64,000 bases of DNA, taken from Basidiobolus meristosporus CBS 931.73. Its lineage: Eukaryota > Fungi > Basidiobolomycota. Positions 1 to 64,000 of this stretch are shown one piece after another; within the stretch, counting starts at the first letter, position 1; every line of letters starts with the position of its first letter. Made by a program: the position numbers and the translations under genes. The stretch lies in the NCBI GenBank assembly GCA_002104905.1, contig MCFE01000370.1, positions 1 to 64,000 on the forward strand. Direction: 5' to 3'. The notes below the pieces were generated by a model. The model saw only the letters and a program-made list of their open reading frames with translations. It had not been told where the DNA came from and ran no database searches.

Positions 1-6
1 TTTTAG

Positions 7-760
7 TCTCATGAGTGACTACGAAGTCACCTTGGTCAATGATAACATGCAAGAATTCTACGTAAGATTTCACGGACCCGAAGACAGTAAGTTTCCTGAG
101 TGATTAGGCTCTTGCTTGTACCATTCCTTATGGGCAACTCTACTTTGTTTAGCACCTTTTAGCGGTGGCGTATGGAAAGTCCATGTAGAGCTGCCAGATC
201 AGTACCCATACAAGTCACCCTCCATCGGATTTATGAACAAGATCTTCCATCCCAACATTGATGAACTGTAGGCTTCCCCCTCAAACTTCCTTCCACTTAT
301 TCAAATTGCTAACCTTGCCATTTGCCGATACAGTAGCGGCTCTGTTTGTTTGGATGTTATCAATCAGACCTGGAGCCCCATGTTTGGTCAGGCTTAATTC
401 GTATACACACCCTCTCGAAAGCTACCGTTTATTAACGTTCTATTGGTGCAGATATGATCAACATATTTGAAGTATTCCTGCCCCAGTTGCTACGTTACCC
501 AAATCCTACCGATCCCTTGAATGGAGAGGCAGCAGCCCTCCTGATGCGCGAGCCTACCAACTACGAGAACAAAGTCAAAGGCAAGTATGACCCCAAGCCG
601 ACCACATACCACAGCTCATTAACCTGATAGATTTCCAGATTACGTGAATCGTTACGCAACAAAAGAAGCAGCAGACGCACTCGACGACAGCTCAGAAGAT
701 GAGGATATGAGCTCCATTGGATCGTTTTCCGACGAGGAGGCAGCAGATATGGAATTGTAA
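7..760 (+). CDS. UBC8: Ubiquitin-conjugating enzyme E2, Ubc8/UBE2H type (5'-truncated by window edge, multi-exon)
   Basis: Spliced translation gives [21 protein letters not shown]...[10 protein letters not shown]...[26 protein letters not shown]...[12 protein letters not shown], then an acidic tail ending MEL* at 760. Active-site HPN...C motif is present. Confidence 0.93.
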
Positions 761-1122
761 ACGATATATTATAACCACTCGAACAATATTTTCAAAGGCT
801 ACTAGCGTTCATAGATAGCTATACCTAGTATGAATAAACTCCTGAATGTACAGCCTGTTAATGGTAACATGAGCCAACAAGATAAGACGAACGTGATTGG
901 AACCGAATGGGACATCAGTTTATCCAGAATGTGAATGCCAAATGTAAACAAGGAGAAACCAGCAGATATGGAATCTGATCAAGTATGGGTATATGATGGA
1001 TAAGAGAAGCAATTACAAGGATGGGAAGGGAGTGAGTGGTGGCAGCGGAGAAATCGGAATTACATGAGTTGGTTGAATTATAACTTATTAAAAGAAACTT
1101 CTAGATTAGACATCCGTTTGGT

Positions 1123-1230
1123 CCACCGTGATCTGGTGGTAAAATTTGTCGAGGCCTCTGGTAGTGAGTTTTGTCGGAGCTTCTACTGTGATCTGGTAGT
1201 GAGTTTTGTTGGGACTTCTACTGTGATCTG
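1123..1230. repeat. Short tandem repeat with a 35-bp unit (two near-identical copies at 1158-1192 and 1193-1227, plus a degenerate copy upstream)
   Basis: CTGGTAGTGAGTTTTGTCGGAGCTTCTACTGTGAT versus CTGGTAGTGAGTTTTGTTGGGACTTCTACTGTGAT; partial GTGATCTGGTGGT copy near 1128. Confidence 0.8.
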
Positions 1231-1282
1231 CTAGGTGGTATGTCGTTAGTCTCGGCTAGCGAGAGTTGCCATGTGGCTGACT

Positions 1283-4200
1283 TTACCTGATGCTCAGCTC
1301 TATCTGGTTCATCTCCAGATCCTCCTCAGAATTGGTATTCAGCTCTTTTTCTGGTTGCTCGGAGCTGTTTCGGGATTGATAGAGCTCCAACTTGCTGGGA
1401 CTTTCCTTGGACAGCTTCTTGTTGCCGGAGAATTTTTCAATCTCCCGAACAATATCGAGATCCTCGTAGTACCACATTTGTTTGGTAAACAATACCAAGT
1501 AACGTGGCAGCATTGATACCACCACGCATCCAAGAAAAGTCAACCAAAAGCTGGGCGACTTGTAGATGAATATCCCCGATCCGTAGGAATCGTTGTACGA
1601 AAACAGCGTGTAAATCAATTCGAAGACGATGGTGACGGCAATACTAAGGATTACCGAGGTAAACATCATCCAATTCCAGGAGTATGCGTTCATACCAACT
1701 TGCAGGTTCACGATGGTAATCAAAGTGACAGCCACACTGGATGACAGATCGAAGTTCCCTGCGTCGTATCCGCTCCAGCTCACTATATTCGTGGTGTACA
1801 GGAAATAGTATGCGAAGTAACACACTGCGGACTGATACAGTCCCTCCAAGATGTACACCCAGAAGCGGACCATGCCGTAGCGGGTCTGATTCATGCCAAT
1901 CTTATACAGGCTGGGATGGTCAAGTGCATGTTCATACCCAACGGCCTGATCACAACAGCCGATGATCACCACAGAGACTGTGGTAAAGATCAGATTGTAA
2001 AGCTGGATCCACACGTAGTCATAGAACAAATTGGCCGAAAATCCACAGAAGAACTGATACCACAACACAGCCAGCACCCAGATGACGTTCTTGTAAAAGG
2101 AATTGAGGATCATCTCGGCAATTCTAAGATAGGACCAGAATCCATGCACAAGTAGCAGGTTTTTCAAGAATCTGAACTGAGAAATTGTGTAGTCTGACGC
2201 CATGGCAGCCTGTAGACCCTCTTCACCAGAAATGGCCACTCCCACATCAGCCGCTTGGATCATACTGACATCGTTCGCGCCATCACCAATCGCTAGGCAC
2301 ACCGCGTTTCGGCCTTTGCGAATTAAATGGACGACTTGGGCTTTTTGCAGTGGGCTTGTTCGGCAACAGATCACTGAATGGCAAAGAGGTGCTATCTCAA
2401 GCAACAAAGCTCTGGTTTCCATATCATCCAGAATGAACTTCAACGCACTGCCGTCAATGACTAACGCATGAATGGTTGACTGGCGAGGGTAGGCTGAAGA
2501 ACGACGAGGCAATGGCAGTTGCTCAAAATAGGACGCACTGGGCCTGGGGCTAGCAGGCTCAGGATCCAGTGCAGAGGGGAAGCCACGAATGTTGGCGACA
2601 ACACTTAAAAATTGCTCTTTGGCAACAGCAATGTCATCGCCTCGGATTGTCCAAAGACCCATATCATTCGTTAGAAGGTTACAGGCAAACCCGATATTTA
2701 TAGCGGTTTCCATTTTGTCACCAGTGAGGACCCATACTTTCATCCCTGCCTCTCTTAGCGATAGAATACAGTCAGGGACTTGTTCCTGAAGCTTATCTTC
2801 GATAGCTGTGGCCCCGATCAACAGCAACTCTTTTTCTATCTCACTGCAGCAAAGTTCCATTTCCTCGTCGCGGCCGTCGAGCGTTGTAGAGGCTTGATGA
2901 TAACGCGCCTCCCATTCAGTGTACTCATCTTCAGAGATCACTTTGTAACCTAGGCAAAGCGTACGTAGACCTATGAAATGAATGGAAATTAGTCGATTTC
3001 AAAAACGTCCGGTGAGCGGTTGGCCATACCTTCAGTTGAGTATCCATCGATATGAGCAGCGGTGGTCTGAATGATCTCCTCTTGATTGTCTGCCAACCTT
3101 TCGAAGATAACGTTATCGGCACCCTTGCAGAACAACACGATGTCGTTCCAAGGTTTGGGTCTCCTAACGATTACGGACATTCTCTTGCGTGTGCTGTTGA
3201 ATTCCAGGACTTGCAAAAGCTGGAAAGTAAGCTCTTCTCCGAGAACATCGATGGTAATAGAATCCTTGTTTCTGCCGAGGAACGAGAAACCCAAGTCTTT
3301 GGCAGCAGTCACCAAAGCATTCTCGTCTGGTGACTCAGCCCGATACTGCAGTTGATTAGACTCATCGTGATATTCAGCATCACCCTCAGATTTTTCGATG
3401 ATCACGGTATGACAAACGGCCAACAATATGAAGAATTCTCGAATCTTCTGAGCATGCTCCTTTTGGAGGTCAGATGCGCCATCATCGGCTTTCATTTCAC
3501 GGAAGATATTTGGGTCGGCAAACGTCATGGTATCTATATTGGTGTTGGCGTATTTTGGGGTGTAGATCGACTTCATCGCTTGAATAAATTCATTGTAGAG
3601 CTTCTCTGGGTCAAAGCTCATCCTGGAGTCAGCAGGCTCAAGCCCGGCTCGGACTTTCGCACCCTTTGCGGCGTCTGTCTCACCCTTGAGCGACATTCCG
3701 TACGAGCGACCGTTGATTGAGCACCGGCTGAACTCCATGATGTTTCTAGTCAAGGTTCCGGTCTTATCGGAGAATACGTATTCAATTTGACCTGGTGGGG
3801 GATACTAAGTATGACATGAGCTGTTGATTGGGAGTTTACACAACAAGTACCTAAGTCATCAGAGAGGTTCCACGATTTAGGGATGCACACGGAATCGGTG
3901 GGCTTGTAATACATCTCGATATCCTGGAAGATGAAGAAGGCCTGCATCGTCTTGATAAACTCGATACTGACATAGAGTGAAATTGGAATGATATTCTGGA
4001 AGATAATCAAACTCGCCCTTGATTGAAATGTTAAGTGAGGTCAATTCCACAAGAAGAAGTATCATCCTTACCAGAATGTCACAAATCCTGATTCAGCCGG
4101 CGATCCTTCCTCTGCACCTTCAATGGTCTCTGAATTGTTTTTCTGGTTATAACCCCCGGCTATGCCGCAGATCAAGCACAGCACAATCAAGATCCCGAAG

Positions 4201-5433
4201 TTGATGATGATCTGATGTATACAAGAGAAGTTAGCCGGCGTTGCTCAGGAGTAGTGCTATGGCTGGACTGACCTGTTGGTTCATGGTTTTCTCGATTCGA
4301 CTTCTCTTGGATGGAGTGTTTCCTGAATTCAGCATGATTTTGGTGTCGCCTCCACTAAAGATAATCATTCCGATTACATATTCGGTGTTTCTTAATACAT
4401 GTCCACGCAAAAGGGTGTTGTTAATGTTAATGGGGACTAAACTAGGCCCCTTGGCCGCGTCGTCGTCGTCTTGATTTGTGGGGGCTTGATTGAAAATATG
4501 CATTGTGGCTTGGTAGGTGAAAAGGTTCGACGAAGGTAGGTCCGACTCGATGAAACATTGAAGGTTAACGCAATCCTGGGCAGTCTTGATGTGGGCCGTT
4601 TCATCGAGGCCAATTCTTGTTTTCAAGTTTGTTTCTCCATCAAGCTCCTTGGTTTCTACGTAACACTCTCCGTCTTCCTCAGAGGTTGCCAAGATGACCA
4701 TATCGGCTGGCACTGGCTGGTTGTTCCGAAGATAGATGAAGTCGCCCACCCTGACGTCCTGCCAGAGCACTTCGGTAAACTCGGCGTTTGGCGCATGAAC
4801 TGGCGATGGCTGCAGCATGGAGAGTTCGTCGAGGATGTCATCAGAATTTTGCACATTCTTTCGGCTAAACCATCCGAATTTCGACCATAGGTATGACAAG
4901 ATTTTTCGGGTGCTACGCTGTACACGTCGCCATATGCTAACGTTGCTCCCGAGATAATTAGAATTCTCCCACTGCTGCAGAATCTTGGTCTTTGAGCTGT
5001 TGTATCTCTTGTCGGAAGTGTGTCGTCTCCAATCCTCGAAGCCATCCTTAATGGCGGTAATGGCCATCACTACGGCAATTGGAAGCACCACAAATGCCGG
5101 ACTGCCAACCGCAAACCAAGGGAGCAGCTGTAGAATGACCAGGAACACAAAGTAAAGATTTGCAGCACGGTGAAATTGCTCGAACAGATTTTTCGGCAAG
5201 AAGGTAAACAAGGTGTATTTGGAAGTACGGATTCTGTTACTAGGAAAGTCCGTCTTGGGAAAGCCGTATTGATCCAGTGCACTCTCCGGTAGAGGGATAT
5301 TGACAAATATCCGGCGATTGCTGAGGCTGGAATGCCGTGAAGGCGAACGAAGTAAAGTTTGTTCTAAACGCTTTCTCTGTGCCTGCTGTCTATACTTGAG
5401 TATATGCTTTCTGCCGGGTATTGATTGCACCAT
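1283..5433 (-). CDS. P4-type ATPase phospholipid flippase (Dnf1/Dnf2/ATP8-like), multi-exon
   Basis: SNRIRTSKYT, ETKELDGETNLK, IIPISLYVSIE, spliced SDKTGTLTRN phosphorylation motif, YRAESPDENALV, LEFNSTRKRMS, TAIEDKLQ, LTGDKMETA, ICCRTSPLQKA, IGDGANDVSMIQ, then C-terminal TM helices. Confidence 0.95.
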
Positions 5434-6918
5434 TTTTGTCTCTGTGTGGTTGTGAAGTAATCTATGCTAGAGTTTCTGGCTGGGTCGAGATCGTAAGTTA
5501 GCTTGGAAGTGGGCTTGTGCTGGGGGAAAGGATAGTTACCAGTAAAGTGGAATGAAGACTAATATGGGTATCGCTACAGCTGAGCCGTTTCTAAGAATAT
5601 TTACAACGAACGCTTTGCAGAGAAAAATAAGCAAATATTCTACTGAGGATGCAAGATAAAGCTTAGGTTCTAAACACTTCCGCCGCGGTTTGTAGGAAGG
5701 TACGGTTTAAAAAGAAATTCGCTATTTGGAATACATCAAAAAAAACGGGTAAATCAAATAGCCAAAGTACCTTTGCCAAAAGGAAAGTACCATGTGCTCG
5801 AAATGGACGCGGATGATCGGTACCGGAAATCTATTCAGACAAACACATTTCGAAGCCGACCAGCCAACCAGCCCTAACCACTCCACCTTTAGCTTAAACC
5901 AAAATTGTGGGAATAAACAATGCGGATCGATATCGGAAGATCCATAAAAGTCCACGCAGCATTCCACACTATTCCCCTTTCACCAGCAGAGCGGGAGAAA
6001 CTGGGTTGCTTTCGGGGAATCGGTTTCCGGGAATCTACGAACAAACCTCTAATCACACACATCAAAACCTCGTATTGAAATGACTTTAGCCATAAATGGC
6101 ATTGTCTAGATATTCCATATTAGTCGGCCATAACAAAGACCTCTGATTTGTTACAGGGCGTTCGACTCAGAAGCCAAGCTGGTTGGTGGAAGCTCGCGTC
6201 ACTTGAGTACCTTGGACCATTCCAGTGCGTTCAATAACAAGGCGGCCTTCAACCAGTCAGCATTCAATGACTAGGAGGAATTCAACCATCCAACCATCCA
6301 ACCACCCAACCACCTAACCACCTGGTATCTATGCATCGCCAGCAACTCAATCACCAGAAAAATCATGTGCCAGCCTTCGAAAATCCACTCCTAACAAGCA
6401 ACCCTTATCTCCATTTGAGACGCCTCCTAACTAACTAACCCTAACCTTCAACTCAGGGGTAAGTGAGGCACCAGGAGCAAGGTGAAGCGGAGCCCAGCAA
6501 ATGATCGCAACTGGATTGTTCATATGTAGCAAAAATGGCGAATACTTCGTGAGCTTCTTCCCATTTCTGCACACATAACTATTGTGGGCAAAACCTGCTT
6601 GCTGAAGTCAAGGAAATGCGAAGGGGTGGTTGGAGTGAGTTGGGTAGCAAGTCAAATGTCTCCCATATTTGGTAAACTTGATGGAATGAGCATATTGCTT
6701 ACAATGATGCTATATGTAATGCTGGTTCGGTAGGCCAATCAATGGCTACCGATGCGATTGCACCATTTCACGCTGATATTAAGTCAGTTTCCGTCATATG
6801 AACAGAAGTTTAAAAAGCTCCCATCGATGTTGGAGCAGCCTAAAAGCCTCTTGCGCTTTCTGTTTGTCGAGGTCGCAGATATGACCAAGGTTCTTGCCTG
6901 AACCTCACTACAGCGACC

Positions 6919-7636
6919 ATGAGTTCGGAGAATATCCCTCTTCCAAGCACCGTCCTTCCTCCTCTCTGCTCCCTCAATTTTGAGTCAGAGGCTTATCAGA
7001 CAGCTACTCATTCTATCACCATGACCAATTACTCTTTCTATTCCAATCATCCATCTGCATACACACCAACGGTTCCTAATAAATCTCCTATAACTGATCA
7101 AGTCGCTTCCTCGGGGGAAACGTCTCATGGAACGAACTTGGTCACCAGTGCGCCATTCTCACACACGCAGTTGCCCGGCGACTCGTATCAGTCGACATCA
7201 ACCCAAGAGGTAGACGTTGACAGATATCACTCCCCTTCATCACCAACCGACAATGCTTCTGCCCAACATATCCTAGCGGAAAAGCGTCGCCGGAATGCTG
7301 GCGCATCAGCTCGCTTCCGAGATCGCCGGAAGCAACGGGAGCGAGAAATCCTCGAAAGATGTGTTTTACTTGAGGATAGAGTGAAGGAGTTGGAGCACGC
7401 GAACCCTTTCACTCAACAAATGGCCGAGTTATCGAATGAGTTAAAGCATGCACAATTGGAGAAAGCAAACGCCCTGGAAAAACTGAAGGTTTTGGAGAAT
7501 GAGGTATGTAAAGCAAGCCATCACGCCAGTGATGGGAGTGGTTAAATTAAGTGGCAATTATTAGGTAGCGTGGCTTCGAGAATTAATCGTCTCCAAAGGA
7601 GAGACTCTTCCTCCATTTACGGATCCCAAGTATTAA
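6919..7636 (+). CDS. bZIP transcription factor (fungal type; two exons, intron about 7504-7564)
   Basis: Basic region EKRRRNAGASARFRDRRKQRE followed by a heptad zipper. GTATGT..TTAG intron restores EVAWLRELIVSKGETLPPFTDPKY*. Confidence 0.85.
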
Positions 7637-8001
7637 GCAATCGCTTTGCTCCACGGTAGTAATTGGTTGAGGTGACAGTAGCAGCCAACCGAGGTGTCTC
7701 CCTGGAACATATATGCCGTGCCATCATCAACGTGCACGGTGCCAGCTCGTTCCTGACTTGCCTTTCGCTATGGGTAATATGATACATCAGCATGAGTATA
7801 TAGTCCCTGTGACTAGCTGTGTTCAATAAAACAAGGTTAATCAAGCCTCTGATAAACAGCAAATCAGAAGCGGGAGTTGTGTACAATCTTAACAGTCACA
7901 TCGTAAGCTTCACACATCTTGGAGCACACTGGTTGAATCGAACTGCATAGCTAGTGCTTACTGTGGCCTGTCTCAGGTAAAACCGAGTGGAAAGCTGATG
8001 A

Positions 8002-9165
8002 TTGGCAGTCTTGCATTCGCAAACGCTCCCGGATCGCGCTATTATTAAAGATTCTGACAAACATAAAACCATCACACCAGCCCTCACCCACATTCTTGTC
8101 AACGCTATCGCCGGGTATATAAAAGGTGCAATTTATTGGCATTCCACTGCTACATTCCCCTCCAGTTACCAATCCCTTCGCGACAATCTACCACAAAGCC
8201 TGGATGAATTGTTACGGAAGTTTGTGAAAATCGCGGATAGGGCCAATATTCACTCACCCACGCAGCGCTGGCATCAGTTATTAACGATATATCAGTGGTA
8301 TAGAGAGCAGAGGATGCCGGAAGAAGAGCTTGACAGGTCAGTCAATCGAATTTCCACGGAGATGACGAGTCGCTTGAAGATAGAACCTGGCCCGATGGAT
8401 CAAAAGGCGCAATTTGCAATGAGAGGCCAGTTCTCGGAATCTCCCGAAAAGAATGTGCCCATTGATACCATAAGTAAACGGCCCTCCAGACGTGATTCGC
8501 CACCAGTCTATGAAATTTTAATGGAGAAGCTACCGGGATACACGTGCTCGGTTCATCATGAGGGGTTCATGCATAGGAAAATAGAATTCACCAGCAATGG
8601 CAGCATTGCCAATGACAGGTCCTGGCGGTAATTTTGATCAACACCGCTCGATACACCAGTCATATTAGGCTAAACTCGATTGTTCAGGAAATGCTACTGT
8701 ATTCTATGGGGAACCTCATTGCAACTTTACAAGTACAAGCCAACTCAGTTCTATGTAAGTACTTCGTTCACCTCAGCCTGGCAGTCACTCACCAAATTCC
8801 AGCGTCCAGATCCCTTTGAAAGCATTAGCATGCAAAGAGCTAAAGTCGACTTGGCTGCGGACTACCGCAAGCGTTGCCACGTGTTCAGGGTACTTACCTA
8901 ACTCACAAGCGTAGAACATCAAACATAGAATCACTAACATGTGGCTACCTAGCTTCAAACCAGAGCTGGCCAGTTTCTATTACAGGCAAATTCTCGGAAT
9001 GATTTACTGAAATGGTTGAATTTCATTCAGGCCTCTGCCAATATTGCGCTGCCATTAGAGTCTAGGGTAATTTAATGTTGGACTGAGATGTGTGCTAATC
9101 CGGCCACTAATCCATTCATTTAGCGAATGCCAAATTTCACATGCTCGTATTATTCCCCTAATTGA
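8002..9165 (+). CDS. PH-domain protein (YHR131C/YNL144C-like), multi-exon; start and last exon uncertain
   Basis: PPVYE...EKLPGYTCSVHHEGFMHRKIEF...DRSWRKCYCILWGTSLQLY...SMQRAKVDLAADYRKRCHVFR...GQFLLQA...WLNFIQASANIALPLE. First in-frame ATG is at 8313, although the frame is open from 8002. Confidence 0.7.
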
Positions 9166-9249
9166 ATTGGTGTATTTATTAGATGAGACTGTTCATTAAC
9201 TGATAAACATTAGTAGTCGACTCCATTATCGGCTCCATTATCGGCCCTA

Positions 9250-10227
9250 TTATTGCTGTAAGCCGTCTACACGTTTGTTCCAAGCTACACAGTCAGCAAA
9301 CTTGACGCTTTTTCCTCCAAACACATCCAGGGCACTGTGAAGCCAAAATGTTAGCCCCTTGATTTCACTCGACAGTGAATAATCCCAGTAATACCTTCCG
9401 TAAGTCAAGTCCACCTTTCCGTTAGATAGTTTGTTCACTAGCTCCAAATCTTCAATTGCTAATAGTCAAGATAAATAAGTCGTCTGAATAGTCAAAATCC
9501 TTCAATGTTGGCTGAATACTTACAATAAGCACCACCTGCGTAGGTGGAAGGAATATTCACCCACTCACCCAACTCTACAATATAATAGAATTAGGAGATT
9601 ATGACATTAAAAGGAAGTAGTCCAGGGATTTTGTTTACTCTGAACTAGCTCTTGGTCGATTCCTCTGCATAGGCCTTCAACATCCGCCGCGTGAATCAGG
9701 AATTCCGAACAATACTCAGCCAACATATCAAGGCTCTCTTTATTCACCTCCAGGTCGGTGATAGTCTGCCACTTGTTCATAGCAACTATCCATTTGTCCT
9801 CTCTCCTACGACAGCTCACGTCCACCACGAGGTTTTCTCTACCGATCTTCTCAGATATCTGTTGCAATCTGTCCAAAGAGAACTTTCCATTTGGGAATAA
9901 CCAACTGGTTACGATGACTTTGGAAGCACCCAGAGACAACCAGTGTTCAGCGTTTTCTAAAGTGATGCCGCCGCCCACTTGTAAACCACCAAACCATGCC
10001 GACAAAGCCTCCTCGGCAGCTTTTTCGTTATTGGGACCAAGCTTGATAACATGTGCACCCTGGAGATTGTGCTCTTTATAGAGTCTCGCATAGTAGGCAG
10101 GTGATTCGGTAGCCACAAAATTGGTCTTCAATTCTTCCGGGTTAGCATCGCTCAAGGTACCACCTACAATTTGCTTGACTTCGCCATTGTGCAAGTCAAT
10201 GCAGGGTCTAAACTTCGTTACGGTCAT
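9250..10227 (-). CDS. HIS6: Phosphoribosylformimino-5-aminoimidazole carboxamide ribotide isomerase (4 exons)
   Basis: [45 protein letters not shown], spliced [14 protein letters not shown] and [14 protein letters not shown]. Confidence 0.95.
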
Positions 10228-10421
10228 GATAAGGCTCTACAGCACACAACACAGGTGAGAGTTATGGCCACCGGTCGATCATCGATAGTTATCTCTACCC
10301 CACCAGAGATCCTTAGATGGATATAAAATACCAATTTATTGATCGTAGATTACAGCGATTAAACCACCAATAGATGGAAAAATTTGACAAAACTCACCAA
10401 AAGAAAAATATACATGAAGGA

Positions 10422-12316
10422 TCAAGCCTAAGCAAGAGGTGGGTTAGAGAAGCGAGCGTGTTAAGTTCTCCAGTGAACACTTACGGGCACAGTGATGGCC
10501 TCCAGGTAGCGTATTCGAGTGCGAACCTTTTCTCGGTGCTCCCTCGATCTGCGATGGCGGAGGTTGATACGGCATTTAAAGTAAACAAAGATGCCGAAAA
10601 TCACCAGCGTGATTAAACCACCGATCAAAGAGACCGATAAGATCTGATTTAGAAATTGATACGTCTAGATGAGTTAAAACGGTTAGACACGAGACTGATA
10701 GATGCAGTTGTTTTTGTACACACTCTACTATAGCCGCATTGGCTGTTCTTTCCCACAACCCAGCACCCAACGCTCGACAAGGAGTTCAGGTCAATCCAGG
10801 CCAAGGGCTCTCCCGAAGCGTTGAGACTCCGTGCTAGGTGCAGGTTTTCTCTTGCCGTTTTGGGAACCGAGAATGTGTAGCCGGCTGGGCAGCCTCTATC
10901 CGCGGACACATAATGGTAACGGTGCTTATTCACGATAACCCACTGGAGGGAGAACATATGAGTCTCGATTGACGTGTGTATGTGCATAGGTACTGCTTAC
11001 ATCCGAGAAGTTCCGTTGCGAGAGACAGGCAACCGGCAGCTCCCGGTCACAACGCTGCACCATCCAACGACCACTTCGAGCATTCATCACCACGCACCTT
11101 TGATCCTGGTCACGGCCGTACGGGTCTGGCTGGTTGGGCTCCCATGACCAAATGGCCGGTATGAGGTTCACTCCATTGTACGTCTTCGGGTCGTTGAAGA
11201 CAAAGGAAAACCCGCATTGTGTCTGAATGATCAATCAGGTCAGATAAGCATACGCAAGAGTCAAGTCCGGATACATACCAGCGCACTGATGCTTTCCTCG
11301 GTGAAATTGCTGTTGTCTAATGGCTGGAAGATGGTTCGCCAACTCCAATAGTCAGATTCCACCTGCGTCGCCACCAGCCCTAGGTTGGATGATTGGGTTG
11401 GCGAGGCTATTACGCCGCTGAGAGCTGCGCAATTTTCATTATTAAATACTCCACTCGCCCCTAAACTCTTCTGGTTGTACAGCTCGTTAAAATGAAAGAA
11501 TAAACTGTCGATTAGGGTCGTGGATACTTGACTCTGGTTAGAGCCTGAGTCTAGCTCATACCCAAAGATGATTCTACTAGGCGAGCCATATAAATACGAG
11601 AACGGCGGCCAAGCCTCGGAAGACTCTAGATAGCCGGTGTTTTGGTTCCTATTCAGGATGTAGTAATGTTGCCCTTGGGCTACCCAATCCTGGGGAATAT
11701 TCAATCGAGACTGCTCCAGTTTACTGCGGGTGTAGACCATTTTGCCAACCGTGCGATAGACCAGGTCATAGAGAGTGTCCAGTGGATGGGCTGCCCCTAG
11801 ATCACCCAAGAAATGCAACCGCAAGAGGAGAGTGACAACGAAAAAAGAGGTCATGGAATCCATGGTGGAGATAAAAGTGCCTAGGTTGGTCAGAAATAGA
11901 AAAAACTCGGTCCCTGTCGAGCATTTGATATCCTTCTCCATCGTGTCTGTACCCGAGGAAGTCTGCGCGGCGGTGGCTACAGGGCAGAATTGCCACTGAC
12001 CCTTGCTAGGGTCCCAGTAAATATCCACGAACAACCGGGTATAGCCCGCGGATATCAGGCTCGTTATTCCATTTATCTTCGAGATTGAATAATCTCTTTC
12101 TTGAAAATATCCACTCGTAAGATTCAAGCCGACATGATTTAGACGATCGATAGGGATTTCCCAGGACAAGTCACGCTGTGTTAACAAGGAATTCTTTACA
12201 TAGAGGGACCCCCATTGGTCAACATTGTCCTCATTACTGTCACTAAGCGCTGTGTCTATGTTACAAATGGCAAGGACCGTGACTAGCAATAAGCATTTCA
12301 AGTTTGCAACTAGCAT
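10422..12316 (-). CDS. MTC6: Maintenance of telomere capping protein 6-like type I membrane protein with a C-type-lectin-like region (multi-exon)
   Basis: Signal peptide, TQRDLSWEIPID, GYTRLFVDIYWD, WSWEPNQP...RCVVM...GRWMVQRC, CPAGYTFSVPKTARENL, WIDLNSLSSVGCWVVG, TM helix (SLIGGLITLVIFGIFVYF), basic tail. Confidence 0.8.
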
Positions 12317-12542
12317 AGTGGCCGTTACGTTCCATCATGGAATGGCATGTAAGGTCGAGATCGAATTTATTATCTCGAACACTTCCGAAAATTTTCGACG
12401 TTTATCAGCAGATGTTCCAAATCGAATCTCTCTGGGAATATCTGATTACTAGCGGATGGTGATTTATTTGATAAGGTTGATGCTATGAAGAGTGAATGTG
12501 ATGAAATGTCTACATCACACAATAGAGGCGAATGATGCTAAT

Positions 12543-13163
12543 CTACTTGGCTGATGCCAGGACTTTCTTGACCAACTCAGCCACCAGACTCTTGGGAGCA
12601 ACGGCAGGATCGAGTTGGATAGCCTTCATGACTTTGCCAATGTCTTTGACACTCTGGGCACCAGTCTCTTTGATAGCCTTGAGTACTTCTGCCTCAATCT
12701 CACGCTCGCTAAGTTGCTCGGGCAAGTACTTTTGAAGTATTTCGACTTCTTCGGTCTCGTTTGAGGCGAGATCGCTTCTACCGGCCGATTCAAAGGAAGC
12801 AATGGACTCCCTGCGTTTCTTGATGGCGGATTGGATCAGGACTGCGATCTCACTGTCCGACTTGATGGATTTTCCTTGGGCCTTTTCAGCATAGGTGATA
12901 TCGGAGAGGATGGATTTCACGACCGAAAGTCTGGTACGTTCTTTGTTACGCATGGCGGTTTTGATGTCATTCTTGATTTGGACAAAAAGACCGTCGGCTA
13001 TTGTGACAAGGGGTAAGTATCTGGTCAATAAGAATTACGCCCATGTCCATATACCTGGTGCCTCAGTAGAATACCCGCGGACTGACAAAGCTGCTAGAGG
13101 CTTATAGGTAACCGAAGTCACTTGGCTAAGGCGTAACCCACGGATTGCAACACGAGAAAACAT
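12543..13163 (-). CDS. AIM41: Mitochondrial GatB/YqeY-domain protein (2 exons)
   Basis: Exon 1 MFSRVAIRGLRLSQ...RGYSTEAP looks like a presequence and splices to DIKTAMRNKE...KKRRESIASFESAGRSDLA...EILQKYLPEQLSE...DIGKVMK. Confidence 0.85.
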
Positions 13164-13325
13164 TTGCTCAGTACGAAGAAGGCTCATAATGCACATCGGA
13201 CATTGAAACATGATTCATATGAAGGGAAAATTTTTCCTGGACCAGATCACTGATAATTTAATTGACAATTGATGTTCATGCCTACATGCTAGTGTTCACT
13301 GAATAAAACTGATTGATCTTCATGT

Positions 13326-14303
13326 CTACAAGTTGGCATTTACTGCCAACATGAGGAGTACAATTGGGGCCCAAAGGGCAATCGGGTTTTGGCGTGGTGC
13401 TACGGAATAGAAACTTTGTGGCACGGCTATTACACCGTCGATGATATGCAGGACACCGTTGTTGGTCAAAATATCAGTTCTAATGATCGGGCAGTCATTC
13501 ACATATGTAGTGCCATTTGTGACCTTGATAACTAGCGAGTATCCAAGGGCGGAGGAGTACTTGGCTCCATCCTGTAGTTTCTGAGAGAGCACGATGTCGT
13601 CGGTGATAACATGGTTTTTCACAATCGGTGAGAGTTGAGGCCGAGTCTTGCTCTCGAAATCCTCCCTGATCAACACCTCGTTGGTGGGTGCAAAAATTGT
13701 CAGTCGGTTCAAATCGTTCATAGTGTTCACTAGAGCCGCCCGCTCAACCGCGTCCGCCATCTTTTCAAACCCCGACTCCCGGATAACCTCAGCTGGTGCT
13801 TTGGGCGGAGGAAGGAAGGCGTCTACCAAATGGACCACCCCGTTGGTGGCTTTGTGGGCGTCAAGCTTGGTTACGTTGGTGCTATCTAGGCCTTGAGAGA
13901 TATAGGATTGCGAGTTGTTCTTGCCAAGTACTAGCACCTGAACATCCCCATTTTGATTGACGTATGCAGCATCATTCAGCAGCGTGAACGGGAAGTATTT
14001 GGTGGTCAACGTCTGGCTGTTGAAGTCCCCGTACACTGTATGGTACTGTAAATGCGCCAATACCACTTTGGGTTGATTCAAGTCTAATTTTGAGTTGGAA
14101 AAGGCAGCCTCGGTGGGGGCGAATATAGTAAACTTCTCAGTGCCTGTCAACTTTTCTTTCAGCTTCACGTAGTTGGGGTCGTTCAAGAGGGAGGAAAGGG
14201 TTTTGAGCGAGGCATCGCCTTGGATGGCCTCGAGTAAATTCTGGGAAAGCACACCGAGAGTGGATACTGATAATACGAGGCTTAGGAGCTTTGGGAAGTA
14301 CAT
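13326..14303 (-). CDS. Secreted or GPI-type fasciclin (two FAS1 domains), single exon
   Basis: Signal peptide, FTIFAPTEAAF / ATNGVVHLVD and LTIFAPTNE / TNNGVLHIIDGV FAS1 motifs, hydrophobic C-terminus. Confidence 0.9.
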   Translation of the reverse strand: MYFPKLLSLVLSVSTLGVLSQNLLEAIQGDASLKTLSSLLNDPNYVKLKEKLTGTEKFTIFAPTEAAFSNSKLDLNQPKVVLAHLQYHTVYGDFNSQTLTTKYFPFTLLNDAAYVNQNGDVQVLVLGKNNSQSYISQGLDSTNVTKLDAHKATNGVVHLVDAFLPPPKAPAEVIRESGFEKMADAVERAALVNTMNDLNRLTIFAPTNEVLIREDFESKTRPQLSPIVKNHVITDDIVLSQKLQDGAKYSSALGYSLVIKVTNGTTYVNDCPIIRTDILTNNGVLHIIDGVIAVPQSFYSVAPRQNPIALWAPIVLLMLAVNANL

Positions 14304-14356
14304 TTTGTTGGAGTTGAAGAGAGCTGGACTGGCGATATCTTTAAGAATGCCGCAAA

Positions 14357-14508
14357 TTACCCGTTGCCCGTTACCCGAAATAACCGAGTAAATTTGGATT
14401 AATTAATTCCTGCATGTATTTACCTATAATATAGGTCAAAGAACCTTCGATCCTGCAAAGAAGTAGTCACTGCTGGTAGATGAATGGGTACGATCTCCGT
14501 GTTACCCG
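14357..14508. promoter_or_regulatory. Cluster of TTACCCG heptamers (Reb1-like motif) upstream of the fasciclin gene
   Basis: TTACCCG-TTGCCCG-TTACCCG in tandem at 14357-14377, plus TTACCCG at 14502-14508. Confidence 0.35.
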
Positions 14509-14587
14509 AACGTTATCGTGGTTAAGATTTTCACCGATGAGGTCATTTTATTGTTTAAAAGGTTCTTGGGTTAAACAAACTTCTCGA

Positions 14588-16174
<1,587 letters not shown>

Positions 16175-16484
16175 ATTCGATGGTATCTAACGCAACGCCG
16201 GAGTAATAAAATAATACGGGATTGCCCATGGTGGCAAACGCAAGGCAATTTTTTCCAATGATTTTCGCAGGTGATGTAAAAGCCTGCATTACCAAATCAC
16301 CTGCCACATTTAAGCATGTTCGCAATTTTTGTTTAACCCTCCACCAGCATTTTCACCAACACGAGGGAATTTTGAAGGGAATATCTACGAAAAAAAAGAA
16401 AAAAAATTCCTTCCACAGAGGCTGGTAGAAATTCCTTAGTAAGGATTCGTCGCGTCTACATCCACCAGCCTAGCCAAACAAACC

Positions 16485-18985
16485 ATGTGGGAAGTACGGG
16501 ATATCGAACCGAAACCAACCCAGAGCCCTGGACAGAGCAAGCCCAAGGCCCAAGGGAAAAATAACCGTAAGCCCAAGAAGCAGGTGGAAACGGCCGAGAC
16601 TGAATGGGAAAAGGTGTCAAACTTCGCGCCCCCACCCCTTCCAAGCAAGGGAGACGAGAATGTTTTTGTCGCGGGCTCGAAGAAAAGAAAGCCCAACAAG
16701 AAGCGCAAGAGAGGGGCTGCACCTCAGCCCACCTCCAGCCCAGAGTATGAGGACATCGGGGTGGATGACCTGAATTCTTTGGACTGGTCGGAGGTGTCGT
16801 ACCCCGAGCAAATGCTCTTGAGCGATGAGCTGGGCGGTTTTGTATGTTTGGAGGAGATTGATGGTGTGGAGTGTGACTGGATTGGTGATGAGTCTTCGGG
16901 ACGCATGGTCAAGTTTAAGGTATTTTTCTAGGCTTTCAATGCTTTATTCCGGTAACCTATTGTCTAACTGTGCATGTCTTGTAGAAAGCAAAAAATGCCA
17001 AGACTGGTCGTAAAGGAAAGCCTGCCACCCCCGAGACCCCGTTGACCATGGAAGAGAGTGGAAACTTCATAGATCTAGACTCGTTCATTGCAACCGACAA
17101 AAAACCTAGCAAAAAGGCTAACACGAATAAGCCTATCAATGTCGAGGTAATAGAAAATAGTGACGAGGAAGCTGTGGAAGAGGAGGAGGAGGAAAAAGAA
17201 GAAGAAGATGATGATGATGATGAGGAGGAGGAGGAGGAGGAAAGTCAGGACGTTGAGCCAGATTTCGATGAAGGATTCGATATCTCCGCATGGGAAAAGT
17301 ACGGACTTGCCGAATCTATTCAGAAAGCTCTCAAGAAGCTGCAGTTCGATAGCCCAACCAGTATCCAGGAAAAGACCCTCCCTCTCGCATTGGAAGGTAG
17401 AGACATCATAGGTGCAGCTGAGACGGGATCGGGTAAAACATTTGCTTTCGGCTTGCCCATCATCCAATACTTGGCAACCAATGTAGATAAGGAGAAGGAA
17501 GGTCAAACCGCGCTCATCCTGACTCCCACAAGAGAACTTGCCATCCAGGTGACTGATCATCTGAAATCCATCTCTCAATTCTGCAAAACTCGGATCATTC
17601 CCATTGTCGGTGGTATGTCCATCCAGAAACAAACCAGATTGATGCACCAAACGCCCGACATCATTGTTGCCACACCCGGTCGTCTCTGGGAATTGTGCTC
17701 CGAAAACGACATCTTTGCTGCCAACCTCAAGAAAATCAAGTTCCTTGTTCTTGATGAAGCCGACAGGATGCTGGAGCCTGGCCACTTCAAAGAACTGAAC
17801 TACATCCTCAACTTGCTTTCCAATAAGCCACAGCATGCCCGTGAGGCTGCGGACGATGAAGAATCCTCCTCCGACACAGAGGAAGAAACCGAGCAAGAGA
17901 AGCAGACATTCATCTTCTCGGCCACCATCAGTCAGGACCTGAAGGTGTTCACGCGTAAGCAAAAGAAGAAGATGAGCAAGAGATCCAACGACAGCTCAAT
18001 GCAAAGTTTGATGAATCGCATCCAGTTCAAGGATCCAGAGCCTTGCTTCATCGACGTCACCAGCACCGATATCATGTCCTCCACTCTGATGGAGGCCCGC
18101 ATCGACTGCGTCATGAAGGATAAAGACGTCTATCTGTACTACTTCTTGGTGAGGTACCCAGGCAGAACATTGGTATTTGTCAACAGCATCGACGCCATTC
18201 GCCGGATGCTGCCCTTCCTGCAAGCTCTTGGGGTTCAAGCGTACGGTCTCCACGCTCAAATGCAACAGCGTCAAAGATTGAAGAACGTGGACCGATTCAA
18301 GTCCAACCCCAAGGCGGTTTTGATTGCCTCCGATGTGGCAGCCCGTGGTCTGGATATCCCTCTAGTAGAGCAAGTGGTGCATTATCAACTTCCCAGATCC
18401 GGGGAGATCTACGTTCATAGAAGTGGTCGTACTGCTCGTGCCAAGAAAGAAGGTATCAGTGTGGCTCTGGTTTGCCCAGAGGAGCTATCGTTATACAAGA
18501 AGATCTGTCACGTGCTAGGGAAGCAGAATGGCCTCTCGGAATTCCCAGTCGATCGTACTCTCATTACCTCCATGAGGCAGCGCGTTGCCCTCGCTATTAA
18601 GATCGATGAAGAAGAGCACAGAATGAACAAGGCCAACCACGAATCGAACTGGTTGAAGAAGAGTGCCGAGGCGTTGGATATCGATCTTGACGAGGAGAGC
18701 CAAGACTCGGAGGGAGAGATGGTGTCAAAGAAGCAAGATGCCAAAGCCAAGGCTAGAATCGCATCCTGGAGGGCGGAGTTGAAGCATCTTCTGCAGCAGC
18801 CTATTCTTCCACACGGTAGCTCTGGCAAATACCTTACCAGCGGTATCATCCGCGATTTAGCCGACAGGCTGAACGACACCGCACACAACACCATCTTACC
18901 TGCTGAAAAGGCGACCAATGCTGTACAGGATATTAAGGACAAGGGACTCAAACTAAAGAAAAGGAAGGGAAAAGGTAGGAACTAG
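16485..18985 (+). CDS. MAK5: DEAD-box RNA helicase Mak5/DDX24 (60S biogenesis), 2 exons
   Basis: LDWSEV...GGFVCLEEIDGV N-terminal motif, AAETGSGKT, PTRELAIQV, ATPGRLWE, LVLDEADRMLEPGHF, FSAT, SDVAARGLDIP, YVHRSGRTARA. Confidence 0.92.
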
Positions 18986-19475
18986 AACATTGTATTACTT
19001 AGAGCAGTAATTTGTAATCTATTCGATTGTGTCTTCAAGGCACAAACTTGTTTCATTCCTCAACCGATTTTTGTACTAAAATAAACGCAATTTGGAAATG
19101 CATGTTGGAAGCCGTGAACGGGACGCGGTAATCATGTATACTTTTCGAGGTTGATATGGGTATTGTCAATTATTGGGGCATGCTTGGAGTTGCAGCATTA
19201 GGCCCAACGAAGTCCGATCACAGTTTCCTAATTTAATGGTACGCTTCGCCGAACACCAATGAATCGAAGCCTACACAGGAAGTCATAAGTTCCTGGAATT
19301 TATCAAATCCGAGTTGAAGCACTTGGAAGAGTGTGGATTTTGTCTAGATCATGTTCACTGTGGAGAAGACTCAGTTCTAGGCTTGGTGGAAGTTCTCACA
19401 GTACAAACTCCACGACTATAAAACTGAGCCGTGTTGAACATCTCCACCAAAAAAGCTCATCCTCTCTTCTTAACC

Positions 19476-19682
19476 ATGTTCAGCTCCATTGCCCGCAACA
19501 GAGTCGCCACTCAAGCTCTTACTCCCGTCTTCCGTCGCCATTTGAGCGGCCACCATACTACTGCTCAGTACGGCAAGGCCAAGGGACTTGGTGCCCCATT
19601 GGCTTTCCTCACCGGGTCTGCCGTGTTCACCTACGGCTTGATGTGGATCTCTCTCCCTTCCGTTAAGAAGCAAACCGCCTAA
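19476..19682 (+). CDS. 68-aa mitochondrial single-TM microprotein (presequence, TM helix, short basic tail)
   Basis: MFSSIARNRVATQALTPVFRRHLSGHH...LAFLTGSAVFTYGLMWISL..KKQTA. Codon choices (TTC, TCC, GCC, CGT, AAG) resemble RPL4 and ureG in this window; ACCATG start context. Confidence 0.7.
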   Translation: MFSSIARNRVATQALTPVFRRHLSGHHTTAQYGKAKGLGAPLAFLTGSAVFTYGLMWISLPSVKKQTA

Positions 19683-19837
19683 TTTTCTTGGTCAAGTGTA
19701 TACACTTCAACTCGACATTACATGTAAATTAATCCCCAGAGTTCATTAAAGTACAATCTCTTTAACTACAACAAAATATTCCCTAGCACTAATATGTGGA
19801 AGTGTGTGGAGTCCGCGTGAGGTTTACCTACTCCGCA

Positions 19838-19873
19838 TCTGGCCTAGACCAGGATATGGTGATCTAGGCCAGA
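19838..19873. other. Hairpin with an 11-bp perfect stem between convergent genes
   Basis: TCTGGCCTAGA (19838-19848) is the reverse complement of TCTAGGCCAGA (19863-19873). Confidence 0.5.
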
Positions 19874-20037
19874 CGTTGAGGTTGATTTCAATTAAACTGA
19901 GCCACATTCAATCTGGACCGTTGCACATTCCATGTCTCAAATAGGAATTTATTGAAAATGTGATACAAATGTTTGTTGACCAAACTGTTGAACCAAGAAT
20001 AATATTTTACAAAGGCTGTCGTTTATATGGGTTGGAG

Positions 20038-22237
20038 TCAATCTAAACCGTAGCTTGGGATTAGCGCCTTAAATACTGCCACAAGCTCCGTGTTGACTGA
20101 CAGGCTATCTTTGGATAATTTCGGATTAAACTCCGTTCTACACATTGGGCACATCTGACCTAGACAGCTGATCGATTGTTTCAAGCAATCTTTGCATACA
20201 CTATGGGCGCATTGTGGTGTGGTAACCGGGCTTTGGACCATGTCTTGGCAAACTGGACAGAGGAACTCCTTCTCGGCGATGATTTCCAAGAATTCCTTCA
20301 TGTTTCTTGCACGCGACTCAAAAACTGCCTTCCAGGCACGTTGGCTTTGGACATCTTGCGCGATCAAATCTAAAACCTCCTGTCGAGGTCGGAATTTGCA
20401 TATTTCTACTATTACATGTTTATCACCAAAATCGTCGTTGCTCGAGAGTCTAGGCTTTTTAACGCTGTCTTGGAATTCATCACGATCACTGTCGTCCTTG
20501 ATCTCAATCACCTGTTTGTCGTTTGCTGGCTTCTTCTTCTGCTTGGACTTTGCACTGGCTGCTGCTTTGTTGGCAAGCTCTGGTGGGCAATACATGGTGA
20601 GCCCTAGGTCGCGGATGCGTTTCTCCCCTTCTTCGGTCCAGGGAGCCGGCTCTTGATCATCTCTTCGAAACAGATACCTCTATTAAACTAGTTAGCTGGT
20701 TTCGAGGATCCTGTGCAATTCCATAACTTACCCAAACAATAAACCCTGAATAACCTGCTTGTGGCCAGTACTAATCAAGGAAAAGTCAATGAAGTGAGCG
20801 TGAGAATGCTATTTGAAACACCTACCTTTACTAGCTTGTAGATGCCATCATAACGAACACCATCAGCGGGTGCGTATTTAGGATTGTGTTTCGCCGCCTT
20901 GTAGCTTCTCACCACTCGTACTGGTGTACTTTTCCTCCAATCTTTAGCTTCAGCGCCATTCTTCTCATCAATCGGTGCATCGCATGTTTTGGCCAATGCT
21001 AAGTTGTATCTAGTCAATACTTGGTCCTCCGATTGCTCCGCAACACGCTTATTCCCTGTCTTTAGGTCGCGTCCACCAGAACCAGTATAAAAGAACTCGT
21101 CTCCGTTATCTACATCCTCAGGATATCCTCCCGCCAAGACAATCGATAGCGCACCTGTTTTGCTAGACCCAGCTATACCACCCACAGGAGGTCTAGGCCA
21201 GAAATTCAGTTTAACTTTAACCTAGGAATATGTGCTCGATTCCACAATTGGCATACCTGTGAACACCAGCCTCACTCAAATGAATTCGATACTTCCATGA
21301 AGACCCTACAGGGATCCCAGGAATAGGGCCCACATGATTCGGCTTCACAATGGAGCACTTTTTCTCAACACCAGCACATGCCATGCCACCACCCCATTTC
21401 CTTTTCTGGGTAGCGGATGGCATTTTGGCTTTCCGGGTTTGTGACAAATCGATGTATTGTCCAGGCTGAATAATATTGGCAGGATCGTTGAAGCAGTTTT
21501 CGCAATACCTAACAATGGGAGAACATTTCAATATACAGGTATGAAAGGGCCAAGCTCTTCGCATTTTTACCAATCATCCTCGGGGATTTTTTTTAGGGGA
21601 GGATTCAGGCATTTCATATGGAAATACATCTGACACTCCTCACAAATCAACGTAGAATCTTCATCTTCCTTACCACCGCAGACACTGCAGCCACATTCTT
21701 TACACTTCTTCTTATCGTTGTTATCACAACTAGCGCACACATAATCATCTTTCGATAATGATACTCCAGTAGTAGCTTCGTCCGTGGGGGTATCTATTTG
21801 TGAGGTTACTTCGCTTGTTGCAGATTTGGTGGGAATGGGTTCTGGAATCATCGAGATAGGGGTAGACACTGAGCTATCAGTGGGAGTGATAATATGATCT
21901 ATACTCTCCGATTGAGTCTCCTCTTCCTCAATCGGGATATCTGCCTTTAGAAAAACTAGGATAGTGTCGTTGTTTCGAACATTGTAGTCGAACACTTTGT
22001 GTTTATTTTCCAGCTGTGTGCAAGTAAAGTGTGAGTATTGTGCAAGGAATGTGGTTGCTTGTCTTGAATTTGGGAGAATACCTGTTTACCAGAGTAGATC
22101 AAACGTAACCTATGGAGTGGATATTTATCTTTTCCCAAGATAGTCGATATTTTTTGTCTCACGGAGGCAATGGTATCTAACTTCTCGGCGGAAATAGAAG
22201 TACGATTGCCATCGCTAGTTCGAATGTTAATGAGCAT
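20038..22237 (-). CDS. UHRF1: UHRF1-like E3 ligase: UBL-PHD-SRA-RING, 6 exons, no tandem Tudor domain
   Basis: UBL (RLIYSGKQ...[11 protein letters not shown]), pre-PHD plus PHD ([38 protein letters not shown]), SRA ([11 protein letters not shown]...[12 protein letters not shown]...[24 protein letters not shown]...YDGIYK...[16 protein letters not shown]), RING ([18 protein letters not shown]). Confidence 0.92.
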
Positions 22238-23005
22238 GGGGAGTGTCGAGAAACAGAAAACGTGCTCTAAATTAGATAGAAGTCAACCAGCCTCGCAAGT
22301 TGTGGATTTTTGGATTTGTTTACTTTTACTTGTGATTGTTATTATCAAAACATCGCAACGTTGTGGTAAATACCTATATATATATTGGAAGTCTGGCAAC
22401 CAGGGAGTGCATGGTGTTTGAATGCTCAAGATTTGGCTAATATGCTGAGTAAACTAAGCATTATTTAATCATGAACCAGTAGTATCACCGCAGTCATATG
22501 GGCTGGATCGACCACTAAATTAAGACAAAGAGGTGCAAAGAATTGGTGTCAGATAGATCCCCAGATAATTAATTTTGGACTACCAATCCAGAACCCCAAA
22601 GTCACACTAGCCATTTCGTAAAGAAAACTCCATGGTAAATTGGGAGATAACCAATATCTAGAACTACATGGACGAAGTGCCGAGCACCAAGGAGGCTAAG
22701 CCACAGGAATAGAATATTATTAAGTTTTGCACATATGTAATACCGATGACTGAGATAATTGCTAATTCCTTAAGACCGATGATGACTAAACGTACATACA
22801 CTGGGGTGTTTACGGCCGATCCAGATAGCTCTTTGGTGCCTAGCCAATGGCCAATGTAGATAACGAACATGGATAGTTTCTTGGAAATCCGTTTTTTTTA
22901 CTTACGAAATTCTCCGAGCCAATTACCCACTCACCATCCATGAGTATTCTGATACGGTATATAAACCGTCCATACTCAACCACAACTGCACCCATTGAAG
23001 CTACA

Positions 23006-23251
23006 ATGACTCCTTTCAGTACAGATTCTCAAACCATTCAACACTCTCGCTCGTACTCTTTTTCATCCAGGCCATATATGTCTGAGGAATCTTTATCGGA
23101 TGTTGCTCTTGAGGGCCTTCGAAGCTCTTTCTCATCCCCCGACTTCTCGCAGTACGAACAGTCTGAAGCTGAACTCGACGAGCCAGAGCAGAAGAGCTCT
23201 AATCTGGATATTTTCTTACTTCTGACGTTGGGTGCTTCCATCTTGCTTTAA
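23006..23251 (+). CDS. Small orphan ORF (81 aa), Ser/Glu-rich with a hydrophobic C-terminus
   Basis: TATAAA at about 22960, ACAATG context, ends LDIFLLLTLGASILL*. No recognisable family. Confidence 0.4.
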   Translation: MTPFSTDSQTIQHSRSYSFSSRPYMSEESLSDVALEGLRSSFSSPDFSQYEQSEAELDEPEQKSSNLDIFLLLTLGASILL

Positions 23252-23451
23252 ACTTGCGTGTCTCTTAATTAGCTTGTATATAACCCCATCATAATGACCA
23301 TTTCGGATAGGTTATAGAATTCACCTCTTCACTTCAATACAAATTATCATATCAATTAACCAGCTACGTCTCTAAAGTCGCAGTAAAGTAACAACGAGAA
23401 CATATTTATTGAATAAATCTGTTCAGATCAACTGGAGTTTGCCACTCTCTG

Positions 23452-24317
23452 TTATAATCCCTTACCATAGTCACCAGTCTTGTAGAACTCGTTCATCTGT
23501 GCAACCAACTTTTCCAAGGCAGTTAGCCATTGATTCATTTCGGCTTGAACAGTAGAAAGATCTGAGCCAAGTTTAGCATAGAAGTCCTTGCGATATGGGC
23601 AGGCTTTCATAGCTAGCTGTTGAATCGAAAGATGTTACGCACGTTGAAACGACTTCAGGTCATTGTAGCGACTTACACTAAATATAGGTCGTACAACAAA
23701 GCTGTGATACTGTTTCAAGGTCAGGCCGTAGGCTTCCGTAAAGGATTTGCTTAACTCTTCCTCAGGATTCTCCAGATTTCGTCTCAAAGCTTTGGAGGTG
23801 AAATCAAGCCCTCTGAAGGCCCCACATTAATATATCTGCAGTCATTTTGTTCAATTGTGTTGTCTCTACCTTAATAGCCATAGCAGCCCTTGAGTTGCAG
23901 TTCTTTCCTTCCCCTCTCTGGCTTCAGTAGCCACCAATTTTTGTAAGGTACTGTAGCTATTGGGGTCAGTGTTGTACTTGGTGCGAATTTTCTTTGTCAA
24001 CGATAATTAGGGTTGGGCCGATATTATGAAGGTCTACTACGCTCACTATACATACAGTCACGTTTCCGCTCAAGTCGGCTTTCACAGGAGCAAAGGCGGT
24101 TGAATTCAAAAGGTCTAAGCCACATAATTTTCAGCCAAGACATGGAGTTACTACCAGCACATATGGTTGTACGTGCTATAAAAAGAGCCAGATACTAACC
24201 AAACAATCTAACCACCTCTTCTGATGCCTCACAGAAGCCTACAGCATCAATTCCTTCCTCAGTTACAGATACATCCTTGTAGTTTTTCTTCAGCTGGGAA
24301 AACCAATCGTTAGACAT
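23452..24317 (-). CDS. Glycolipid transfer protein (GLTP/HET-C2 family), 5 exons
   Basis: Spliced: FCEASEEVVRLFDLLNSTAFAPVKADLSGNV...RTATQGLLWLLRGLDFT...SFTEAYGLTLKQYHSFVVRPIFSLAMKACPYRKDFYAKLG. Confidence 0.92.
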
Positions 24318-24720
24318 GTTAAAGAGTAGGGTGTTCAACTTCTGTGGTGGTGTCGAAGTCTGAGTCTTGGAAAGACTTGTCATATATTACGCCTTTTAAT
24401 AGTGTCTCCTGTTGAGATTGATTAATCCCAACGCCCTTACGTTTACAAGTATTCTTAGAATGAACTATTTCTGCTTCAACAATGCCAGTATACTTTGTGC
24501 CAATAGCATCACCAATACTGTTGGCTATGTCTGAAACTTTGCGAGATGCCAAACATTCAATTTGAGAGCAAAAAATCAGGGATACACAGCATCAATTTCA
24601 TGAAAATAGGGTGCTAAAAAATGGTATGAGAACCCTGAAATCAAGATCCTACGGAATCAACTATATCAAGGAGAAATCATCAGAACTTTTCTTTCTCTTT
24701 CGCATCCTAGTGGATTAAAG

Positions 24721-26047
24721 ATGGTACGTTTATTGATATTGATATTTCATTGAATCATCAATCGTTGTTGTTGGCGCTACCCATCCATTCCCATCACGCA
24801 TATCAAGTATACACACACCATGTGACACTTGACAATGCATTAGATTTCCCTCTCATATAACAGAGTGAGATGAGATGGAATAGACCCGGCAATAGTGGTT
24901 GTATTTTACCGACAGATTCTAACCATCGCCATCTTCAATATAGTCTGTGGCTGCTAGACCCGTCATTAACGTCTATTCCGAAGCCGGTAACGGCTCCGTT
25001 GCTACCGTGACCCTTCCCGCCGTCTTCAAAGCTCCCATCCGTCCTGATGTCGTGAAGTTCGTCCACACCAACATGGCCAAGAACAAGCGTCAAGCTTACG
25101 CCGTCTCCGTCAAGGCTGGTCACCAAACCTCTGCTGAATCCTGGGGTACTGGTCGTGCTGTTGCCCGTATTCCTCGTGTTGGTGGTGGTGGTACCCACCG
25201 TTCCGGACAAGCTGCCTTCGGTAACATGTGCCGTGGTGGTCGTATGTTCGCTCCTACCAAGATCTGGAGAAAGTGGCACGTTAAGACCAACTTGAACCAG
25301 AAGCGTTTCGCCACTGCCTCCGCTTTGGCTGCTTCTGCCATTCCTTCTTTGGTTTTGGCCCGCGGTCACCGTGTTGAGCAAATTGAGGAAATCCCTCTCG
25401 TTGTTGCCAACGCTGTTGAGTCTTTCACCAAGACCAAGGCCGCTGTTGCCCTCCTCAAGGCCCTCAACGCCTACAACGATGTTGTCAAGGTTGCCAACTC
25501 CCGCAAGATCCGCGCCGGTAAGGGCAAGCTCAGAAACCGTCGCCACAGACAACGCCGTGGTCCTCTCGTTGTCTACAACGAGGATAACGGTATTGTCCGT
25601 GCCTTCCGTAACCTTCCCGGTGTTGAATTGGTTAACGTTCGTCGCCTTAACCTCCTTCAATTGGCTCCTGGTGCCCATCTTGGTCGTTTCATCATCTGGA
25701 CCCAAGGTGCTTTCGAGCTCTTGGACTCCCTCTTCGGTACCTACAAGAAGTCTTCCACTTTGAAGAAGGACTACAACCTTCCTACCCACATCATCTCTAA
25801 CCCTGATGTTACCCGTATCATCAACTCTGACGAGATCCAATCCGTTTGCCGTGCTGCTGGTACTAAGCACCAAAAGCGCTCTGTTGCCCAAAAGAAGAAC
25901 CCTCTTCGCAACAACGGTGTCATGATCCGTTTGAACCCCTACTCTAAGGTCGTCAAGCGTGCTGAGATCCTCGGTAAGAAGAAGGCCGCCAAGAAGGTTC
26001 ACACTGCCACCAGCAAGAAGTTCTTGGAAACCCTCAAGGCCGAATAA
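24721..26047 (+). CDS. RPL4: 60S ribosomal protein L4 (uL4); ATG-only first exon, intron 24724-24943
   Basis: AARPVINVY...[11 protein letters not shown]...[22 protein letters not shown]...[14 protein letters not shown]; strong codon bias. Confidence 0.98.
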
Positions 26048-26787
26048 ATTATTTCTGCTTCAGGATTTAATCTTCAAAGAATAAAATTGTAGTAGCAAAA
26101 CAACATTTGCCTAGTCATGAAGTAGTATGCCCCGCAGTTTCATGTTGGTCGAGGAACATTATATTCCGTCAGCCTCGAATACGGTTTTTCGTACCGGAAT
26201 GGCATCACTATATCAAGGATGTGATTGGATAAGGTGATTAGAATTCGAGTAATATTCTACAATATATCGATACACTTGATTGGAAACCGAATATTATCAA
26301 TTGTCTTGGAAACGCTTAATAGGGTCATTATTTGCTAGCTATCGTTGAATAAATCAGTAGAAATACTGGGTTCCCGCTAATGCCAAGACAATGATACCAA
26401 AGTTTGAAGATATTTACATATTGACTCAATTCGGTTATACAATTGTATTGTTCACATCATATTAACATGTTTGGAAGCTACGGTGGCGGTCGTGTACCTA
26501 AAAATAGCCAATAATAATACTACTCCTCGCCCGTCATGAATATAGGCTTGACAGGTATTGGCTTCGGTGGTTCTTGGCTTAATTAAACAACTAGCGCGAC
26601 TGAAGACATCTACTGTTTACCATATCACAGAGACTATTGACTACTGGAAGTGCACTCACAGTCCTTTAACCTTTGATTCTCCCCCGAGCAATAGAGCATA
26701 TCAGACAAAGGTCGCTCTTTACTTGTCGATTTAGATTTTATAGAGGCCAATTTCCTCTGCAGCAAGACTGTTTGCGTTTGTACTTGT

Positions 26788-29700
26788 ATGACCACCCTTG
26801 ATACTGCCAAGAATTACTCGTCAACCCTTGTTGGTATAGGGACTCAACTAGCACTTACAGCCACTGTGTCTGTGTTGAGTTTTGGCGCTTTCGAGATTCA
26901 TCGAAGATGGAAATTGACAAAGCATCTTTACATTCAACGTTGTAATTTAGAAAAGTAAGTGTTATGTCCAGCCAGGGTATAGAAATTCTTCTTATACAGA
27001 CCCTCTGCTATTTAGGAACCCGTCACCACTACCGTCGACTGCTCCATTTGGTTGGATATGGACGACTTTAACCATGAATGAGGAGTTTTATCTCACTCAC
27101 GTTGGCCTGGATGCGGCCATGTATATACGATATCTCAAAATGGCATTCCAGCTTATGCTATTTAGCTCCGTTATTATCGGTGCAATAGTATTACCGCTAA
27201 ACTTCTTTGCTGCTCAAACGGATCTTGGCGAAATCGAAAAGGTTTCTATAAGAAACGTCCCCGATGGATCCAAAATGCTCTGGGTGCATTGTTTAATGAC
27301 GCATTTCTTCTCCTTCTATACGCTATATCTTTTGTACAAAAATAGCAGAGATCAAGCGTATCTTCGCATAATCTACCTTCAGGCACAGGCCAGAAAAGGA
27401 TGTATACATACTCGTACGGTGATGGTAACCCATGTTCCTGAGACTTTAAGACATGAACAGCGCCTTAGGGAGTATATCAACAGCCTGGGTGCTGGTAGTG
27501 TGGATTCTGTTGTATTTGTCCGCCAGGTCAGCAAGCTCAGCCGTAAGATCAAGCGAAGAAATAGCACGCTGGATAAACTTGAGCGCTGTCACTTGCAACT
27601 AGCGTGCGGCTTGATCAAGGATTTGAGAAAAGAGAAGCGGAAAGTATTTGGCGACGCAGACATTGACCCGGAAAAAGTACGTAAATATAATGAAATTTCC
27701 GCGAAAATACTGTCCATGGTCGACAAAGCCAAATCCCAAGAACGCTTCCCCTTGCCAATAGCAAGCACAGCCACAACACCCGATATATGGGAGCTAATGT
27801 GTCAATTCGACCGCAGCCTGCTTGACAAATATCAGCCCAAACATGGAGCGGGGCTATTTCGTACCGGTCAGCCTAGAATAAGTATTGACTACCTCCTGAA
27901 GAAATTCAATCGACTGGAGCAGCGTATTGCCGAGTTGCGTTCGTTAACAGAAAGTGCCGGTTATTATAAGCCCACCGGGACTGCTTTTGTAACATTCGAA
28001 ACACAAGTATCAGCTCAATTATGTGCCCAAAGCATCATCTCTATGACTCCGGAGTCTTGTAAAACGCGCATGGCCCCGGAACCTCGTGACCTGATATGGA
28101 CCAACCTTACTTTCAATTCACAGCACAAGCTACTACGAAAGTTTTTGGTTAACTGCAGTGTGTGGTAAGTCTTGAGCAATTACCCTGATTGGAAGAATCG
28201 AATAGATTGACCATTTCTCTTGTATCTTAGGGCTCTTACAATCCTATGGTTATTCCCTTCAACATTCTTCGTCAGTTTGGCATCGTACAATCAAATCACT
28301 GCGAAGTGGCCGTGGTTTGAAGTAGTTGCCAAAGAAAACCCTTGGATACGAAATCTGATCGAAACCATGCTACCATCGATACTTATCTCTCTCTTTATGA
28401 TTGCGATGCCAAACATAATGCTAGGTATTTTCAAACAGTATTCCGCCAATTTCAAATCACTGTGCTTAAAGGTTGTCATTTCATAGCTCTATCCTCCTTC
28501 GATAGCTTTTCGTCACACTCGCAGTTGGAATTTGCGTCGATCAATCGTTATTACCGCTTTGCAATCTTCAACGTCTTGTTTGTATTTCTTCTAGGCAATA
28601 CCTTCATCAAGGTCATCCTTGCCATCATTCAGGCTCCTACAAGCATCTTTCAGGTCCTTGCTGAACACATCCCTAAGGTAGGAGTCGTATCGCTAACTTG
28701 CTAGCATCATCAGCTAACCTGTCACTTGAAGGGTGCAGCATTTTTCATCAACTATGTGATACTTCAAACCTGTTCACATGGCCTTGAAATTCTTCAAGTG
28801 GGCGCTCCTCTATTTCACTGCTATGCTTTCGCTAATTCTTGGGTCTCCAAAACGCCGCGTGACTTACAGACACATAGAAAGCCTTGGCCATTTCCATTCT
28901 ATTATTATCTTCCCACCCATATTCTCGTTTTGGTTATATGCATCACCTACTCCATAATCAATCCTTTGATTCTTTTCTTTGGGACTATATATTTTGGAAT
29001 CGCCATTCTTGTTTATAAGTATCAGTTTGCCTATGCTTACGTGAAGAGCTATGAAGCAAATGGCAAGATTTGGAAATACATTTTCCGATATGTAGGTCAC
29101 GGCCTTATCATATTCCAGATTACAATGCTGGGCCTGATTTCTCTCAAGAACTCGTTTGTCTCTGCTATGACGTTGATTCCATTGATTGGATGCACCATCT
29201 ACTTCATGTACATTTGCCGAAGCACATACCGGGGCCACACAAAATACGTACCACTTGATGCACTCTATGAGCGCGAAGAAGCCATGGAGAACATGTGCTC
29301 GAACACTTTCAAAGCAGCACCGAACACCAGCACCACTTCAGGCGACGCTGGTAAATGCGATGTATCTTCTCCTCGAAGCTCAAGGTCAACTTTCTCAAGT
29401 GACCCCACTGCACCCTTGGTGACAGATATCTCGAACAACACCTCAGACAAGGTCACTGATACTAAGAGTAAGAGTGATGAGGCCATGGCATGCGAGCCCA
29501 GTATTGAAGGAATAACGGTTCCGAAACGGCGTGTTGCCTGTCCTGGAAATGAACCAATTGCAGTTGGCACATATCCATTACCATCGGCCAGCTCTTCCTA
29601 TCACAAACCTTTGGAATTGGATATGAAATCCCCCGTCAAACAGAAGTTAGCCAAAATCCAGCAACAAATACTGTCTTCTCCGTTGCTTTCGCTTCTGTGG

Positions 29701-30384
29701 CAACTGCCCACGGGCCATGGCCATGCCGTCCATCCCCACATTGATCCCACAAAGATCCCCACCATTCCTGTCCTTGCCAACAGAGAGATCCACCAGGACG
29801 ATACAAACCCATATGAAACATATCTTCATCCTGATCTTATCAGACCGTTGCCTAGGTATCTCTGGCTTCCCCAAAACCCGTTCCGGCATTTGTACAACTT
29901 GGACAGGGAGATATTTGATTTGGAGTCCGCGATTACCTCCTCTGTGTTTGTACCCTCCTCGTTGGGCGGGGATTCTACTCTCGGCTTCCGAGGCCACATC
30001 GTCCCGTCCACGCGGCGAGCGCGCACTGTGCGGGACACGTCCCATGCAACTACCAAGCTGCCGTTCCTGCTTAATACTGTGCGGTCCATGACACGAAAGC
30101 AAAGTGCCGCCGATGAGACTGGAAAGTTTCAGACGGATCCTGCCGACATTTCTGAGACTGTAACCATGTCCCGCAGCAGGCCAGTTTCTGGTCTGATGAA
30201 TTTAATTCGGTCATACTCGTGGAGACCCATAGCCGAGGGTGAAATGTCCAGCATGCCACGCTCCATAAGTATGACAGAGTTTCCAGAGCACCTTGACGAC
30301 GAAGCGCATAGTGAACATGCCATGAATATTGAAGACGGCGAATATTCACCACGAAGCTCAATCTCTAGTGGCAGAAGCGTCTAA
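26788..30384 (+). CDS. OSCA/TMEM63/CSC1 (DUF221, Rsn1-like) mechanosensitive cation channel, multi-exon
   Basis: GLDAAMYIRYLKM, LWVHCL, TRTVMVTHVP, TGTAFVTFET, MAPEPRDLIWTNL, AAFFINYVILQ, YSIINPLILFFG..YKYQFAYAY, YEANGKIW. Confidence 0.92.
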
Positions 30385-30735
30385 GGCATGAAGTCTAGGA
30401 AATACGATCCATGTAAATTATCAATTAATAACAATCATAATAATACATTGATGCTGATTTCTCCAGCAATTACATCATGTTAGATTACAATATAAATAAA
30501 CTTGATCAATTCATTGCCTAATACACAAACTTCGTGCAAGTTGGATGAAGAGTCGTCATTCTACTAAATAAGGCGGATTGTACAGCTTATAGGCAATCAT
30601 TTTTACTCCGCTTTTAGTTTACGACAGTGAACCTCGATTCGTAACAAGTGTTACAGTCATTCTCTTGAACTTTTCGTTTCGTTCAACACAAGAAACCCTA
30701 GACTTGCTTCCATCAATTCAGTAGTATACAGCACA

Positions 30736-33700
30736 ATGGATTCCGACCTATATAATGGACTTGGCCATCGAAAATCACAGTCAACCTCAGAACGCTCTAA
30801 CGTTACTGCCGACTCTAGAATTACGAGAACCTTTTCAGCCTCTAGTACCACTTCACTTGGTCAATACGGAGATATGGTCTACTCAAACAATATAAACGAC
30901 TACGAGATTTTGTCCCCTATCGGTAAGATGCACATATGGATTCCGCGACCAATCTCCCTGGAATGGCCACTCATCATTCGTCTTTAGGGTTTGGCTCGTC
31001 AGCTGTTGTACATATGGCGATATATAAGCCCTTGCAGAAGAAAGTTGCCATCAAGATGATTGATCTGGATTTCTTCGAGCGGAATCAGATTGATGAACTC
31101 AGAGTTAGTACCAGACATTCAACTTGATCTCCCAATTATGCCATATACTTGTTTCTAAGTGCTTGTGTTACTACTTGTTCTAGAGAGAAACACAGGTCAT
31201 GTCGCTCTGCAAACACCCTAATGTTCTACGTGTTCATGGGTCTTTTGTCCACGGGTCCAAATTATATTTAGTTACCCCGTACTTGTCTGGAGGTACGTTT
31301 CAAGGATACCTCTATTTCCTAGGCGGCATATCGGCATATGTTAACTTTTGAGCATAGGTTCATGCCTCGATATAATGAAAACAGCACACCCTGATGGATT
31401 CGATGAAGCTTCCATTGCTACCATCCTCAAGCAGACCTTACAAGGGTTAGAATACCTTCACAAAAATGGGCATATTCATCGGTCAGTGAGTCCGGTTAGT
31501 TTCGTACGGGTGGAATGTTGACTAATAGGAAATGTAAAGTGATGTAAAAGCTGGAAATCTACTAGTCGATGAAACTGGCTCTGTTCTTCTAGCAGACTTC
31601 GGCGTCAGCTCGTCGCTTTCAGAAAGCGGTGAGCGCAAAGGAATGCGGAAAACGTTCGTAGGCACTCCGTGTTGGATGGCGCCGGAAGTTATGGAGCAGG
31701 TTACATGCCCAATGAACAGCTATACCCTGATTTAGTGTACTAATTCACCATATAACACAGGCCGGGTATGATTATAAGGCTGATATATGGTCTTTTGGCA
31801 TTACGGCCATTGAGCTTGCCACAGGCCACGCCCCACTAGCCAAATTCCCCCCTATCAAGGTAATTCGTTTTGTCAAGTAGCTATGCAAGTGCCTTTCTTT
31901 ATTGACACGTCATCTCTCTAGGTGTTGATGATGACCCTCTCCAATGATCCACCTACCCTCGATAGAGATAGTACGAAGCATAGATATTCTAAAGGGTTCA
32001 AGGAGATGATTGACCTTTGTCTGCAAAAAGATCCAAAGAGAAGGTAGCTAATACCAAGCTTAGATATCCTGTCTAAACTCTTTTGGAACTAAATGAACTC
32101 AAAACAGACCAACCGCCGAGAAGCTCCTTCAACACTCGTTCTTTAAGCAGGCTAAGAAGAAGAATTATCTTTTGGCTACTATCCTTAGTAATTTGCCACC
32201 ATTGGAGAATCGCCAACGCAAAAGTAACTTACACCTTTAGTGATTCTTTGCTGACCCCAACTCTAACGGATCTCTCGACGCCTTCTAGAGCTCAGCACTA
32301 AACAAGTAATTCCTCCTCAAGTTGTCTCCTGGGATTTTTCGGAGAGGGATCCTACAACATTTGACGACAATATCGGTGAACCTGCCAACGAACCTGCTAG
32401 CGAGCCTGTTGATGAACCTGCAGTTGAAAGAAGACCTAGAGTGACGATCATTGCACCTGGAGAAGAAATCAAAGATGCTGCTCAACCCCAATCCCAGCAG
32501 CCTCAACTCCAACCTCAATCCCAAAATCAGCCCAACCCATCACCTTCTGTCGTCGAAGATAACCCACAAGCATCACAACCAGCTTCACAGACATCCAATA
32601 ATCCTGCCCCACCTGCTAGCATCAACCCGACAGCCAACCCACCTGCACCAGTCACCACCGCAGCTGCACCAAAGAAAAGCAGGTTTGTAATTGATACTGG
32701 AAGCGAGCCTATCCCTCAAGAGACTCTTCCACCACCATTACCTACCCCTTCATCCGAAGTTCCCCCCAAGCTTGAGCAAGGCAATGTCAAGGTCGGTCTG
32801 GGTGTAACAACTGATTCTCTTAATCCCCCGGAATCAAAAAAAGGTAGTCATCATACGTTTCATTCTACCTGATGTCACGGTAGTGTTGCTAAGACTCTCC
32901 ACCCAAGCCCCAGAACAGAAAAGAAGTAGGTTTGAGGTGAATTCATCCCCAAGCACTGTGCCACAACCTATGGCCCGTGCGGACTCGCATGATAGCGCCC
33001 TACCTGCACTTTCCCGAGAATCATCTGTAACACGGGCGAGTAGATTTACGGTTGACTCTCCACTCGCCACAGCCCCACCCTCGGAGCCATTCTCCTCCAC
33101 TTCTAGTAGAAGAGGCAGGTTCGAACTCTCCTCTGGAAGTAGAAGCACATCACAATCGGGAATCAATAGCGAACTACCCTCGCCTGTTGGTAAGGGAGCA
33201 CCATGCTAGTCACTTGGATATATTGAATTACTGACATTTTTGTTTGCAGTTGCCCAAGAGGGAGGTTATCATGCACCAAACATAGCTAGCGCCTCATCCA
33301 ATATCTCTTCACCAAATACCTCGATCAATCGTGATCAAGGCCTTCGGATGGACCAAATGCTAGTAGAGAATTTGCATCATCAAATAGAAACCATGTACCG
33401 TCAGAATGAAGCGCAACGCATGATGATGGGAGAACTCTGGACCAACATTGGCTTAATAGGAAAAGGAAACTATGTTCCTCCCAATCTCTCACAAAGGTAG
33501 CTTCCCCCTCACAACAGTCCCACATTTGTGTATGTGTACTAAGAGAATATGTTTAGGCCTACCACCGATTTAGTAAGTACACTATCCAACCTCGATCTAC
33601 ACGTGCATTCAGTGGTCCGGGAAAACGAGCTTCTAAGGAAAGAAAACGAAACGTTAAGACGCGAATTGGAGCATATGAGGATGCTTCTCAACAGCCCTAA

Positions 33701-33743
33701 TTCGCTTAAAAGTGGTGAGATCAGCGGGAACGAGTTAAAGTAA
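30736..33743 (+). CDS. STE20/GCK-VI-like (OSR1/SPAK/Fray-like) Ser/Thr kinase with a long disordered tail and C-terminal coiled coil, multi-exon
   Basis: Spliced: [105 protein letters not shown]. Confidence 0.9.
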
Positions 33744-34107
33744 CGACCGTAGGCGATGTATTGAATACCCACTCTTCCGCTGCTTGACTTGAATTTATTA
33801 AGAAATCTACCCAACAACTATAAATAAATGAATGAATTGAGATTTATTAAACTGGGCCGTAACCAACCCACCGAAACCGAAAATTCTCGCCACAACTGTC
33901 GGGTTGCTCAACAGGTTGAATTTTTTGCATTCACCAAGGCCGCTAATTATTTTTTTTTTACCAGTCACCTTTGATTGGATTATGAATCATTTTCTTGAAT
34001 GGTTCATATTTTTTTTTCTTCGTCCTGTCTTATTTCCAAGTGAAGTAGGATTCTCCAACGTTGGATACTACCATCGGTATCATCGCTTACCACCTTTGAT
34101 TTGAGCA

Positions 34108-36155
34108 ATGGCCAAGATTAAGCAGAAGGGAAAGTCCGGGGCCGCCGTGAACTACATCACCAGAAACCAAGCTATCAAGAAGCTTCAAGTAACTCTTGCT
34201 GACTTCAGGCACTGAACCAGTCCCTTTGTCCCATTGCTGCCCAACTCGAACTAACCAGGTTTTTTCAACCCTTACAGACGCTTGTGTATTCTTAAGGGAA
34301 TCTATCCCAGAGAGCCCAAGAACAAGAAGAAGGCCAACAAGGGTTCCACCGCGCCCGCCACCTTTTACTATACCAAGGATATCCAATACCTTTTACATGA
34401 GCCCTTGATTCAGAAGTTCAGAGATCACAAGATTTTCGTTCGTAAGCTCGGCAAAGCTCTCGGCAAAGGGCAAACCAGCGTTGTGAATAACTTGCAGAAC
34501 AACAAGCCAGTGTACACTTTGGATCACATCGTCAAAGAAAGGTACATATCAAGGATGTCCACTGAATGGCTTGGTGCCCGTTATTAACTCGAGAACTTTC
34601 CCTCAGATATCCCTCTTTCACCGATGCCCTTAGAGATTTGGATGACGCTTTGTGCATGGTGTTCCTGTTCGCCAATTCCCCAGCCACCGACAAAGTTCAA
34701 CAAAAGAGTGTACAGGAGTGCCGTAGACTTAGTGCTGAGTTCCAGCACTACGTTATGCAGACCCGTAGTTTGAGAAAGGTCTTCTTGTCCATCAAGGGTA
34801 TCTATTACCAATGTGAGATCAAGGGGCAGACCATCTCCTGGTTGGTTCCCTATCAATTCAGTCAGGATGTTCCCACCGATGTAGACTTCAGAGTGATGAA
34901 CAGTTTCTTGGAATTTTACCAAACATTGATCGGATTCGTCAACTACAAACTATACACCGACGAGAACCTCGTGTATCCTCCCAAACTCGACCAGTCCAAA
35001 GAGGATGGAGCTGCGGGTTTGGACGCCTATGTTTTGGAATCCACCAAGGCCGTGGACATGGACGTTTCTTCCGAACCACAGGAAGTCAGCGAGAAGTCTA
35101 CACAAGAGGTAAGCCATGGAAGCATTGTGCACTCGGAATGGAATGGAATAGAATTAACCCTGAACCTTTCGACGTTATAGTCTGTGAAGAAGTCTGAGAA
35201 GCGTCTTGGCTCTCTTGCTGCTAAAATCGCAAACATCAAGGACACCTCGGTCTCCGAGACCCGCGTCGAGGAAGGAAAGGAGGAGGATGCCATGGACGAA
35301 TTCCCAGAGGAGTTGAACCAAGAAGGAAAGGTGTTCAGCTTAAGCGATGTCAAGGCTGCCTCCAATGCCCTGAACACTCTGCAGTCCTTGTTCAGCAACC
35401 AAGTGATCTACCTTTCCCGCGAAGTCCCTAAGTTCTCTTTGGAGTTCGTTATCAAAGCTTTCGGTGGTAAGGTCGGGTGGGATGCATCCGTCTCTGCTGG
35501 ATCGCCCTACAACGAGAACGACCAGCGTATCACCGTCCAAATCTGCGATCGTCCCACTCAAGGACATATGTTCTTGTCCAGAAAGTACGTTCAACCCCAA
35601 TGGATTTATGATTGCGTGAATGCCATGAAGCTCCTCTCTGTTGACCAGTATGCCCCTGGTGCCTCCCTCCCTCCTCATTTGTCTCCATTCGTCGAGTACA
35701 AGGAAGGAGATTATGTTCCTGAAGCTGCCGGCTTCAGTGGGGAGACTGAGGATATCAACAAGGAGGATGTTGAAAACGAGGAGGAGAGCGATGACAGTGA
35801 GGATGAAGGGGAGGAGGATGCCGAAAACGTTGAGGAGCAGGCTCCTGTTACTATGACTGCTGAAGAATCTGAGCACCAGAAGGAACTCGAGGCCGAGGCA
35901 GCTGGCGTTGCTTTCTCTGAATACCAACAAAAGCAAGGCAAGAAGAGCACCAAGAAGGCGCCCAAGATCAGCAAGGAGAAGCAGGAAGAGGCTGAAGCCA
36001 AGGAACTTGCCAAGATCATGATGCCCAAGAAGAAGCGTCAACTCTACAACAAGATCCAACACAGTAAGGGCAAGATTGCTGACGAGACCAACAAACTCAA
36101 GAGAAGAAAGCAGGAGTTGGATGCTAAAGCCAAGAAGCAAAAGAAAGCTCAATAA
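34108..36155 (+). CDS. NOP7: Pescadillo / Nop7 (BRCT-containing ribosome biogenesis factor), 4 exons
   Basis: [87 protein letters not shown]. Confidence 0.95.
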
Positions 36156-36501
36156 TACTCACTCTACTAGATTAGCTACCTTACCCCTTCATCCGTTATG
36201 TATTGTTAATTCAGCGACTCGTTCGGTTGTTTCTCTTATTATATAGTTTTCGGTTACTTTCCACGCCAAGTATCTCAGCTCTACTTTATATATTTGGAAA
36301 AGTCTTTTACGATCTTTGATCCTCATTCTATCACTAAACATGTCCATCCCACTAAACAATAAATACGTATAGACCAACGGACTTGGGATCTTTTCTGGTT
36401 GAGCGGATTCAATTTCCGGGTGATTTTTTAAGCTTGTCACGAAATATCTCCATATCGTCAGCTGCGCATTGATCCGAAACCCCCTTACCCTTGGCTTAGC
36501 A

Positions 36502-37974
36502 ATGACTTCAGAGATATCCGTATTCACTTTGAACTGCTGGTAAGTGCGAGGTTTGCGGTCCGTCTACCAGCGCACCAACATTAAATCCACGTTAAACTCA
36601 GGGGCCTGAAGTTTGTATCAGAGAAGCGACGTCAACGCTTGAATGCCATCGCCCAATATTTGGCCGAATCCAAGTACGACATTGTTGGGCTTCAAGAGTT
36701 GTGGGTGTTTGAGGACTTTGAGAGCGTCCGCCGGATCGTCTCCGAAGCCTTACCCTTTTCACGGTTCTTTCATACCGGCGTGTTTGGTGCTGGTTTGGCC
36801 ATCTTCTCCAAGTTTCCCCTTGTGAACGGGTTTGCTAGACCGTACTCGCTTAATGGAAATCCTTTGAAGGTGTTTCAAGGAGATTGGTACGTTGCTAAAG
36901 CGGTTGCCTGTTGCCATCTGTTACATCCCACCGCTGGCATCATTGAGGTCTATAACACCCATGTAAGTCGCTTTCTCTTGACCCGTCCTTTTCTTTGGCA
37001 AAGCTGAATCGTGAGCTTACGTTCAGTTGATCGCTCAATACAGCAGCAAAGATGAAAACTCTTACCATCGAGCTGCTCAGGGCTGGGAGCTTACACGTCT
37101 GATAGCAGAGGCTGTGAAAAATGGAAACCACATTATCGCGGTTCGTTCAAGAAAATATTACGGATAAAGTAGTGTCCACACATCTCACATATGTGATTGT
37201 TCCATATAGCTTGGTGACTACAACAGTAAGCCAGACAACCTGGTGATTAACATGTTGAAATCCTACGGGGGCCTAACCGACTCTTGGGATCAGATACATC
37301 GCTCCAGAATGAGGGATGTCACATACAATCCCAATATGAACGTCGATGATATTGTCCGTATGAACGGATTAACCTGCGATGTCCCCTCAAATACATTCAC
37401 CAAGCGAAAGCTGAAGCAGCAGATGGACAACCAGCTGCCTGGGGAGCGCTTAGATTACATCTTCTACTCCCAGAATCCCTACATGAGATGTAAGGATTCC
37501 CAGGTGTGCCTTACCGAACTTATCCCGGGACTTGGATGCTCCTTCTCGGATCACTTCGCCGTCACATCCACCTTCGACATCGCGAATAAAGACACCGGCA
37601 ACCCGGTGGAGGACTTCAACGTCGGATCGATGGACACCCCCGGGGAATCACTCAAGGACGAGAAGCTGATTGAGGTGCTGCTGCATCTTCTGTGGGCGGG
37701 CTTGAAGAATACCCAGCATCGACGCAACGGCTACTACTGGAGATTCTGGATCTCCCTGTTCATCACATTCATCCTCCTATTCCTGGTTCCCACTGCCCAA
37801 CTGCCAGTCTGGCTGTCGGTCGTCTCCAATATCGCCATGCTGGCGGTGGGGATATACGCCTTCACCTTCTTCTTGGTCTCCATACTGTACGTGAGAAACG
37901 AAGATGGCGCCTTCCGAAGAATCTTCGAGGACGTCGACACGCTTAAAAATGCAAAGATGTTCAACTCCAATTGA
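36502..37974 (+). CDS. ISC1: Inositol phosphosphingolipid phospholipase C / neutral sphingomyelinase (Isc1/Css1/SMPD2), multi-exon
   Basis: FTLNCWGLKFVS, DIVGLQELW, GAGLAIFSKFP, GDWYVAK, YNTH, GDYNS, TCD..NT, RLDYIF, SDHFAV, two C-terminal TM segments. Confidence 0.9.
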
Positions 37975-38296
37975 TTGGATGTGTGTGTGGCCATTGGCTG
38001 GTTGGAATAAACTTCTGAGGTTTATTTTGGGGACTATGTGCACCAGGGTAAAGATGGGAATTAAAAGTTGAGTTTACATAACGAGGAAGAGGTGAAGGTT
38101 GGATGCGAATGGCGGGAAAAAGTTAGTATGGACTTTGTATAAAACAACTTGAAAAAATTGGTTGGATAGGAGAAGACCTGGCAAATAGAAAGCGAGTGAA
38201 TGGCATCGGTTAAAAAATACAGGGATTTTGAGTGGTTTGATGGAACGTATTAGATCTAGCTGGTGGAGGGTGGTAATCGGCTGCATCCTTGAGAAT

Positions 38297-39904
38297 CTAC
38301 TGTTGGAAACTGAATCCGCCTTGTGGCATCGACACATCGGATTGGAAGGTGAAGGCACCAGTGTCAGCATCCACTTGGGGAGCAAGGCCGGTATCTTCAT
38401 CCTCTTCCTCACCGAAGTACTTATCGATGATGTTGTAGGCCTTCTGGTAGATCTGGATGTTGTCGTGGATTTGGAGGTTGTGGATCTTCTCCATACCACC
38501 GGCCTCCTCTACGAAGAGGGCAAATTGGTTCTCGCCATTGATTTCCTTGTCCATCTCACCGACCTTGAGGATATTCTCAATGCCGTCCAAAGCAACCTGG
38601 ATGATCTTGTTGTCCATGCAGGTGAGGAGGTCGCACAAAGGCTTAATACAACCGGCCGAAACAAGATATTTAACCTGTTCGGGTCTGGCCAAGCCACCGG
38701 AGGTGGCATTGGAGATGGCCCAACAAGCCTCCTTCTTGGTCTTGAAGTCGGCGACCTCAAGAACATGGACAAGAGGGGGGATAAGGTTGGCATCAATGAC
38801 GAATTGGATTTGATCAGGAGTACCGGCGGTGATGTTGGAGATGGTCCAGCAAGCCTCCTTTCTGATACCATCCTTGGGGCTGGAAAGAAGGCTGAGAAGA
38901 GCAGCCAAGCAGCCAGAGTTGATCATGATTTGGGTTTGTTGGTCATCACCAGTGACGATGTTACCAACAGTACGCAAAGCTGGAGTTTGAACGGTGGTAG
39001 AAGGATGCATCAACAACTCGACCAGACGGCGGCAAACACCGGACTCGATAACGGCCTGGATCTTCTCGTTGGATCCGTCAGACATGTAGGAAAGAGCCCA
39101 GCAAGCATCTCCAAGAACCTCATCATCGTGAGAGTACAAAAGCTTGTTAAGGGTGGGAAGAGCAGGGGCAATAAGTGACCAATCAGGCTGAGGGTTCTTG
39201 CCACGGCAGAAGTTGGAGAGGGTCCAGGTGGCGTTACGGACCATGGAGATCTTGTTGTTCTCGTTCAAGAGAGTAAGCAAGTTAGGAAGAGCTCCGGCTT
39301 GCAAAACATAATCACGGCAACGGGCAGAATCACCGGCAATGTTACCAAGAGCCCAGACGGCTTGTTCCTTAACGTCGGCAACGTGGCTGTTGAGTAACTC
39401 AACGAAAATAGGAACGGCACCACTTTCAATCACAACCTGGGTTTGGTGGGAGGATCCAGAAGCAATGTTGGTAAGAGCCCAGGCGGACTCGAACTGGAGG
39501 AGAGAGTGAGGGGAGCGCAAAAATTCGACGAATCTGCTCACAACACCACAGGCAATGACCTCTTCAATAGGGGGGTTGGTTTCCTTGGAAAGGAGCTTAC
39601 GGAATTTGGTGCAAGATTGAAGGGCGACCTCGACGTTATCGGAGTAGAGATCTTGAACCATACCGGGAAGTTGCTCTTGCAATTGAGCGGCGGCGGCTGA
39701 GGCCATCTGGTCATCTTCCTCGTCGCTGTCCGACATCTCGCCATCAGGGATGAACATGTTTCTCTTCTTAGCAAGAGACTCTTCGCGCTTTTGCTTACGA
39801 ATTTCAACTTGAGCCTCTTCACGTCTGCGTCTGAGTTCGTCGGCCTTGAACATGGCCTTGGACTTGTAAGCATTACGTCTATGTTCGGGGACTCTGGATT
39901 CCAT
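38297..39904 (-). CDS. SRP1: Importin subunit alpha, single exon
   Basis: IBB domain ([26 protein letters not shown]), ARM repeats with [40 protein letters not shown]. Confidence 0.98.
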
Positions 39905-40495
39905 GATATGATTTGTTTAGGGGGGGCAGTACGAATACGAGGAAAAGTAAATAGAGACGGTGCAAAGTAAGTTCCCTACGGCGAAGGGGTTTTTAAAAAA
40001 GAAAAAAATCCGCTAGCTCCCTGATGATGTATACTCTGTGATGATAATGTTCTCTGGAAAAAGGGACCCATCCTCTGTCCCTTTGAGGGACCTCGTCCTG
40101 GCAGTGAGCATCGAGGGTTCGAGAAACCAATGGCATTTGAAGGGAGAAGTCTAGGGATGTTTCCAAATTTGGGAAATGGGGACCACTGGTTGAACTGGAG
40201 GGGTACCATTTGTTTTGGCCAGCTTGAAAACAATAAACAAACGAAAATTTTCCTGATACTTCGTTTGGGGATGCTGGAGAACCGGTTTCCTTTTGAGGAA
40301 ATGTAAATAATAGGTGGTTGATGTGAAGATTGGAGGGGTCCTTGGTGTGAGTATTGGAGGGGTCGTTGGTGAGCACCTTAAAATTCGGCATTAATCCGGC
40401 CAGCTTCACTCTGTATTCAGATCAAAACAACACAAGTTCTAAATAAACATTGTTATCAAGATTTCGGACCTACCTGGTGGGTGTACAAGTTGGGA

Positions 40496-43398
40496 ATGGA
40501 GCAGAAGCCCCCAAGGAAAAATTTGGCTGAGCTGAGAGTATATGCTTTTGTTTAACCCGCTGTTGGTACCAAGTGATTGATTTTGCCCTTGTTGTATAGA
40601 GGCTCCAAAAGCTACGTCGGGAGCAACAAAATAAACCTGTGAATGGCCAGAGTTCTTCCCATCTAAAGCGAAGTCACACAGCCGGTTTGCGGAATGTAGA
40701 GCAAGTGCACTCTCAGAGTTTAGCTCCGGAGCCCAGCCGGGTCTCTCCTCACGAGACGCCCAGTGTGGCAGCTGCGTTTGAAAGGGCCAAGGGCAAACAA
40801 GCGGAAATAAATCCATTCGCTTCTACAGAGCAGCAGCTTGATTCATCCAAGCTGAACCCGTTCACTATGTTTGGGAAACTTCTTACGGACAAAAATGGAC
40901 AGGAATCCACCCCACAGATAGTAGACATTCCTATAGAGGGAGAGAGAGTAAGCGTTATGCCTAATTACTGGTATAAACCAAGGTCTCCTTTCTTACCCGC
41001 TCTTGTCCCTGAACGTAGAGACCCACCCATTCTCTTCCTACACGCCTCGCCCCGATACAGGTTCAGCGCCATGTGGCAACCAAGAATTTTGCTACTTTGC
41101 AGGAAGATATACACGAATCCAGCCATTTCAAAAGCAGTGACGAGTCAGACGGGCAAGAGTCACTATCCGACAACTCAGATGAGCTTAGTGATGTTGAAGG
41201 AGGGGTCACATACATGAAGAGGAATCAAGATTACATGCAGAGCAATCACAAATATGAAATTAATGACGGTAACCACTTCGATGGCATTCAAGTAGTTTAG
41301 TTCTAACGCCTCGTACGTCGACTAGACTCGAAGATCTTGAAAATCCCTTCGAATTATAAGGTACTCCTCTCGAAAACTGATTTGATTTACCACGTTTACT
41401 CAGCACACGTTGGGTTTAGAGCTTGACCTCTGCAGTAGAGCCCGACTCTTCTCAGCCTGGTATGAATGAGTCTACTGACACTGACATCAGGGCTGACTGA
41501 TATTGACATTTACCTATGCTTAGTGGGGCCAGAAAACAACCGCAGCGTTCTCTTTAATTTGTTGGAGCGACAAGATGTATGTGTCTCTTATAGCTCGTTA
41601 CATCCAAGGTGACTCACATGTTTGTAGTCGCAGCTGCAGCAAGGGAATCTGAGCCAAGATGTAGATGTAGATGTAGATATGAAAGGTGGCAGCTCAATAT
41701 CTTACCATCGATGTAGTCATTATTCTCACCCAGAACTCTAGATTCGTTCGATACAGCCGAAAACCCACAATCAGATGATACCAATGTAATGTGTCAGATA
41801 GTCTGTTGTTAACTTTACCTCGCATATTAAGCATGGTTTTCGCAACGCAGGTCATGGAGAGCATAGGTAAGTTCAACGAGTACGTATTAGAGCTGGCCAG
41901 CCATTGATGCTCTTTTTGCAACAAGGCTCCGCCGTCATATCACAGGTATCTATAATTGTTGGCTTTCCTGTCGAAACACGTGACTTACACTAGCATAGCC
42001 CAAGCAGGGAAGCCAAACGCCACCTTTCGATTGGACACTGAAGGCCCGTTTAGTTTTCACCTCAACGAAGTCATTTCAGTGGTGCGATAGCCTAGTCTCG
42101 GCTCACCAAACTGAAGCATTGGACTCGTTTGTTAAATCCCAAGAGCCGGAGCATGTTAATGTTGGTGCTTATTGATATGATAGCTTGTGGGATGTAACTA
42201 ACCTTACACTGTTTAGAGTCAATTGAAGAAGCATATGCATAGCTGGGTGTATCCAACTTTCGAGAATCCCAAGGCCTACTCTGACCATCTGATCAAGATT
42301 ATGTCCAAAACCAGTTCCCTGCTAGCTGAAGAGAAAGAGAGTGTCGCCGAGTTTAAGAGCTCCATTGAAGAATGGTAATGGCCAGTGTGTTGCGCGCTAT
42401 GACTGGTACAAGAACTAACAATGTTTTCCCGTTCAATAGGAAGGATGCGTTTCGTTCTCTCTATTATTCTCTGAGGAATGGTGTTTGCACTTATTTTTAT
42501 TACATCAACGATCAATTTTCTGTCCTGTTCAAATCCAAGAATGCATCCGACACCGGGGAATTCGAAGCCATTATGAGCAAATCTACACATGGGTTGCGCA
42601 AGGTACTCCAGGAGGAAGGGATCGAGTTCGAAGTCCCATTGGATCGACTCTCCTCGGATGTTTTATATCGAGGAGATGATGACCCTATCCCAGATGAAGA
42701 AAGACAAGAGATCTTAAGGGAACTCGAGGCATTGGAAAAGCAAAACCCGGGCTCTACGTAAGCGGACGTTCTCCTGCTAGTTGTGTTGAAGCTGTGATTG
42801 ACATCTCGCATAGATTTCAGAAGAACACCCAGTTCAATTGGGACAATTCGTATCGATCAGCGCTGTATTTCTCTGGACATCTCAATGTTCATGGATTGTT
42901 TGATTTCTTACTGAATTGGAAAGATAGCCGACTCGAATATCACGTAAAACGTCGGCCTCAACTGATCAGCCCAGACCCGTTCCTGAACGCTGCAGTCAGG
43001 AGCGCCAAAGTGAGTTGTCTGCCAACCTTGTTGAGATCCACACTTCCCGACTGAGCAATTCCATATAGATTGTTAAAAATGGGAAAGTCCATCGAATTGC
43101 AAACGATCTCCCTCAAGGCCAGGAATCGCTACAAACCTCCTACAAGATAGAGCTGATCGGCCTTTTCCTCCCCTCCTCGGTCCATCTTCTACTGGAGCTC
43201 TTCAAACAAACGCAGGATTATTCTTTCGAAGTGAGCTTAGCTACCGATAACAGAACGCTAGGTCTGAACATTCCTGTTCAATGGTCGGAAAGACCCTCAA
43301 CCTCTGATCGTTGGTCACGTGTGCTACGGGAATCCAGAATCAAGGTTGGATCACTGAAAACGATAGCATGTACACCCGAATCCCACTTCTTGTATTAG
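40496..43398 (+). CDS. DONSON: DONSON (downstream neighbour of SON) homologue, multi-exon including 16- and 20-nt micro-exons
   Basis: PFDWTLKARLVFTSTKSFQWC, HSWVYP, WKDAFRSLYYSLRNGVCTYFYYINDQFSVLF, SKSTHGLRKVLQEEGIEFEVPL, VHGLFDFLLN, PQLISPDPFLNA, KIELIGLFLP match the conserved DONSON blocks I recall from the human protein (PVDWSIKTRLLFTS, FTSLYNLL..CPYFY..FTVLF, TRGLR..M..EGIEFSLPL). Confidence 0.85.
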
Positions 43399-43728
43399 AA
43401 TTGTGAACAAGTTGACTAAAACTTGGGTTCAATAAATCCAGAATCGCCGTGACTATATACGCATGATGGTGCGAAGTTGGTTGCACATGCTTTGTTTTTG
43501 TAGGTCAAAACAATCGATAGATTCTATGGGACAGTGATTTGGAATATCCGTGGCAAAATTCATTTCCCATCTTCCTTACGTTACGTCTTGCTTCTGTTTT
43601 ATCCTTGGCTCAATCCGGTCCACTAGTAGCCCGACACATATCTTTGCTTTCTTCAGCGAGCGTCCTTATCACCTGTAGTTTATATCGTTTCTGTGAATTC
43701 TGCCCATCTTTGTCCTCCCTGTAAACCA

Positions 43729-44908
43729 ATGTCGGAGAATTATACCAAAATCGAGAAGGTCGGCGAAGGAGCCTACGGAGTTGTTTATAAAGCTAAGGAT
43801 AACCGTACTGGGCGTATTGTCGCCATGAAAAAGGTGCGACTAGAATCTGAGGATGAAGGTGTACCAACCACTGCCATTCGTGAGATCTCCGTGCTCAAGG
43901 AATTGAACCACGAAAACGTTGTTGGGTAAGTTGGACTGGCTTCTTGCCCGAGGAGCACTTCGAATCCTAATCCCCCCTTAGACTTTTGGACATTATCCAC
44001 AGCGATGGCAAGCTGTATCTCGTTTTCGAATATCTGGATTTGGACCTCAAACGGTACATGGACAAAGCAGGTACACTTAGCCCAATGCAAGTCAAGGTAC
44101 GTTTCGTCGCTCCGTCCGGCTCAGGGTTCGGTGGGAAATTAACCGAATACGCTCCTTAGAGTTACATATATCAACTGTGCCGAGGAATGGCATACTGTCA
44201 TGCACGTCGCATTTTACACCGTGATCTAAAGCCACATAACCTTTTGGTGGACCGAGAAGGCACTTTAAAATTGGCCGACTTTGGTCTAGCGCGTGCATTT
44301 GGTGTCCCAATGCGCAATTATACCCATGAGGTTGGTTATCATTGACCGAGTCCAGATGTGATGGTTTAATCCTAACCGTCTTGACAGGTTGTTACATTGT
44401 GGTACCGTGCACCGGAGATTCTTTTGGGCTCCCGCCAGTACTCTACGGGTGTTGATATGTGGAGTGTGGGCTGTATCTTCGCAGAGATGGCCATTGGCAA
44501 GCCATTGTTCCCAGGTGACTCCGAGATCGATGAGCTGTTCCACATCTTCAGGTTTGCTTCACAGTACTTTTGCCTCGGAGACTCCTTGCAGCTCACCACC
44601 TCCAACGTATGTTTAGACTGCTGGGAACTCCCAAAAACTCGATATGGCCGGGGGTCGAGAATCTACCCGATTACAAAGCATCTTTTCCTAACTGGAACCC
44701 TCAAGATCTGGCCCAAGCAATCCCTGGATTGGATGCAGATGGCATTGACCTACTGAAGGTTCCTATTATGACCCGTACCGTTTTTGGAACGTTCCTAACG
44801 CCCTCCTCTATCTAGAAAATGCTTGTGTTCGACCCAACCTACCGTATTTCTGCCAAGAAGGCGCTACAGCATCCTTATTTCCTAGACATGGATCATCCGC
44901 GAATCTAA
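43729..44908 (+). CDS. CDC28: Cyclin-dependent kinase CDK1/Cdc2/Cdc28-like, 6 exons
   Basis: [77 protein letters not shown]. Confidence 0.9.
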
Positions 44909-45156
44909 GTCCCCTCTCTCCACACCCCTACTCTTCACGACCCTTCTGATTCCAAGCCCATTTACCCTCCGAATATTCAGCATGAAACTATTCACCCTGC
45001 ACACTTTCTTTGTTCATATTGATTACGACTCAAGTCTACTGTGCCATTACCACAATATATATTTATAGAATATATCGTCAATCATCGGTTGCAGTGAACG
45101 TTCCATGAATGTCTATCCTGTGTATGCTTCGAACGAACCTGTTGAGTGCTGGGGCA

Positions 45157-46016
45157 TTATGCCTTGATGTGATGCCAAACCACGCTGCAATCCTCCGGCT
45201 TTAGAACCAACATCTTGCATCTGGTAATGAATTGGTACCCATGCTCCAGCAGCCTGGTCAGAGTTTCTTGATTGCTGGTTTCTACTACAACCAGGGATTT
45301 GCTGTTGCACTGACGTGGGCCAATCTCAGCCAGCTGCGGGTTGCTGGGCGCACGAAGGATGTACTCTCTACATATGTAGTCCTCACGTTCGCGGCAATTG
45401 TAGTAATTGGAGAATAGATTGATACCCGCTGTCGACACGCACAGTCCTGGTCAAAGCGGAGGCAAGTTAAGCAAAAGGGCAACTGTAAAACACTAGCTTA
45501 TCCATATCACAACATACCCGACAATCCGATGACTTTGAGATTCCGGTTGGTGACTCTCAGTTGGTCCAAGATCTCCTGGATACTCTTTAGAACCAAGGTC
45601 CCAAGCTTCTCCTTGTTTCCGGTTTGGGCGCTGAAGGAGGACCAGGTTGGATATCGCTCCATGTGGTATATATGTAACCCAATTTCGCAGTTTCCCGAAG
45701 GCTGAGCATTGTTGAACAACATATCTTCTTCCAGCTGACTCTCAATAACCTCTCCACAGCTAAGCTTCAACCAGCCCTTGGCGGTGAGCGGGACTACACT
45801 ACAAGCCCCTATGACAATTGGCTCAGAACTGTTCTCACCACTACCACTGTCTACATCAAATCCATCATGGTAATATACCATCCCAAACTCAGGGTGATGT
45901 GTGTACCATTTCTGAAGCGTTTCTAGGGTCAAAGGTGACTCTGTTGGATATACATCAATATCAGAAGCAAGGATTGCTTCGAAATCGCTCGGTTCAATGG
46001 CGCGCCTTTTCAGCAT
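45157..46016 (-). CDS. Uncharacterised protein, possible GNAT-like fold (2 exons, about 265 aa)
   Basis: ORF 45507-46016 splices through GTATGT..CCAG into ORF 45157-45438 (LSG|LCVSTAGINLFSNYYNC). Alternating alpha/beta pattern starts RRAIEPSDFEAIL..IGACSVVP. Family not recognised. Confidence 0.6.
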
Positions 46017-46325
46017 GATCGATGTGATATATATATCTCTCCTGGTAAAAAGCCGTTGGTAGATCGAAGTCTAGGGTGAAATGTAGATCGACGCCAAAAA
46101 CATTCACGCTTCCACTAATTGCACCCTAATGAAACATGTCCAGGGTGCTTACGTAGTGAGCCCTATGAAACATTCTAACTCAGCGAATGTATCTGGTTGC
46201 TCAGGTGAACAATCATGCTGCATCAAGCGAATCATCGAAGCCCCCTACTGGGAATTTGCGCTGACTGATAAAGTCCAACAAATAATCTCAATAGGGTAAT
46301 TTTGAATGCGGGTTTTCCCAATCGA

Positions 46326-46390
46326 CCATATTTGATATGGTAATTTCGCACCCTGATTGCTCACTTCGCCATATTTGATATGGTAATTTC
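46326..46390. repeat. Perfect 22-bp direct repeat in the divergent promoter between the GNAT-like gene and ureG
   Basis: CCATATTTGATATGGTAATTTC at 46326-46347 and 46369-46390. Confidence 0.8.
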
Positions 46391-46696
46391 CGTCTTGGAA
46401 ATAGTTCCAAACGAGGAAAGAGCAGAATTACTGGTTAGAGGGATGGAAGCCAGGCAAAGTAGGAAATTCACAAAACCGGAGAAAACTCCTCTTTTGCACT
46501 CTACTAAATAAGTAAATACTTTGGTCGAGAATTCCAAAGATGGTGATAATCACTGGTAAGCAACCTGGGTGCATTTTTCTGAATAATGACCGTCGCTTCG
46601 CGTCCTGATTGGCGGGGACCGAGTTTACATCATCACCGTTTGGTATAAATAGGTGTAGCACACCAGGTAAAAATGCAACCTCCTTTGATTACTAAA

Positions 46697-47503
46697 ATGT
46701 CCAACAACATCTGCCGCTTCGAAGACCAAACTCACACCATTGCTGAAGGTGGTGACCATCATGGACACAGCCACGACCACGCCGCTGCCCATGATCACGG
46801 ACACACCCATGAGCAATTGGACCATCCTGGTAAATTCAACCAGCGTGATCCCCCTCAATATCACCGTAGAGATTGGAGCGAACGTGCATTCACCGTTGGT
46901 ATTGGTGGTCCCGTCGGTTCCGGCAAGACCGCCTTGATGCTCTCCCTCTGCAGAGCTCTTCGTGAGTCCTACAACATTGCCTGTGTCACCAACGATATCT
47001 TCACTAAGGAGGATACCGAATTCTTGGTCCGTAACGAGGCTCTTCCTAGAGAGCGTATCCGTGCCATCGAAACTGGTGGTTGCCCCCACGCTGCCATCCG
47101 TGAGGATGTTTCCGCCAACATGAACGCCTTGGAGGAATTGCACGCCCAGTTCAACTGCGAGCTCTTGTTGATTGAATCTGGTGGTGATAACCTTGCCGCC
47201 AACTACTCCCGTGAATTGGCCGATTACATCATCTACGTTATTGATGTTGCCGGTGGTGACAAGGTCCCTAGAAAGGGTGGACCAGGTATCACCCAATCCG
47301 ACCTCCTCGTCATCAACAAGACCGATCTTGCCCCTATTGTTGGTGCTGATTTGGATGTCATGGCCAGAGATGCCAAGAAGATGCGTGATGATGGACCCAC
47401 CGTTTTCGCTCAGGTCAAGAACGGACCTGGTTTGCAGGAAATCATTCAACACATCTTGGCTGCCTGGGAGACTAGCGGTGCTAAGGCTGCCAGCAAGCAA
47501 TAA
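46697..47503 (+). CDS. ureG: Urease accessory GTPase UreG with a His-rich N-terminus, single exon
   Basis: [92 protein letters not shown]. An alternative ATG exists at 46673. Confidence 0.97.
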
Positions 47504-47768
47504 GTTCTGTAATGATGTTCATTGTACATTAAATAATTCGTAATAAAGCCATTCGAACGTCAATATTTCCTTGGATGGTAAACCACATTGTTACGTGTTG
47601 GCCATGACTTGCGGACGGTTTAGGCTGCCCGTAGCCACTATTCTGGTCGACCTCCAGAAAACATCATGAAGTGCAGAGTGGAGTGATGGTTACTTCTTAA
47701 GATTCAATGCTTTTATTTATCAGGGTTTAAATTTACACGGGATCTAGAAAACGCCAACCATTTACGGG

Positions 47769-48677
47769 TTACCTAGTCTCTTTGTCAGCGTGTCTTTGGG
47801 CTTCCTTGGCGGCTTGGTTCGCCTTTTCTTGAGGCGATTCATATTTAGCTTTTGGCTTGGGTGGCTCGGCTGGTGTTTTGATTTGATTCACTGCGCTCTG
47901 TGCGCTGCTCTTCACCCCTCCTGCAACCTCCTCAGCATACTCCTTCACCTGCTCCCCTCTGCTCTTGATCCCTTCACTCACCGATCTGGCTGCATCCCCG
48001 GCCTCTTTTTGTGCCTTACCAACCACCTTGCCTGCGTACTCTCCGGCCTGACGAAGTGCTGGCTCGGCGTCTCCCATCACCTCATTCGCCTTTGCTTGGG
48101 CGGATGCTGCTGCATCGGTCGCCTCTCTCTTCACTCCTTCCGCCCCGGCTCTGGCTCCATTCGCTGCTTGATTGGCCCTCAGTTCTGCCTCGCTGAGTGC
48201 CTTGTTCACCCCATGCTTGATCTTCGATTGCTGGCTCTCGACGAACTGCTGGCCAGTCTCCTTTCCTTGCTCCACCCTGGCCTTCACCTCGTTCGTCACG
48301 TTCTTCGCCTTGATCTGTGTCTGCTCAGCAACCTGGTTGACCGTCTCCGTGGCCTTCTTGGCGACATTCTCGGACTGGTCGATCGCGTTGGCCAGCTTCT
48401 CGCCCGTTGCTTGGTTCAGCTTGTTCGCTGCCTCTTGCACTTTGCTGGCGGTGTTCGACAGAGTCTCTTGGATCTTGGAGACCACGGTTTGCTTTTCCTG
48501 TGGCAATGATTGGGGTGGGATGGGTTAGCACATGGAAAGGAGGAAGCAAGCGAAGCAAGGACCACTAACCAAGACCTGGGCGTTGGTGTGGAACAGGCGA
48601 GGGGTATTTGCGGAGACTCGCACGGAGGTCAACATCCCGTACTGGGAGAGAGATTGGAGGAAAGTTCTGGATGTCAT
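47769..48677 (-). CDS. LEA-like amphipathic repeat protein with a predicted mitochondrial presequence, copy A (278 aa; exons 48677-48570 and 48497-47769)
   Basis: MTSRTFLQSLSQYGMLTSVRVSANTPRLFHTNAQVL, then GTTAGT..CTAAC..CAG intron, then A/K/E/Q-rich body lacking C and W with roughly 11-residue periodicity. Confidence 0.8.
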
Positions 48678-48680
48678 ATT
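47882..48680 (-). repeat. Left arm of a 799-bp inverted repeat
   Basis: Reverse complement of 49361-50159. Paired coordinates sum to 98041 throughout, so there are no indels; 7 substitutions by manual comparison. Confidence 0.95.
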
Positions 48681-49360
48681 TACGAAAGAAACACTTTACA
48701 CTCGAGAAGGAAAAATTAACAATGCAGTTGGAGTGGGCATGTTGGTAGTTATATAGGCTCACTCGGTGGGTTCAAGAACTACAACGTCACTGCCAGCGTC
48801 TGACCGCCACCAACCAAGCCAGTCGTGAATCATCACTCTGTTTGGGTGAAGTCGATTTCTCGAGCCGTGTCGAGTGAATGGTTACTCCAGCATGACTGCA
48901 CCGCCTTTCCCGATTAGGACCTACGTGCGTCAAGATGAACGAAGGGATGATGGTGATTTCGAGGGGACAGATTGGCCAGAGTTTCGGGACCGGCTCCTAC
49001 TTTCATGGGTGGTACTCACGTTGTAGGAGGCAACCTTAGCTTCACCTCCAAATTGGTCGACCACTGTGATTTGAATTACCGCCCTGCCAACTACGCATAT
49101 ACCCTCTGTAAGAGGAGGCTCTCATCATATACGATAGGGTCGGGATTTAGAGTGGTCGATTGCGTGATGCTGATGTATTTCCTAGTGACGTCAATGGGGA
49201 TGATGACAGTTAGGTGCTACATTAAAGTGTAGACCCAACGAACCTGACGGAAATGGGATGGAATCATGATGCACGGGTGAGGAGGTGTCAGGCGCATAAA
49301 TAATCGGAGGTTGATGGGCAGCATACAGCAATACATCGAATTCATTCCTACAATCACAGC
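48681..49360. promoter_or_regulatory. Unique bidirectional promoter between the inverted arms
   Basis: TATATAA (minus strand, 48749-48755), CATAAATA (plus strand, 49295-49302), CRE palindrome TGACGTCA at 49186-49193, half-CRE at 48784-48789, STRE-like AGGGG at 48962-48966. Confidence 0.65.
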
Positions 49361-50159
49361 AATATGGCATCCAGAACTTTCCTCCAATCTCTCTCCCAGT
49401 ACGGGATGTTGACCTCCGTGCGAGTCTCCGCAAATACCCCTCGCCTGTTCCACACCAACGCCCAGGTCTTGGTTAGTGGCCCTTGCTTCGCTTGCTTCCT
49501 CCTTTCCATGTGCTAACCCACCCCACCCCAATCATTGCCACAGGAAAAGCAAACCGTGGTCTCCAAGATCCAAGAGACTCTGTCGAACACCGCCAGCAAA
49601 GTGCAAGAGGCAGCGAACAAGCTGAACCAAGCAACGGGTGAGAAGCTGGCCAACGCGATCGACCAGTCCGAGAATGTCGCCAAGAAGGCCACGGAGACGG
49701 TCAACCAGGTTGCTGAGGAGACACAGATCAAGGCGAAGAACGTGACGAACGAGGTGAAGGCCAGGGTGGAGCAAGGAAAGGAAACTGGCCAGCAGTTCGT
49801 CGAGAGCCAGCAATCGAAGATCAAGCATGGGGTGAACAAGGCGCTCAGCGAGGCAGAACTGAGGGCCAATCAAGCAGCGAATGGAGCCAGAGCCGGGGCG
49901 GAAGGAGTGAAGAGAGAGGCGACCGATGCAGCAGCATCCGCCCAAGCAAAGGCGAATGAGGTGATGGGAGACGCCGAGCCAGCACTTCGTCAGGCCGGAG
50001 AGTACGCAGGCAAGGTGGTTGGTAAGGCACAAAAAGAGGCCGGGGATGCAGCCAGATCGGTGAGTGAAGGGATCAAGAGCAGAGGGGAGCAGGTGAAGGA
50101 GTATGCTGAGGAGGTTGCAGGAGGGGTGAAGAGCAGCGCACAGAGCGCAGTGAATCAAA
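49361..50159 (+). repeat. Right arm of the 799-bp inverted repeat
   Basis: Begins 3 nt upstream of ATG 49364 and ends at ...GTGAATCAAA; includes the 72-nt intron. Confidence 0.95.
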
Positions 50160-50332
50160 CCAAACCACAAGTAGAGCAGGTCAGATCCGCGGTCAATCAA
50201 GGTAAAAAGGAAGCAACCAATACGGCGGCCCAAGTTACCGATCAAGCCCGGCAGGCGACCGAAAACGTTCAGCGAAAGGCCAAAGAGGCAGCCAAGGATG
50301 CCAAACACAAGGTAGATGAGTTCGCGCAATGA
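49364..50332 (+). CDS. LEA-like amphipathic repeat protein with a predicted mitochondrial presequence, copy B (298 aa; exons 49364-49471 and 49544-50332)
   Basis: MASRTFLQ...RLFHTNAQVL|EKQTVVSKIQETLS...; differs from copy A mainly in its unique 57-aa C-terminal tail. Confidence 0.8.
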
Positions 50333-50622
50333 GCACACCACCAATGTAATTACACACCGTCATACCATGTAGCAATAAACACAATACAAGGAATACTGTG
50401 ATATGGAGTATATTAGTTTGGGTAGTTTATATGAATTACCAGACAGTTCGAATTAGAGGATATGTTGAGGTAAGTATTGTTAAATGGTAAATGAAGGGAC
50501 TATCGCATGCAAGTCACGACGTTATTTCAAGATCAACAAGAGAAGTAAAGAAACCAATGGATGATGATGGGACGGAAAGGGTGAAGGTGAGGGTGTGGGT
50601 GATGGTGATGGAAGGGGTGCTG

Positions 50623-53430
50623 TTACAGAAAGCGCACTTCATCCACGCCCATGCTTCTTCTAACCTGGATGATGGAGACTATTTCTTTGATGGCTTCCTC
50701 CAGGATTATGACGTTGTCGACGAGTATACAGATTTCCTCCACTTTTACAGGAGGCGGTGGGATGCCTGCGAAGTCCGGCCCGCCATCAGAATCTTGTCCA
50801 TCAAAGGAATTCATGTTCTGCAAAAAGGAGCCATTGATAGGCACAGCATCGGCACTGGACGGTGCGAACAGGTCATCGTCTTCGTCGGAGTCCTCATTGA
50901 TCTTGACCATGGCGGACTTGATCTTGGCCGAGAAGGTTTCTCCGGTATTTCGACTCTCGAACAACGAAGCTCGACGCTCGCTCAACAACTGGTCGAAGTT
51001 GGGCACTTTGGATCGATAGTAAAGGACGTGCTGCGTGAGAATCCTCAACATCAGAAATATGGTGGGGTTCTTTGCCGGAATCGATGAATAGCTGGTTGCG
51101 GCGGTGGTAACACTGGCATTGCTGTAGGATTTAATGGATCTACTATCAGGCTCACAACCGTCCTCGCTGCGATCATCTTCCATATTCTCTTGATCTTGGA
51201 ATGAGGTATCCCCCAAGAAGTCTTCCGCTACCGGGGCTTGGGGCCGGATCTCAGTCATCTCCGGGAGAGTCAACCACCCTTCAAGTGAGCGGCAAGGGCA
51301 CGACGCCAGCGCAGATATGACTCCCGTCAGAGCCAGATTCAAATCGCAAGAATGGGCGAAGAACCTCGAAAGCAGATTCAGTAATATTTGAATCAGGGCA
51401 TCGGTTGGTTTAAGACTGTGCTTACAAACGGTGGCTTTCTCGTCTTTTTTGGCGTTTTCTTCTGACAGGGCGCTTGTCATCGTGGTGTCGTGGGGCTCTT
51501 CCTGATTGTTAAGGTACTTGACGTTCGATAGGTTTGGATGCTTCCTATATTTCCTGCCGATTCCCTTCTTTGCCACAAGGTTTCTATGTAGACGCTCATG
51601 TTCTTCGATCGTAAGCTCCACATCCAACAGGTAATTATCGTATCCCTTGGCCATAGCCATCTGATCGTGGTCCACATCAATGACAGAAAGCAGCGAAAGA
51701 TAAAGATCCAAGATGTGAAGATGCGTATCAATGGACGAGAAGCGTTGATGTGGATGGCCTACGGAAAGTTGCTCGTCGCTCGAGCCCACCATCTCTTCAT
51801 CCACTTGGACCTCAAGCAAGTCAAGGGATTGCCGACAGTGGTGATTGAGCATCGTATGAAGAAGTTTCAGCGAAGCGGTCACAACGTGCTGCGAATTGGA
51901 TTTACAATTGGTGAAGATGAGATCCTTCATGTTGTAGGGAAGAATGGAAGATGACTCAAATCCAACAGAAACATCAACTGATCCAACGCTCGAGTGTAGA
52001 CTCTCAGCATCGGACTCCTTAACCGCAGTGAGCGAGGGAATTTGCGGGGGAAGCTTGTTGGGCTTTTCGAGCTTCTCCGCCTTTTCTTCTTCCGGCTCAT
52101 TTGTACCAGTATTCATCAGGTAGGTGACGATCATGTTATTCAGGTCTTGTTGCGTGATCGACCGAATCAAGACATCTATGTAAGTGATCACCGCAACGGC
52201 AGAGCCGTCGGTATCCGAGCATTCAAGCAAGGAGGGGTACAGGATGTTTTCAAGGAACAGTGTTTTGACATTCGAGAGCAGAGTGTTGCATATTCCCGAG
52301 CTTGGGCAACGGTCAAGGATTTCTTGGGTGAAGTTCAGATATTTCAGGAACAACTCCAGTTGAAATTTAAACTCTGGAGAGGATGTGGGCTCTGCATCCT
52401 CCAGATCCTCCTCGACAGCTGCCACACCATTCTGTCCAAGGCCGTTGTCTCTTGGCTTTCCATCTATGGTGGACGTTACTCGAAGCTTCCGAGGGAGCTG
52501 TGAATAAAAGGCGCCCAAACCAGCGGCAACAATGGTGCAAAAGTCACTGTTCTTGAGGATGAAGTCTCGCAAGGCTCCAGTGGCTAGCTCGATGATATAC
52601 AGTACAGAGTGACGCGTATAGTCTCCAGTTTTCCCCTCCTTGTGAATGAACATTAGTAGATACGAAAAGAGAACAAATTCGTATTCTGCTTTTGGCTCCG
52701 AGAGTTTGGAGGGCGAATCTGGTCGGTGTTCAATTTTTGAGAGACTGTAGAGCTTATTGGTAGTCTTCTGGGAAGTTGGTGTGGTCTTTTGCGGGGTTTT
52801 CAGCCATTCTTTATCGTGAAAAAAAATATGAAGCAGCTCGGGATACCCATGAATCTTGTAGCACAGGTTCCGCATGAGCTCCACAATCTCTTCAGAGTAA
52901 AGCTCATACTGGGTCCTCTCACTCATGCAGCTGTGAAGTAGCTTTAAGGTTGGGGCGTGAACAGCATGGTGAATCAGGAACTTGTCATCTAGCAAATTTA
53001 TCATGTTTGAAACAGCTCTAATGGTTTCCCCTCGAATTCCAGGTGGCACATCAGCCTCAGAAAGTTGTACCAGTGAATCGATAATGTTGTTCTTCAGGGC
53101 ATACTCCATGCATGCACCAGTAGTCCCCTCATCAGTTCGAATTTCCTCTTGCACCAAGGTATCTATCATTAACTTTACCAATTCGGTTAAACTATTATCT
53201 TTAATTATCGCCTCTTTCTTTCTGTTTTCCAAGAGCTGGGCCTATCCACCAATGTTGAGAAGGAGGAAAAGTCAACTGTTAGTTGTGCAGACGAGCAACA
53301 ATTTGGCCTAAAGAAGAATGCTCACTTGACAGGAAGTCCAGTATTTCTGGAACTTCGCCAGCTGTACAGCGCCTGTGGGTTGCGGCTTAACACCTATCAC
53401 TTTTTGTTTGAGCCTTGTAAAATAGTCCAT
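50623..53430 (-). CDS. FHIP/FAM160 (FTS-Hook-interacting, RAI16-like) protein, 2 exons
   Basis: GTTGACMEYALKNNIIDSLV, LCYKIHGYPELLHIFF, EFVLFSYLLMFIHKEGKTGDYTR, FLENILYPSLLE, NLALTGVISALASCP, NVIILEEAIKEIVSIIQVRRS. Confidence 0.88.
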
Positions 53431-53703
53431 AACACAACAGGGCCAAGTGGTAGAGGTTGGCTAGATAACGTTCGAATATTCACCATCACCAAATAGGTGA
53501 TTCCAATGTCAACACGATTGATTTTCAATTTGACGGTAATTATCAGGAATTCATGGAGTGAATCAGCACAAATTTGGAGAATATGTTCGCTTGATTATAT
53601 GCTGAATCAACCCTATTCAGACAATACGCTTGATTTCGCTCATTTATTTCCACAAAACTAGACAGCGGGTTGATTTTATTCTTCTAATCATGTTCAAGAC
53701 AAT

Positions 53704-55235
53704 CTATATTACAGACAAGTCATTTAGCGCCACACAGACAGCTGCTTTGTTGTGGCCGGTGTACTGCCGAATAGTTTCTCCTTTGGATAGCTCCCATAGG
53801 CGCGAAACATGATCCGATGATGCTACAAACCATGAACAACGGTTATCACGAGCACAAAGAGACCTCCAAATATCGTATCAAACCTGTTACTAAATAGGCA
53901 GAGTCGGCCGAGAATGCACAATCCCAAACCCATCGCTGGTGTCCCTGCAATGTTCTTACAGGTTCGAACTTATAATCTGCGGTATTCCAGATCTTGACTG
54001 TTGTATCGGCTGAGCATGTTGCCAACAATCTGAACAACATAAAGTTAGATATGGGAATGTGGCCATGGCTGCAATAAACAAAATCTACTTAGTATCAGGG
54101 CTGAGTAAAGCTCGAAGTAGATAGGTAGAGTGAGCCGAAAACGTCGCAGTTGGACGCAAGTCCGAAAAGTCGGGATTTGATGTTCTCCAAACATAGCAAT
54201 TGCCCTGTGAGAAGTCCCCGAATATAAATCAGTATCAGGTCTTCTCAGTTCGCTGCCTATGGACTTACTTTGTTGTTTCCAGCAACCAGCATAGACCCAT
54301 CACCAGCGACCGTGACTGAGCGAACGGGAACATCCTCCTCAGGTACCTAATGAAACAAGCGTATCAACACGAGGTTGTCAAGTTCCAAGAAGAGTTGATC
54401 TTACAAGCTCGTATGAGCAGCAATTTTCTCCAAGATCCCATATCTTGATGCTTCCATTTTGATCACACGAAACGATCTCTCCTTGGTTGGGATGAATGGC
54501 AACATCGTTCACAGGTCCTTTATGATCATAATTACGTTGGATAGCCGGTGCTCTGCAGTGGGCAAAGTTCAGGAAAACGCTTCACTCGAAAGCATGACTT
54601 ATTCATTACCTGACATCCCAAATTTTTACAGTGCCGTCTTCACTACCAGTGGCCATCCATTTTCCCTCAATATGAAACGCTACTGAGGTGATGTTACCAG
54701 TATGTCCGTCGAAAGAAACCACCTGGCTAGAGTGAGTATTTTCCCATGACTCTATTACAAGTAGAGAGCAACTTACAGGATTGGGGTTTGTGCTATTGAT
54801 ATCGTAGAGGCGAACATGTTGGTTCCCTAGAACAGAAAGAAATTACGAATCAATTGACTTGAATGATGCAAAAAGAATCAGGAAATAACAACCAGCTGCG
54901 GCAAGGTATCTTTTGTCTGGTGAGATGCACAATCTGTTTACTTGCTTGAAAAGAAAGAAGCATTAATTAAGGGATTCTAGGAATGTAACGAAACGCTTCA
55001 ACACTAACAGAGTCTGGATGTTGAATAGTTCTAGAGCAAACACCGCTGAGAGCCTCCCAAAAACGAATGGTATGATCATAACCAGCTGTCACCAAGATCA
55101 CCGAATGCGCCTCTTGCGTGGGTGGTTGCTGCTGCTGCTGTGGATAGTGATGAGCGGTGTTTTTTCTAGACAACAGCGTTAATCAAAGAACGCGCCTGAG
55201 GGGACTGTCTTCGCTCACCTAGAGTAAACGGGCAT
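53704..55235 (-). CDS. LST8: TOR complex WD40 subunit Lst8, multi-exon
   Basis: [92 protein letters not shown]. Confidence 0.95.
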
Positions 55236-55539
55236 TGGAAGAAGTTGAAATGATAGTACAAGTACGAAATCAACTTGGTCTTGATACTACGTATTAGTAC
55301 TTGGTTATTAATGGCTTTAAGAATGGTTGCTCAATAAACCTAATCAAAACCCGGATCAAGTCGAACAATCATTTAAAATCAGCTTGTATGCACAAGTTAA
55401 GTCAACAGATCAGATTAAAAAATGTAGATTTTATTAAACCACTCGTGTGGCCAAGTTACAAATACATGATGATATGTATTAGAGTGAAGCCCCTCTATAT
55501 TGTATTGTATACCGCCCATGAATTGCACGAGATGCTGGC

Positions 55540-57598
55540 TTAAATACCAAATCCGCTAAAGTTACTTGCGTACTGCATAGGGCGTACATTTGGATGAGGC
55601 TAGAGAAACTGTTAGCGCTGTTGAGATTAAAGAAATGTGTCTTCACATACCACAGCCTCGAATGTCTTGTAGGTTAGTTTCAGGTCAGGAGTGACATTTA
55701 TGTAAGCCCCCTTGTTGCCCACCGAGTCGCTGTTAAGGAATGGTGAGATGGGTGTTGGACCGACGCGTACTCCAGGTGAAAGAAGCTTACCAATAGTTGG
55801 GTGCTGAGAAAACGGTAACACACTTTCCGTTATGCTCAATAACATAACCATTGTCCTTGACCTCGTGACTACGAATGACAAGATCTAGAGCAACCAAGTT
55901 AGCGTTTAGCCATACAAAGGATGGAGTTTGAAGGGGACCACTCACCCAAATCGTTAGTCTTCAGGAAATTCTCGGTAACATCAGGGCCGAATTGAAGGCC
56001 GACTCCACGCTTGCTAGGGCCACGGCCCATCTGGGGTTGGGGGTCTGACCAGAGCATCTCGCACATAAGACCTTCATGGCCTGGCTGGGAGAATCTATCG
56101 ATCTTGCGGATCTCGTCAAGAGTAACGTTGTCTCTGCTAAAGAGTCCTCCGTGGACAACAAAGATTTTGTTTTGGACAACGTGGGCAAGTGGAAGAACGT
56201 TGAAGGTCTCCGTGAACAGCTTGAACATAGTCTCAGAGAACTTGCTCTTGACCTCACCCTCGAAACCATACACCTTGTTCATGTCAATTGTCTCGTGGTT
56301 TCCTCTGGTCATGAACAAAGCACCAGGATACAACCAACGATAGGCAAGCAATGTAAATATAACCTCAAGGGAGAAGCTACCACGGTCAACAAAGTCACCA
56401 TTGAAGAGGTAAATGTTGGTGGGCGAGGGTTTCCCGTTGAGCTCGAAGATATTGAGCAGGTCGTAGAATTGGCCTGTGCAGAAACCTTGGTGAGACATGA
56501 TGAACCAGCGAGCTGTATGGTGTGGGATGGTATTTACCGTGAACATCACCGCAGACCGTCAAGGTGGCGTCTTCAGGGATGGAAACGTCGACAAGACTGG
56601 GCATTTCCTTGAATATCTTCTTGGCTGCCAAAAGGATCTAGCGGTAAAGAAGGTCGATCAGAAGTCCAATGGGTCGTTCGCAATGCCGAGCAATACCTGA
56701 TACGAGTACTTCTTGTGGATCTTCTTTTGATTTCTGAAGCGCTCGATCATATCCTCAACGAATTCCAAATCGATCTGGTTATCTTTGATGTGTGCACCGT
56801 CGTATGAAGACTCCACAACTACGCAAAAGTGGTTTCAGTCAGTCTCGGATGATGGGTAAGTTCCAAGTATTGAACAGTCAACCTATCGAGTCAACGTCAA
56901 GCGAATCCGCCACGCTACGACTCAGCTCATCTACCTCAATGGCTTTTTCGAACTCGATTCTACGAACAATCTTTTCGCATTCGGCGAGTTTTTTCACGGC
57001 ATCTGCATCACGAGGTGCTTTTTTCACGACCTAGTATCGTGTCATGTTGGTCAACGCTACAAGGGTTCAGTGGCGATAGCGGACTTACGATTCTAAAATC
57101 TCTCAAACTCTCCTTGAACTTGCACAATGCCATGTTGGCAATACCCCTTCTGTAGTAGCCCTGGATAAAAAAGTCAGCTTACTGCACTTACCCCCTACGC
57201 TGGGCGCTACCTACCTTCACATAGTTGGGATCTGTCTCGATGGCCTTTTCAGCATCTCTGAGGTAGGGAGAATGTTAGGACGCGCGACTGAGCTTAGAGG
57301 AAGTAAAAGGATGGAACCTGATGGCGTAACCGTAAGCCTCAGTTTTTGTGTGAGCAAGGGCACGGTTAGCGTAATAAGAGGCCACAAAAGGATTGGCTTC
57401 GATGGCTTCGTTGTATTTTTCGATGGCTTCTTTGTACTTTTTGGCTTGTCGAAGTAGTGTTTAGATCCCTGGGAAACAAAGTGATAGGCAACCATAAGAC
57501 CTACCAGCAAAGAGTTTGTTAGCTTCTCCTTTGACCGCTTCAGCCCTTTCTTTTTCTACGTCTGACACAGCCATTTGGGTGTTCTGCTCGTTGGACAT
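55540..57598 (-). CDS. PPT1: Ser/Thr protein phosphatase 5 (TPR plus PPP catalytic domain), multi-exon
   Basis: N-terminal TPRs ([24 protein letters not shown]), [74 protein letters not shown]. Confidence 0.95.
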
Positions 57599-57849
57599 GC
57601 TTCCTTTGCCGTAACGTAGGTTCAGGAGCGATTTTTTAGCTCTAGTTTAAAAATACCCAGGCTTACACCATGTCTGCTGAGCGATCGGGAAAAAAAAAGC
57701 TTCTCAACCACCAATCTGCCACCAATCTGCCACCAATTTGCGATTGTAAACTTGACTAAACCTGGCTAAACTGATCTGTGACAGTGTTTCTCCATTTGGG
57801 CAGTATAATACTTACGAAATGTCTATAATTTATTTATTATATATTCATT

Positions 57850-58924
57850 TCAGTCATCAATATCGTAGAGCCCAGTTGTCACAGGGGCGTTGTGTCTGTA
57901 GCTCTCGAACTCACTTTCTGACTGGTCATCCGAGTCCTCGTCAATATAGTTCTCATCGCCATCGTCCTCTACAATCTCCTCGGCAGAATATGAGGAGGAT
58001 GGCTCGCTGCTCGATTCATGGAACAGTCTTCTGGCGTTGGCTTCCACTGTGTTCATGACTTCCTCATCGTCTATGCACTCTATCAGGTCCTCCAACGTCA
58101 TGTCCAGATCGGCTAACGATGGCTCTAGTAGTCGGAATATTTTGATCGCGTCTTCTTCAGTCAACTCTTCGCCATCCTCCTCCTCCTCCTCGTCGCTATC
58201 ACTTTGTTTGTCGGCCTTTTTCATTACCATTGGCTGTTTTCCTTTCTTATTGGCAGAAATATTCCAGTCCCAGAGAGGCACAAATGACTCGAAGAATCCG
58301 ACATCTTCAAATAAGTTAGGGAATATCCAGATGCCAGGCTTACAGATGATGTAGGTAGATACATAGAACGCCAGCCGGATGATGGAGATGGCCATAAGTA
58401 GCCCCAGCAAGCTGATGGCTGTGACAGATAAATACCAAGCACCGTCCCGCATGAAAGCCGGCCAAAGTGGGAACATCACGAAGAATAACACCAGAGCCAC
58501 CAAGCCAATGGCCCCCAAAATGGTTCGAAGTTGGGAGCCTTCATAGAGCCAGACAAAGCAACCGTTCTCGGTAAACTTGCGAACAGGCATCATAGTCAGG
58601 GAGTCCCCGCTCTTGTGACAGCTTGCAATCAGGCCGTGATCCAAAAGCGTTTGAAGCACGCTCTCTGCCTCCTCTCTTGAGGCAACCTTGGGCCGAGCCT
58701 TATTGGGATAGCCAGCACCTAGTAGGGAGGCGCATGCGCTAGAGCCTGACCACAAACCAGTTTAGTTAGGAGCATAGGCCAGGGACGAACGCCCACTTAC
58801 CTTTGAAGTATTTTACTCTCCTCTCGTTCATGATTCCTTCTTTGACTTTTAGCCCGGATTGCTCCGTTTTCAATAAATAATCCGCCACCTTTAAGCATTG
58901 TTGGAGAACATCTTGGGAAGCCAT
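57850..58924 (-). CDS. SEC62: Translocon subunit Sec62, 2 exons, with an extended acidic C-terminus
   Basis: GIMNERRVKYFKG, FVWLYEG, two TM helices (..VMFPLWPAFMRDGAWYLSV.., IRLAFYV), PGIWIFPNLFEDVGFFESFVPLWDW. Confidence 0.92.
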
Positions 58925-59183
58925 GGGAACGATTTAGGCGCAAGCACAATAAAGTCGATGGAAATGTGACGGCCAATTTATAGGCACCCTTCTGTTATTT
59001 GACACTTATCGGAGGAATTTGGATTTCATACATCAACATGAAATGGATAGTTTCGTGCTATGCGAAAGGTTTCGACGTTTGATGTTGGGTTTCCAAACAT
59101 AGGACGTGTATGCTCAGTGATTTATTCATGGTATACGGAGGGGGGGGGGTAAATATGAAGGCATCTGAAGTTTGCCTGTGTTA

Positions 59184-59861
59184 TCAAAAATGGTCCAAAG
59201 TCATTTGCTTCGCTATATCAGTAGTCTCAACGAACTTACGAAACTCCTCAAAACTTATCTTGCCATCGCCATCCTGATCGGCTTCCGCGATAGTCTTGTC
59301 CACAATTTGCTGTAACCGAATGTCTTTGATATTGTTACCCACCATCATCTTCAACACCAAAAACAGCTCCCCATTGGAGATGTATCCATCGCGATCCATG
59401 TCATAAACCTTGAAAGCATCTGTGGAGAGGAGGCTTGTGTTAGCATGGTCTTCCTGCAAGCAAGAAACGCCTGTGTTCGGGGGAGGTGAAGATGCTTACA
59501 TAGGAGTTTTTCGGATTTATTTCCCTTTGCGCTGAAACTACTCAAGCCGCGAATGAATTCCTCAAAGTCAACATCTCCCCCACCGTCCTCATCAAGAACA
59601 GCGATCATACGTTGAGCCAGAGGGTTCGTGGCAATCTGCGGAAGGGCCAAGAACTCATCTTTGTCAATTGAGCCACTCCCATCCCTATCTAACTTTTGAA
59701 AACGTTTGTAAAGACGCTGAATCTCCTCCGCTGTGACTGAATTTGGAAAGTACAACAAAGGGCAACCATTAGGTGCGTGCCTTACGAAGTGTGAGCTACA
59801 TCCACTTACAGTTGGAGGAGTTCACCATGCTGTCAAGCTGCGCGGACTGATTATTACCCAT
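59184..59861 (-). CDS. CNB1: Calcineurin regulatory subunit B, 3 exons
   Basis: MGN- myristoylation-type start, [57 protein letters not shown]. Confidence 0.96.
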
Positions 59862-60153
59862 CCCGAACTATCTGGGGGTTGTGAATTTCCTAATAGTGTT
59901 CTTCTTGATAAAGTGAGGGATTCCAAAACGGAAACGCCAGTCGCTTTGGGTATAGAAGCAATTAAGGTTGGCTGGTTGTATGCGCAGTCGAAACATATAC
60001 TCGATAAGCGTTGAATCATATGCTCGATATTTTAATTACTGAATTAATGGACATTGAGAGCAGATCGAAAATGATAGGATTCGAACTACACTGAGGGTGG
60101 TTTAATACTTGATAAAAATTTCGACGCTTCTGCGATACTTTCTCTACGAAAAT

Positions 60154-61059
60154 ATGGCAACAAACTTGTGGAGTGATTCAAAGGCAAGAAACAAAGTCCT
60201 AACAAATGCCGCTTTGACAGGTACGGCAACACCAATCTAATGACCGCAGCCGGCGTGGACAGTTCATGCTGCAATGACAGCGACATACTCACGAAACGTT
60301 TTCATTTACCTTGCTTGTAGCCGTGGGTGGATCTTTGTTAGGAGCAACAGCTGCTATTATAACTAGAAAGCCAGTGAAGTCCTGGGCTTTCAATACTGGT
60401 GCGAATTTTGGAATCTTTGGATTGACGTTCTTTTGTGAGTTCGTTTGCTTTGCCTATGCTCGAAACGCTTCAACCACTTAACTGAGCCTCGAAATAGCCC
60501 TGCGCCATTCTCTAATGACCATTCAACGAGAGAAAAATGTCCCATTAGATCTGAAAGATGGTGTGACTCGTGACGTCGATGAATTATATAGTAGTATATT
60601 GGCTGGTGCAGCAGCTGGTGGAGTGTTTGCCGCCATGACACGTAAGTGAAGTAGGGACCTCCACCTATACATCCGCATCCTAACTGGGTTCTTACAGGTG
60701 GACAAAGCGCCATGCTCTCGGGGGCAACCACGTTTGGTCTGCTCTGTGGGGTTGGGCAATTTGCATATACAAAAGTCTATCGTTACCGTCAACAACTCAT
60801 CCTCGAGGCACGCAACACAGCGCCTATAGACGTAGAAGCTGAACAAACCGTCGTTGAAAACAAGCCTATTATGGAGCGGGTCATTGATTATCTCACTGAG
60901 GTCGAATGGTCCCCTCTCAAGAAACTCTCAAACGATGAATATCGTGAGATCTTGAAGGAAAAGCTTGTCGTTCTTGACACAGAGCTTGCCGACTTGGATC
61001 GAATGATTGCCGAGTCTGAAGCCAAGTCCCGAGAAATCTTGGGCCAGAATGCTGCTTAA
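60154..61059 (+). CDS. Uncharacterised Tim17/Tim22/Tim23-like membrane protein with a C-terminal coiled coil, 4 exons
   Basis: Gly/Ala-rich helices (AVGGSLLGATAA, NFGIFGLTFF, SSILAGAAAGG, SGATTFGLLCG) and tail WSPLKKLSNDEYREILKEKL..DTELADLD. Confidence 0.65.
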
Positions 61060-61304
61060 TCTTGTCCCCTCTTGTCACCTCCATCACTGTCTCAATCATG
61101 TATCACTTCATTCCATTTGAAACAATAAAACATAGCCTCACAGGGCCTCGAAATGTTGCAATTCCCCCGGATAACATTGGCTACAGTGTGGCCCTTCGCA
61201 GGAAAATTTAGTATGGCTGAGATGAGCCTTTTGGGATGGACGGGATTGTGTGCAAATTTCTCTTCGAGGTAAATTAAGCACAATCGATTTCCCCTGCCAC
61301 TCTC

Positions 61305-62606
61305 ATGTTTCATTTGGCCTGTAGAAATGTGGTGAAAGCGAACTGGAGGGGCGCCCAAACCCTACAATTAGCGCGGAACTTCTCGGGAGCCTCCATAAAC
61401 CTTGGGAAGCGGAGTCTTCCAAGAGAGGTGAAAACGAAAGGCATAACCGTGCCCAAGGATGCCTACCTCATGTCCGATAAAATCAAGAAACTCGCTAGCA
61501 ATGATAAACTCGCAGACGCCATTGCTTTGGTGATGAATTCGCCCTTGAGAGCGCAGTCCACTGTCGTGTGGAACCACCTTATTGATGAGTGTGGTAAGAA
61601 GCAAATGGTTGGGAAGGCATTCAAACTTTTCCAAGAGGTATGTACTTTGGATATTGCTTACGCCCAACGCAACCCATTCACCAAGCCATACCTGGTTCCC
61701 TAGATGAAACGCCGTGGCCACGCGCCCAATGAGAAAACCTTCACCATTTTGATTAATGCTTGCGCAAACTCCGTTTCTGCCTCTCCTACAGCACTCCAAA
61801 AAGCACTGGAGCTGTATAATAAGATGGTCCAATCCGACTCTCCCCCCTCCTTGGTTCATACCAACACGCTGATCAAGGCCTGCTCCCGAGCCGGCGACAT
61901 GAAAACTCTTGCTGATTCATATAACAGCCTGGATACTCGAGGACCCGGCGCCCCCGACGTTGTAACGTACAATCTAGTTATCAGTGCATTTGCACACAAA
62001 GGAGGTGATGATGGGTTCAAGTTTGCTTTCCAGGTATGGGAAGACTTCCGCAGAGACCTAAGGCAGTATGAAAAATCACAAGTCAAGCGGCAAGACGATT
62101 ATGACCCATACGCTGATCTATATCAAAGCCAACGGAGACGCACCATTCCAGAGCGTAACATGCGACTTGATGTTGAGATAGTGAACTCGATCCTCCTTGC
62201 CTGTAAGAATGCCGACTCGAAGGAGAATATCGAGCAGGCATTTACCATTCTCAGCGACGTGTACGGATTGGGCAGGGTGCGTGAGAAGTTGTCCCACTAT
62301 GGACTGGGCAATGAGGCAGATGAGCTGAGCAATATAGAAAACGCCGCATACTTGAGGCCCAAGCGCAGTACAGTTGACCTCATTATCGGGATATGCCTGA
62401 AGGCCAAGGAATTCCAACGTGGCGTTGATTATTATTCCGAGATTGTCCAGAAGTACCCGACCCTTCAGCTAGACATCCAAAATTTCTCCACCGTTTCGTT
62501 TCTCTTCCTTCGCCGCATTGCGGAAATACACGGCCACCGGGGGTCCCTTTACGACTCGCAGAGCTTCAAAGTTCGTAGAAATATAGAGAATGCGGACGGA
62601 AAATAG
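61305..62606 (+). CDS. Mitochondrial pentatricopeptide-repeat protein, 2 exons (3' end approximate)
   Basis: Presequence-like N-terminus, VVWNHLIDECGK..AFKLFQEMKRRGHAPNEKTFTILINAC, TNTLIKACSRAG, DVVTYNLVISAF. Confidence 0.85.
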
Positions 62607-62657
62607 TGTACCATTCGAAGTATAATAAATATGTGTATTTGCTGATCTGTTTATTCT

Positions 62658-64000
62658 CTACAACAGCCTTGATTTGCGCATCAAGTACCTGCGCTTCAGT
62701 TGGTTTGTTATGCGGTCAGGCTCGACGAAGGGATCCTTCAGCAGCTTCTGATACACCGCTGAGGCCTTTGCTACGTCGGAGCAATTGACGTATCCCTGAA
62801 TCAAACTGTTGTACGTTGTTGTGTTTGGCATCAGGTTGGAAGCCTCCATTTTCTGGACAGTTTCTTCTGCCTTCTCCATTTGCCCTGCTTTGGAATAGCC
62901 ATTGACCATGATGTTGTAGGAAACAACATCGGGATGGACTGCATCCTGGGCCATAAGTGCCCAGGCCTTCTCGAAGTGTTGGTTCCGCACAAGCCCTTTG
63001 AGCAAGGTGTTATATGTTATGATATTGGGGGATAGATTCCGCGCAATCATTTCTTTGTACTTGGAATCTAGCCATTCTGGGGATTCGTATTCAGCCCCGA
63101 AATTCAAAAGGGTGTTGTACGTGACCACATCTGGCTTCACCCCTTTGGCATCCATCTCCGAAATGCACTGGTGAAACTGGGCTGGGCTACCTTGTGTCCT
63201 GTGGTAATTCAGTAGTGCATTGTAGATAATCGTGCTTCCGACGTATTCCGAATCGCGCAGGGCTTTGCTCAGCTTGTCGACTAGGTCGGCCCTTTTACTT
63301 CTCAAGCAACCAGCCAGCACAGTTTCGTATGTGACCTGTGTCGGTTTTAAGCCTCGCTTGGCCATATCTTCGTAGTACGCCACTGCTTGGCTGATATCGT
63401 TTCGACTTGTGCAAAGCTGTATCAATACATTGTACGTCTTTGTGGTAGGGAGAATGCCTTTCCGTAGCATCTCGTCGAAATATCGACGCGCTTTGCCAAC
63501 CTGCCCGTTCTTACCATAGCCATCAATTAAGATTGTGTAGGTGATGGCGTTGGGCTCGATATTGATCTTTTGCATTTCATTATACACTTGCAGAACCTTT
63601 TCCATTCGGTGGAGCTTTGCGTAGGTATCCATCAAATTATTGTAGAGCATTAAATTGGCCGGGATTCCTCGAATCACTAACTCCTGTTGATGCAGCTGAA
63701 CCTCACCAAAGGTGCCAACTTGTTTGAGAACGGAAAAGAGAATGCAGTAGGTCACTCCGTTCAGCTGGACCCCCGAGGATTTCATATCCTTAAAAAGTGC
63801 CAGGGCTTTGGCAGGCTGTGTTTTGCCGAGTATATGGAAAACGCTATTGTAAACCGCTGTGGTAGGAGGCACGTTCAACTTTTTCATCTTGTCGAATAAC
63901 TGAAGGACGGAGGAAAGGTCGCCCAATTTTCCGAATAGGATGATCGCTTGGTTGAAGGTTCGTTGCTTTTGAAAGCCTGCTTCTTTGAGGTAAGCGAGGA
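62658..64000 (-). CDS. Pentatricopeptide-repeat protein (5' end outside the window)
   Basis: About 11 tandem PPR motifs, e.g. PTTAVYNSVFH, PNAITYTILIDGYGKNG, PDVVTYNTLL, PDVVSYNIMVNGYSKAGQMEKA. Confidence 0.95.
   Translation of the reverse strand, partial: LAYLKEAGFQKQRTFNQAIILFGKLGDLSSVLQLFDKMKKLNVPPTTAVYNSVFHILGKTQPAKALALFKDMKSSGVQLNGVTYCILFSVLKQVGTFGEVQLHQQELVIRGIPANLMLYNNLMDTYAKLHRMEKVLQVYNEMQKINIEPNAITYTILIDGYGKNGQVGKARRYFDEMLRKGILPTTKTYNVLIQLCTSRNDISQAVAYYEDMAKRGLKPTQVTYETVLAGCLRSKRADLVDKLSKALRDSEYVGSTIIYNALLNYHRTQGSPAQFHQCISEMDAKGVKPDVVTYNTLLNFGAEYESPEWLDSKYKEMIARNLSPNIITYNTLLKGLVRNQHFEKAWALMAQDAVHPDVVSYNIMVNGYSKAGQMEKAEETVQKMEASNLMPNTTTYNSLIQGYVNCSDVAKASAVYQKLLKDPFVEPDRITNQLKRRYLMRKSRLL

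Follow-up and report, generated by a model that had tools for sequence, protein, structure and literature searches.

A head-to-head gene pair in Basidiobolus meristosporus on a 799-nt inverted repeat, with a 5′ part probably homogenised by gene conversion

Introduction

Primate X/Y palindromes and the close inverted duplicates of C. elegans have arms that are more than 99% identical, enclose a unique spacer and undergo intrachromosomal conversion. Arm-to-arm conversion in palindromes and inverted paralogues, together with the GC enrichment of X-palindrome arms, has been reported (PMC8327919, PMC8981503, PMC8600007, PMC3194840). The same recombination is also known to invert the spacer that lies between the arms, an effect that is mostly neutral (PMC8327919). 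In fimS-type bacterial invertible promoters and the yeast 2-micron FLP system, inverted repeats likewise flank a segment whose orientation is decisive; these repeats are short, a dedicated site-specific recombinase acts on them, and both orientations have been observed.

Among proteins, pea LEAM and Artemia AfrLEA3m are mitochondrial group-3 LEA proteins. The tardigrade representatives HeLEA1 and RvLEAM combine a cleavable N-terminal targeting sequence of about 30-40 residues with a hydrophilic, Ala/Lys/Glu/Gln-rich amphipathic helix of 11-residue periodicity, and HeLEA1 is localised in the matrix and binds inner-membrane-like lipids (PMC10808001). Exchangeable apolipoproteins (PF01442) also form long amphipathic helices, with an 11/22-residue periodicity.

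In the present study, we analysed a divergent gene pair of Basidiobolus meristosporus CBS 931.73 within a window of 64,000 nucleotides (contig MCFE01000370.1, positions 1 to 64,000). The pair shares with the animal palindromes its arms of about 99% identity and its unique spacer. It differs from the primate palindromes in being about 100 times smaller (0.8-kb arms and a 0.68-kb spacer) and in lying in a zygomycete-grade fungus and not on a sex chromosome. Moreover, its arms leave part of each gene uncovered, unlike the palindromes compared, so that the promoters and C-termini remain distinct. In contrast to the fimS and FLP systems, the gene bodies themselves form its repeats, the window ORFs scanned (at least 250 aa) yielded no recombinase, and a single orientation has been seen.

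Results

Gene models and neighbouring genes

The sequence supported the gene models and the head-to-head layout that had been proposed in an earlier note on this DNA, with the two genes transcribed divergently. The models and the flanking genes are as follows:

47769..48677, minus strand: left gene, 278 aa; exon 1 at 48677-48570 (36 codons), exon 2 at 48497-47769 (242 codons and TAA)
48569-48498, minus strand: left-gene intron, 72 nt, GTTAGT...CTAAC...CAG, phase 0
49364..50332, plus strand: right gene, 298 aa; exon 1 at 49364-49471, exon 2 at 49544-50332 (262 codons and TGA)
49472-49543, plus strand: right-gene intron, 72 nt, phase 0
46673..47503, plus strand: flanking UreG, a urease accessory GTPase (Pfam scan), which served as locus anchor
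50623..53232, minus strand: long ORF of a flanking RAI16-like/DUF5917 protein (Pfam scan)

The ORFs near the locus were of housekeeping types in the Pfam scan (UreG, RAI16-like, importin-alpha, Sec62, PPR and similar), and no recombinase, integrase or transposase domain was detected by Pfam among window ORFs of at least 250 aa. Two ORFs of 239 and 270 aa that cross the arms in antisense are not regarded as genes, since a purine-rich coding strand yields such Leu/Cys-rich frames as a by-product. Neither gene of the pair matched itself in the protein collections searched, and public annotation therefore lends no support to their expression. An exact look-up of both exon-2 products and of UreG, entered as typed ORFs, found them absent from the protein collection. 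Both genes of the pair are apparently unannotated in public sets.

The inverted repeat

The pair is built on two inverted arms around a unique spacer:

47882..48680, minus strand: left arm (putative converted tract), spanning the left gene from 3 nt ahead of its ATG as far as codon 242; 7 substitutions relative to the right arm
49361..50159, plus strand: right arm (putative converted tract), with the same content for the right gene; 7 substitutions relative to the left arm
48681..49360, no strand: spacer of 680 nt with both 5′UTRs and promoters, unique by blastn within the window

Base-by-base comparison showed that the arms form an inverted repeat of 799 nt with seven mismatches (six transitions and one transversion) and zero indels, exactly as the earlier note had counted, and blastn gave an identity of 99.124% between them. 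The repeat search drew the arms slightly longer, at 47864-48680 and 49361-50177 (817 nt, 99% complementary, 680 nt between). No other repeat of at least 80 nt was present in the whole 64-kb window, which places this inverted repeat far beyond chance. Each arm starts with the 'AAT' ahead of the ATG and runs through exon 1, the intron and exon 2 as far as codon 242. Codon comparison reproduced the claimed split of the seven differences: two are intronic (positions 9 and 50 of 72), three are synonymous (codons 68, 116 and 136), and two change residues (T2/A2 and Q95/E95). The abrupt edges of identity, claimed at 3 nt before each ATG and after about 241 codons, were also found, with the shared stretch ending in codon 242. 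On the spacer side the identity fell at once to background (3-6 matches per 18-20 nt), and on the 3′ side it fell to 13/18, with background after that. The claimed uniqueness of the 680-bp spacer held within the window.

The introns of the two copies were identical at 70 of 72 positions, on par with the exons. Divergence between the arms was 0.018 at synonymous sites (pS; 3 differences at 166 sites), 0.028 in the intron and 0.0036 at replacement sites (pN), where pS and pN were counted over exon 1 and the converted part of exon 2 joined, which equals the per-exon sum since the intron is in phase 0. The last 317 nt at the 3′ end of the arms were free of differences, which was not significant (P=0.23). 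The spacing of the seven differences thus gave no significant sign of a mosaic of several conversion events.

The diverged tails

Beyond the arms, the two reading frames continue into tails of unequal length:

47769..47881, minus strand: left unconverted tail, 37 aa and stop, with a Pro-rich start; about 51% nucleotide identity to the right tail
50160..50332, plus strand: right unconverted tail, 57 aa and stop, delimited by the tail alignment
50202..50261, plus strand: in-frame segment of 60 nt in the right tail only, under the best single-gap model, with the gap after tail nt 42

A single in-frame gap of 60 nt aligned the tails from the boundary to their stops with 58 matches in 113 positions, whereas shuffled tails gave 39.6±4.0 matches and none of 5000 shuffles reached 58. 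In this alignment the stop codons occupy homologous positions. The first 18 nt past the 3′ boundary match in register at 13 positions (P=1e-4), so that the identity drops from 99% to about 70% there and not to random. At the protein level, the local score of tail against tail was 46 (shuffles 28±5, P~0.002), and no stretch of the protein body scored above 32 with the left tail, less than the right tail did. At the DNA level, 27 of 36 bases matched. These results bore out the claim that the tails differ (37 versus 57 aa) and nevertheless keep a remote similarity.

The spacer and its promoter elements

No similarity was detectable between the two halves of the spacer, the 5′ flanks aligning with a score of 16 against 17.8±2.1 for shuffles. 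Three candidate elements were located:

49186..49193, no strand: palindromic TGACGTCA, a candidate CRE/ATF-type site, with the right ATG 178 nt away and the left one 509 nt away
48750..48755, no strand: TATATA, a possible core promoter for the left gene, lying 73 nt ahead of its ATG
49296..49303, plus strand: ATAAATAA, read directly, a possible core promoter for the right gene, lying 68 nt ahead of its ATG

The positions of TGACGTCA agreed with the proposal that a full CRE lies closer to the right gene. Because the converted tract would begin exactly at the start codon, the whole promoters are left out of it.

Properties of the encoded proteins

The two proteins are rich in Ala (19%), Glu (12%), Lys (12%) and Gln (10%), with GRAVY values of -0.89 and -0.95. 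Peaks of self-similarity were observed at lags of 4, 7, 11, 14-15, 18, 22, 25, 29 and 33 residues, and the AlphaFold model predicted four long helices with a mean pLDDT of 72. For searches and folds the exons were used separately and not as joined-exon proteins. A matrix presequence is expected to be basic, hydroxylated and free of acidic residues, with Arg at -2/-3 of the cleavage site. Exon 1 (36 aa) contains three Arg, one His, nine Ser/Thr and no Asp or Glu, with R-V-S and R-L-F-H motifs. Hydrophilins are defined by more than 6% Gly and a hydrophilicity index above 1; the present proteins have 6.5-6.6% Gly and an index of 0.89-0.95, just under 1. With their hydrophilic character, entirely helical build, 11-residue period and basic N-terminus free of acidic residues, the proteins are LEA-3-like in kind.

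Family searches were performed with both proteins, and no Pfam family matched above threshold. LEA_4 (PF02987) gave no match to either protein even at E<=1. The top Pfam match was PF01442 (Apolipoprotein A1/A4/E), at 39.4 bits (E 6.8e-10) for one protein and 26.8 bits for the other, both far under the gathering cut-off of 90 bits. In the ESM Atlas, LEA_4, apolipoprotein and YtxH clusters came up as mere leads, all of them below 0.85. Nothing significant was found in the PDB sequence search, in NCBIfam or by Foldseek against the PDB, where the top apolipoprotein match was 3s84 (apoA-IV, E 1.6). The pair shares long amphipathic helices and 11/22-residue periodicity with the exchangeable apolipoproteins, but its scores lie far below the family cut-off, and the match most likely reflects a shared periodic composition and not descent.

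A HMMER search against 1.84 billion representative proteins gave four matches only, none of them to a LEA protein. P0001 was discarded as a relative, being a spurious repeat protein, and P0004 is a DUF3618 protein. P0002 (Panaeolus papilionaceus, 112 aa) and P0003 (Phascolomyces articulosus, 157 aa) are hypothetical proteins in their source records, with 39-40% identity over 53-76 residues and pairwise E values of 7e-13 and 7e-10. Like the Basidiobolus pair, they have a basic acid-free N-terminus followed by a block of the form K-x-N-x3-G-E/K-x-L-A-x-A/G-I-D-x2-E-x4-K-A; unlike the pair, they are much shorter, and their genes are not known to be paired. A profile search with this conserved N-terminal block added just three more small fungal or unnamed proteins. 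Exon 2 of the right gene, as query in a word-index protein search, yielded 4723 candidates, none at E<=1e-3 and none a self-hit. A metagenome scan with the LEA-like exon 2 detected zero relatives, and a scan with UreG detected 80 loci (top identity 79%), none with a relative of the gene pair. The detectable relatives are therefore a few small fungal hypothetical proteins.

Discussion

Origin of the near-identical arms

What is observed is the repeat with its edges, together with the homology of the tails and the identity of the introns; from this we infer conversion as the mechanism that made the arms alike. The earlier note had proposed an old duplication whose 5′ part was homogenised by gene conversion. 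The end-to-end homology of the tails, the 13/18 matches past the boundary and the intron identity together point to old whole-gene duplicates whose 5′ part was recently overwritten, which upholds that proposal. Judged from the sequence comparison, gene conversion is well supported, and a conversion-homogenised 5′ part in old inverted duplicates is highly probable. The whole ancestral gene would have been duplicated long ago into an inverted, head-to-head position, and its product would have been a hydrophilic, all-helical, 11-residue periodic protein with a presequence-like first exon of 36 residues. The promoters, 5′UTRs and C-terminal tails would then have diverged almost to saturation, and the tails would have gained the 60-nt in-frame indel. 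Recently, one or more events of intrachromosomal gene conversion would have copied 799 nt between the copies, from 3 nt before the ATG to codon 242, with about 2% divergence accumulating at silent sites since then. The limits of the tract would be those of usable homology, namely the unalignable 5′UTR on one side and a point 42 nt short of the tail indel on the other; the 60-nt indel was likely a homology barrier that halted the tract. The presumed outcome is a near-identical mature protein with two promoters and two C-terminal ends.

Three other explanations of the arms were weighed against conversion. A recent partial inverted duplication, in which a 799-nt piece of one gene was copied 680 nt upstream beside non-paralogous sequence, would suit the abrupt edges and the divergence of about 1%, both typical of a young segmental duplication, as well as the lack of homology between the spacer halves. 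It is very unlikely, however, in view of the homology past the 3′ boundary, where 13/18 positions match in register, a C-terminal block is similar and the stops align through the 60-nt indel; moreover, chance would have had to supply the new copy with a stop codon, a LEA-like tail in frame and a TATA-bearing promoter that stops precisely 3 nt short of its ATG. The adjoining coding tails are about 49% diverged, while the intron (70/72) and the synonymous sites (3/166) are as conserved as the replacement sites, and purifying selection on the protein cannot account for arms whose silent sites and intron have barely diverged. The idea that such selection alone, acting without conversion, kept the 5′ parts identical draws on a pN below pS that comes from five coding changes only; the near-identity of the intron and of the synonymous sites in effect already refutes it, and we assign it a vanishingly small probability.

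An assembly artefact, that is, one gene falsely doubled as a palindrome by a chimeric hairpin read or collapsed haplotypes, is extremely improbable given the seven arm differences, the distinct in-frame tails, the distinct promoters, the unique 680-nt spacer and the position of the pair in mid-contig between ordinary single-copy genes. In its favour, palindromic errors do arise in long-read assemblies, and both genes are missing from public protein sets. Repeat-induced point mutation (RIP) is known mainly from Dikarya, chiefly from filamentous ascomycetes, and is not known from the zygomycete-grade lineage studied here. As a concern for a 99% repeat it was set aside, because the genome is that of a Basidiobolus, the closest named UreG being the one of B. 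ranarum at 85%.

Can the spacer act as a promoter switch?

The earlier note had also suggested an invertible promoter. The topology for such a promoter swap is right, because both complete promoters and 5′UTRs lie in the spacer between the inverted arms, and a functional switch is not supported as a claim. In a functional switch, crossovers between the arms would invert the 680-nt spacer frequently or under regulation and would swap the pairing of promoters and tail isoforms. The arms starting 3 nt before each ATG and the unlike promoter halves, with TGACGTCA only on the right and differing TATA-like elements, are compatible with this, and spacers are known to be inverted when the arms of a palindrome recombine within a chromatid (PMC8327919). 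Nevertheless, no recombinase or transposase gene was seen among the window ORFs scanned, and untargeted homologous recombination would yield rare and unregulated flips. The differences between the isoforms would be confined to the final 37 or 57 residues of a helical protein of low complexity, and the best-studied spacer inversions are common and mostly neutral (PMC8327919). We consider that there is a slim chance that the spacer flips at measurable frequency in Basidiobolus cultures, with both promoter-tail combinations coexisting, and a slimmer one still that it serves as a functional switch. If true, spacer flipping would amount to a eukaryotic promoter swap that serves bet-hedging and needs no recombinase; the broader version would mean unusually active intrachromatid recombination in Basidiobolus that both homogenises and flips inverted gene pairs.

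Nature of the locus and its products

The designation "mitochondrial LEA-like" stood in part. The LEA-3-like physical features and the presequence-like exon 1 speak for it, and the lack of a LEA_4 or other Pfam match above threshold speaks against it. The exon-1 layout resembles that of the mitochondrial group-3 LEA proteins, as do the composition and the periodicity of the helix. The pair differs from them in having no LEA_4 match and no sequence relatives among LEA proteins in the 1.84 billion proteins searched. The presequence-like exon 1 suggests that the proteins may be imported into mitochondria, where a membrane- or protein-protecting stress role would be conceivable. The locus points to an apparently unannotated gene pair for a hydrophilic, probably mitochondrial helical protein.

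As a case of gene conversion, the locus is clean but ordinary, and of a kind already known. Its tract would be textbook-clean, with edges that can be explained mechanistically, one at the start of coding homology and the other just short of the 60-nt indel. The pair illustrates how paralogues may have a common protein body and yet separate promoters and C-termini. The GC content at third codon positions (GC3) was 0.68 in the converted part of the exons, compared with 0.56 in the neighbouring genes and with 0.54 and 0.46 in the two tails, which are short. The raised GC3 of the converted part fits GC-biased conversion, and could equally reflect the codon bias of a highly expressed gene.

Inverted Repeat and Gene Models

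The repeat search of the 64-kb window revealed a single inverted repeat (47864-48680 / 49361-50177), which was 99% complementary with arms 680 nt apart; no second repeat of at least 80 nt, direct or inverted, was found. Base-by-base comparison located the high-identity core at 47882-48680 versus 49361-50159 and counted 7 substitutions (6 transitions and 1 transversion) and no indels over 799 nt, so the figures of the earlier note for the repeat all held. The arm-versus-arm identity by blastn was 99.124%. At the spacer-side edge of the core, identity dropped immediately to background; past the outer (3') boundary, the first 18 nt still matched in register at 13 positions (P=1.2e-4), and beyond them only background remained. 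Both arms opened 3 nt ('AAT') upstream of an ATG, and the gene models were as follows.

Gene models of the head-to-head pair
49364-49471, + strand: right gene, exon 1, 36 codons
49472-49543, + strand: right gene, intron, 72 nt, phase-0, GTTAGT...CTAAC...CAG
49544-50332, + strand: right gene, exon 2
48677-48570, - strand: left gene, exon 1, mirror image of the right gene
48569-48498, - strand: left gene, intron
47769-48497, - strand (read 48497-47769): left gene, exon 2

The seven arm differences comprised two in the intron, three synonymous changes (codons 68, 116 and 136) and two replacements (T2/A2 and Q95/E95). The shared part ended in codon 242; beyond it, the left tail comprised 37 aa and the right tail 57 aa. 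Neither gene had a self-match among protein collections of 5.8 billion clusters and 1.84 billion representatives, although the neighboring UreG gene (46673-47503) matched its own record, P0006; thus, the pair seems to be absent from public annotation, perhaps because of repeat masking. Antisense ORFs lay opposite both genes (47790-48509, + strand, 239 aa; 49532-50344, - strand, 270 aa) and were Leu/Cys-rich. They were rejected as genes, since they arise from the composition of the purine-rich coding strand; gene callers might be misled by them.

A Probable Old Duplication and Recent Gene Conversion

Whether the two genes are old duplicates or one is a young partial copy is the central question, and the window sequence suffices to decide it. 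When the tails (left 47769-47881; right 50160-50332) were aligned with one in-frame 60-nt gap, corresponding to a segment of the right tail (50202-50261) absent from the left, the stop codons fell at homologous positions. This alignment contained 58 matches out of 113, compared with a mean of 39.6±4.0 in 5000 composition-preserving shuffles, none of which reached 58; the tails did retain the remote similarity previously proposed. A C-terminal tail block gave a local protein score of 46 (shuffles 28±5, P~0.002), above the maximum of 32 for the left tail compared with all windows of the protein body; in DNA, 27/36 bases were identical (P~0.002). Together with the 13/18 boundary matches, the tail alignment and this block show that the genes are homologous from ATG through stop.

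Divergence was about 49% in the tails and 0.9% in the arms. The introns were identical at 70 of 72 positions, and the converted coding part had a pS of 0.018 and a pN of 0.0036 (counted by script on exon 1 and converted exon 2 joined, which equals the per-exon sum given the phase-0 intron). Because the intron and synonymous sites were as alike as the replacement sites, selection on the protein was ruled out as the cause of the arm identity. The simplest history is an old inverted duplication of the whole gene, followed by recent gene conversion across the 5' 799 nt. Tail homology, boundary matches and intron identity all backed the earlier proposal of an old duplication homogenized in its 5' part.

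The ends of the tract make mechanistic sense. At its 5' end, the promoters and 5'UTRs of the two genes could not be aligned (score 16 versus shuffles 17.8±2.1); at its 3' end, it stopped 42 nt short of the 60-nt indel. A 317-nt difference-free run at the arm 3' end, used as a test of event number, was not significant (P=0.23). GC3 was 0.68 in the converted exon part (exon 2, 49544-50159) and 0.56 in neighboring genes, compared with 0.54 and 0.46 in the tails, which are short and give small samples. The raised GC3 may be a footprint of GC-biased conversion, with expression-linked codon bias as an alternative source. The locus joins a familiar class, in which inverted paralogues lying close together undergo gene conversion from palindrome arm to arm. 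Its distinctive features are a tract starting exactly at the start codon and stopping just ahead of an indel, and a tiny unnamed gene family with both genes apparently unannotated publicly.

Protein Properties and Relatives

The mature part of both proteins was strongly hydrophilic (GRAVY -0.89 and -0.95; A 19%, E 12%, K 12%, Q 10%, G 6.5%). Self-similarity peaked at lags 4, 7, 11, 14-15, 18, 22, 25, 29 and 33, consistent with amphipathic helices that have 3.67 residues per turn and an 11-residue pattern. AlphaFold on the single sequence predicted four long helices (mean pLDDT 72), and Foldseek returned no significant structural match in the PDB. With the exons searched separately, no family was matched above threshold in Pfam or NCBIfam: the only Pfam match, Apolipoprotein A1/A4/E, was sub-threshold (39 bits, cut-off 90), LEA_4 gave none even at E<=1, and the NCBIfam and PDB sequence searches yielded zero above threshold. 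ESM Atlas leads, all <0.85, pointed to LEA_4, apolipoprotein and YtxH-type clusters.

Exon 1 encoded 3 Arg, 1 His, no acidic residues and 9 Ser/Thr, with R-x-x cleavage-type motifs, and the intron lay at the exact border between exon 1 and the hydrophilic part. We consider mitochondrial targeting of the proteins reasonably probable. Group-3 LEA proteins of mitochondria, with tardigrade HeLEA1 as an example, reach the matrix and attach to lipids of the inner-membrane type (PMC10808001). In contrast to group-3 LEA proteins, the pair showed no LEA_4 membership; of the earlier label 'mitochondrial LEA-like', the LEA-3-like hydrophilic 11-residue helix and the presequence-like exon 1 stood, but the family match did not. 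'LEA-3-like, probably mitochondrial' is a fair functional analogy.

A word-index protein search detected no relatives. A full HMMER search against 1.84 billion representatives gave four matches, two of them credible.

Credible matches to the pair
P0002: Panaeolus papilionaceus, 112 aa, small fungal hypothetical protein
P0003: Phascolomyces articulosus, 157 aa, small fungal hypothetical protein

Both had a basic, acid-free, presequence-like N-terminus and shared with the Basidiobolus pair a block around G-E/K-x-L-A-x-A/G-I-D (extended, K-x-N-x3-G-E/K-x-L-A-x-A/G-I-D). A profile of this block recovered just three further small proteins, P0126 and P0128 (Mycena species) and P0127 (no source name). 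These five proteins formed a scattered unnamed family of about 100-160 aa, four of them from named fungi.

The Spacer and Its Promoters

The spacer held both entire promoters and both 5'UTRs.

Spacer elements
48750-48755: TATA-like element, left gene, 73 nt from the left ATG
49296-49303: TATA-like element, right gene, 68 nt from the right ATG
49186-49193: TGACGTCA, a full and perfect palindrome of ATF/CREB type, confined to the spacer's right half

The chance expectation for an 8-mer like TGACGTCA was about 0.01 per 680 nt, and this candidate site would fit a stress-MAPK/bZIP-regulated promoter. The earlier note had placed a full CRE nearer the right gene and an asymmetric promoter between the arms, and both descriptions were confirmed. 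With this topology, a crossover between the arms would swap which promoter drives which tail, and the note had suggested a potentially invertible promoter. Any inverted repeat allows such an exchange. Recombination within a chromatid both homogenizes the arms and turns the spacers around in primate X palindromes, where roughly half of the spacers are oriented differently in different species and most of these inversions are considered harmless (PMC8327919). The position of both whole promoters and 5'UTRs between the arms would fit a working switch, but only one spacer orientation was seen, no recombinase or transposase gene was found among the window ORFs of at least 250 aa scanned against Pfam, and the two products differ solely in a short low-complexity tail, Pro-rich at its start in the left protein and continuing as a predicted helix in the right. 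We regard a working promoter switch as very improbable; occasional spacer flips over evolutionary time seem quite possible.

Neighborhood

Two metagenome scans, with exon 2 of the pair and with UreG, yielded no relative of the locus. The nearest named relative of UreG was from Basidiobolus ranarum (85% identity), followed by other zygomycete-grade fungi (70-77%), which places the genome in Basidiobolus. The UreG ORF of the window comprised 276 codons from the first ATG versus 268 aa on record for P0006, so annotation apparently begins at a later Met. The N-terminus was rich in His, a usual trait of nickel-binding UreG. The surrounding genes were ordinary (RAI16-like, importin-alpha, Sec62, PPR proteins, RPL4, a DEAD-box helicase and an RSN1/PHM7 channel). 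At 27074-30384, two adjoining long ORFs carried RSN1_TM/PHM7_cyt and RSN1_7TM domains and are probably exons of a single OSCA/TMEM63-type osmosensitive channel gene.
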